From Octopus vulgaris (Eukaryota), in contig OX597828.1 in the NCBI GenBank assembly GCA_951406725.2, positions 44,454,001-44,518,000 on the forward strand: a DNA stretch of 64,000 nt, given 5' to 3'. The notes under the pieces are model-generated. The model saw only the letters and a list, made by a program, of their open reading frames with translations, ran no database searches and was not told the origin of the DNA. The position numbers and the translations under genes were made by a program. This document shows positions 1-64,000 of the stretch, in pieces. Position 1 is the first letter of the stretch; each line of letters opens with the position of its first letter.

Positions 1-590
1 CAATTTTTTTTTTTTTATCGACGGAATTAGGATAATACAAAATAGCATTCTGCAAATCTTACTTAATGTAGATATAAGCCCCAAAACTGCGATGTTCACC
101 TTGAGAAAATATCTCATATGAATGTATTGTGCCAAAAGTCAAAGACGTATATCAGTAGCAGACGAAAAGCGTTCCTTCTCGAAAATAAGAATACCGTAGT
201 TCTCTGGCTTTCTATCGTATATCCACGTTAAATATGATACACAGAATGCGATTTTTAACTAATACAGCTTAATGAATTTCAACCCAGTTTGCTGTTTGTG
301 ACACCAGTGATTTGTTAATCACTGATTCTCTATATCAGTAGAAGTTAAATTTGTCAAAGTATGCGGTTGATAGTAGATACTTGCTGCCGATAACGCTCAG
401 AGAAACAGAAATCTAGACTTAGCAATTCCATTGCCGCTGCTAGACACTTTTAGCACTATACGTCTATATGAGAAGCTTTCTTGATATGGATACCTGTGTT
501 CTGGCCTTCTGCAGTATATTCACGTTAAGTAAGGTATATAGAAAGTAAAATATACAGACACCACGTGAGCCAAGGTAGTTCTATTTTAGA

Positions 591-974
591 AGCGGCTGTG
601 CGGTAAGAAGCTTGCTTCCGAACCATGTGATCCCGAGTTCAGTCCCAATGCGTAGCACCTTGGGAAAGTATCTTCTGCTATAGGCTTGAGGGAGACCAAA
701 GCCTTATGAATAGATTTATTAGACGGAAACTGCAAGAGGCCACTCGTATGCCTGTGTGTGCGTGTCTGTATTTGTCCCCCACCACCAGTTTGACAATCGA
801 TATTGATGTGTTTACGTCCCTGAAAATTAGCGGTTCGGCAAAAGAGAGTGATAGAATAAGTACTAGGCTTAAACAGAAGAAAATGTATACAGGGGTCGGT
901 TCATTTTCATTCGACTAAAAATCCTTCGCGGCAGTGCCTCAGCAAGGCTGCAGTCTTATGAAACAAGTAAAAGG
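591..974 (+). mobile_element. SINE family A (tRNA head + CORE-like domain), diverged full-length copy
   Basis: Head ggctgtgcggtaagaagcttgc...gagttcagtccc, CORE-like gcaccttggg, tail gaaacaagtaaaag; matches more than 10 other copies in the window. Confidence 0.85.
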
Positions 975-1760
975 TAACGTTCTTTTATAGCAATAAATCG
1001 CGTATGCTCTGAATACACATTATCTGAAAGGAATACTTTTTCTCCCTGAGCAAAGTTCACCAGCGATTAGCAGATTCATGTTCGAATCTGTCGCAGTGTA
1101 TTACGAACGATTATGAACGCCAGTGTTTTGATTTTTAATGTTCTCCGGCATAGTTGTTGTTGTTGTTGCAGTTGTTGTCACTATTGCTGCTGCTGCTGCT
1201 GCTGCTGCTATGGTTTCGACATGTCTAACTCCAGTTTGATTCATTACGTTTGCTTAATCTTTGTAACATTACTTTATTTTTAAGAACAGAAGATTGATTC
1301 CACAGAAGTCAAGTGGTTGACGTCGTGACTTTGTAAGTGTGGTATGCGTAGATGGGTGGCAGTGTGTGTCTGTGTGTGCATGCGCGCGCACGTGTATGTG
1401 CGTGATAGATTGTATATTATTATGCATGATGTGTATTTGTTTTTTGTACATATATATATATATATATATTTACATGTACGTATATACGTATATGTATATA
1501 TGTATACAGATATAGATAGATAGATAGATAAATATTTATATTCATATATGCATGCACACATATATACATGTGTATATTTGTATGTATGTATACACACATA
1601 CACACACATATATATATATATATGCGTATCCGTATATGTATATATTGATATATATAAATATATATCATACATATATATTGATATTTATGTATAATATATA
1701 TATATATATATATATCAATATATACACATACACATGTATTTATGCGTATATGTGCGTATG

Positions 1761-1817
<57 letters not shown>

Positions 1818-1844
1818 ATCCATATACAATTATATACATGTATA

Positions 1845-2110
1845 GGTGCAAGAGTACCTGTGTGGAAAGTAGCTTGCGTCCCAACCAGATGGTTCCGTGT
1901 TCAGTTTTACTGCGTGGCACCTTGGGCAGGTATCTTCTACTATAGCCTCGGGCCGACCAAAGCTTTGTGAGAGGATTTGGTAGACGGAAACTGAAAGAAG
2001 CCCGTCGAATATATGTATATATACGTATGTATGTATATGTCTGTGTGTCTGTTTGTCCCCCCAACATCGCTTGACAACTGATGCTGGTGCGTTTACGTCC
2101 CCGTAACTTA
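1845..2110 (+). mobile_element. SINE family A, 3'-truncated copy
   Basis: Same head and body as 21751-22184; stops at ccgtaactta. A separate 3' half lies at about 2760-2955. Confidence 0.85.
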
Positions 2111-2133
2111 TATATATGCAGGAGTTGGTCAAT

Positions 2134-2492
2134 GGGACCTCCTGGAAAATTACGATGACTTTCTGGATACTTACGATGATTGGGACTTTTTGGAAAGTTC
2201 CGAGGATAGAACTTCTTGGAAATTTTCGCGAATTTCCTGGAAAATTTCGAGGATTGAGTCTTCCTGGAAATCTCCGAGGATTTCCTGAAAATATCCGAGG
2301 TTAGGGACTTCCTAGAAAGTTCCGAGCATGGGCCTTCCTAGAAAGTTCCGATGATTTCCTGGAAAGTTCCAAGGGTATAACTTCCTGGATGTTTCCGAGC
2401 ATTTTCTGGAAATTTCCGGTGTAGGGACTTCCTGGAAACTTTCGAGGATTTGGGAACTTCTTGCAAAGTTCCGAGCATGGGACTTCCTGGAA
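2134..2492 (+). repeat. Degenerate ~20-27 bp minisatellite, unit like GGGACTTCCTGGAAAGTTCCGAGGAT
   Basis: About 15 recognisable ttcctggaaa..ccgag units. Confidence 0.85.
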
Positions 2493-3220
2493 TTTATATT
2501 ATATTATATTAAATAATTTTTTCACTGGCCCACATATGAAAAATACCTTTTAAGGTGAAAATTATAAATACAATTATAAACAAGGGAAAATAATTTTTTC
2601 TTTGCCACTATGCTAAACAATAGGCTTTAAATTGTTTAGCCACATAAAATATTTTCACTTATATTATTACACCACGTGTTTTCAGTATACTGTCAAAGAA
2701 TTTTTTTCTTTTTGCCCTTATTTATAATTATATATACACACACACATGTATGTATGTATTTGTGTGTCTGTGTGTTTGTCCCCCTCACCATCGCATGACA
2801 ACCGATACTGGTGTGTTTACGCCTCCGTAACTTAGTGGTTCGGGAAAGAGAACGATAGAATAAATAATAGGCTTACAAAGAATAAGTCTTGAGTTCAATT
2901 TGTTTGACTAAAAGCTGTACTCCAGCATGGCCACAGTCAAATGAGTGAAACTAGTTTAAAACAAGAATATATATATGGTGTAACCACGACATTCTGTTCA
3001 TGTGGTAGGATTGCTTTCTTTATTTGCATTGATTTGTGAATATAGAATTGTACTGTACAACGCATAGCTTGCATATTAATGCAATCTATGTAAACATTTT
3101 TATTCCACAATGAAACTATTACTACATGAAGAAGTCTGTGAAACAGCTGTAACCCTAAGAGTATCAAGTGAGTAAATAAATATATTCATCTCTCATACTT
3201 TCATACTTTTTAATGATTTG

Positions 3221-3290
<70 letters not shown>

Positions 3291-3291
<1 letters not shown>

Positions 3292-3645
3292 TATATAAAA
3301 TCCGTTCTGTCTGTCTGTGAGTGTATCTTCTGGGATCCCGAGCATCCTACATCCGATTGCGCTGAAATTTGATATGTAGATACCGACGGTATCAGGGCGT
3401 GTATAAGTCTTGAAACAATTACAAAAATCGATTCCAAGTGAGAATGCGATCGATAAAGAGAATAAAATTGAAATAGAAAAAAGTCGTTATTTCTTCTTTT
3501 GCTGGTTGTCTCAAATTTAGGTTAAATCATTGTTTCTCAAAAGAGAGTGGCCTATGGGACGGTCGGACAAGTTGTTTTGAGAAAATTTGGTTTAAATGTT
3601 TGACAACTCAGCACCATCGATTGGACGGCGGGGGGCCTTTTGCTC

Positions 3646-3646
<1 letters not shown>
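3291..3646 (+). mobile_element. Non-autonomous Helitron-like element
   Basis: 5' tataaaa..(tctg)n, internal ccgattgcgctgaaatttg, GC-rich 3' end finishing CTCG|T (variant of CTAG|T), between (TA)n tracts. Confidence 0.55.
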
Positions 3647-3684
<38 letters not shown>

Positions 3685-4268
3685 CAGAGAGAGAGAGAGA
3701 GAGAGAGAATGTGTGAGAGAGGCACACGCACGTTTACTTCGCTAGTTCTGTTTTGTACAGTATATTTTGGATACACAATGTCTTTGTGCAAGGAATTTCT
3801 CTTTTATAGATACTGCTTTTTAATCTCTAATTTATTGGTTGTAAGCGAATTCTATTTTCTTAATATTCGATGTTATCATAATAAGCACGTCTGGGCGTAT
3901 TAAGTATATGACAGCAGTATTTCGTTCCCCGGTGCTTGTCTATTTATTCCAGGCAGTGTGTACGTTTTTAATGCTTCTGACACCGTCTGTCGAATGGCAC
4001 CGCCCAAGTGCCGAAACCATAGTGATATTCATTATGCAGCTGATGATGGGAATATATGTTTGATATGGGTGTTGGTGAATCTTTTATACGTTGGGTTCAC
4101 TTCATTCTGAATTTTCCTTCAATCCGAAATGGTTGAACAAAGTTTTTCGGTGTTCATGGTCTATTGTGATTACATTTATCGATATTGGTTGATTGACTTA
4201 ATAGATAATCTTATTAAGCAAGAATAATGAATAATAATTAATGGTTTCTAGTTTTTGGGATGTTCAGT

Positions 4269-4332
<64 letters not shown>

Positions 4333-4401
4333 CATATATATATATATATGTGTATTCATATATATATATATATACATTTATAAATAGATATCTATTTATA
4401 A

Positions 4402-4474
<73 letters not shown>

Positions 4475-4503
4475 TTTATAAATAGATATCTATATATGTA
4501 TGC

Positions 4504-4534
<31 letters not shown>

Positions 4535-5599
4535 TACACGCACACGCATATATAGCCTTTCTTTTCACCAGCTTCAACATTATTCATGTTGACTGTCGCC
4601 ATTCTCTATACCATCATCACCATCATCTTCGTCATCACCACCAGTACTACAACCACCATTATCATCATCACCCTCATCACCATCACCACTACAAACACCA
4701 CCACCACCACCACTACCACCACCAATAACACCAGTAGTAGCACCAGCAATAATCAACAACATGCCCAGTTTTTTTGGTGGGTTTTTTAATTTTTTTTATT
4801 CTCTTTGTTAATATGAAGTCTTCACAGCCACCAACTTGCAACCTGTGACAAACACAGATTCACTTTAATACATTTTCATTGATTCTTCGTCGTATTTTTT
4901 TTTTCCTTTTAATGAGCATTATTTCACGAGAAAATGGCCGCCAACGCAATAAATGAAGAAATAAATAAACAAAATAGCAAGTGGCGGGAATGGCGGTGAT
5001 GGTGATTGTTGTCGTATATGGAGGGAGAGTTAGAGTTCAATAAAACCGCTCTGTTTTAGATGGTCTTTTTACACCGTCTTCCCCCCCCCCCCCAATCGCC
5101 TCCCTATTTGTTCAGTTTGCTAGTTTTATTGGTATATGTTGTCTTTTTTATTTTTTGTTTAGGTTTTTTTAGTATTTGCTTCTTTTCGTTGTTATTTTGT
5201 AACATTTATTGTCATTAATACCAACCGTTACCGCTAAAAATCACTACCGCCGCCACTACTGCCGCCACTACCACCACCACCTACTCAATTGCCACCCATA
5301 CCACAACTACCAATACCCACACACAATCAACACTGGCTGCTATCACCAATAGCGCGCAACCATCAAAAGGACACAACCGCTAGCACCACCATGATCCATC
5401 ACAACCACCACCGACATCGCTATCAGGAATAACATGACCACCACTACCACCACCACCAGCAACAACAACAACAACACTAATACCATTGAGATTGTTATCA
5501 CTAACACCTCTACTTCAACCCACACAGTCAACAACATCCCTACCACCAATACCATCACCGTCAACAGAATTACTTCTGGCACCACAACCAATCGACACC

Positions 5600-7060
5600 A
5601 ACGCTAATATCATCATTGCCCATACTATCACCTACAGCTAAACCACCACCAACACCACTACTACCAACACCACTACCACCAACACCACTACCACCAACAC
5701 CAATATCACCACCAAAACTACTACCACCAACACTACTATCACCAACAGCACTACCACCAACACCACTACCACCATCACCACTACCACAAACACCACTACC
5801 ACCAACACCACTACCATCAACACCAATATCACCACCAACACTACTACCACCAACACCACCACCACCAACACCACTACTACCAACACCACTACCACCATCG
5901 CCACTACAACCAACACCACTACCACCAACACCACTACCATCAACACCAATATCACCACCAACACTACTACCACCAACACCACCACCACCACCAACACCAC
6001 TACTACCAACACCACTACCACCATCGCCACTACTACCAACACCACTACCACCAACACCACTACCATCAACACCAATATCACCACCAACACTACTACCACC
6101 AACACTACTATCACCAACAGCACTACCACCAACACCACTACCACCATCACCACTACCACAAACACCAATATCACCACCAACACTACTACCATCAACACCA
6201 CCACCACCAACACCACTACTACCAACACCACTACCACCAACACCACTACCACCAACACCAATATCACCACCAAAACTACTACCAACACTACTATCACCAA
6301 CAGCACTACCACCAACACCACTACCACCATCAACTCTACCACAAACACCACTACCACCAACACCACTACCATCAACACCAATATCACCACCAACACTACT
6401 ACCACCAACACCACCACCACCAACACCACCACCAACACCACTACCACCACAACCAACACCACTACCACCACCACCACTACCATCAACACCAATATCACCA
6501 CCAAAACTACTACCACCAACACCACTACCACCAACACCAATATCACCACCAAAACTACTACCACCAACACCACCACCACCAACACCACTACTACCACACC
6601 ACTACCACCATCGCCACTACAACCAACACCACTACCACCACCACCACTACCATCAACACCAATATCACCACCAAAACTACTACCACCAACACCACTACCA
6701 TCAACACCAATATCACCACCAACACCACTACTACCAACACCACTACTACCAACACCACTACTACCAACACCACTACTACCAACACCACTACTACCAACAC
6801 CACTACCACCATCACCACTACCACAAACACCACTACCACCAACACCACTACCATCAACACCAATATCACCACCAACACTACTACCACCAACACCACCACC
6901 ACCAACACCACTACTACCAACACCACTACCACCATCGCCGCTACAACCAACACCACTACCACCACCACCACTACCATCAACACCAATATCACCACCAAAA
7001 CTACTACCACCAACACCAATATCACCACCAGCATCACCATTACAATCAGCAGCATCACTA
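5600..7060 (+). repeat. ~1.5 kb degenerate (ACC)n-derived minisatellite with 15-bp unit CCACCAACACCACTA and higher-order blocks
   Basis: Read directly from sequence; produces the PTPLP, His-rich and Val-rich ORFs. Confidence 0.9.
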
Positions 7061-7061
7061 C

Positions 7062-7293
7062 CTATTTCTTTATTACCCACAAGGGGCTAAACACAGAGGG
7101 GACAAACAAGGACAGACATAGGTATTAAGTCGATTAAATCGACCCCAGTGCGTAACTGGTACTTAATTTATCGACCCCGAAAGGATGAAAGGCAAAGTCG
7201 ACCTCGGCGGAATTTGAACTCACAACGTAACGCAGACGAAATACTGCTAAGCATTTCGCCCGGCGTGCTAACGTTTCTGCCAGCTCGCCGCCT
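7062..7293 (-). mobile_element. SINE family B (tRNA head + Nin/Deu-like domain)
   Basis: Reverse strand reads ggcggcgagctggcagaaacg...gagttcaaattccgccgaggtcgactttgcctttcatcctttcggggtcgataaattaagtaccag. Confidence 0.85.
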
Positions 7294-7507
7294 TCAGCAG
7301 CATCACTACCATCAACTCAAACACCAATACAACCAAAATCCCTGCATCCATGATACCATCACTACTACCATCACAACAACCAACGGCATCACTACCGCAA
7401 TCACCACCACCACTATCGTGTATGTATTTATGTATGTAGATGTACGTGCGTACGTATGCACGTATGCATGCACATCTGCATGTATGCCTGTAAATATATA
7501 CATAGAA

Positions 7508-7585
<78 letters not shown>

Positions 7586-7714
7586 GTATATAAGCATGTA
7601 TGTTTATATATATATATATGCATATGTGTATATCAGTATGTGTGTATGAAGAGAGAAAGAGAAAAAGGAAGAGTGATAATTAATTCTTGTCCTCCTCTGC
7701 CTATCTATCTATCC

Positions 7715-7822
<108 letters not shown>

Positions 7823-7918
7823 TATATATGTCTTTCTATCTATCTTTCTTTCTATCTAACATTGTACCATACTGCTCTACTCTTTTAACTCCTACATTTT
7901 TCTACGTGCTCATTCTTT

Positions 7919-7989
<71 letters not shown>

Positions 7990-8141
7990 ATCACCATATA
8001 CATACACGCATACATACACACATACACACACGACGCGCATATACGACATATGCATATACATATACACATATATACGTATATATATATACACAAATACATA
8101 AATATTCATACACATATATACTTGTACATGCATCATACATT

Positions 8142-8215
<74 letters not shown>

Positions 8216-8462
8216 CTCCCTAACTACCTCTCTCTCACTCACTACCAAATTATTGATTGTGTTAAGAAGACTACTTCAAAACCATATCTAATGCTGCCTG
8301 GCATCACCTATTCAAGCAGCTTCTTTCCAATACCCAACTACTTTACGCTAGAGATGTGAATTTAATTTATGAAAATAACTTGACCGCCATCTTAGTTGTA
8401 AATTTTTTACTATTTCTTTTTTATTTGTCTCTATATCATTATGTGAGTTTGAGCACGCGCGC

Positions 8463-8504
<42 letters not shown>

Positions 8505-8635
8505 GTGCATTTCAGTGTGTAAATAAGTATGTGTATGTATGTATGTATGTATGTGCGGCGGTTTTGTTCTTCTGTATATATTTGTGATTAGATATCAGGG
8601 TGTGAGTGATTATTAAAATATATATATAAATATAA

Positions 8636-8680
<45 letters not shown>

Positions 8681-8703
8681 CATACATATATGCATATACA
8701 CAC

Positions 8704-8761
<58 letters not shown>

Positions 8762-8854
8762 GTATGCATATATATATATATGTATATATATATATACATG
8801 CATATATATGTCTGTGTGTATGTATATAATATGTAAATATACACATATATATAC

Positions 8855-8915
<61 letters not shown>

Positions 8916-9285
8916 ACGTATATATAGTTATATTCATATATACATATATATAAATAAACATTATTATACGTATACATACGCACGCACACACACACACATA
9001 TATCACAAATATCACATATAAAAATGTGTGCTTGTGTGTACCTGTGTATATATGTATAAATGTATATATGTGTGTGTGCGTGTTTATGTGTGTTAGTCTG
9101 GGTGTTTGTGTGCGTTATATTTCTATGTTGTTGCTGTTGTTGTTGTTGTTGTTGATTTTTTTTCTCCTCTCCGGTCAACCCATAGCAACATATTCATCCT
9201 GTGATAACATGGCCGTCCCCATATCGTCTGCTCCACTCAAAAACATTCTGCTTTACTTCATTTCGCAATGAATTCATTGTCTAAT

Positions 9286-9563
9286 GTTGCTGCTGCTGCT
9301 GCTGCTGCTGTTGTCAATGATGACGACAGCGATGATAATGGTGGTGGTGGTGGTGGTGGTGGTGGTGGTGGTGGTGGTGGTGGTGGTGGTGGTGGTTTTG
9401 GTGGTGGTGGTGGTGGTGGTGGTGGTGGTGGTGGTGGTGGTGGTGGTGTTGGTGGTGGTTTTGGTGGTGGTGATGGTCGTGGTGGTTTTGGTGGTGTTGG
9501 TGGTGGTTTTGGTGGTGGTGGTGGTATTTGATGATGAGGATGATGATGATGATGATGATGATG
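9286..9563 (+). repeat. (GCT)n, (GGT)n and (GAT)n trinucleotide block
   Basis: Read directly from sequence. Confidence 0.95.
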
Positions 9564-9799
9564 TTATTGTTAACGTTTGTTTGCGGGGTTTTTTTGTTAT
9601 TGTTTTGTATTTCTCTAGATTTATTTCATTGTATATTTTTGTTTGTATCTTTACTTGACTTTCTATTCTACATTAATATACGATTTTTTTTGTTTTTGCT
9701 TTTGCTTTTGTTTTGTTAGTGTTTTGTTTTGACTTTTCGGTTGTTGTTTTTTTTTTCTCTCTCTCTTTTCATTTGCGGTTCGTTGCTATTGCAGTTATC

Positions 9800-10683
9800 G
9801 CTATTACCATCACAACCACCACCACTACCGCCATCATCAACACCACCACCACCACCATCATCATATTCATCACAACCACGACTATTATCATCATCATCAT
9901 CATCATCGTCGTCGTCACCTTCTTGACTTCTTCTTTTTCTCCCACTTCTTCCTCTTCCACTTCTTCCGTTTCTCTTCTTTTACTTCTTGACTTCTTCCTC
10001 TTCCTCTGCCTTCTCTCCTTCGCATCATCATCATCATCATCTTCTCCTTATTTTTCTTCTTCTTTCGTCTTTTTCCTCTACATCATTTCTTTTCGTCTTC
10101 CTCTTCTCCCTTCTCCTTATCCTCATCCTCATCATTATCGTCATTGTCATCATCACCACCGTCATCGTTGCCGTCGTCATAATCACCAAGAGCAACGACA
10201 TCATCATCACTATCAACGTCACCACCAACAACAACCACACCAACTCCTACATCATCATCATCATCATCATCATAATCACTATTACCACCAACATCACCAT
10301 CATGATAACCACTATCATTATCACTACAACCGCAACTGCATCACACCACCACAACCACGAAAGCCATCAGCGTCATCGTCTTTATCATTGCCATTGTCAT
10401 CAATATCCGCCATTATCGTCATCATCATCACCACCACTATCATTATAATCACCATTATCATCGACATCGTCATTGTCATTACCATCACCATCATCGCCAT
10501 CTTCATCCTCATCGTCGTCGTCATCATCTCCATCATCATTATCGTTACCATCGCCATCATCATCACCATCATCATCATCATCATCGTGATCATCATCACC
10601 ATCGGCATCATCATCATTATCGTCACCATCACCATCACCATCATCATCATCATCATCATCATCATCACCATCATCGCCATCGG

Positions 10684-10716
<33 letters not shown>

Positions 10717-10865
10717 TATCATCATCACCATCGGCATCACCATCATTATCATCATCATCATTATCATCTTTATCGTCACCATCGCCATCATCATCATCAT
10801 CATCATCATCACCATCATCGCCATCGACATCATCGTCATCATCATTATCATTATCATCATCCACA
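9800..10865 (+). repeat. Degenerate (ATC)n/(ACC)n/(TTC)n trinucleotide region
   Basis: Read directly from sequence. Confidence 0.9.
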
Positions 10866-11248
10866 ATATCGTGGTGAGTTGAGCCGTCTTTCATTTTATA
10901 AAAGTACGGTAAAGCAATGCTTTAGATTCGTTGATAAATCCAACGTGACAGCCGTTTCAAATAATATTCATTCATCGAGTTACTTCCTCCTTGCAATTAA
11001 CTTATCTAAGCTCTCTATATTACTTGCGCCAATGCTGACTCAACAACGTTGTTTCCGTACGGGTGATGTCTAAAGAGAACTTCCTTCATTTATTAATTAT
11101 CTTAGAATATGTTAAATTTTAAGCCTTAAAGTTTCACAGGAGGGGTTTAATAATGCTGAAATATATAGCGAGTAGTCTCCCGTATTTGCTGAAATCATTA
11201 TATTGATATTCAATTTTTGAAGTAACACACCGAAGCCCATAGAGTGCA

Positions 11249-11622
11249 TGTGTGGTAAGTAGCTTGCTAACCAACCACATGGTTCCGGGTTCAGTCCCAC
11301 TGCGTGGCATCTTGGGCAAGTGTCTTCTGCTATAGCCCCGGGCCAACCAATGCCTTGTGAATGGATTTGGTAGACGGAAACTGAAAGAAGCCTGTCATAT
11401 ATATATATGTGTGTTTGTGTGTCTGTGTTTGCACCCCTAGCATTGCTTGACAACCGATGCTGGTGTGTTTACGTCCCCGTTACTTAGCGGTTCGGCAAAA
11501 GAGACCGATAGAATAAGTACTGGGCTTACAAAGAATAAGTCCCGGGGTCGATTTGCTCGTCTAAAGGCGGTGCTCCAGCATGGCCGCAGTCAAATGACTG
11601 AAACATGTAAAAGAGTAAAAAA
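11249..11622 (+). mobile_element. SINE family A
   Basis: Near full-length match to 21751-22184. Confidence 0.9.
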
Positions 11623-11731
11623 GTATATATATATATATATATTAGTCATAAAATATAGTGTACATTTAAACACATAAGGAATCCACTCGTGGGATTTAAC
11701 ACGTTAGAAAGAACAGCCAGGTTCTATAACC

Positions 11732-12084
11732 ACAAAATTAGGGAAACAATTCAACAGGAACGAAATGAAAAATTAAAAACATTTTACCATCTAGTTTCCT
11801 GGACCAATTGGTTTCTGATTTTAGTTTAGCAAGCAAATAACTTTTACCCACCTGCACAGTAGACTTTGAAAAAATTAGGATGTATAAACAAGGGACACAT
11901 AGTTTGATCGCCTCGTGTTTCTATATTTAATCTAAGGTGTACCTGTTGAAGACGATTTCCCCAAGCGGGTAAAAGTTATTTGCTTGCTAAACTAAAATCA
12001 GAAACCAATTGGTCCAGGAAACTAGATGGTCAAATATTTTTATTTTTTCATTTTGTTCCTGACGAATTTTATCCCTAATTTATG
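11732..12084. mobile_element. MITE / foldback element with ~120-bp terminal inverted repeats
   Basis: accatctagtttcctggaccaattggtttctgattttagtttagcaagcaaataacttttaccc recurs as an exact reverse complement at about 11967-12030. Confidence 0.85.
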
Positions 12085-12769
12085 ATGTTTGTAAAAAGAA
12101 GGAGAAACTTCAGCTCCAATTTATTTTATCTAATAAATCATATTAATTCTTAGTTATGTTTAAAAATTTGCTAACATTCAGCACCCTTTTTCTTATACAG
12201 TTATCTAAAATTAGAATTAAACCTATAAAGTTAAAAATAAGTATTGTTTATAATTTTTTATGTTATCGAAGGTTTCTAGAGGCCTCTGTTTTAAAATAAC
12301 CAAGTTCTGAACCTTTGTATAGAGCAATTTCAATTCAGTAATCTTAAAAATGTATGAATATGCATGTATTCCAATCTCTCTTGCGGAACTACTGAAGATT
12401 GAATCTAGTGTCACCTAGTGATTATAGTCTGAAAAGTCCATAAATCCGAAACTACTTCAACGAGAAAGCTAAAATTCCAGATATACTGTTTCTACATTGC
12501 ATTAAGTCAGCATACAAAGTTTGGTAAAAACTTGAGTAGGCGTTACGAACTCCCCTCAAATTTTGCATTATTTGGGTCAGAAGTGCTGATTAATTTCTAA
12601 AGTTGGGGGTAACATTTTTTAAAAATTAATCAAAACAAATGTTAGATTCCTAATTCTTATAAATTTATTCATCGAATTACTGTATAGGGTTATTAGGTTG
12701 TGCAAAAGTCATAACCTTAACGTATATACGTATGTATATGCGCGTGTATGTATAAATATATCTATACGT

Positions 12770-12814
<45 letters not shown>

Positions 12815-12854
12815 TGTGCATAAATATATATATGTATATGTATATATGTATACG

Positions 12855-12901
<47 letters not shown>

Positions 12902-12912
12902 GTATATGTATG

Positions 12913-12965
<53 letters not shown>

Positions 12966-13269
12966 TTTACAGATGCAATATAGTTAGAATCAACAAAAAA
13001 ATGTAGCCCATTCAGTGAGAGATAAATATCAATTTAATACTAAATTACAATTACGTAAGAGCTGCTGATAGCTTCATACTGTACGTTACTTTAAATGGAG
13101 AGGTTTACAAGCCACGCCTCGAAGATTGCTTGGAGATACATGGCGTGTTTAATAATTCCGCCAATTTGAAATATTGTAAAGCAAGAAACTATAAACAGCT
13201 CTTTTGTAATTGCAACTGTGTATTAAACCTGTACATCATCTCCAAACCTTCCAATATATATATACATAC

Positions 13270-13335
<66 letters not shown>

Positions 13336-13337
<2 letters not shown>

Positions 13338-13587
13338 TTTTTACTTGTTTCAGTCATTTGACTGTGGCCATGCTAGAGCACCGCCTTTAATCGAGCAAAT
13401 CGACCCCGGGACTTATTCTTTTGTAAGCCCAGTACTTATTCTATCGGTCCCTTTTGCCGAACCGCTAAGTTACGGAGACGTAAACACACCAGCATCGGCT
13501 GTCAAGCGATGTTGGGGTGAGAAACACAGACACACAAACATACACACACACACACACACGCACAAACACACACACACACATGCACAT

Positions 13588-13666
<79 letters not shown>

Positions 13667-13833
13667 ACATATATACGATGAGCTTCTTTCAGTTTCCGTC
13701 TACCAAATCCACTCACAAGGCTTTTGTCGGCCCGTGGCTATAGTAGAAGACACTTGCCCAAGGTGCCACGCAGTGGGACTGAATCCGGAACCATGTGGCT
13801 GATAAGCAAGCTATTTACCACACAGCCACTCCT
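13336..13833 (-). mobile_element. SINE family A, full length
   Basis: Reverse complement of the family consensus with an internal (CA)n/(TG)n tract. Confidence 0.9.
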
Positions 13834-14405
13834 ATATTCATTTTTTTTTTCCAAAGACGGATATCGTTAAAATGAATACCAATAGCAAGAGGCAATAATC
13901 AAGAGAAGAAATACCCACCACCATAGTAACCAGAAGAATCCAGTTCCAGTGTTTATTACGGTTCTTCAAAAATGGTGCTGACAATTCTGTTTGTGCGTGA
14001 AACGTAGAGATCAGACTTTCGTGACACGTCATTCTTAATCACATCTTTTATTCTTCGTTCAGTCAATCAAGAAAGACTTCTTTATAAAGCAACATACGTA
14101 AAATTGAGTAAATCGCTGGTAACCATTGATTTGTGACACTATGCATAAACGATTGCTTCCTTTCACTATAGTTTTGGAGCAGTATTCGTTCTTCTGCTGG
14201 TTTGGAAAAGTTATCCAAGCTTAGTGAACAGTAAAGACGGCAGCCATTTGCAGAGATCGTAAACGTATCATATATCAGCTCGTATAGATTGATACTGATA
14301 TTATACGTTATTATATTGTACTATGCTTATAGTATATTCACTATATTGTATCATTTTATCATATACTATACTACATTTTGCTTTAGTTATACATAACTGT
14401 ATTGC

Positions 14406-14445
<40 letters not shown>

Positions 14446-14451
14446 TGAATG

Positions 14452-14485
<34 letters not shown>

Positions 14486-14496
14486 TGTATGTATGT

Positions 14497-14569
<73 letters not shown>

Positions 14570-14594
14570 CAGATAAATAGACATACAGACAGAC

Positions 14595-14625
<31 letters not shown>

Positions 14626-15870
14626 ATCAAACATATCTATATATAAAGAAACAAATATGTCAAATTTCGAGTTGACATACACTTTGGTTTCAGCAGTTGC
14701 AGATGGATACTCGAAGTAAAAATTTCATTGATGGATGATCTCTTGGTTGAAACTTGGACCAGTTGTCCACTGCTAGAAATATCAGCCAAATCTCACTCAA
14801 GTTATATTCGACCTAGTCTTTAAAATCGAAGTCCACATCGGATACTTTACTCTTAAAGCGGATACGCTTTTAGTCAGCACTTTTGAATCAGGGCTGACCC
14901 GAGGCTAATCAACAGCAACACTACCTCCATCATGAGACACGAACATTACTATTCAGAAGTTTCTCTGTCTCTCTAATCAATGTTTCCACAGACATATTCT
15001 ATTTGGAACCAGCAACCGTTAATTACTTCCCCTATACGCTCCCCCATTCAATCACCACATGTGTTAATAGTTCTCACGCCACACTCTCGACCGTCCTATC
15101 AATATCGTCACACTGTACATTAATCTCGACCTGCTCTTGTACGTGACGAGTGCACCCTGTAGGCACCACTATGCATTTTAAAAAAAAACAACAACAATAA
15201 AAAAAATAGTTCGCCCATTCAGCACAGCGTAACTCTGAGAAAACAATAATCTCACTCGACATTATCACCCACGTGACTCCTACTATCTCAAGTGCCGTTT
15301 TCTATCAGTAATTATCGCTGTGGCCTTAGTATTTGATTGGTTTCAAGTGGAACTAATCTCTCTTTTCTCCGTTACAACGTCTTCCTTGTCCAGCTATATG
15401 TGAATGGGATTGTGCATGTGTGTGTTGGTCACTGTCTGTCCGTCACACACTCTTTCTCTCATTCTCTCTTCCCCCCCCCCCCTCTTTCTCTCTCTTTCTA
15501 TCTATTTATCTATCTTTCTCGATATATATATATATGGATCTAAATATGTTTGTATGCATAATGTGCATTCATGAGGTACACACACAACGAACACACACAC
15601 ATACACACACACACACACACACATATATATATGTGCGTTGTGTGTACGTTGTGTATATTTAATATGCATACATACATATATAAATATATAGTAAAGAAAA
15701 ATAAGTTGGCTAGCAGCGAGCTGTTTCGCCTCATACCGAAGGAATTAGAAATGGCAGTCAAAGACCGTTTTTTCCATTTCTATAAGTGGAGATTCCAAAA
15801 ACGAAGGCCCTTGCGGCTCACATACACAAAACCGGAGTGGCAAATATACGAATTCAGTCACTTACCGTTA

Positions 15871-15943
15871 ATAGCGAACACGGTGTTTCTGGATCACAAA
15901 CATATAAAAAAAAGGGGAGTTTGAATTCCTTCTTCAGCGCTAT
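15871..15943 (-). ncRNA. Type I hammerhead ribozyme motif
   Basis: Minus strand: ATAGCG-CTGAAGA-aGGA..CAAAC..GTTTG..TCCa-GAAA-CACcGTG-TT-CGCTAT; 6-bp stem I, GUU site. Confidence 0.75.
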
Positions 15944-16122
15944 ATTCGTTAGCTTTATCAAATGCCACCAGCCCTCACTTCTGACCCAGGGGAAGTGCGC
16001 AGATGCTAAAACCAAGTAACGACTGGGAACGTAAATTTTCCCTCCAAAATTCTGCCATGCGCGCCTTCTGGGTAATCGTAATGGAATGAGAAATCCACAT
16101 GGTAATACAATAAAAAAAATAA

Positions 16123-16177
<55 letters not shown>

Positions 16178-16418
16178 ATAAGGGTGAAATTATATATATA
16201 TATATATATATATCATTTATATATAAACATATATATGCTGTATTTATATACACACACATCCACACACACACACACACACGTGCATCTGTACAGTGTAAAT
16301 TTGCAGTTTCTTTGTCATTAAATGAGGCATAAACATTTTTCATTTGATATATTTTAATAATTTCCCTTCTTTATATTTTTGATATTTTGCTTTTTTGTTG
16401 AGAATATCTGTTGATCTG

Positions 16419-16493
<75 letters not shown>

Positions 16494-16643
16494 GGAGGCA
16501 TAAAATACACGGTTAAAATTTAAGTATATTCACAGGCACAACATAATATTTCGACTGTATGTACGTGCATATATATGTGTATGTGTAGTTGTGTGTGCGT
16601 GTGTCTCTCTGTGTGTATGTGTGTGTGTGTGTGTGTGTGTGTC

Positions 16644-16785
16644 TGCGTGGTAAGTAATTTGCTTCCCAACCACATGGTTCCGGGTTCAATCCCACTGCGT
16701 GGCACCTTGGGCAAGTGTCTTCTACTATAGCCTCTAGCCGACTAAAGACTTGCGAGTGGATTGGGTAGGTGGAAACTGAAAGAAG

Positions 16786-16862
<77 letters not shown>

Positions 16863-17098
16863 ATTTGTGTGTGTGTGTGTGTTTGCCGCTTTGTCCGTTT
16901 TTGTGTCTGCTTTTGTTTCCCCAGCGCCGCTTGACAACCGGTGTTGGTGCGTTTATTCCCTGGAGCCTAGCGTTTCGGCAAAACGGACCGACAGAATAAG
17001 TAGCAGGCTTTAAAAATAAGTACTGGGGTCGATTCAGTCGACTAAAAGTTCAAGATGCACCAGCATGGCCACAGTCTAATGACTGAAAGAAGTAAAAT
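16644..17098 (+). mobile_element. SINE family A, diverged
   Basis: Family head and tail with a long internal (GT)n. Confidence 0.85.
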
Positions 17099-17184
17099 AT
17101 AAATGACAATATATATATATATATATTGTCATTTATATTTTACTTGTTTCAGTCATTAGACTGTGGCCATGCTGGTGCACCTTG

Positions 17185-17216
<32 letters not shown>

Positions 17217-17262
17217 TGTATGTATGTATGTATGTATGTATGTATGTATGTATACGTATATA

Positions 17263-18462
17263 CAGGGTGCCTAAGGTATTTGAGGACATACCCTTTTGGG
17301 GTCATTGCTACACATTTTGCTAACTCTGTATAATATTTGTTTCAGAAAATAATAATGGCAGACCTTCAGCTTACTCAAGAAATGAAGAGACGTATTTATT
17401 GTGGCTATAAAGGCTGAGCAGAGCAATTTAGAAATATCTCGATTTTTAAAAGTTGCTAGATCTTTCAACTACAAAGTTTGTAAGGAGCTAGAGACTGATA
17501 ATCGAAACGTATCGCCAGTATCAAAGCATAGAAAGCATTCTAAACGCTCTGAAATCATCAGAATACATGAATTTATTCATCAGACCATTTAACAGACCAT
17601 TAATTACAATCCCAGAAAGTCCATGAGGTCAATTGCAAAATATCTCCATGTGTCAGAAGGAACAGTCAGAAATGTTGTCCATGAAGACATCAGATATAAG
17701 TCTTATATGATGAGGAAAGGTCAATTTGTCCGAAAAAGCAAAAGAAAATCATTATATCAGATGTTAAGGGTTCTTAAACAAGCTGAAAAATCCAGCAGAA
17801 GATTTGATTTAGCTTTCTCAATCGCGCAGGTAAAAAAGTTAACAGAAAAAATGACAGATGGTTATACGCAGACTCTTCTAAAGTTCCAAGTATTATGCAT
17901 ACAAAATTTCCTGCAACTGTCATGGTTTTAGAGGTTATCATCAATGAAGGACATGTGATGCCTCCTTACTTCTTTCAAGAAGGCCTTAGAGTTAACTCTG
18001 CCGGCTACATTGAGGTCCTGGAAATAGTTGTTAAGCCCTGGATAGACAGTGTATGCAATGGAAGGCCATATGTGTTTCAGTAAGACTCTGCACTATCACA
18101 CGTGGCTCTAGTAACACAGGAATGGATGGCTGAAATTTTTCATGATCTCAGTCTATTGGACTTTTTTACATGTGGGGCGTTGTTAAGAGAGAGGTCAATG
18201 AACACGCTCATAGCATCGAAGTTTCTATGAAAGCTGCGATAGTCAGAGTGATGTCCAAAATGAAACAGGAACACATGATTCGAGCATGTAGATAACTTAG
18301 ATCTCATATAGAAGCAGTTGTTGAAGCTGAAAGTGGCTTTATTGAATAAAATTTTAGAAAAGGTTTACTTTTATCCTCATATTTATCCTTGATAAATGAA
18401 GTTATTATCTGTTATTATTTATCTCTTTTTTTATAAACATAAGTCTGACCTCAAATATCTTA

Positions 18463-18466
<4 letters not shown>
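17263..18466 (+). mobile_element. Decayed Tc1/mariner-superfamily transposon (maT/DD37D-like)
   Basis: TA|CAGGGTG start; tgcctaaggtatttgagg is mirrored at about 18449-18466. Transposase fragments SMRSIAKYLHVSEGTVRNVVHEDIRYKSY (HTH), TKFPATVMV and VKPWIDSVCNGRPYVFQ*DSA; stops and frameshifts present. Confidence 0.85.
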
Positions 18467-18510
<44 letters not shown>

Positions 18511-18548
18511 TATATGTGTGTGTGTGTGTGTGTGTATGTGTGTGTGTG

Positions 18549-18796
18549 TGGAGGTGCGTGGCTTAGTGGTTAGGGTGTCAGCATCATGATTGTAAGATTG
18601 TAGTTTCGATTCCTGGACCGGGCGACGCGTTGTGTTCTTGAGCAAAACACTTCATTTCACGTTGCACCAGTCCACTCAGCTGGCAAAAATGAGTAAAGCT
18701 GCGATGGACTGGCGTCCCATCCAGCTGGGAAATACATACGCCATAGAAACCGGGAAACCGGGCCCATGAGCCTGGCTAGGCTTTAAAAGGGCGCAT
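18549..18796 (+). mobile_element. SINE family C (tRNA head; V-SINE-like gcgatggactggcgtccc segment)
   Basis: A box tggcttagtgg, B box gtttcgattcc; related copies at about 23135-23295 (+), 24335-24417 (-) and 32695-33003 (-). Confidence 0.8.
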
Positions 18797-18867
18797 TTAT
18801 ATATATATACATATGTGTGTTTATATACGTAGATATACACCCACATATATACATACGGTTTTACATA

Positions 18868-19200
18868 TGATTGAGACCCCCTTCGGTCATGACTGACCAT
18901 GAGATTGCACCTAGAATGTTACCCTCCGAGGCACAAGTCTGGGCAAGTTTGTTTATAGAAGACCAGCAATCACCCATGCATACAGGCCTCTCCTCTCCAC
19001 ACCATCAGTGTTATCCAAGGTAAAGGGGCCGATACTGCTTGGCACCAGTGACGTCGCAACTCATTTCTACAGCTGAGTGAACTGGAGCAACATGAAATAA
19101 AGTGTCTTGCTCAAGAACACAACACGCAGCCCGGTCCGGGATTCGAACTTACAACCTCACGATCATAAGCTCCACGCTCTAACCAATGAGTGATGTGCCT
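18868..19200 (-). mobile_element. tRNA-derived SINE sharing head and core with family C but with a different 3' tail
   Basis: Minus strand B box gttcgaatcc; gtgttcttgagcaagacac; ccagttcactcagctg. Confidence 0.75.
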
Positions 19201-19274
19201 TCACGTATTTACATATATGTATTTACACATATACATACATACATACATACATACATACATACATACATACATAC

Positions 19275-19371
<97 letters not shown>

Positions 19372-19809
19372 TAGTGAGAGACAGAGGGAGAGAGAGAGAT
19401 CGAATAGACAGACATATGTCTTATACCGACCATGATACATTGAAAAACAATCCACTTCATTTTGCGATATTATCCCGAAATCAACAACCCTTAACCACAT
19501 AAAAAGAGAATAGGGTACCGATAAGTCACCTTATCCCTCTCTCTCGCTCTCTCTCTCTACGCTACGGCCCCAGTAGTTGGTTGTAACGAACCTCTTTTTT
19601 ATCAATGGGGTTCCATTGTGTTGGAATTTATTCATTTGTAATAGGTAAGACGTTGCGCAAACAGAAGACAGGTTGGCGGCGAAAACTGATACCTCCTCCT
19701 GTCATAAACCACCTGACAACTCAGCGCCATACGTCCCAGTAACAAGAATCCACTCACACACACACACATATATATATATACATATATATATATATGTTTG
19801 TGTGTATAT

Positions 19810-20066
<257 letters not shown>

Positions 20067-20549
20067 AGAGAGAGAGAGATGTATATCTACGCTCACATTC
20101 ACACACGCACGTACATATATCGGGGTGGATAGGTGGATAATTATAGATCGATTGACAGATAGATAAGGGACAGATGGAGACAAAGACGGAAAGAAATATG
20201 TGTACGTATGTATGGATGTGCATGCGTGTGTGTGTGTGTGTGTGTGTGTATGAATCTGTATGTATGTATGTATGTATGTATGTATGTATGTACGTACGCA
20301 GAGATACACACACATACACTTTTATGCATTTCTGGAAAGGTGTCCCATGGATCAGACAAAACAAAATATAACATGTAAGTATCGGATCAAAAAAAAAAAT
20401 GCATCTGAACAGGAAAATTTTTTAAACTGGTGTGGAGATTTTTAGCCCAGCACTCTCTTTTACTCTTTTACTTGTTTCAGTCATTTGACTGTGGCCATGC
20501 TGGAGCACCGCCTCATACAGAACTTATGCAAGAACTTATACAGCGAAGG

Positions 20550-20714
20550 GGTGGCTGTGTGGTAAGTAGCTTGCTTCCCAACCACATGGTTCCGAGTTCA
20601 GTCCCACTGTGTGGCACCTTGGGCGAGTGTCTTCTTCTATAGCCTCGGGCCGACCAAAGCCTTGTGATTAGATTTGGTCGACGGAAACTGAAAGAAACCC
20701 GTCGTATATATGTA

Positions 20715-20749
<35 letters not shown>

Positions 20750-20967
20750 TTGTATATGTTTGTGTGTCTGTTTGTCCCCCCCCCAACATCGCTTGACAAC
20801 CGGTGCTGGTGTGTTTACGTCCCCATAACTTAGCGGTTCGGCAAAAGAGACCGATAGAATAAGTGCTAGGCTTACAAAGAATAAGTCCTGGGGTCGATTT
20901 GCTCGACTAAAGGCGGTGCTCTAGCATGGCCACAGTCAAATGACTGAAACAAGTAAAAAAGATATAC

Positions 20968-21053
<86 letters not shown>

Positions 21054-21203
21054 AGGTTTGGAGATGATGTACAGGTTTAATACACAGATACAATTACAAA
21101 AGAGCTGTTAATAGTTTCTTGCTTTACAATATTTCAAATTGCTCGACTAAAGGCGGTGCTCCAGCATGGCCACAGTGACATGACTGAAACAAGTAAAAGA
21201 GAG
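20550..21203 (+). mobile_element. SINE family A with duplicated tail (21139-21203) enclosing an inserted segment
   Basis: tgctcgactaaaggcggtgct...gaaacaagtaaaa occurs twice (about 20900 and 21140). Confidence 0.85.
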
Positions 21204-21257
21204 TATACATACACTCACACATACGCTTATAACTACACCAACATAGATAGATTGATC

Positions 21258-21349
<92 letters not shown>

Positions 21350-21750
21350 ATTTGACAGACAGACAGGCAGGCTTGTACACACAGTATTTCGCTGTTGCTG
21401 TTGGAATGATTGATTCGAGGGGCAATGCTGGGTCAAACAGTATTTTACTGTTGTAGTAAATTCCTGATTTTATCAATAAACAGAATGAGATAGGTGACTG
21501 GTTGGACTGGAGGGAGAGGAAGACGGCGGTTGGGTTGGTGGAGGTGAATGAGAAAGAAGAGCAGGACTAATTTATTAGGTGGTGATCCGGGTTCGATTCT
21601 CAGACGGGGAACCCTGTCACAAAGCGTCATCGTCGCTGGCCTTTCGAATTGTATTAATATCCTAATGTTCCGTTACTGTCATCTTAGATGTATTCCTATG
21701 TACGTGTCTGTCTGTCAGTCTATGCATATGTATGTACATGTATGTACATA

Positions 21751-21915
21751 GGCGCAGGAGTGGCTGTGTGGTAAGTAGCTTGTCTACCAACCACATGGTT
21801 CCGGGTTCAGTCCCACTGCGTGGCACCTTGGGCAAGTGTCTTCTACTATAGCCTCGGGCCGACCAAAGCCTTGTGAGTGGATTTGGTAGACGGAAACTGA
21901 AAGAAGCCCGTCGTA

Positions 21916-21963
<48 letters not shown>

Positions 21964-22184
21964 TGTGTGTGTTTGTGTGTCTGTGTTTGTCCCCCTAGCA
22001 TTGCTTGACAACCGATGCTGGTGTGTTTATGTTCCCGTTACTTAGCGGTTCGACAAAAAGAAACCGATAGAATAAGTACTGGGCTTACAAAAGAATAAGT
22101 CCTGGGGTCGAGTTGCTCGATTAAAGGTGGTGCTCCAGCATGGCCGCAGTCAAATGACTGAAACAAGTAAAAGAGTAAAAGAGA
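21751..22184 (+). mobile_element. SINE family A, full length and well conserved
   Basis: ggcgcaggagtggctgtgtggtaag (A box)...gggttcagtccc (B box)...accttgggcaagt (CORE-like)...(gtaaaaga)n tail. Confidence 0.92.
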
Positions 22185-22525
22185 GAGAGAGAGTAATACA
22201 CATACAAATATGTGTCTATGTATATTTCTGTAGACACACACATATACACAAACACACACGCACACATGATATACATGCGTACATACAAACATACATACAT
22301 ACAGGCACACATACATAATACATATATACATACATATACAATACATACATATACACATATATACATACATGCCTGTATGTATACACATATGCATACAGGC
22401 ATGCATACATAATACATACATATACACATATATACATATATGCCTGTATGCATACACATATACATACAGGCATACATACATAATACATATATACATATAC
22501 AATACATACATATATACATACATAT

Positions 22526-23082
22526 AGGGTGGCTGCCCCCTCGTTATCGAGTATGGCCATTGCACGAAGCTTAATCAATGTTGTTATCGTGCAATGCCTG
22601 TGCAAGAAGATTTTTTTAAAGTGAGGAAAAGCTGTGCACTGAGTCAATCCCACTCACTAAGCAACAGCAGCCATAATCCGAAAAGAAGAACAAGTCAACA
22701 TCATCGGTAACTACTGAGCCGCAGGTTTTATTTCGAAGTTATCCCAGTTACCTGAGTTACCTTCTCCTAGAAGGATGCCCTAACAAAGGCTAGGAGTCCT
22801 TAACTCCCAACGGTTTAACCGCGCGATTGGGGTATTCAGTCCGATTATTTCTATGTCCCCGCGCATGATACAGCTTTAAGATATTTATTGGATGGCCATT
22901 GACTCTCAAGAGTTCCTCCGCCCTTTGACGGGTTTTGTTTTTCGTCTCGCAGGGTGTCCAATGAACACCCTCCTCACCAAGCAAGCTTGGTGGGGTTGCC
23001 GGTTTAGCCGCCGACGACCCGACCATGCAACAGGTTGTACTGGGTTACATGTTACCAGTAGCTCTCGAAAGTAACCTGACAC
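22526..23082 (-). mobile_element. Probable RTE-type LINE 5'UTR fragment or RTE-related SINE, embedded in (CATA)n
   Basis: GC-richer island; minus strand ctcctagcctttgttagggcatccttctaggagaaggtaactc resembles an RTE 5'UTR motif (from memory, not searched). Confidence 0.4.
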
Positions 23083-23299
23083 AACATACATATATACATA
23101 CATACATTGATAGTCGTGACGTTTGACTTATTTGTCAGGGGTGTTGGACTCATGATCGTAAGATTGTGGTTTCAATTCATGGACCAGGCGATGCTTTATG
23201 TTCTTGAATAAAGCATTTCATTTCACGTTGCCCCAGTTCACTCAGCTGTCAAAAGTAAGTAATCCTACGATCGACCGGCGTCCCTTCTATCCAAATGGA

Positions 23300-23370
<71 letters not shown>

Positions 23371-23465
23371 CAGCAGCAGCAACTTGCATGCATTAGAAAT
23401 CTTGTCGTTAAAGGTTAAACAATTTGACAAAGAAACAAAAACGCACTTCATGAAAAAGTTCAGGC

Positions 23466-23533
<68 letters not shown>

Positions 23534-23849
23534 AATGACAATTGTAGGAATTGGAATAAAGAAAGGCAAGAGATGAGTGAAAGAATGAAAATGAAAAAAA
23601 TTATCAAGAAAAGAGAGAATGGAAGAAAGGAAGAAAGGAAGAAATAATTTATACAAAAATGAGAGAAAAAAGTTGAAACAAAGCAAGTAAAAGGTAAAAG
23701 ATCAAAACCGTTTATTGAGAATCAGGCTTTTGTTTTCAGATATTCTGCAATCCATTGTTCCAAAATTCTTTATATGCTTTCTTCAACCCTGGTTCAGATT
23801 AGATTAGACAGCCAAGCAGACAGATAAACAGATAGACAGGCAGACAGAC

Positions 23850-23895
<46 letters not shown>

Positions 23896-23899
23896 GGAG

Positions 23900-23996
<97 letters not shown>

Positions 23997-24147
23997 TGTT
24001 TCTTTATTGGCCACACAGGGTTGCACACAGATGGGACAAGTTACAAGGTAGAGCTTTTCTTTTGGGGGAGAAAAAAAAGGTGGCGTAGGTTTTCGATCAA
24101 AAGGGATCGTAAAAGGGAAAAAAGAACAAAAGAAAGAAAAAAAGAAA
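23997..24147 (-). mobile_element. Retroelement 3'UTR fragment ending AATAAAGAAA followed by (ATCT)n
   Basis: Second copy at about 37790-37971 on the + strand. Confidence 0.65.
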
Positions 24148-24417
24148 ATATGTATATATGTGTCTGTGTATCACACGATCAGCCAGGCTATCAGATGATG
24201 GTATACATCGCTGGCCACGATGTGCTTTGCATCATTTTCGCTTTCGTATGATGCTACTCCCGTTGTTAGGGGAGCAGGCCAACACGACCCTCTGATCGGG
24301 GGTTGGTGGGGTGTATTCCGTCTCTGTGTTTGTCATTTACGGCTGAGTGGACTACATTCATGTGAAATGAAGTGGTTTGCTCAAGGACACCCTAACCACT
24401 AAGCCACGCGCCTCCAC

Positions 24418-24520
<103 letters not shown>

Positions 24521-24575
24521 TAATAACATCGAAAAATACCTTAGCAATGAGAACCCAGGTTCGAAATTTCCCCAA

Positions 24576-24621
24576 GACACCTGATGAAGGCTGGACGGTA
24601 TATCAGTAGAAACGTTGTGTT
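24576..24621 (+). ncRNA. Minimal type I hammerhead ribozyme motif
   Basis: GACAC-CTGATGA-aGGCTGG..TCAGTA-GAAA-CG-TT-GTGTT; palindromic AACGTT stem III. Confidence 0.7.
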
Positions 24622-24889
24622 AACAACAAACAAGATGGGGACAAATATCCGTCAAATGTAAATAATATAAATAATGTACAGTGAAATACTGGAGTCGATA
24701 TGTTCGACTTGTCCCCTTCCCAAAAATTTTATGTCTTGTACCTTTAATAAAAAGGATCAAAGCACTAAATATAGATATTCACAGACTAAAACAAACACTA
24801 ATCAATGGGGAATATTCCGATTAATTACTAGACCAAGGCATGGAACAATATATGCCGAAATACCAAGAACAAATACATCAGATATTGCT

Positions 24890-25100
24890 TACAAATTTTG
24901 CCACAAAGCCAGCAATTTCGGGACAAATTACACCTGTAATCAACTGATAATTTTATCACCTGTGTACTCAATTGATACTTATTTTGTCGACTCCGAAAGG
25001 ATAAAAGGCAAAGTCGACCTCAACAGAATTTGAACACAGAATATAAAAACGCATGAAATACCGCTAAGCATTTTACTCGGCGTGTAAACTATTCTGCCAT
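24890..25100 (-). mobile_element. SINE family B, diverged
   Basis: gaaaggataaaaggcaaagtcgacctc. Confidence 0.7.
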
Positions 25101-25239
25101 CTACTAATTTTGGCATCTATTAATTCACAAACTATGTGGTTCGTAAGCAAGCTACTTACCACAAAAACCTTATAAAACATCTCACTGCATTCCACCAAGC
25201 CATACGCTAGCATTTACAAAAACATTAAAGTAAAACAAC

Positions 25240-25651
25240 CACCTTCTCAGTACTAGCTCACAAGCATATAAAGCTGTGAACATACTACTAACGACCAATG
25301 CAATTCATAAAATGAATTACAAATGTAAACTTCACGACTCTTACTGTTATAATGGCGAAACAAATACATTCTGTTGTTTACTCACCATGCACATACAACA
25401 ATGAACATTTGCAATACACACCTCCAAAACAAAACTAGACTAGAAAGCATTAGTAATATATTACAAAAATCTCCTTCCAGTAACAGCCCACAAGCATATA
25501 AACCTGTGAACATGCTACTAATGATCAATCAATACTGTTATAATTACGAAACAAGTTCGACATTTTCTTGTTGGGTCACCACGCACATACTTACAAAGAA
25601 CAATCGCGATATACACCTCCAAAACAATAGTAGACTGGAAAACATTAGTAA
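25240..25651 (+). repeat. Diverged tandem duplication, period about 200-230 bp
   Basis: cacaagcatataaa.ctgtgaacat.ctactaa and tacacctccaaaacaa..tagact.gaaa.cattagtaa each occur twice. Confidence 0.8.
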
Positions 25652-25799
25652 ACAACACATTTATTATTCACAGAAGTCCCGACAAAAACGGGTGGTAAAT
25701 AGTGGGAAAAAACACTGAGAGGCATGTTATATGAGTCACAAACAAAAGGAGATATGTTACACATGATGCATCAATCTAATGGTCAAACATTCAAATCCC

Positions 25800-26827
25800 T
25801 ATATGCATATATATATACATATATGTATATAGCTACATATATATGTATATATGCATGCATATATGGGTACAGGACATAAAAAAAACGTTGAACAGAATGA
25901 GAAACAAAAACATAAAAATGAAAACATAGAAAACGAACATTTTTCGAATAACGAAAAAAAACAAACAGAGAAACAAGACATGCAACATAAAGAATATTGC
26001 CCTTCTTCAGTTGTCCCTGTTTCATCTACTCCGCGTTCGAAGGCAAGGACAATACGCGACTTCGTTGAAACAGTCCTTCCCGCAAAGCAAATTAAATAAA
26101 ATTTGAGATTTTTGCGGAGGACAGGACAGTGAGAACAAGGCAGTAAAAACAAACGCTAGGAAGACGAGCTTATGAGAGGAGACAGGTATAAGCACGTGTT
26201 GTCTTTAGGAAGGAAATGGGCAGGAAGATAGATTCCCTTTCGTCACGTGTCAGCGACAAGAGAGTCAAGGAGGAAGAGTGAGAGAGAGGGAACGGTGAAG
26301 AGGAGAGGAGAAGAATAGGGAAGAGTGGGAGAGAAAACAAGAAAGGAGGAAGAAGGTAGGGAGAGAGATACACAGAGAAGAGATAGTAGAGACAGAAGAG
26401 AGCGCATCCTAATTATTAAGATAAAACTTACTTGAAAAAAGGATGCGTGGCGTTCGATCATATAACAATATAAATAATATATAAATATATGCATATATAC
26501 ATATATACATGTACATGCCTACATATATATGTATATATACAAGCATATATGGGTACAGGACATCAAAAAAACGTTGAACACAATGAGAAACGAAAACATA
26601 GAAAACGAACTTTTTTCGAACAACGAAAAAAACAAAAAAAGAAACAAGACATGCAACAACAAGGCGCAGAAGTGGCTGTGTGGTAAGTAGCTTGTTTACC
26701 AACCACATGGTCCCGGGTTCAGTCCCACTGCGTGGCACCTTCGGCAAGTGTCTTCTACTATAGCCTCGGGCCGACCAAAGCCTTGTGAGTGGATTTGGTA
26801 GACGGAAACTGAAAGAAGCTCGTCATA

Positions 26828-26871
<44 letters not shown>

Positions 26872-27153
26872 TGTGTGTATTTGTGTGTCTGTGTTTGTCC
26901 CCCTAGCATTGCTTGACAACTGATGCTGGTGTGTTTATGTCCCCGTTACTTAGCGGTTCGGCAAAAGAGACCGATAGAATAAGTACTGGGCTTACAAAAG
27001 AATAAGTCCCAGGGTCGAGTTGCTCGATTAAAGGCGGTGCTCCAGCATGGCCGCAGTCAAATGACTGAAACAAGTAAAAGAGTAAAAGAGAGTATAAAGA
27101 ATATTCCCTTTCATCAGTTGCCCCTGGTTCATCTACTCCGCTATCGAAGGCAA
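25800..27153. repeat. Duplicated ~250-bp unit; second copy interrupted by a SINE
   Basis: atatgggtacaggacat...gaaacaagacatgcaaca|taaagaatatt..tcagttg..catctactccgc at 25860-26047 and again at 26547-26658 plus 27094-27153. Confidence 0.8.
26663..27092 (+). mobile_element. SINE family A, full length
   Basis: Nearly identical to 21751-22184. Confidence 0.92.
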
Positions 27154-27443
27154 GTCGCTTCGCCTACAATAAAGCGAGAGAAATACATGTCAATATGACG
27201 TCATCCAGAAGATGTGAACGTGAAATTATATCCTCAGGTGGAAATAATTGAGATAAATTTGTTTCTTTGTGCTATACACCACAGCTTTTCTAAATTAACA
27301 CCTGACATTTCAGTAACTAATCCAAGTGCAACTATACTAATGATCATTAAAAAAATACAGAATGTAAATGTTTAAGCTGGTTAGATCAAATGCTGTAGGT
27401 TTCGAACTACTCCTAAAATCTTGATCTCGTTGATTTCATGTGA

Positions 27444-27483
<40 letters not shown>

Positions 27484-27561
27484 ATACTAATACTACTACT
27501 ACTACTACTACTACAACTACTACTACTAGCAGTAATAGTAGCAGCAGCAGCAGTGGTAGTG

Positions 27562-27616
<55 letters not shown>

Positions 27617-27899
27617 ACATAATATCCACTTACTGAAAAATATAAACACTTAAAATTTTATTTTTTTATATGAAGATCTAGAAAAGTTGGTGATGAATTT
27701 TGGAATTTCACAGAATTCTCCAAATAATCTAAAACGAACTCATACAAATATATTTGTCAAAAGAAAAAGACAAGACCAAAATACGGTCGCATTTCAGACG
27801 ATACAAACACACACACACACACACACACACACGCATACACACATACATACATATACATATGCTAACATATATTTACATAAGTGAGTTTCTGTGTACATG

Positions 27900-27932
<33 letters not shown>

Positions 27933-27984
27933 ATATATGCATATATATATATATATATATATATAGTAAGTATATATATGTATA

Positions 27985-28046
<62 letters not shown>

Positions 28047-28061
28047 CATATATATATACAC

Positions 28062-28114
<53 letters not shown>

Positions 28115-28178
28115 CATATATATATACATATGTATATATATATATATATATACACACATATATATATATATAAAACAC

Positions 28179-28303
<125 letters not shown>

Positions 28304-28328
28304 TAGATATAGATATATAGATATATGC

Positions 28329-28373
<45 letters not shown>

Positions 28374-28455
28374 AGTATGTATGCAAGTGTGTATGTATGC
28401 AAGTATGTATGTATGTATGTATGTATGTATGTATGTATGAATGTATGTATGTATG

Positions 28456-28538
<83 letters not shown>

Positions 28539-28699
28539 CATGATATATTATAGAGGTAAAGCAGTGCTGAGAGTGGAAAAGGTAGCTGTGTGACCTTTGG
28601 AGACCAAAAGCCTACGTGGAGAAATGATTTAAATCAAAAATAGATATTCGAGACACACTTTTTTAATATTATTACAATTATTACTATTATTACTCTTAT

Positions 28700-29083
28700 T
28701 ACGTTCTGGATTCAAATTCCGCCAGGTCGACTTTGCCTTTCATCCTTTCGGACTCGATAAATTAAGTACCAGTTGCGTACTGGACTCGATCTTATTGACT
28801 GAACCCCTCCCCAAAAATTTCGGGCCTTGTGCGTAGACTAGAAAAGAATATTATTACTATCGTTATTAACAATAATAATGGTTTCAAATTTTGCCCCAAG
28901 AGCAGCACTTTTGAGGGAGGGGATGAGTCAATTACATCGACCCTTCTGTTCAACTGGTACTCAATCTATCGAAGCCGAAAGGTAATGTCGACCTCGGCGG
29001 AATTTGAACTGAGAACATAGCGACAGACAAAATGCCGCTAAGCATTACGCCCGGCATTCTAACGATTCTGCCAGCTCGCTGCC
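28700..29083. mobile_element. Two SINE family B copies, tail-to-tail (about 28700-28856 +, 28880-29083 -)
   Basis: Nin-like domain present on both strands. Confidence 0.75.
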
Positions 29084-29994
<911 letters not shown>

Positions 29995-29995
<1 letters not shown>

Positions 29996-30207
29996 CCTTT
30001 CTACTGTAGGCACAAGGCCCGGAATTTAGGGGAGGGGATAATCGATTTCATCGACCCCAGTACGCAACTGGTACTTAATTTATCTACTCCGAAATGATTA
30101 AAAGCTAAGTCGACCTCGGCGACATTTGAACTCAGAACGTAGCGACGCGTGAAATGCCGCAAAGCATTGTATCCCGGCGTGCTAACGATTCTGCCAGATC
30201 GCCACCT
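29995..30207 (-). mobile_element. SINE family B variant with (ATT)n tail
   Basis: Same tail as 44536-44750 (ggccttgtgccta.agt.gaaaggattatt). Confidence 0.8.
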
Positions 30208-30223
30208 TACAATAATACTGATA

Positions 30224-30265
<42 letters not shown>

Positions 30266-30465
30266 GTATGGTGGTTGTGGTGGTGGTGGTGGTGGTGGTG
30301 GTGGTTTGAGAATGATGATGATGACGATGTCACCAGCATCATTCTCATCGACATCATCTTCGCCCTCATCTTTACCACTGTCTTCAGCAAGAACATAATA
30401 CTTACAAGCAGCAGCAGCAGCAGCAGCAACCGGAAGGTGGTAGGTTTTGCACACACACATTCACG

Positions 30466-30508
<43 letters not shown>

Positions 30509-30712
30509 ATATACATATATATATATATATATATATGAACGTATGTATACATATATATATATATATATATACATATATATACATATATATATGTACATAT
30601 ATATATATATGTATACATATATATATATATATGTATATGTACAAGATATATATATATATAGATAGATAGATAGATAGATAGATATAGATATACATATATC
30701 TATATATATATA

Positions 30713-30792
<80 letters not shown>

Positions 30793-30922
30793 ACATGAAG
30801 ATTTCTCTTGAATGAAACAGTTCTAGTCCTGTAGAAGCTCCTTCTATATAATAAATTAAATTTACTCTGCTATGTATTGAGTACCTTATTTACTGTGGTT
30901 AACCCCGAATCAACCCGGGACC

Positions 30923-30992
<70 letters not shown>

Positions 30993-31042
30993 TATATACA
31001 TATACACACATAGATACAGACACACACACTTATATATATATG

Positions 31043-31074
<32 letters not shown>

Positions 31075-31386
31075 TGTATGTATGTATGTATGTATGTATG
31101 TATGTATGTATGTATGTATGAATGTATGTATATACAAATGTTGTTACACTCTCAAAACCGAAAGTAACAAGAAAGAAAAACCGTTGAAAAACAATAAAGG
31201 AACCAAACTAACAACGAACACCAACACCATCCACGCCACCACCGACAGAAGCAACACTAACAACAAAAACAACAACATCAACACCAACCCCAAGACATTT
31301 CATTCAAACTGAATGGACAGTTGTCAGAAATTTCAAATTGGTTTTGACAGCTACGAATGATGGGAAACATAGCAAAAACAATGCAC

Positions 31387-31463
<77 letters not shown>

Positions 31464-31468
<5 letters not shown>

Positions 31469-31834
31469 CTATATATAAACGGCAGTTTGTCTGTGTGTGT
31501 TTCTGTGTGTCTGTTAGGTTGTACCCTCACCCTGACCACGGCTTTCAACCGATTCTGATGAAACTTGACACACACATAGCCCAATGTCATAATTCAAAAC
31601 TAACGCAGCGAAAATTTTGAAAAGTTCCCCCAGTTCTGAAAAAAATCGATAAATTCGACATGGGGTCGAGAATCAGAAACACAAACCACAGACTGTCTAG
31701 GGGACGCAACTCGACCTTTTTAACTAAAAAAAATTTACCATCATTTTTTTTCCCCATTTTTTGGCTATAACTCTCTAAAAATGCTTTATAGTTATTTCCC
31801 TTACAAATCCGAGCAACGCCGGGCGATACTGCTA

Positions 31835-31835
<1 letters not shown>
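31464..31835 (+). mobile_element. Non-autonomous Helitron
   Basis: A|TC start, subterminal hairpin-like ccgagcaacgccggg, CTAG|T end, no TSD. Confidence 0.8.
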
Positions 31836-31896
<61 letters not shown>

Positions 31897-32196
31897 ATAC
31901 AAATATAAATATATATGTGTGTGTGTGTGTGTGTCTGTGTGTGTGTGAGAGAGAGAGAGAGAGTTGTGGTAGAACACCTCTTTTCATGAACCTCGCTTGT
32001 TTGTTTCGTTATTTTAATGTAATTTCATTTCCGACAAATATTTCATCAACTTTACGTGGTTATAGTGTATCGCGCGTAGAATAGGGATGTCTAAATACTT
32101 TAATATATTGCACGCCTCCTTCGTATGTATGTATATGTATGTGTGTTTGTGTGTGCGTACAAAATACACATACTCAAGCACACACATTTACACACA

Positions 32197-32277
<81 letters not shown>

Positions 32278-32312
32278 TAATCCCTACATCTATTTCCTTA
32301 TATATAGATTTT

Positions 32313-32381
<69 letters not shown>

Positions 32382-32399
32382 CGAAAATCTATATATATA

Positions 32400-32629
32400 T
32401 TTCTTTACTACCCACAAGGGGCTAAACACAGAGGGGACAAACAAGGACACACAAACGAATTAAGTCGATAACATCGACCCCAGTGTGTAACTGGTACTTA
32501 ATTTATCGACCCCGAATGGATGAAAGGCAAAGTCGACCTCGGCGGAATTTGAACCCAGAACACGTAACAGCAGACGAAATACGGCTACGCATTTCGCCCG
32601 GCCTGCTAACGATTCTGCCAGCTCGCCGC
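32400..32629 (-). mobile_element. SINE family B with ~17-bp target-site duplication
   Basis: gcgaaaatctatatata at 32381 and 32628. Confidence 0.9.
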
Positions 32630-32694
32630 GAAAATCTATATATAAGCAAATAGATGTTGGGATTTGTGTGTGTATATATATATATATTTTTTAC

Positions 32695-33003
32695 GCGCCT
32701 TTTTCAGACCTAGCCAGGCTCATGGGCCTGGTTTCCGGGTTTCTGTGGTGTATGTGTTCCTCCCAGCTGGACGGGACACCAGTCCATCTCAAGAAATAAC
32801 AGAATGTTACTCAAGAAACAGGAAGAAAGAGTGAGAGAAAGTTGGGGCGAAAGAATACAACAGGGGTCGCCACCACACCCTGCCGGAGCCTCGTGGAGCT
32901 TTAGGTGTTTTCGTTCAATAAACACTCACAACGCCCGGTCTGGGAATCGAAACCGCGATACTCCGACCGTGAGCCCGCTGCCCTAACCGCCATTGCACCT
33001 CCA
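32695..33003 (-). mobile_element. SINE family C
   Basis: Tail cctagccaggctcatggg matches about 18760-18790; tRNA head with B box gtttcgattcc on the minus strand. Confidence 0.75.
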
Positions 33004-33142
33004 CATATATGAGTCTCAAGCTCGGGATGGACGCTTTGATTTTGTTCTGGTGTCTCGCTCTGTCGTACGCGACTATAAGGATTTGCATCCCCAACGTAAA
33101 ACTTATAATGTAATACTTATGTCCTTGAAGTAGTAATTGTAC

Positions 33143-33229
33143 GCGGCTGAAGAAGGCTATGGACACTCATTTACATCAATTATGCATTGTTATAAACCGT
33201 CTAATAAAGGCCCGAAACATATGTACCGC
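33143..33229 (+). ncRNA. Type I hammerhead ribozyme motif with long loop II
   Basis: GCGG-CTGAAGA-aGGCT..GGCCc-GAAA-CATATG-TA-CCGC; palindromic ACATATGT stem III, GUA site. Confidence 0.72.
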
Positions 33230-33258
33230 TAAATCCTTTGCATCATGTTTTTATTTTA

Positions 33259-33586
<328 letters not shown>

Positions 33587-33682
33587 CAGCCTACCTATCT
33601 GCTTGTCCATTCATCCACCCATGCATCCACCTGTCTACCTACCTACCTATCTATACATATATGCACATGTGTTTACCCTTGT

Positions 33683-33731
<49 letters not shown>

Positions 33732-33771
33732 TATACATTTATACATATACGTTTGTATATATGCATATACC

Positions 33772-33831
<60 letters not shown>

Positions 33832-34435
33832 CGTTTAGGTGCATGTATGTGTTTATGTATATAAATGTATAGACATGGTCATATATGCATGTATGTGCGA
33901 GTGTGCGCGCGCACGTGCGTGCATGTATGCGTGCACACATATATACGCGAGCGTGCAACGTTCGTCTTTTCACTCGACATTTTAACATTGTGTCGCATCT
34001 GGGTTTTATTTTTGGTTTTTATTTTTTTCATTGAGATCGATCGCTCTTCTCTTCCAATCATTCGTACAAGAGTCTCCCCTTCAGTTTCCCACCTACGTAT
34101 TCTCTACAATTGTTCGAGCTAGGCAACATCCACGTGAATCCTACCAATGGCATATAGAAAACCTATTGCAATGACGTTTTTTTTTTTCCATTGGTGAATT
34201 GAATAGAAAAAAATGTCATCATAGGAAAAATTATCGTACCTATTTTGTCAGCCTTTACCAAAAATTATCTATTTGCCTACCTGTCTATATATGTATGTAT
34301 GTATGAATGTATGTATGTATGTATGTCATTATTCAATTTATTTCAAGATTTCTTGCCAATAGGGAAAGAATCTGTTTCTAACCTAGATCCAAGGTTCCTT
34401 CATTGGAATTTCAACATCAACAGCAGGGTATTTTT

Positions 34436-37354
34436 GTATGCATGTATGTATGTATGTATGTATGTATGTATGTATGTATGTATGTATGTATGTATGTATG
34501 TATGTATGTATGTTTGTATGTATGTATGTATGTATGTATGTATGTATGTATGTTTGTATGTATGTATGTATGTATGTATGTATGTATGTATGCATGTTTG
34601 TATGTATGTATGTATGTATGTATGTATGTATGTATGTATGTATGCATGTTTGTATGTATGTATGTATGTATGTATGTATGTATGTATGTATGTATGTATG
34701 TATGTATGTATGTATGTATGTATGTATGTATGTATGTATGTATGTATGTATGTATGTATGTATGTATGTATGTATGTATGTATGTATGTATGTATGTATG
34801 TATGTATGTATGTATGTATGTATGTATGTATGCATGTTTGTATGTATGTATGTATGTATGTATGTATGTATGTATGTATGTATGTATGTATGTATGTATG
34901 TATGTATGTATGTATGTATGTATGTATTATGTATGTATGTATGTATGTATGTATGTATGTATGTATGTATGTATGTATGTATGTATGTATGTATGTATGT
35001 ATGTATGTATGTATGTATGTATGTATGTATGTATGTATGTATGTATGTATGTATGTATGTATGTATGTATGTATGTATGTATGTATGTATGTATGTATGT
35101 ATGTATGTATGTATGTATGTATGTATGTATGTATGTATGTATGTATGTATGTATGTATGTATGTATGTATGTATGTATGTATGTATGTATGTATGCATGT
35201 TTGTATGTATGTATGTATGTATGTATGTATGTATGCATGTATGTATGTATATATGTATGTATGTATGTATGCATGTTTGTATGTATGTATGTATGTATGC
35301 ATGTTTGTATGTATGTATGTATGTATGTATGTATGTATGTATGCATGCATGTATGTATGTATGTATGTATGTATGTATGTATGCATGTTTGTATGTATGT
35401 ATGTATGTATGTATGTATGTATGCATGTATGTATGTATGTATGTATGTATGTATGCATGCATGTATGTATGTATGTATGTATGTATGTATGTATGTATGC
35501 ATGTTTGTATGTATGTATGTATGTATGTATGTATGTATGTATGTATGTATGTATGCATGCATGTATGTATGTATGTATGTATGTATGTATGTATGTATGC
35601 ATGTTTGTATGTATGTATGTATGTATGCATGTATGTATGTATGTATGTATGTATGTATGTATGTATGTATGTATGCATGCATGTATGTATGTATGTATGT
35701 ATGTATGTATGTATGTATGCATGCATGTATGTATGTATGTATGTATGTATGTATGCATGCATGTATGTATGTATATATGTATGTATGTATGTATGCATGT
35801 TTGTATGTATGTATGTATGTATGTATGTATGTATGTATGTATGTATGTATGTATGTATGTATGTATGTATGTATGCATGCATGTATGTATGTATGTATGT
35901 ATGTATGTATGTATGTATGTATGTATATATGTATGTATGTATGTATGCATGTATGTATGTATGTATGTATGCATGTTTGTATGTATGTATGTATGTATGT
36001 ATGTATGTATGTATGTATGTATGCATGCATGTATGTATGTATGTATGTATGTATGTATGTATGTATGCATGCATGTATGTATGTATGTATGTATGTATGT
36101 ATGCATGCATGTATGTATGTATATATGTATGTATGTATGTATGCATGTTTGTATGTATGTATGTATGTATGTATGCATGTTTGTATGTATGTATGTATGT
36201 ATGTATGTATGTATGCATGCATGTATGTATGTATGTATGTATGTATGTATGTATGCATGCATGCATGTATGTATGTATGTATGTATGTATGTATGCATGC
36301 ATGTATGTATGTATGTATGTATGTATGTATGTATGTATGTATGTATGTATGCATGCATGTATGTATGTATGTATGTATGTATGTTTGTATGTATGTATAT
36401 ATGTATGTATGTATGTATGTATGCATCTTTGTATGTATGTATGTATGTATGTATGTATGTATGTATGTATGCATGCATGTATGTATGTATGTATGTATGT
36501 ATGTATGTATGTATGTATGCATGTGTGATGTATGTATGTATGTATGTATGTATGTATGTATGCATGTGTGATGTATGTATGTATGTATGTATGTATGTAT
36601 GTATGTATGTATGTATGTATGTATGTTTGTATGTATGTATGTATGTATGTATGTATGTATGTATGTATGCATGTTTGTATGTATGTATGTATGTATGTAT
36701 GTATGTATGCATGTTTGTATGTATGTATGTATGTATGTATGTATGTATGCATGCATGTATGTATGTATGTATGTATGTATGTATGTATGTATGTATGTAT
36801 GTATGCATGCATGTATGTATGTATGTATGTATGTATGTATGCATGCATGTATGTATGTATGTATGTATGTATGTATGTATGCATGCATGTATGTATGTAT
36901 GTATGTATGTATGTATGTATGTATGTATGTATGTATGTATGTATGTATGTATGTATGTATGTATGCATGTTTGTATGTATGTATGTATGTATGTATGTAT
37001 GTATGTATGTATGCATGCATGTATGTATGTATGTATGTATGTATGTATGTATGTATGTATGTATGTATGTATGCATGCATGCATGTATGTATGTATGTAT
37101 GTATGTATGTATGCATGCATGTATGTATGTATGTATGTATGTATGTATGTATGCATGCATGCATGTATGTATGTATGTATGTATGTATGTATGTATGTAT
37201 GCATGCATGTATGTATGTATGTATGTATGTATGTATGTATGTATGTATGTATGCATGCATGCATGTATGTATGTATGTATGTATGTATGTATGTATGCAT
37301 GCATGTATGTATGTATGTATGTATGTATGTATGTATGTATGTATGTATGTATGT
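34436..37354 (+). repeat. ~2.9-kb (TATG)n array with CATG and TTTG variant units
   Basis: Read directly from sequence. Confidence 0.97.
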
Positions 37355-37789
37355 GCAAATTTGTATGATTTGTGTGTGCATTCTCAAGCATATAGTTGCA
37401 TATCTACACATGCTCATATATATTTAAATGATAAATTTCTAGTATGTATGTATGTATGTCATTATTCAGTTTTATTTCAAGATTTCTTACCAATGGAGAA
37501 AGAGCCGGTTTCTAACCTAGATCCAAGGCTCCTTCATTGGAATTTGTACATCAACAGGGTATTTTGTATGCATGTATATATGTATACGTGTAGATTGCTA
37601 TGTTTTGTTTTATGTATGTATTCTCATGCATATAGTTGGATATCTAGCCATGCATATGTATGTATATCTCTATCTATCAGTTTTTTTTCCTCTTCCCCTT
37701 TCTTTCCCCTTTTTTCTTCTTTTTTTCATTTCTCTTTTCTTTTGTTCCTTTTCCTTTTCTTCTTTTTTTTCTTTTTTTTCTTTTTTGTT

Positions 37790-37971
37790 CTTTTTTTCCC
37801 TTTTACGATCCCTTTTGATCGAAAACCTACGCCACCTTTTTTTTGTTTCTTTTGTTTTTTGTTTTTTGTTTCTTTTGTTCTTTGTTTTTTGTTTTTTCAT
37901 CCCCCAAAAGAAAAGCTCTACCTTGTAACTTGTCCCATCTGTGTGCAGCCCTGTGTGGCCAATAAAGAAAC
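37790..37971 (+). mobile_element. Retroelement 3'UTR fragment (same family as 23997-24147)
   Basis: cgatcccttttgatcgaaaacctacgccacc..aagctctaccttgtaacttgtcccatctgtgtgcagccctgtgtggccAATAAAgaaa. Confidence 0.65.
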
Positions 37972-38590
37972 TTTTCTACCTATCTGTCTATCTGTCTGTC
38001 TATCTATCTATATATCTATCTATCTGTCTAGCTAACTATCTATCGGTCTGTCTGTCTGTCAATCACCCATCAATTTATATGCTTAGATACGTCTAAACAC
38101 ACTCACATATATATACATACATGCGTATATGTGTGCGTGTATGTGTTTGTGTGAGAGTGTCTATGTATGAATATGCATGAATGCATGTACGTGTATACAC
38201 ACACACATACACGATCAAATAGACATCTAACAGACTGGTACTGATCTGTACAGGCAAGATTTGTAGTATAAGTATTAAGCTATGTGTATATATGTATATG
38301 TATGTATATAGATCTAAGTGTATATAATATATATAAATATATATATTCATCCATATACGCATGTACATATGCATGTATGTGGCAGTCAGCCGTTCAGTCT
38401 ATCTACCTGTCGATCGACCGTGTCTAATCTAGTTGACATTTACCTGGGTCAGTCAATCTAAAAAGCCAACCCATTAAACACACGTTAAACACATATGCTT
38501 GTCTCTCCAATCAACATCAACCAATCACATCGTCTCGATCTCGTCACATTAACTCGCGATCTTTGTCCGCCTACCTATCTACCAATCTAA

Positions 38591-38665
<75 letters not shown>

Positions 38666-38841
38666 GCTATCTATCTTTCTATTTATCTATCTATTTATCT
38701 ATCTATCTGTCTGTCTGTCTATCTATCTATCTGTCTGTCTGTCTATCTCTCTGTCTGCCTGTATCTCTGTCCGTCTCTGTCAGTCTATCTATCTAGCTTT
38801 CTATTTACCTATCTGTCTATTTATCTATCTATCCATTTATC

Positions 38842-38885
<44 letters not shown>

Positions 38886-39868
38886 TACCATATATGTATC
38901 TATGTATGTATTTCTCTGTATAGCTGTCTCTCCTCTCATGTTTCTGTCTTTATATCCAATCATTTGTCTATCTAGTCATCAATCTATGTTTCTATCTAGA
39001 TCGCTATCAAACAAGTTATGAAAACTCCAATCAATATAGTAGTAACGTTAATTAATTACATTACCAAATACTAAATAACCAACCGTAAGTAAAGATAGAC
39101 AGACATCCACGCTACTTCATCGCCCACCTTCGTCAGCCATTCGCTAAATAAACAACTTTCACAGACGGATATGGAGTAAAGTTAAAATATTTACAGTAAG
39201 ATTTTTAATTCACTTTCTATATTCGGAGACATTTAAGAGTTTAGAGTTTGTTATAGTTTTACTCTGTGGAACTCCACGAAATGTTTCATTTTCTTTTTAT
39301 TATATTTCTCCCATTCAGTTAACTGCACGATCAATCGTCTGCCACCGTCATACGACTGCGGATCCCCATTGCGCAGCCATTATTCACTCGAGCTGAAAAC
39401 GATGACTTCAAACGAAAACCTCTCCAATTAGCTGAGTAAATAAATGGACATAAATTGGTGTGAAAAAGATCCCCCAAGCATTTCCCAAAGCGTGCTTTGA
39501 AGCTTAAATATCATATTTCAGATAAACTTCTGTCGCTTTGCATTAACTGACCGATTTGATGAGATAAATACCATCGAAAATGTTCAATAGTTAGTTAGGT
39601 TTCAATCAAATTTTCTTCGTTCCATCGCTTTCTCTGTCCCTCTCTGTCTTTTCATTCTCTCACTCTCCCTCTCTCTTATTCTCTTATATCTTTTGCACTC
39701 TATTTCTCTCTCTAATTGCTATTCTTTCTCTTGATTTATCTTTTTTTCTTTTTATTTATTTTTTCTGTCTAATGAAGCTGACGAGGTTCCTTTCGTGTTA
39801 AATCGTGCCACAGGTTCAAATCTGTGAATTCGATCGATTTTATTATATATTTCATGTATATGCTAATA

Positions 39869-39911
<43 letters not shown>

Positions 39912-40141
39912 ATATATAAACTCATACACATATGCATACATACATACATCTACACACATACATCTACGCATATATCCATGTATGCATGATTTCACGCACA
40001 AATACTCATAACAGAAACACTTTTACGTAAAGGATACATACACAAGTTTTAGCTATATATGTGTAGGCATGTGATTATATATACATATATTTGTGTGTGT
40101 ATACATACGTGTATATCTCTGTATGTGTATGAGTGTGTATC

Positions 40142-40172
<31 letters not shown>

Positions 40173-40261
40173 TATGTACACACACATCCATATATAAATA
40201 TATATATATATACGTATATATATATATGTGTGTGTGTGTATGTATAAGTATATATATGTGC

Positions 40262-40315
<54 letters not shown>

Positions 40316-40587
40316 TTAAATGTGTGTCTGTCTGTGTGAGGATGCGCGTGTGTGAGATAAATAGCAAAATTGATCGAGTCACATACTTGATCCTATGACA
40401 CGATTTCTCACGAAAGAAGACACGTGACCATCATTAGAAAATACAGAAAGAAAGAATAACCATTACATAAATGCGTTTGCGCGTACAATACACATATATA
40501 TACATATATATATATATACACACACACACATATATATATATATACATATATATGTGTGTGTATATATATATATGTATATATATATAT

Positions 40588-40631
<44 letters not shown>

Positions 40632-40660
40632 ATATATATATGTATATATATATGTATATA

Positions 40661-40699
<39 letters not shown>

Positions 40700-40768
40700 G
40701 TACACGCACGCACACACACATGTACATAGTGATATGTGCTTGTAGGCGTTTGTGTGAATATATGTATG

Positions 40769-40866
<98 letters not shown>

Positions 40867-41244
40867 ATGTATGTATGTATGTATGCATGTATGTATGTAT
40901 GTATGTATGTATGTATGTATGTATGTATGTATAGCTATGGCAGCCCGATAAGGTTCGAAAATCGATTAAGGCTGTTCATAATTTTTTTAGCCGTGTATGC
41001 GATGTGCATATATAGATATGCATATATGTATATCTACAGCGTAGGCCTTGGGTATTTTATAAGCTATATCTTGATATTGTGTAGACACAGATCTCCATTG
41101 ACAGTCCGCTGATATTGAAATAAATGTTAAACATTTATGGTATACACACTAGTAGATCCAGTTTTCTATTGCTGCTAGATTTAATGTGTATATAAATAGA
41201 TTGTTGCTTATTTATCTGGGATTGGTTAAGTGACGTAGATACGT

Positions 41245-41280
41245 CTGATGAGACCTTAATAAGGTCCGAAAATCAATTAA
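41245..41280 (+). ncRNA. Hammerhead core (CTGATGA, perfect stem II, GAAA); stem I uncertain
   Basis: CTGATGA-GACCTTaatAAGGTCc-GAAA-ATCAAT-TA; related partial copy at 40941-40974. Confidence 0.5.
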
Positions 41281-41370
41281 AGCTATACGTCATATCTTTT
41301 TCGTCTACGGACAATTGGTTATACGTAGGTTCAAATGCATATACACAGATATGTATACATGCATACACTC

Positions 41371-41503
<133 letters not shown>

Positions 41504-41685
41504 TAAATAAATGGCACAACGAAGCACCGATATTTACTGGAAAATAGCGAATGTAATAAATACGACGCTAATGTATAGCTTCACTGCGTATGTACTAGTA
41601 AAGACGCGTGTGTGCAACAAACATGAAAAAAATTGTCTTACCTCTAGGAAGAACATCTGAAAAATGAAAAACCTAGAAACGGATA

Positions 41686-41757
41686 ATGCAGGACCGGTTT
41701 CAGACTCTCCAAAATACGTCTGCCAACGTATATTTGATTTGTCATCATCAGCTGCAT
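41686..41757 (-). ncRNA. Type I hammerhead ribozyme motif (best example)
   Basis: Minus strand: ATGCAG-CTGATGA-tGAC..ATACGT..ACGTAT..GTCt-GAAA-CCGG-TC-CTGCAT; 6-bp stem I, palindromic ACCGGT stem III, canonical GUC site. Confidence 0.82.
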
Positions 41758-42299
41758 AAACCTCAACAACATTTCAAATGTTGCCACATCCATGCCAGTA
41801 CACTCGTCTGAACGCCAAGGCGTTAACAGAACGAGAACAGTGAAGAAGTTTCAATGAAAAAAGTAATGCAATACGAGAGTATTGCTTTCCAGTAAAGGAT
41901 AGCCCGTAAGGGTAAAATATATATATAATGTGAGTTTAGAGAGATATATCATCCAGGCGGATACTGTGGTGGCTCTCAGTTATGCTCCAGGTTACGGCTA
42001 ACCGCATCGATCAGTATTTAACGTCTATGACTACAGTTACTTTGTCAGTCACTCTGTAATCAAAGAGAGAATATTCTCCAAAATGTAAACTACAAGTCAA
42101 TGATGTGTATATTAATTCGCATGAATAAATAATATTAGTTCCAAATTATGGCACAAAAGAGAAGGGGTAAGTCGATTACATCGGCCCCAGTGCTCAAGAA
42201 TGGAATGTAACAATATGCTACAAAGGCTGTGTCAGTGGTTAGGTATGCCTGTTGCTATAGCAGCATACTAATCCCTGAGTGGTTTAGAATTAGCTCAGT

Positions 42300-42540
42300 A
42301 GCTCAGTTCATATACAGGTCAAGGAAAACTATCAGCATGAATTCACTTTACTGCCATACTAGGCAATGTTGGACCAAGGGTCATGGGCAGAAAAATACAT
42401 CATTCAAAAAGCGCCTACAGAAATACCAAACTCAGGACTTTATGGTTACTATCAAAGTGACAGAGCATAGAATAAGCAATTTGAAGCTCAAAGAGGCCAT
42501 TTTTAATAATAAACTGAAATTGGTAATTAACAACGGATGA
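42300..42540 (+). mobile_element. Decayed Penelope-like GIY-YIG endonuclease C-terminus
   Basis: YTGQ..*IH in one frame, then KKRL..F.VTI..E....LKLKEAIFNNKLKLVINN*, resembling the PLE C-terminal LKEAxxIxxLKPxIN motif. Confidence 0.45.
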
Positions 42541-42690
42541 GCGTTACTTCCTCCTGCATATCTGAGCAAATGGCACCAACTCCTCCATTTTCTTCTGATA
42601 AAAAAAGGTATTATTCAAAAACATAAGAATATAAGCTGAAGTATAAAGTAACATAGCATTGAACAATTTTAACTTTATATATATAAATAT

Positions 42691-43301
<611 letters not shown>

Positions 43302-43333
43302 TTTATTTCAAGCAGCAGAAAAATCAACAAAAC

Positions 43334-43365
43334 CTGTTACTCTGAGTTTCCCGTTCATCGGACAG
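43334..43365 (-). ncRNA. Hammerhead-like motif lacking stem II, with a U4C core variant
   Basis: Minus strand: CTGT-CCGATGA-acgg-GAAA-CTCaGAG-TA-ACAG. Confidence 0.5.
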
Positions 43366-43442
43366 TTTTTGCTAGAATGGAACCGATATGTCAATTCTAT
43401 CCAGACTATTACAAACGCTACACCTTTAAAAATGGACTTGCT

Positions 43443-43498
<56 letters not shown>

Positions 43499-43556
43499 TA
43501 AAACTTAGATATGTTTCGACCAGAGATTGGTCCAGCCATGTCTAACTGTAATAGTA

Positions 43557-43612
<56 letters not shown>

Positions 43613-43614
43613 AT

Positions 43615-43710
<96 letters not shown>

Positions 43711-43716
43711 TATATA

Positions 43717-43762
<46 letters not shown>

Positions 43763-44046
43763 GCATGCATGTATGTATGTATATATGTATGTATGTAACG
43801 TCGATCTAGGTGGAATTTGAACTCAGAGCGCAAAGACGGGTAAAATGCTGCCAAGTATTTCGCCCAATATGCAAACGATTCTACTAGCTCCCCATCTTAC
43901 AACGATAAAGAATATTTTCATTTGAAACCTGTCTGTAGTCAACAAGGGTGTTGCATTTTTTCTTGCTTGGTGCCAGTTTAAAAGTTTTAAACATTTAGAG
44001 TATGGCACTTGCGTCGCACAAGCATTTGTCACTATAAAATACAATT

Positions 44047-44748
44047 AGGCGGCGAGCTGGAGGAAACGTTAGCACGCCGGGCGAAATGCGTAGCCGTATT
44101 TCGTCTGGCATTACGTTCTGAGTTCAAATTCCGCCGAGGTCGACTTTACCTTTCATCCTTTCGGGGTCGATAAATTAAGTACCAGTTATGCACTGGGGTC
44201 GATCTAACGGACTTAATCCATTTGTCTGTCCTTGTTTGTCCCCTCTATGTTTAGCCCCTTGTGGGTAGTAAACAAATAACTATAAAATACAATGTGTTTA
44301 TTTATTCTGTGAAGGCAGCGAATTGGTAAAAGCGTTAATTAACGAGTCGGAGAAAATGCTTAGCGGCATGTCTTTCATCTCTTCACGTTCTGAGTTCAAA
44401 TTCCGCCGGGGTCAGCTTTGACTTTCATCTTTTCAGGGTTGATAAAATAAGTACCAGTTGAACATTGGGATCAATGTAATTGACAAGCACCATCCCGCTA
44501 AATTTCAGGCCATGTATCTTACAGTAGAAGGGATCAGGCGGCGAGCTAACAGAATCATTAGCACGCCGGAAAAAATGCTTAGTGGCCTTTCATCCGTATT
44601 TACTTTCTGAGTTCAAATTCCTCGGAGATTGACTTTGCCTTTCATCCTTTCAGGATTGATAAATTAAGTACCAGTGAAACACTGGAGTCGATGAAATCGA
44701 TTTCTCGCCTCCCCCCAAATTTCAGGCCTTGTGCCTATAGTGGAAAGG

Positions 44749-44750
<2 letters not shown>
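44047..44750 (+). mobile_element. Three consecutive same-strand SINE family B copies followed by (ATT)n
   Basis: Heads at about 44047, 44313 and 44536; the first has a 15-bp TSD actataaaatacaat (44031 and 44279). Confidence 0.88.
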
Positions 44751-44812
<62 letters not shown>

Positions 44813-44855
44813 TATCATTATTATTATTATATTATCATTATTATTATCATTATTA

Positions 44856-44886
<31 letters not shown>

Positions 44887-45015
44887 CATTGAGTGAGTGA
44901 GAGGGCAGTACATGCCATCAAAATGACGATGAGAAGATATATATATGGCTGCTAGGTTTAATGTGTATATAAATAGATTGGTTGGTTATTTAACTGGGAT
45001 TGGTTAAGTGATGTA

Positions 45016-45149
45016 GACGTTTTGGAATGTCACCCTTCATCAAGAAACAGAATTGCTAAGTGCTATTTCTCAGCCGCAGACGAGCGACAGAAGAGAATTC
45101 AGCAACTATATTCCTTCGATGAAGGATAAAATTCCGAAACGTCAAGAAA
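45016..45149. ncRNA. Pair of degenerate hammerhead cores in inverted orientation
   Basis: Plus strand TTCCTT-C[T]GATGA-aGGAtaaaatTCC-GAAA-CG-TC-AAGAAA (45111-45149); diverged inverted copy at 45016-45047. Confidence 0.55.
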
Positions 45150-45684
45150 AGATTACGAAGATCTGTACGACAATTTGAGGGTTGAGATTGCTGATTATCA
45201 TTGTTTTGTCCGATTAGAAAGGTAATATGTGACAGAATGGGTTGAGTGCAAAATAAAACGGCCTTGCCATATATCTGTTAGCTTTCGGTTATATTCTGAG
45301 TTCACAACTTGTCGAGGTTGAATTTACCGTTTAATTTTCTAAATGTTATCAAATAATTTTCAGTTAAGTGTTAGAGTTGATTGACTGAATTGATCATATC
45401 TCGCCTTTATCTCCCAGTGACATTTTAAAGGTGATATAACCCAAGGGATTACTTTAGAAATTATTATCCATTTCTTTATCTGTTCAATGAATTTATATGT
45501 ATTATGTATGGTCTTGAGAAGAATATTGCAAATATTTTGCAGTTTCAAAGGTGTGTGCGTGTGTGTATGTGTGTGCATGTGTGCGTATGTGTGCACGCGT
45601 GTGTAAATATATATGTTTGTATGTATATGTATGGATGTATGTGTATGTATGTATACATACATACATATATAAACATATATATAC

Positions 45685-45717
<33 letters not shown>

Positions 45718-45745
45718 TACATACACATATATATACGCATATATA

Positions 45746-46978
45746 TTGGATTGGCAACTAAGTTCATGACGTTTTTCTCATTTAAATTTCTTAAAAGGTT
45801 TAATAAAAAATAACAACTAATTAATTAATAACATAGTCACCCTTGTTATTTACAACTTCTTTCCAACGTTCAACAAGATTTTCAATACCTCGTTGGTAGA
45901 AATCACCCGATTTTAACTCGAAAAATTGATCCAACAAAGCTCTCAATTCTGCACCAGTATTGAACGAAACCCCGCGCATAGCATTTGAAAGAGATCGAAA
46001 GAGGTGGAAATCCGTTGGTGCCAAATCAGGAGAGTACGGCGGGTGTGGCAGCACTTCCCAGCCATGCGTTTGAATGGCTTCCTTGGTCATATAGGCGATA
46101 TGAGGGCGGAGGTTGTCGTGCAGCAGAACACCATACTGCCGAATAGGTCCTTTTTCTTGAATAGCCGTGTTGAGTCATTCCATCTGTTGAACATAGAGTT
46201 CCGCGTTGACCGTTTGGTTCCGTTCAAGCAATTCGTAATGGATAATCCCTTCCCAGTTTCACCATACGCACAATATCGTTTTACACGGATGAAGATCTTG
46301 TTTCACACGCGGTGTCGCTTGTTTAGCGGGTCTAAGCCGCTCCTTACGCTGCTTCATGTTGATGCACAGGCACCACTTTTCGTCGCCTGAGCGGTGACGA
46401 ACAAGCAACCCAGCGGAGATTGCAGCTCGTTGATTTTTGTAGTTGTCACTTAAAGCATGCGGAACCCATGTTACATACTTCTGAACCTTTTCCATCGAGT
46501 GAGGATGCTTCTCTATAGCAGTGTGGGAGCATTCCATTTTCTCTTCCAGTTCCCTTGTTGTTTCACGAGAATTTTCGTGCAAAAGTTGGATTAATCGCTC
46601 TTCATCGAAATCAACTGGACGGCCAGAACAAGGTGCATCTTTGAGGTCAAAATTTCCATTTTTGAACTTGGTATAGTTCTTTCAGTTATGGCGCCCTCTC
46701 CATATACGGCAAAAATGTCGCGAGCAGCTTTTGCGGCTTTAGAACCTTCATTAAATGCAAAAAGAAGGAGGTATCGAAAATGCTCGTTCTTCTTAACTTG
46801 ACATTCCATTTTAATGATCTGAAAATAAACAAAAATTGACTAAAATTAACCAGAAAAAATATAGATTCCAAAATGATTCAAAACTTGAATTCTTGAAAAA
46901 AAACATAGATTCCAAAATTTAAAAACGCAATAAATTCCCAAATTTAAAAAAACACTGGGAACTTAGATGCCAACCCAA
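45746..46978 (-). mobile_element. Near full-length decayed mariner (DD34D) transposon
   Basis: TIRs ttggattggcaactaagttc and gaacttagatgccaacccaa, TA on the left; transposase pieces EHFRYLLLFAFNEG, WVPHAL, GDEKW, HPPYSPDLAPTDFHLF; frameshifted. Confidence 0.93.
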
Positions 46979-47104
46979 TGTATATATAAATGTATGTATG
47001 TATGTATTCCACCTGCCTTCGTCTTTTGTTTATTTCCGTAAACCTGCCTTCGTCCTTTGTCTATTTTCATAAAGCTTCCCGTTATATATATATATATATA
47101 TATA

Positions 47105-47434
47105 TCAGCTGGGCCCCGTGCCGTCAAGAATGACGTCTAATTGTAGTATTTTATTTATAATTAAGGTACAAAACCAAGATTTTGGTTTAATAATTCTTTT
47201 ATTACTAATTTTTTTGTGAAGAATCTATCCGCAACTAGCATACTTTGACTGCTTGTTTTCTTCAAAAGAATTTTCAAGTTTTCCTTCCTTCTTGTCCGAC
47301 TTGAGGCCACATAAAGCTGACCGGGACTAAATACGGGTGCTGGCAAGTAAATACCAAATACACAGAGTTGAAAAGCTGTTTGATTTTTCTTTTCAGTGTT
47401 GAATGTTCACCATCTCACTTCCATTGCACACACA

Positions 47435-47476
<42 letters not shown>

Positions 47477-47795
47477 CGCACACAAACATTCACATAACTC
47501 CCTTTTACATACACACATAAACTCTCATGGAGTTGAAATGCTATTTGATTTATCCTTTTCGCCATACAGTTTCCACCATCCGACTACGATGTTTGCCATC
47601 ACTCTTTCCTTCTTTATTCATCTATCTCACCTTCCTTCTCTCATTCTTGTGTTGTGACGGAGAAAAATACAAGAGTATTATTATACTAGATAAAGGTACA
47701 AAACCAAGTTTTTAGTTTAATAATTTTTTTAGTATCAAACTTGTGAAAAATCTATCGGCAACTAACATCCTTTGACTGCTTGTTTCCTTCAAAAC
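47105..47795 (-). mobile_element. Helitron remnant with PIF1-like helicase C-terminus
   Basis: GIYLPAPVFSPGQLYVASSR (helicase motif VI region); stop followed by hairpin cgtcattcttgacg and CTGA|T; the C-terminal segment is duplicated at about 47692-47795. Confidence 0.8.
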
Positions 47796-47849
47796 GTTGA
47801 AATGCTGTTTGATTTATTTTTTCAGCGTACAATTTTCTTCATCCCACTA

Positions 47850-48290
47850 CTTAAACCACTTCTTAATTCTTTCAAATTCATACGTTCCATAAAGTTCCCA
47901 GTGGACGATTCCTGCAACATTATATCTTTTCTGATTTCGGAATGAATTTACCGATATCATTTATACCAAATGTTACTCTTTCACCACAAATTAAGCACGG
48001 AAACGACATTGAATTTGATGTCTTTTGTTCTCAGCACCAATTCCTGCGTTTCAAATACCAATACTATAGTCTCAAGATTTAGGTCCGACATTTTTCTTTA
48101 TACCCAAAACCAGATATTTATACAACTCTTGAAGATTTTTGTATATTTTCATTTCTTGCCAACTCTTCTTAGCTTTCCAAAATGTCTTCTTTCCATTTCC
48201 AGTACAGCTATACATTTCTCCGTCTAATTGATTCCATGCTTCCTAATCTCTTCCAACATAATTTCCAGAACTTTCTTTACTCGCCATTTT
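47850..48290 (-). mobile_element. Highly decayed R4/Dong-type LINE fragment
   Basis: Minus strand translates LNLETIVLVFETQELVLRTKDIKF and NVAGIVHWELYGTYEFERIKKWF. Confidence 0.65.
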
Positions 48291-48544
48291 ACTCTATCTT
48301 ACTCGGCCCTGAATATAGTCCTCGCGACTATTTAAATATTCCTTGTCGACCACAAAAGTTAATTAACAGTACCGAAGGGATAGAATGTTAAATATGTGGT
48401 CCATACTTTTCAAGACTGTGCATCTAGAAAAACATTTTCTTCATAATTTTATTTCAAGATATCAATATTGTAACGTGAATTAGATATGAACTTTATAAAA
48501 ATCTTCGACTTTTTCTATTATAAGGGTTTTTTCAACTTAATATA

Positions 48545-48775
48545 CAGGGTGGCCCAAAAGTAGGTTTACAGTTATTCAACTATTTCTTTCGCATTCATAT
48601 ATTGACAGTTAAGATCTTAATTATTAAAAAAATGAAACCATTATTCTATGCTAATTTAGTTAATTTTGTCAAGCTCCCTTTTCAGTTTGTAAGATAGAAA
48701 TTTAAATGTAATAAGTTTTAAAAGAAATTTAATTTGCCTACGTAATAACTGCGAACCTACTTTTGGGTCACCCTG
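48545..48775. mobile_element. Tc1/mariner-type MITE
   Basis: TA|cagggtggcccaaaagtaggtttacagttatt ... aataactgcgaacctacttttgggtcaccctg|TA. Confidence 0.9.
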
Positions 48776-48790
48776 TATATAAGCTATTTA

Positions 48791-49360
48791 AGCCGGCGAA
48801 ATGGTAGAATCGTTAGCACGCCGGATAAAATGCTTAACGGCTTTTCGTCCGTCTTTACCTTCTAGGTTCAAATACCGACAAGGTCGACTTTGCCTTTTAT
48901 TCTTTCGGGGTCGACAAAATAAGTACCAGTTGATCAGCGGGTCGATGTAATCGACTTATCCCCTCATCGGAAATTGCTGGCCTTGTGCCAAAATTTGAAA
49001 TCAATATTTACACGCGATAATATCTATAGATTTATCTTCACGTGGCTTAATGGTAACGGTATTCGGTTCACAGTCGTAAGGTCGTGAGTTCGATTCCCCG
49101 CTACGCGTTGTGTCCTTGAGCAAGATATTTTATTTTCATGTTGCTCTAGTCCACTCAGATGGCAAAAACGAGAAATATACCCATATTTCAAAAGTGCCAT
49201 CCTTGACACATTCTGCGTCACCCTGACCCTTCTTGAGAAGTATATTAAAGGTACTCGTATCTGAGGAGTGCTCAGCTAATTGAACGTTAATTTCACGAGC
49301 AGGTTTGTTCGGTTAATCGGATCAAGTGGAAACAATCATCGTCGTGACAGACGGAGTGCT
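48791..49360 (+). mobile_element. SINE family B (48791-49005) followed by a family C-related SINE (49039-49360)
   Basis: Nin-like domain; then A box tggcttaatgg, B box gagttcgattcc and gtgtccttgagcaaga. Confidence 0.75.
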
Positions 49361-49501
49361 CAGTTAATCTGAACGTTGAATCTTCACGAGCAGGTTACTT
49401 CACGTTCTCTCTTGAAGTTTCTAAATTCTTATGATGTCAACAACATAAAATTCTCGGTGGTAAGAATAAAGTTTCTAGATTGAAAATAGATATTTAAAAG
49501 A

Positions 49502-49571
49502 ATTGCTTTGGTCCAATGGAAGAATTCTTGTAATGTATACAGAAGATGTGGGTTCGTGTCCCGCAAGCAGC
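49502..49571 (+). pseudogene. tRNA-like sequence (tRNA pseudogene or isolated SINE head)
   Basis: A box tggtccaatgg, T arm gtggg-ttcgtgt-cccgc, acceptor-like ttgctt/aagcag pairing; anticodon loop non-canonical. Confidence 0.45.
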
Positions 49572-50311
49572 CTTCAACGTTTTCTGTTCAAAAAGGATTT
49601 TAACCCAATATTTACACGTTATCGTATATAGCTTAAAATCTGCTCGAGATGGTTCCAAGAATTAAAGTATTAAGTACTAGAATGGTTCAAAATAGATTTA
49701 TTTAAAAGAATTAGTGCTGCTCAAAGCATAAAATTCATGAACTAGCAGTTAGGCTGTTGGGCTTACGTTCGATTCTCAGTCAAGTTTGTATATGTAAGGA
49801 AACTTCTTCTTTTTATTCCTTTTTATTTATATTTATTTTGTTATTCTGTTTTAGCATTCCATTATTGTGTCTCGAACCTGATATGATTTACATGTTTTTG
49901 GCAGCCTCCTACTACACACACGTGCGCGCGTATATACATACGGGTATGCATTCATATACATACGTAAGCGTAAAGACACGTGACCTTTTGGACATTAGAT
50001 CGAATCCCATTGGATCGAAGATTTGCCAGATTAGGACTGACCTGGGTTACTCAACGACGGTGGTAGTCGTGATGGTGGTAGTGGTGGTGGTGTGGAACAG
50101 GGGGTTGAGGGTTGGAGGTTATTCCTTCAGAGTTGAAAAGTAAACGAAAAATGGAGAAGAACAGCAGTAAAATTACGAAGTAAAAAAAAAAAAAAAGAAG
50201 GTAATAAGTTATCTCCCTTGCTTATCAAGTTCAATAACTCTGTATCTAATTGTGTCCCTTGGAAGTGAGTATTTTATATATAGATATTTTATATATAGAT
50301 ATATAAATATA

Positions 50312-50647
50312 CTAGCAGTATCGCCCCGCGTTGCTCGGGTTTGTTTCGACCCTCCAGAATTGGAATTTTTTGAAAAGTAAAAATTTTGCATTATGTAGCT
50401 TGTTATTCTCTTTAAGTGAGCATTTTTCTGGTTAAAAAATAGGGATTTTCATAGAAAAAAGCACCTTTTTGATGTAAATAATTTTTGGTGTTAACATGGT
50501 CCGATTTGAATTTTATCGTCTACGGAAGGAAGAGCAAGCCTTCTTCTATCATACTCTCAATTTTGATCAACTTGTGCCACAGGGTTCGGAGGAGATAGTG
50601 TTAGTTAAGGCTACCAAATACAGACAAATTCAAATTTATATATATAT
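50312..50647 (-). mobile_element. Non-autonomous Helitron
   Basis: A|ctagcagtatcgccccgcgttgctcgggttt is the reverse of the family 3' end; body matches 55854-56243. Confidence 0.8.
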
Positions 50648-50972
50648 AATATGGCATGTTATGATTTAATTCGATAGATTGTAATCCATTCTTCAAGAAA
50701 AGTAATAAATTTTGTTAAGAGAAGATTTTCGCAAGGTATCTCAGTGCTATATCTTGGAGCTGAGATCTAACATCATAAAGCAAATCAATAGAATCATTTG
50801 AGAGTTGAATACAATCTCTTACCAGAGGTTAACAACCACCGGACCGCAGATCAGCACCGGGCCAGTCTTGGATCATTTAGTACTGCACAGAAAGAATAAA
50901 TTTTTAAACATAATTTATATTTTACTGATTGTTGTAGTCAGCATAGTGTTTTTTAAGTGTCTACCAAACCTG

Positions 50973-51011
<39 letters not shown>

Positions 51012-51704
51012 TATATAAGTATGGCATGTTATGATTTAATTCGATAGATTGTAATCCATTCTTCAGAAAAGTAATGAATTTTCTCAAGACGTACGTACGT
51101 GCATACGTACATACAGTACATACGTACATACGTACGTACATACATACATACGTACGTACGTTCATACATACATACATACATACATACATGCATACATGCA
51201 TGCATGCATACAGATAGACTGACATACCAGAGGTTAACAACCACCGGGCCGTAGATGCATACGTACATACATACATGCATACATACATACATATATACAT
51301 ACATGCATGCATATATACATACATACATACATACATACATACATACATACATACATACATACTTGCATGCATGCATACAGATAGACTGACATACATACAT
51401 ACATACATACATGCATGCATGCATACGTACATACATACATGCATACGTACATACTACATACATACACACATACATACTCTCTCTCTCTCTCTCTCATCCA
51501 CAGACGTACATGTACGTTCATACGTACATACGTACGTACATACGTACATACTACTACGTAAATACGTACATACATACTTACGTACATACATATATTCATA
51601 CATACATACATGCATACATACATACATACATACATACATACATACATACATACATACATACATACATACATGCATACATACATGCATACATACATACATA
51701 CATA

Positions 51705-52690
51705 CTAGTTTCTCGTCCTCGCCATTTCAGTTTTCTCCTCACGCTCAGTTTGGCCCTCTAAAATGGTCTCTGCAAGAACTGAGTGAGATAAACGCTCGAA
51801 CTCGCGGGCTGATCATTGTTACAGGGAACATCAAACTCAATGACGATTCGGACAGGCTATACTTCCCAAGCAAGGGCGGTGGCCATGGTCTTGAATGTGG
51901 CTTAATGCCACATGAAGCACGTACTGTGACACTGGAGCAACATCTGCAGCAGAGGAAAGAGCCTAGTAACTATCTTACCCAAATTTGCGAACACGAATTT
52001 AGCAACATGATTAGGATAACTAATGAACCTGAGGAAAGGCATGGAATAAGAGCCGATACAGATGTCTCCAAGAGTATTGGTAAAATCTATTTATCAAATG
52101 AACAATTTCTTTTAAATGCACCATTTCGCTTAGAAAAACAGTACATAGGTACTTGGCACGAAAAATACAATTCATAAAAGTAGCTGATCAGATCAAAAGC
52201 TTGACGTGGTGTACCAACAAGGTTATGGTGAATGCTACCTCCATGGAATTGAGGGACAAGAGATCCTCACAAAGTACATACAGCATAAAAGGCTGAAAAC
52301 ATGGGCAAACAGTAAATGTAGGCGATGCAAGACTAAAACTGAAGACATCAACCACATTATTGCAAATGCGAGAGAATATCTTCCAAATGTTATCTTTCCA
52401 TGATGTTGTGGGCCAGAACGGTCTGGGACAGGATAAGACCAAAAAAAAAATAATACCAACAGGCGAATTTGACTATATTGAGACTAATGGTTCCAAAGAA
52501 TCATGGTAGAACATGAATTTCTAAAACAGGCACCAAATTAAAACAAGGCTGACTAGATACTGCTGTGTGGGACCACAAGGAAATGATATGTTCTACTGTG
52601 GAAATCAGCTGGATTCTGAACACTAATGTAGTGGGGAAAATACAGGGGAAAGAGAATATCTATGGATTATTAATGGAGAATCTTCAAACC
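51705..52690 (+). mobile_element. Decayed R4/Dong-clade LINE fragment (RT thumb, CCHC knuckle, RLE)
   Basis: FGPLKWSLQELSEINARTR..DSDRLYFPSKGGGHGL; KCRRCKTKTEDINHII; DTAVWD..EIS..KENIYG. Confidence 0.8.
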
Positions 52691-52697
52691 CACTAAC

Positions 52698-53238
52698 TAC
52701 TCTCTTTACTATTTTTACTCTTTTACTTGTTTCAGTCATTTGACTGTGACCATGCTGGAGCACCGCCTTTAGTCGAGCAAATCGACCCCGGGACTTATTC
52801 TTTTGTAAGCCCAGTACTTATTCTATCGGTCTCTTTTGCCGAACCGCTAAGTAACGGAGACGTAAACACATACCAGCATCGGTTGTCAAGCAATGCTAGG
52901 GGGACAAACACAGACACACAAACACATACACACACACACATATATATATATACATATATACGACAGGCTTCTTTCAGTTTCCGTCTACCAAATCCACTCA
53001 CAAGGCATTGGTCGGCTCGGGGCTATAGCAGAAGACACTTGCCCAAGATGCCACGCAGTGGGACTGAAGCCGGAACCATGTAGTTGGTTAGCAAGCTACT
53101 TACCACACAGCCACCACTCACAAGGCTTTGGTTGGCCCGAGGCTATAGTAGAAGACACTTGCCCAAGGTGCCACGCAGTGGGACTGAACCCAAAACCACG
53201 TGGTACGTAAGCAAGCTACTTACCACACAGCCGCTCCT
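52698..53238 (-). mobile_element. SINE family A with a second tandem head (53113-53238)
   Basis: ccactcacaaggc..gaagacacttgcccaag..gcaagctacttaccacacagcc occurs twice. Confidence 0.88.
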
Positions 53239-53341
53239 AAAGAACACTAACACTCACGAGAGATATTAATGTTAGTAGCCGCTGCAAGCTAAAACCGTGT
53301 AGGCAAAATTAATAGATGTATATAAAAGAAAGAATTATATA

Positions 53342-53734
53342 TAATAAGGGCGCTTTTTTTTTTAAAGATACCATCTTTGCTGAAAATGGGAATTAAAACA
53401 CACCGAAGCCACAAAATTCAACACTGTGTTTATTTACACAGGCATGGTTAAAAAATCAATCAATTAAATTAAAGATTGCTTCTTGCCTCTACAAAAACGC
53501 ATGACGGAATGTCAGTTACCTTCATATTATGATTTCGAATTTCGTGCCAAAAACACGCTCGATTAACTGATATTCCTGTTTGCATTTTTGCAGAGGTAAG
53601 AAGCAATCCTTATTTCACATAATTTTTTTCCAGCCATACCTGTGTAAACACAGTGTTAAATTTTGTGGCGTCGAAGCGCTTTAACTCCTATTTTCAGCAA
53701 AGCTGATATCTTATTTTAAAAAGTGCCCCTGTTA
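53342..53734. mobile_element. Foldback MITE with diverged ~175-bp inverted arms, TA-flanked
   Basis: ctttgctgaaaat/attttcagcaaag, gccacaaaatt/aattttgtggc and gattgcttctt/aagaagcaatc pair in nested order. Confidence 0.85.
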
Positions 53735-53739
53735 TATAT

Positions 53740-53950
53740 ACTCTTTACTCTTTTATTTGTTTCAGTCATTTGACTGCGGCCATGCTGGAGCACCACCTTT
53801 AATCGAGCAACTCGACCCCGGGACTTATTCTTTTGTAAGCCCAGTACTTATTCTATCGGTCTCTTTTGCCGAACCGCTAAGTTACGGGGACGTAAACACA
53901 CCAGCATCGGTTGTCAAGCAATGCTAGGGGGACAAACACAGACACACACA

Positions 53951-54022
<72 letters not shown>

Positions 54023-54094
54023 CATATATACGACGGGCTTCTTTCAGTTTCCGTCTACCAAATCCACTCACAAGGCTTTGGTCTGCCTGAGGCT
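53740..54094 (-). mobile_element. SINE family A, 5'-truncated
   Basis: Reverse complement of the consensus 3' part. Confidence 0.88.
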
Positions 54095-54724
54095 TTTTGC
54101 ACATAAATATATATGTAATTCTATTTTGAATCTTTTTACATAAAATTTGCTCTGAGACAGTGCATTGAAAGCAATTTTGCTATATATTTCTAGAGTCACA
54201 TTATTAAAGACTATACAAATACACACTCTGGTTGTTGTATTTTGCATCGTTTTGTTTTTTATTTTTATATTTTCTATCTTTATTATTCCTCTTTTTCTTT
54301 TTCGAAATTTTTCACTGCTATGAGGCTGTGGAGTCCAAAGAATAAAACAACTAAATAACTTTGTGTCGAGGGGGGGCGTGCACGTGTATGTTTATGCGCG
54401 AGAGCACGTGTGTTTGTGCATACACACACGGATATATATGGCGCATGTGTGTGTGAGCGTGTGTTTATGAACTTGCGTTGCAAGATTCTTGATGTGAAAC
54501 CGTGTGTTGAAACAGACATGGTTGTATTCCGGGATAGTCATTTTTTTTTTTTAAATGGACTAAGCGGAGCAGAGGCACACAAAAGGACGGAAAATGTCGC
54601 TGAAAAGGTCATAGATTTACGATGAAAGATTTCTGGACAATTGACATCAAATAAAATGAGAACAGTCATAAACGATTTTTAAAAATGACCATCCAGAAAT
54701 ACAACGATGCATATATATATATAT

Positions 54725-54794
<70 letters not shown>

Positions 54795-54867
54795 ATGTTT
54801 CTGTGTATGTATGTATGCATGTATGTATACACACACACATATTTATAGATATGTATATAGTCTGATA

Positions 54868-55307
54868 AGACGTCAAAATCGCCATTTTCCACGAAGAATG
54901 TATTCTCAAATAAAAAATGCTCTCTAACCGGTAGATTGACTGCTGTAGTTTATTAACTGCAGAGTAATTTCCGATCTCAACGCGCCAGAGTGAAGGCATT
55001 TGAAAGGATACACATAAATATAAATTGTAGAACTTTATACATAATGGATTTCGGTTGAGCGTTCTGTATCTAGTTCTGGAAATTGTGTTTTGTAAACGAC
55101 AGACTATGTTGATGATCTTGCAGATGTTTACGTGTCCATATACGTAAATATTAACAAGTGAAACTAATTAGTACATAGGTAATCGTTTTTTTATTTCGTA
55201 TATTTTCATTTGTCTTGCTTATTTTTACACTTTGGTTTTTTTGCTGAGTTTTTTTTTAGGTGGTGGGGGGCACACATTCTTCGTGGAAAATGGCGATTTT
55301 AACGTCT
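54868..55307. mobile_element. MITE with 34-bp TIRs
   Basis: agacgtcaaaatcgccattttccacgaagaatgt and acattcttcgtggaaaatggcgattttaacgtct (1 mismatch). Confidence 0.85.
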
Positions 55308-55467
55308 ATATCTAGCATATAGGCTGTCCACTTTTAGTGGTCAGTTCTCTAAATTTTGTATGTAAACAAATTTTTAATCTTTGGATGTTTTTAAAATATG
55401 CTAAGCCACTGGTTTTAATTGATTAATATCAATTTCTACCCTTATTTAATTATATATATATATATAT

Positions 55468-55523
<56 letters not shown>

Positions 55524-55853
55524 GTATGTATATGTGTTTGTGCGCGTGTGTATACATACACATATATAATCACACACACACAAACGTATCCACACACACA
55601 TACATACATAGTATTTGTATGTTCGAAGCTGGTTAAACAATTATAGTGATCGACAAAAAAAAGGTGATAACATAAATAGAAAATTGTTCGCCATACTCAA
55701 ACAAAGCACTAAATGGCTGTGCCCTAGTATGGCCATAGCGAAAAGTAGAGAATCCAGTAAAAACCATAATTTACACAAAGCAGCAATAAAATAAGATGAT
55801 AGAGGGAGATAACTTCTGAAAGAATTTGCAGATTTACGTCCCTTAGATTTTAA

Positions 55854-56243
55854 TCTCTCTATAAAGCTAAAGTTGTTTGTGTGTGACGGGTTTGGTAGCC
55901 TTCGTCTAACACTTATCTCCTCCGAGACCCTGCGGCGCAAGTTGACCAAAATTGAAAGTATGATAGAAGAAGGCTTGTTCTTCATTCCGTAGAAGAAAAA
56001 ATTCAAACCGGACCATGTTAACACCAAAAATTATTTACATCAAAAAGGTGCTTTTTTTCTACGAAAATCCCTATTTTTTACGATTTTTTGACTGCTGTGT
56101 TGCCATTTTTCGGTGTATTTCAACCAGAAAAAATGTTCACTTAAAGAGAGTGACAAGCTACATAATGCAAAAAATTTAAATTTCAAAAATTCCAATTCTA
56201 AAGGGTCGAAACAAACCCCAGCAACGCCGAGCGATACTGCTTG
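55854..56243 (+). mobile_element. Non-autonomous Helitron
   Basis: A|TC start; end aaaccccagcaacgccgagcgatactgCTTG|T. Confidence 0.78.
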
Positions 56244-56759
56244 TTTTATATTTAAAGCACTTTTTGTGTGTATGTGTCCATTTGTACTTGATATTATAAA
56301 CCCGATGATATGAAAGATCGTTAGAGCGCAGATTAGAATACTTTGCTGCATTTTCTACCACTTTATATACTTCGTGTTCGATTCCCTTCTAAATCAACCG
56401 TACTTGTCATCTCTCCTATCTAATCGAATAACATACCCGTCCTATACTAGCGTCGAATCTTCCAGCACCCACCTCACTTCCCACTCTCTCTTCACACGTT
56501 TTCTCTCCCTCCCTGCTCTCCCTGCTCTCTCTTTCTCTCTCTCTCTCCCCTTCTTCACATGCCTTGCCTACAGGCACCAGTTTTCATGGAGGCCAATTCT
56601 AAACCCTGAAGATATATGAATCTTTTATAGGCGTAGGAGTGGCTGTGTGGTAGGTAGCTTGCTTACGGGTTCAGTTCCATTGCGTGGCCCCTTAGGAAAG
56701 TGTTTTCTACTATAGCAACTGACACACAAAACCATGCAGTCATACGTGCTATCAGTGGG

Positions 56760-58493
56760 GAAAAAATGCAATAAACTGTTTTAAATTGTAAGGAAGTATA
56801 TGAAACATTGCGACAAAAATCGGAAGCCTAAATGAAAGCAGAAACGAGTTATACTAATCATCGCTTTCATCATCGCTTTCACCAAATAACTGGTAAAAAA
56901 AACCTCGGTTGTGATGGTCTCGTCGTATACACCCTGATCCCCGTCTGATCTTCATTAACTGATGAAGTACTGGGCTAAAGTTTCTTGCGCAGACGAAATC
57001 ATTATATAGCTCGTCGTCTTCCGTACCATCCATGGAATTTCAGGTTCCGCACTTCACAAATGATTTCATTACAAGTTCACTCGGTATTTCAGCCCATTAA
57101 TCTATCACCCACTGGTAAACAGTCTTAAGGTCAGGGAGTTTAAAGTTCCCAGCCTTTGTCAGCATTAATCATCCATTCATTCCATTTGGCACGCATTTTC
57201 CCCTTAAAAGGCTAGTTCACGACACGTCGAGTAGCTGAAGCACAGATGTACACCCACCTGGAATCACAGCTTGGTAGGTACGACGCTCCTTTAATCTACT
57301 TATTATGCTGTAGATCAGATGAGTCCTGAACATATCCCTTACAAGAAGCGATTTTGAATTAAGCTTAGCCCCTGTGCGCTTTAACCACACGTCGTTTAAC
57401 CAGTTCGTCAATACGGTTTCATCCACCTACTTTTTCTCCTGATCATACACTACTATGCCCTTCGGAAACTTCTCTTTCGGGAAGGTCTTTCTTTTGAAAA
57501 CAACAGCCGGAGTAAGTTTCGTGCCGTTGGCCATACAAGCCAAAATTGCAGTGAAGTGAGCCTTGTCGCTCTCCGTAATTTTCACCGAAATTGTGTTTTA
57601 CCTTTAACGTCAACTGAGTTCCAACCGTATCGAAAAAGGGCTGTTTCGTCCATATTATCGATTGCTTCCAAACTCGTGGCTCTTTCGTAGGTCTATTACA
57701 TACCGCTGGAAGGAATCAACTTTGCTCTCTACGTCGGCGGGTAATTTCTGTGCGATATGAGTCCTCTGTTTCAGCGTAAGATCGTGGCGTTTCATAAACC
57801 TCGTCCACCAGCCAGGGAATGCTTTAAAAACAGATATACCTTTAAAAACAGATATATATTAGTCACTTGGAGAGGCCGTAATCTAATGAAGTTTCTCGTG
57901 ACGTCAAGTCTATTCGTAAGTAGTTCAGTCATCCAATCTCTCAAAATAGTCTCCATCACCTCATTGGCACTCATTCCTGTCCTAATTTTCTTTAACGATT
58001 TAATGTCAACGGATACAATTTTCTCCTCTTTCAAACGCCAAACCTTGACCTTTTTTTTTTTTTCTGAGACCCCAAATTCTATTTCAGCTGCTCGGTTCGA
58101 ATGCGACTTCGCGTATTCAACAACTTTCAGCTTGAAAATGATATCATACGAATTCAACTTTCTCATGTTAACAATTAGCATGGCAACGAATTAAAAAAAA
58201 GACAAGTACGGTACAAAAACAAACAAACAAGCATTAAACTCACTTTTTCTTTAGTTAATTGCTTATTTCATACTAACAGAGGTAAAGAAATATCAAAAGA
58301 TCGTCTTCCGTGTACTTCTCGGCTTCGGAATTAGCGATTCGGGGTTTTACGGGTATTCCAAGTGTCGGAACTTTAAATGTGGCTTGTACATATCTGAAGA
58401 TTATTTTATAGAATGCGCGTATAAATCGCACTCCCAACGTTAGGTGAAATTTTCAGGGGAAAAAAAGTGTGACTTATAACCGAGTATATATGG
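56760..58493 (-). mobile_element. Decayed pogo-superfamily (POGK-like) transposon
   Basis: N-terminal SYDIIFKLKVVEYAKSHSNRAAEIEFGVSEK (Brinker-like HTH); DDE_1 WLNDVWLKRTG..SLLVRDMFRTH..AVIPGGCTSVLQLLDVS; TIR-like gacttataaccgagtatatatgg. Confidence 0.88.
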
Positions 58494-58649
58494 TGTGTAA
58501 CTTGGAACTTATGAGAAGCAAAGGTTATGTTTTCAGGTGCCTTTCATGTAAAACATTTTCATGAAAACGATCGCCTAAACACGAAAGATAACTCTTTAAA
58601 TAATTTTTAAAGTTATCTCCCTTAGGATTTTTTAAAATTTATTTTTATT

Positions 58650-58833
58650 TTTTACTTATTTCTGTCAGTTGATGCTAGCCATATTGGCGCACCGCCTCGA
58701 AGGGTTTTAGTCGAACAAATCAATCTCAGGGCTTTTATTAAACCTGGTATTTATTCTATCGGTCTTTTAGGCCGAACTGTTAATTACGGGGCCGTAAATA
58801 CACCGACACCGGTGGGACACACCACTACACACT

Positions 58834-58893
<60 letters not shown>

Positions 58894-59059
58894 TGTGCAC
58901 ACAAACAACGGGTTTCTTTCAGTCTACCGAATCCACTCACAAGTCTTTAGTCGGCCCGAAGCTATTGCAAAAGACACTTGCCCAAGGTGCCACGCAGTGG
59001 GACTGAACCTTGAGCCATATGTGGGTGAGAAACAAGCGTCTCACTACACATCCACGCCT
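58650..59059 (-). mobile_element. SINE family A, diverged
   Basis: gacacttgcccaaggtgccacgcagtgggactgaacc. Confidence 0.75.
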
Positions 59060-59942
59060 GTACCTTAATAAGTAAAATTTCTTTTAGTTATATAAGTATA
59101 TGTATGCATACAAATAAACAATGAAGTGATATTGTAGATACAGTATGGCCGAACAGTTACAGAGTTCATTTTGCAATCGCAGTGTATGGATTTTTGGCAT
59201 CCTGTCATTTTCAACAGCCTTGTATATTATAAGTGGAACTGCGTAGACATTAGCTTAACTTAAACTCGTCAGGTTGATTGTACCTGCTACTCAAAGGGTC
59301 CATCTTTGCTACACACCGCATCATGCTAATTCGGTCTGCGGATTACGTCAGGGGCTCAAATATGCACGGAACGGCATTGAATATTTTGGAGATATTTGGT
59401 ACTGGATATTTTACCCAGGCTTGTCTCTGGACCGTGACAGTAGAGTGAAAAGGGTCTGTGAAATGCTGTGAAAGCCTTATTGAACCTAAAATATTAGATT
59501 TTGTAATCGCCGGCGCAGCGATTATCTGGTGCCCGGTTGAGTAGGAGGGCGCCGTGCCGTAGACATAAACCATGCATACAAACGTGCGTACGTACGTACA
59601 TACATACATACATACATACATACATACATACATACATACATACATACATACATACATACATACATACATACATACATGTGCAATTAGAACAAGTTTATCG
59701 TCTTCACCATTGCAGTATCTGTTCCTACGCCCACTTTTGGTCTTCTAAAATGGTTACTATAAGAACTCAATGAGATACATGTTCGAATTCTGGCATTTCA
59801 TGTGGACAATGGTCAGTGATGGTCTTCCTCGGTCACAAGTGGACAGCTGTTATGTATGTATGTATGTATGTATGTATGTATGTATGTATGTATGTATGTA
59901 TGTATATATGCATGTATGTATGCATGTATGTATGTATGTATG

Positions 59943-59993
<51 letters not shown>

Positions 59994-59994
59994 G

Positions 59995-60025
<31 letters not shown>

Positions 60026-60026
60026 G

Positions 60027-60057
<31 letters not shown>

Positions 60058-60134
60058 GTATGTATGTATGTATGTATGTATGTATATATGCATGTATGTA
60101 TGCATGTATGTAAGTATGTATGTATGTATGTATG

Positions 60135-60168
<34 letters not shown>

Positions 60169-60197
60169 TGTATGTATGTATGTATGTATGTATGTAT

Positions 60198-60481
60198 AGT
60201 TAAGTTAATTTTTTGGCAAGGCCATGTAGGGGGACATGGAGTTGTGTACAGGGAGGGTGTTCATGCAAAGAGCTCAGGCCATTTCTGGTCAAGAGAGACT
60301 TTGAACCGAGCAGTTGTCTGCATCTTCACTATCTCATCCGGCAGCTTATTCCACGGATCCGCAACCCGGACGGAGAAAGCCCCTCTCCTTCGATTGAGAT
60401 GAAATCGTCGGAGATAGAGCTTTTCGGACTGACCCCGCAGCCGACGCTCTGGAACCGGAGTGAAGAACAGCTCTTTCGAGA
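60198..60481 (-). mobile_element. 3' end of a CR1-like LINE inside a (TATG)n array
   Basis: LRGQSEKL..RRGAFSVRVADPWNKLPDEIV..FKVSLD is the typical CR1-group ORF2 C-terminus; short 3'UTR then (TACA)n. Confidence 0.85.
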
Positions 60482-60565
60482 TGTATGTATGTATGTATGT
60501 ATGTATGTATGTATGTATGTATGTATGTATGTATGTGAGTATGTATGTATGTATGTATGTATTGC

Positions 60566-60888
60566 GTGACTGTGTGGTGATAAGCTTGCTTTCCAACCAC
60601 ATGGTTCTGGGTTCAGTCCCACTGCTTGGCACCTTGACCAGGTGTTTCCTACTGTAGCCCCAGGCTGACCAAAGCCTTGTGAATATATTTGGTCAAAGAA
60701 ATCGACCCTAGGACTTATTCTTTGTAAGCCTAGTACTTATTCTATCGGTGTCTTTTGCGAAACCGCTAAGTTACGGAGATGTAAACTCACCAACATGGGT
60801 TGTCAAACGAAGGGCTGGGGTGGGGACAAATACAGACACAATGACACTCTTATAAATACACACACACACATACATACATATATATATA

Positions 60889-60931
<43 letters not shown>

Positions 60932-61047
60932 CAGGCGTCTTTTAGTTTCCGTGTACCAAATCCACTCACAGGCTTTCCTCGGCTCGAAGCTATAGTAGAA
61001 AACACTTTTTCCAGGATGCCACGTAGTGGGACTGAACCCGGAAACAT
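60566..61047. mobile_element. Two SINE family A fragments in opposite orientation
   Basis: Plus-strand head at 60566-60693; minus-strand copy at 60697-61047. Confidence 0.75.
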
Positions 61048-61303
61048 GCGGTTGGAAAGCAAGCTTATTAGCTACCCTGATGTTTGTGCATCCTGGTTAT
61101 CATGTATATTCCCTTTTGACCCTCGCCTTCTCCCTTAATTCCTACCTCATTCATCTGATTTTCATCATTTTAAAGGCCTGTACTTTGTTCCTCGTTTGAT
61201 CACTCCACCTCTCTACAGTTTACTTCCTTCCACATTTTACTTCTCGGCAACAATCCCCCTCCCCCACTTTTTTTGCATACAGTTTAGCACCTTTATTTAT
61301 TTA

Positions 61304-62120
61304 CTAGCACTGATACCCGGCGTTGCTCAGGATCAAAACATATAGTTTGTGCATATATATTACAGTTATGTTAAAACAGGTGATACAGAAAAGTGCAGCA
61401 TTTACGACAAAACATTTTTTTGGAGTAAATTTTAAAGCTTTGCAGAAACAACAATTTGAGTTCAGCTCAGCAATTTGGACTGAATTATAGTTTTTATACG
61501 AATGGATCATATCTGAAAGCAGCTCCAGAAGTTGTAAAGAACGAATTTGTACGTGGACTATTAACTGATAATTGAACGGTAAATGTGATTTTTATACATC
61601 TTGGACTTAGTGTTATCACAGTGGAATTAAAGTGAAACTATTATAGTCTTATCACATCTATATGTATAAAAGTGAGGGTTTTTTCCATTTTAATGCATAT
61701 TTTTTAAATATAAGGGAAGTAACTCTCTAAAAATGTTTACGATGAGTCAACGATTTAAAAAAATTTACCATAATTTTTTTCCATTTTTAATGCATTTTTT
61801 GCTATTTTTTGGCTATAACTCTCTAAAAATGCTTTATAGTTATTTCCCTTACAAACCCGAGCAACGCCGGGCGATACTGCTAGTTAGAATTAATAGTTAG
61901 TGAAACTATTATAGTCTTTTCATATTAGAATTTAAAGTGAAACTATTATAGACTTATCACATTAGAATTAAAAGTGAAACTATTATAGTCTTTTCACAGA
62001 ATTAAAAGTGAAAGAATAAAAGTGAAACAATATTCACTTTTGACACGTAATACCGAAGCGAGTCAAACGTCGAAAACGTAATACATTCCTTCGTTATCAC
62101 AACAGAAAATATATATATAC
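61304..62120 (-). mobile_element. Probable Helitron carrying a ~37-bp minisatellite (right boundary uncertain)
   Basis: A|ctagcactgatacccggcgttgctcagg is the reversed 3' end; internal repeat ttagaattaaagtgaaactattatagtcttatcaca. Confidence 0.5.
61657..61883 (+). mobile_element. 227-bp non-autonomous Helitron
   Basis: A|TC...cccgagcaacgccgggcgatactgCTAG|T; the empty site cttatcaca^ttagaatta is present at about 61953-61970. Confidence 0.9.
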
Positions 62121-62408
62121 TACACTGTTTGGACTTAATTACTTTTTTTTTTTTTACCGCAGCAGACATTCTTCGGATCTTACTGTTTTATAACTTTTTA
62201 AGGCTTAGTAAGAAGAGGAAGGAGAGTGGATCCGAGACTGATGGAGGAAAGGAAAGAAAGGTTTACCGTTATTTTATTTATTTTTTTTCTTTTTCTTTTC
62301 AGCTTGCTGAAAAACTGTAAGTAAACATGCGAATGAAATGAAAATGAAATACAAGAGAGGTGGGAAAGTAAGAAATTGAAGTAATACTGTATTTTAGAAA
62401 AAGTGCAG

Positions 62409-62829
62409 GGATCTTTTCGGTTTGAACGGCAGTTTTTTTCTAGCGGTGTCATATGAAATTGTCACCCATAATTATGACCCTAGTATCGATCTATTGCATT
62501 TCAATCTTATCTTAGGGTTAGGGGTGGGGGAAAGGGTATCTTTTTTTTCTTTACAAATGTAAATAAACCCAATCCGTTTCTTAAACGAGGGACATATTCA
62601 TACGGCACAGAATGTTTTTTTTACTTCAATAGACGTCATTGATTGGTTGAAATTGCAGAAATTGAAGAAAAAACAACAACAAATATCTTACAAACTATAG
62701 AATTTTCTCAATAAAGCCAAGAGAAAAAGATGTTTTATAAACACATTCTACCAGTATACGAAGTTTAGAAGTGTTTAGTTAGGTGGAAATTATTTAAAAA
62801 AAAACTGCCCGTTCAAACCGAAAAGATCC
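62409..62829 (+). mobile_element. Merlin-like MITE
   Basis: TIR ggatcttttcggtttgaacggcagttttt; perfect 8-bp TSD aagtgcag; GG termini. Confidence 0.85.
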
Positions 62830-63008
62830 AAGTGCAGAAACTAAAGAATATAATTTATATAACATGAAAACATGATGTATTGAAATAAAAAACATAACAT
62901 TTATAAGATTGCAAAAATAACGATTACTGAATTAATTCCCTCATATGTGTTCGTGGAAGTAGGATATGAATAAAACATTGCTCGAACCTCATAGTCAGTG
63001 CGGTTTCC

Positions 63009-63416
63009 GGATCTTTTCGGTTTGAACGGCAGTTTTTAACATAATTTCTAGGTAACTAAAAAATTTTAAACTTCGTATACTGGTAGAATGTGTTTATAAA
63101 TCATCTTTTTCTCTTGGCTTTATTGAGAAAATTCTATAGTTTGTAACATATTTGTTGTTTATTTTTCTTCAATTTCTGCAATTTCAACCAATTACTGACG
63201 TGTATTGAGGTAAAAAAAAACATTCTGCGCCGTATGAATATGTCCCTCGTTTAAGAAACAGATTGGTTTATTTACATTTGTGAAGAAAAAAAAGATACCC
63301 TTCCCCCACCCCTAAAACAGATTGAAATGCAATAGATCAATACTAGGGTCATAATTATGGGTGACAATTTCATATGACACCGCTAGAAAAAACTGCCGTT
63401 CAAACCGAAAAGTTCC
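63009..63416 (-). mobile_element. Second copy of the Merlin-like MITE, inverted
   Basis: Same TIR; decayed TSD cggtttcc/cagtttct. Confidence 0.85.
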
Positions 63417-64000
63417 CAGTTTCTTTTTAACCAATGTTCATTTTTCAACTGAATGCGTTTGAATGATGACATTATTTGGGTTCAGGTGTAAAAATTCCTT
63501 TGCATAATCCGACATGCAGTACTTAATACATCGCTTGTTGCTAGAATAAACGTTGACACCTGTTGTCGCAACATGATTTAAAGAGTATTCAGGAAATAAA
63601 TAGAGAAGTTACCCTCAGTTCTTCTGTATTTTATATTGTCGTTTTTTGACTTTTTTACTTTCATTGTTTTTTTTTTCTCGCATTTCACTTTCAGTTTATT
63701 TTTTCTTTTACGTGCTAAAATAAGACGTAAAAGCAACGGCGACACATTGATAGCTTCAGACTGGTGATATCGGTTATATATAAGAACAGATTAGGTAACT
63801 TCAAACTTTTGTTAAAAATTAAAAAAACTAAAAAAAAAACTGAAACATTAGATTATAAAGTGAAATTAACCAAACAAGCATCGACGTAAACTGAAAATCT
63901 GTCGATGTGTGAAATAAGGTCAGGTTAAAATGAAAGTGAATATAATTGTAATACGGTAGCATTGATTAAGTAAATTCTAGTTAAAGACATCGTAAACATC

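Follow-up and report, generated by a model that had tools for sequence, protein, structure and literature searches.

A protein-free 429-bp non-LTR retrozyme family in the Octopus vulgaris genome, represented by a solo copy with a predicted dimer-dependent hammerhead ribozyme

The window (the whole 64-kb stretch of DNA analyzed here) contains a hammerhead motif on its minus strand, and the element that carries it is best explained as a solo copy of a protein-free 429-bp family. We consider it probable that the hammerhead, as predicted, is cut only in a dimer, after C41692, and that the cycle of the family is driven by Penelope-like RT/endonuclease. The family belongs to the non-LTR retrozymes, genomic parasites of a known kind, and is likely spread by Penelope-type enzymes. 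The hammerhead is real, and the family is new within this known kind. We found no description of it in the article text searched, PMC7229834 included; supplements may list cephalopod retrozymes.

Results

A type I hammerhead with an extended, mismatched stem II

Judged from its sequence, the motif at 41757 to 41686 (minus) is a type I hammerhead (Table 1). The segments claimed for it in the preliminary description are all present at the places given there, including the inner ATACGT/ACGTAT helix of stem II and the ACCGGT palindrome, and cleavage had correctly been predicted after GUC, at the bond joining 41692 to 41691. The core nucleotides are intact, as had been reported, with C3 U4 G5 A6 N7 G8 A9, G12 A13 A14, A15.1-U16.1, and H17 all satisfied. 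Stem II is extended, again as described, but a U10.1·U11.1 mismatch at its base had been overlooked. The canonical 10.1-11.1 pair is absent from the window copy, and because the stem starts with U·U, only three Watson-Crick pairs (GAC/GUC) lie next to the core. A strict type I descriptor gave one match in the 64-kb window and none in 100 shuffled windows.

Folding predicts that stems I and II form, within the whole element too. Stem I is open-ended, and its six Watson-Crick pairs have probabilities of 0.66 to 1.0, also within the whole element. The pairing probability of stem III in the monomer is 0.0, so the window copy would need a dimer. The isolated ACCGGU palindrome is predicted to form a self-duplex of -8.3 kcal/mol; the double-hammerhead fold was not obtained on cofolding the dimer. 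At the level of the family, an active ribozyme is a plausible reading. The window copy would be a weaker candidate for an active ribozyme than originally claimed, because stem III is unpaired in the monomer model, the window holds no second copy, and stem II opens with U·U. This mismatch need not be fatal. The accessible part of Perreault et al. (PMC3088659) describes natural hammerheads with U·U at 10.1·11.1 and higher cleavage with it than with other mismatches; as the best-tolerated mismatch there, U·U falls within the known variants.

Table 1. Features of the hammerhead motif and the element that carries it (window coordinates)
Feature	Position	Strand	Basis
Stem I, 5' arm AUGCAG	41752..41757	-	Sequence; pairing probability 0.66-1.0
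Catalytic core C3-A9, CUGAUGA	41745..41751	-	Sequence; family segments
Stem II: U10.1·U11.1 mismatch, 3 bp GAC/GUC, 3x3 internal loop, 12-bp upper hairpin (41709-41737)	41702..41744	-	Folding
Stem II strands TGAC and GTCT	41744-41741 and 41705-41702	-	Sequence
GAAA core (41701-41698) and palindromic stem III ACCGGU (41698-41693), predicted inter-ribozyme pairing	41693..41701	-	Folding; family
Predicted cleavage site after GUC, C17 = 41692	41691..41692	-	Hammerhead consensus, general knowledge
Stem I, 3' arm CUGCAU (41691-41686), and predicted extension pairing with 41758-41765	41680..41691	-	Folding, family alignment
Solo full-length retrozyme unit, 429 bp	41491..41919	-	Ends by BLAST of 30 loci; length from L011 head-to-tail junction
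Interval of 66 nt separating the two fixed 3' ends of the family; Penelope-type "tail" when following a unit	41854..41919	-	Arm ends
Microsatellite of (TA)n/(TATG)n/(GA)n adjoining the element 3' end	41371..41490	.	Sequence; TA repeats after other arms

Other hammerhead-like motifs in the window

The motif had been labeled the best preserved, which is arguable. A second well-formed type I hammerhead, at 15943 to 15872 (minus), likewise combines an intact core (CUGAAGA, with a GUU site) with a stem I of 6 bp; its stem II begins with A·A followed by GGA/UCC, its stem III has 3 bp, and it was missed by the strict descriptor solely through the stem III length limit. Penelope-type hammerheads with a palindromic stem III and a stem I of 4 to 5 bp occur at 33143 to 33231 and 24576 to 24620 (both plus).

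The 5' part of the motif had also been said to recur near 4032 (plus). That match is real (local score of 34, against a maximum of 30 in 500 shuffles), but it comprises just 17 nt (the 5' arm of stem I and CUGAUGAUG) and does not extend, and with no more than this in common, a copy of the 429-bp family at 4032 was ruled out. No matching 3' arm of stem I is present there. The hammerhead-like remnant at 4032 to 4125 (plus), with a stem I 5' arm and core as at 41757 to 41686, is likely a member of another family. An old repeat family with a degenerate hammerhead-like core (237 candidates; 73 to 80% identity among the best copies) is represented at 41150 to 41350 (plus), where it adjoins the microsatellite of Table 1 from the opposite side, and by a partial copy near 44944.

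The hammerhead lies in a solo 429-bp unit

The unit length is the distance between successive heads in one locus (L011), where the end is joined directly to the start; unit positions are numbered as 41920 minus the window coordinate. Alignment of the window copy to other copies spans 41928 to 41490, the excess to 41928 being TA-rich microhomology. The unit has a GC content of 0.37 and a longest stop-free frame of 68 aa, and no similarity of the unit to Penelope proteins was found. No RT/GIY-YIG open reading frame is present in the unit or in the 64-kb window. Folded as a circle, the monomer is more stable than its shuffles (-111.9, versus -85.8 +/- 5.8 for 40 shuffles). The adjoining microsatellite is likely the insertion target. 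Two more dispersed repeats, found in many loci and contig sets, lie just 5' of the element (41930 to 42034 and 42700 to 43200).

The single copy at 41919 to 41491 is ordinary. It belongs to a clade of about a dozen copies and differs from the clade majority at 3 of 389 sites. Most of the clade carries U·U at 10.1·11.1, and the mismatch in the window copy thus is inherited rather than a private defect. The copy is likely a dead end and not the active source of the family, because it has a single, mid-unit ribozyme with a dimer-type stem III, and a cut would only halve it.

Family size and variation of the ribozyme

The preliminary description placed the hammerhead inside a repeat family. This is upheld, with the support coming from genome-wide copies and not from the match at 4032; the BLAST search that it proposed recovered relatives throughout the assembly (2.8 Gb, 227 contigs, microsatellite-rich). 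Exact anchors along the unit occur at 88, 112, 331, 369, and 554 places in the genome, with the 3' part of the unit at no fewer than 554 places, and these counts imply at least several hundred arms. The unit is shared by older subfamilies of about 73 to 91% identity, in which the end also is joined to the start without an open reading frame.

The core is intact in 135 of the 146 family segments that span the motif, many of them chosen by a pattern containing the core; among the segments from L091 to L150, nearly all of which were chosen otherwise, it is intact in 39 of 45. Across the 146 segments, position 17 is A in 95, C in 48, G in 2, and a gap in 1. The pair at 10.4-11.4 is C-G in 69, U-A in 60, U·G in 9, and something else in 8, and the U·G copies are basal to the U-A clade in the tree. 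Position 10.1·11.1 is occupied by A-U (72 segments), G·U (24), U·U (21), A·C (19), G-C (8), or other combinations (2), and by A·A in 11 loci of an older subfamily. The ACCGGT palindrome is present in 126 of the 146.

Selection on the core was assessed from shared variants, which fall at 0 of 27 core and stem positions and at 23 of 358 positions elsewhere (Fisher P = 0.39, for a sample much of which was chosen by a pattern including the core). Among 12 aligned copies, one pair changed on both sides, covariation counts were hardly above those of shuffles, and the compensatory change in stem II represents a single event. As selection on the core lacks statistical support, the functional signal lies in the architecture, the restriction of position 17 to A or C, and one compensatory change. 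Two intact cores one unit apart were found in 5 of 170 loci (L004, L019, L029, L063, and L169). The 10.1·11.1 series and these dimeric loci offer material at hand with which the importance of cleavage and circularization for spread can be addressed.

Insertion scars

Among copies of the family are 5'-truncated, partially tandem, and inverted arms, and there are two fixed positions for the 3' end, separated by 66 nt. The 3' ends of 205 arms in 150 loci fall at unit position 429/1 (125 arms), at about 66/67 (45 arms; range, 60 to 68), or elsewhere (35 arms), and TA repeats follow 139 of the 170 arms with a fixed end. Forty-four insertions have two diverging arms. Both ends are fixed in 24 of these, and 20 have a nonfixed end; where both are fixed, 22 of 24 insertions have one end of each kind (P = 1e-7). 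Passes of one insertion share subfamily haplotypes, differing at 80 of 1,030 diagnostic sites when about 360 differences would be expected. In a comparison of a circle with a linear dimer as the template, differences between first and second passes recur across loci in 16 of 149 cases, and locus-private variants are present in both passes in 9 of 125, counts compatible with either. The longest arm in the 150 loci measures 867 nt, and none of these loci contains an array of three or more units, which rolling circle might give. In L170 (G000:C6:71051300-71057300), several family arms lie in a locally repeated block, with two near-identical two-armed insertions 2.7 kb apart.

Matching scars have been described for Penelope-like elements (Craig et al., 10.1101/2021.04.23.441226, in the part available), and the mechanism by which two internal start sites give rise to a tail has been demonstrated in vitro (Frangieh et al. 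2024, accessible text of PMC11167929). The two fixed priming sites, one per arm, are further genomic support for the mobilization of animal retrozymes by Penelope enzymes.

Penelope-like elements in the genome

The genome also holds a Penelope-like family that is young and retains an intact RT and GIY-YIG frame of 781 aa (L201 to L216; e.g., G000:C16:20834300-20843300); its 3' sequence spans about 1.1 kb. Of the 16 copies retrieved, 12 terminate at one fixed site and 4 at another about 35 nt away, and both ends adjoin (TA)n. Near the end of the element is a probable hammerhead of the U3-A8 variant type (UUGAUAA). A search for a parent element among 12 Penelope 3' regions gave no match to the unit apart from a single, marginal AT-rich stretch of 30 nt. 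The best 150 of 6,136 GIY-YIG candidates were scored; 19-nt matches of the unit to 5 of 30 GIY-YIG loci were dismissed as low-complexity. Since it has no sequence in common with the unit, the 781-aa family is a candidate source of the enzyme and not a shown parent.

5' ends of arms and RNA-derived contigs

A tentative reading, and a rather unlikely one, is that 5' truncations prefer unit positions 226 to 243, at the predicted cut (228/229) and directly past it, as a record of germ line ribozyme cutting, and that the sublineages amplified in succession, with A·A, A·U, G·U, U·U, A·C, or G·C, form a natural series of a ribozyme working without the usual closing pair. In a sample of 100 anchor-picked arms, unit 221 to 238 holds 14 starts and the three following 18-nt bins hold 3, 1, and 3; bins further upstream reach 8 to 18% and more, and the peak has a P value of 0.04 against the mean. 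The other samples each consisted of 100 listed matches to an anchor and were scored by eye. For a second anchor, with seven rows in common with the anchor-picked arms, 15 starts fell in 227 to 243, 1 in 244 to 261, and 4 in 208 to 226. A third anchor gave 19 starts in 244 to 293, 12 of them in 263 to 279, and a fourth gave 21 in 294 to 355. This peak reaches roughly double the 3' background, and a hot spot that has no ribozyme site nearly equals it. We rejected the peak as a cleavage record and do not count it as evidence, because the hot spot in the control stretch is almost as strong. Other possible causes are TA microhomology and a stall at stem I. In the accessible part of PMC11167929, the in vitro Penelope system has no such 5'-end preference at the cut.

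Family sequence was found in the contig sets of 4 of 24 sequencing runs (three presumed RNA and one unlabeled), as assembled contigs that are uninformative on strand, ends, and level. One contig ends at 41691; given the adjoining A/C polymorphism at 41692, this is explained as an assembly break and not as a cleavage end. The private letters of the window copy were not seen in the three presumed-RNA contig sets, which carries no weight either way.

Discussion

Proposed cycle and alternative explanations

In the cycle that we favor, head-to-tail dimer transcripts would pair their ACCGGU palindromes and be cut twice; the 429-nt monomer so released (unit 229 to 228) would then probably circularize. 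A Penelope enzyme would then nick (TA)n, and each DNA strand would prime reverse transcription at its own one of two fixed internal sites, which lie 66 nt from each other. Priming at two sites would give rise to arms that are 5' truncated, partly tandem, and inverted. The order of events, from a dimer cut twice through monomer and circle to Penelope reverse transcription, is a model drawn from the accessible part of PMC7229834. In the text available of PMC11167929, an anole element inserted in vitro without need of ribozyme cleavage.

The chief alternative holds that linear, uncleaved RNA is what is copied. On this view, the unit would derive from a Penelope-like element, either by internal deletion or as a solo pseudo-LTR, and would be copied from multimer transcripts that stay linear and uncleaved, with no circle and with a hammerhead that is inherited, weak, and dispensable. 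Such a derivative would explain why the scars equal those of an autonomous element and why arms do not exceed two units; 86 of the 100 anchor-picked arms extend beyond the cut region, and 10.1·11.1 is relaxed, both of which also speak for it. Published work, as far as accessible, points the same way, with unprocessed RNA as the main substrate in vitro (PMC11167929) and retrozymes derived from pLTRs in Li et al. 2026 (10.64898/2026.07.22.740005). This alternative has more difficulty with the direct junction of unit end and start, which holds no open reading frame even in the older subfamilies, and with Penelope protein matches, which occur in 17 of 170 family loci and never contiguous with the unit. 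Also against it are the retention of A or C at position 17 and the compensatory change within stem II. On balance, we regard copying from linear RNA as unlikely.

It is very improbable that the host has taken over the window copy as a functional intronic or untranslated region ribozyme, like amniote HH9. Hammerhead_HH9 (RF02275) is indeed the best Rfam match over 41560 to 42300, but its score of 21.2 bits (E = 0.014) is under the gathering score of 52; the Rfam scan of the whole window was dominated by microsatellite matches to miRNA models. The good preservation of the copy would be expected of a young insertion, and its stem III is predicted to depend on a dimer. A chance match, for which the modest folding z-score of the 86-nt region might speak (-1.73; 12 of 200 shuffles equally good), is refuted by the shuffled windows and the family segments and has next to no probability.

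Comparison with known systems

Canonical metazoan type I hammerheads, as described in the accessible part of Cervera & de la Pena 2014 (PMC4209133), share with the present motif a 6-bp helix I, an intact core, and, as predicted here, a helix III of 1 to 2 bp with a palindromic loop that needs a dimer. They have a conserved G10.1-C11.1 pair where the window copy has U·U, and, unlike them, the window motif has a helix II that continues via an internal loop into a 12-bp hairpin.

The family resembles EN+ Penelope-like elements (10.1101/2021.04.23.441226 and PMC11167929, in the parts available) in its 5' truncation, partial tandems, and inverted 5' arm, as well as in its hammerhead, its bias toward (TA)n targets, and a 3' tail that may or may not be present between the two fixed ends. 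The tail measures 66 nt, compared with 30 to 40 in those elements. Unlike them, the 429-bp unit has no RT/GIY-YIG open reading frame, and it has no homology to the 3' regions examined.

The closest comparison is with metazoan non-LTR retrozymes, for which we rely on the accessible portions of Cervera & de la Pena 2020 (PMC7229834) and Li et al. 2026 (10.64898/2026.07.22.740005). Arrays of the 429-bp unit reach two units at most in our sample, and its long stem II begins at a noncanonical pair that varies; both features differ from other metazoan retrozymes. Being a monomer, the window copy is not an "active" retrozyme by the definition of Li et al. Its length is slightly above the 170 to 400 nt of retrozymes in the animals tested in PMC7229834 and inside the 51- to 972-bp range of Li et al. 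In common with metazoan non-LTR retrozymes, the family has a short, low-GC, noncoding unit that contains a single type I hammerhead; its copies occur head to tail and, in large numbers, as dispersed monomers, with Penelope-like elements alongside. It adds one retrozyme family to this genome.
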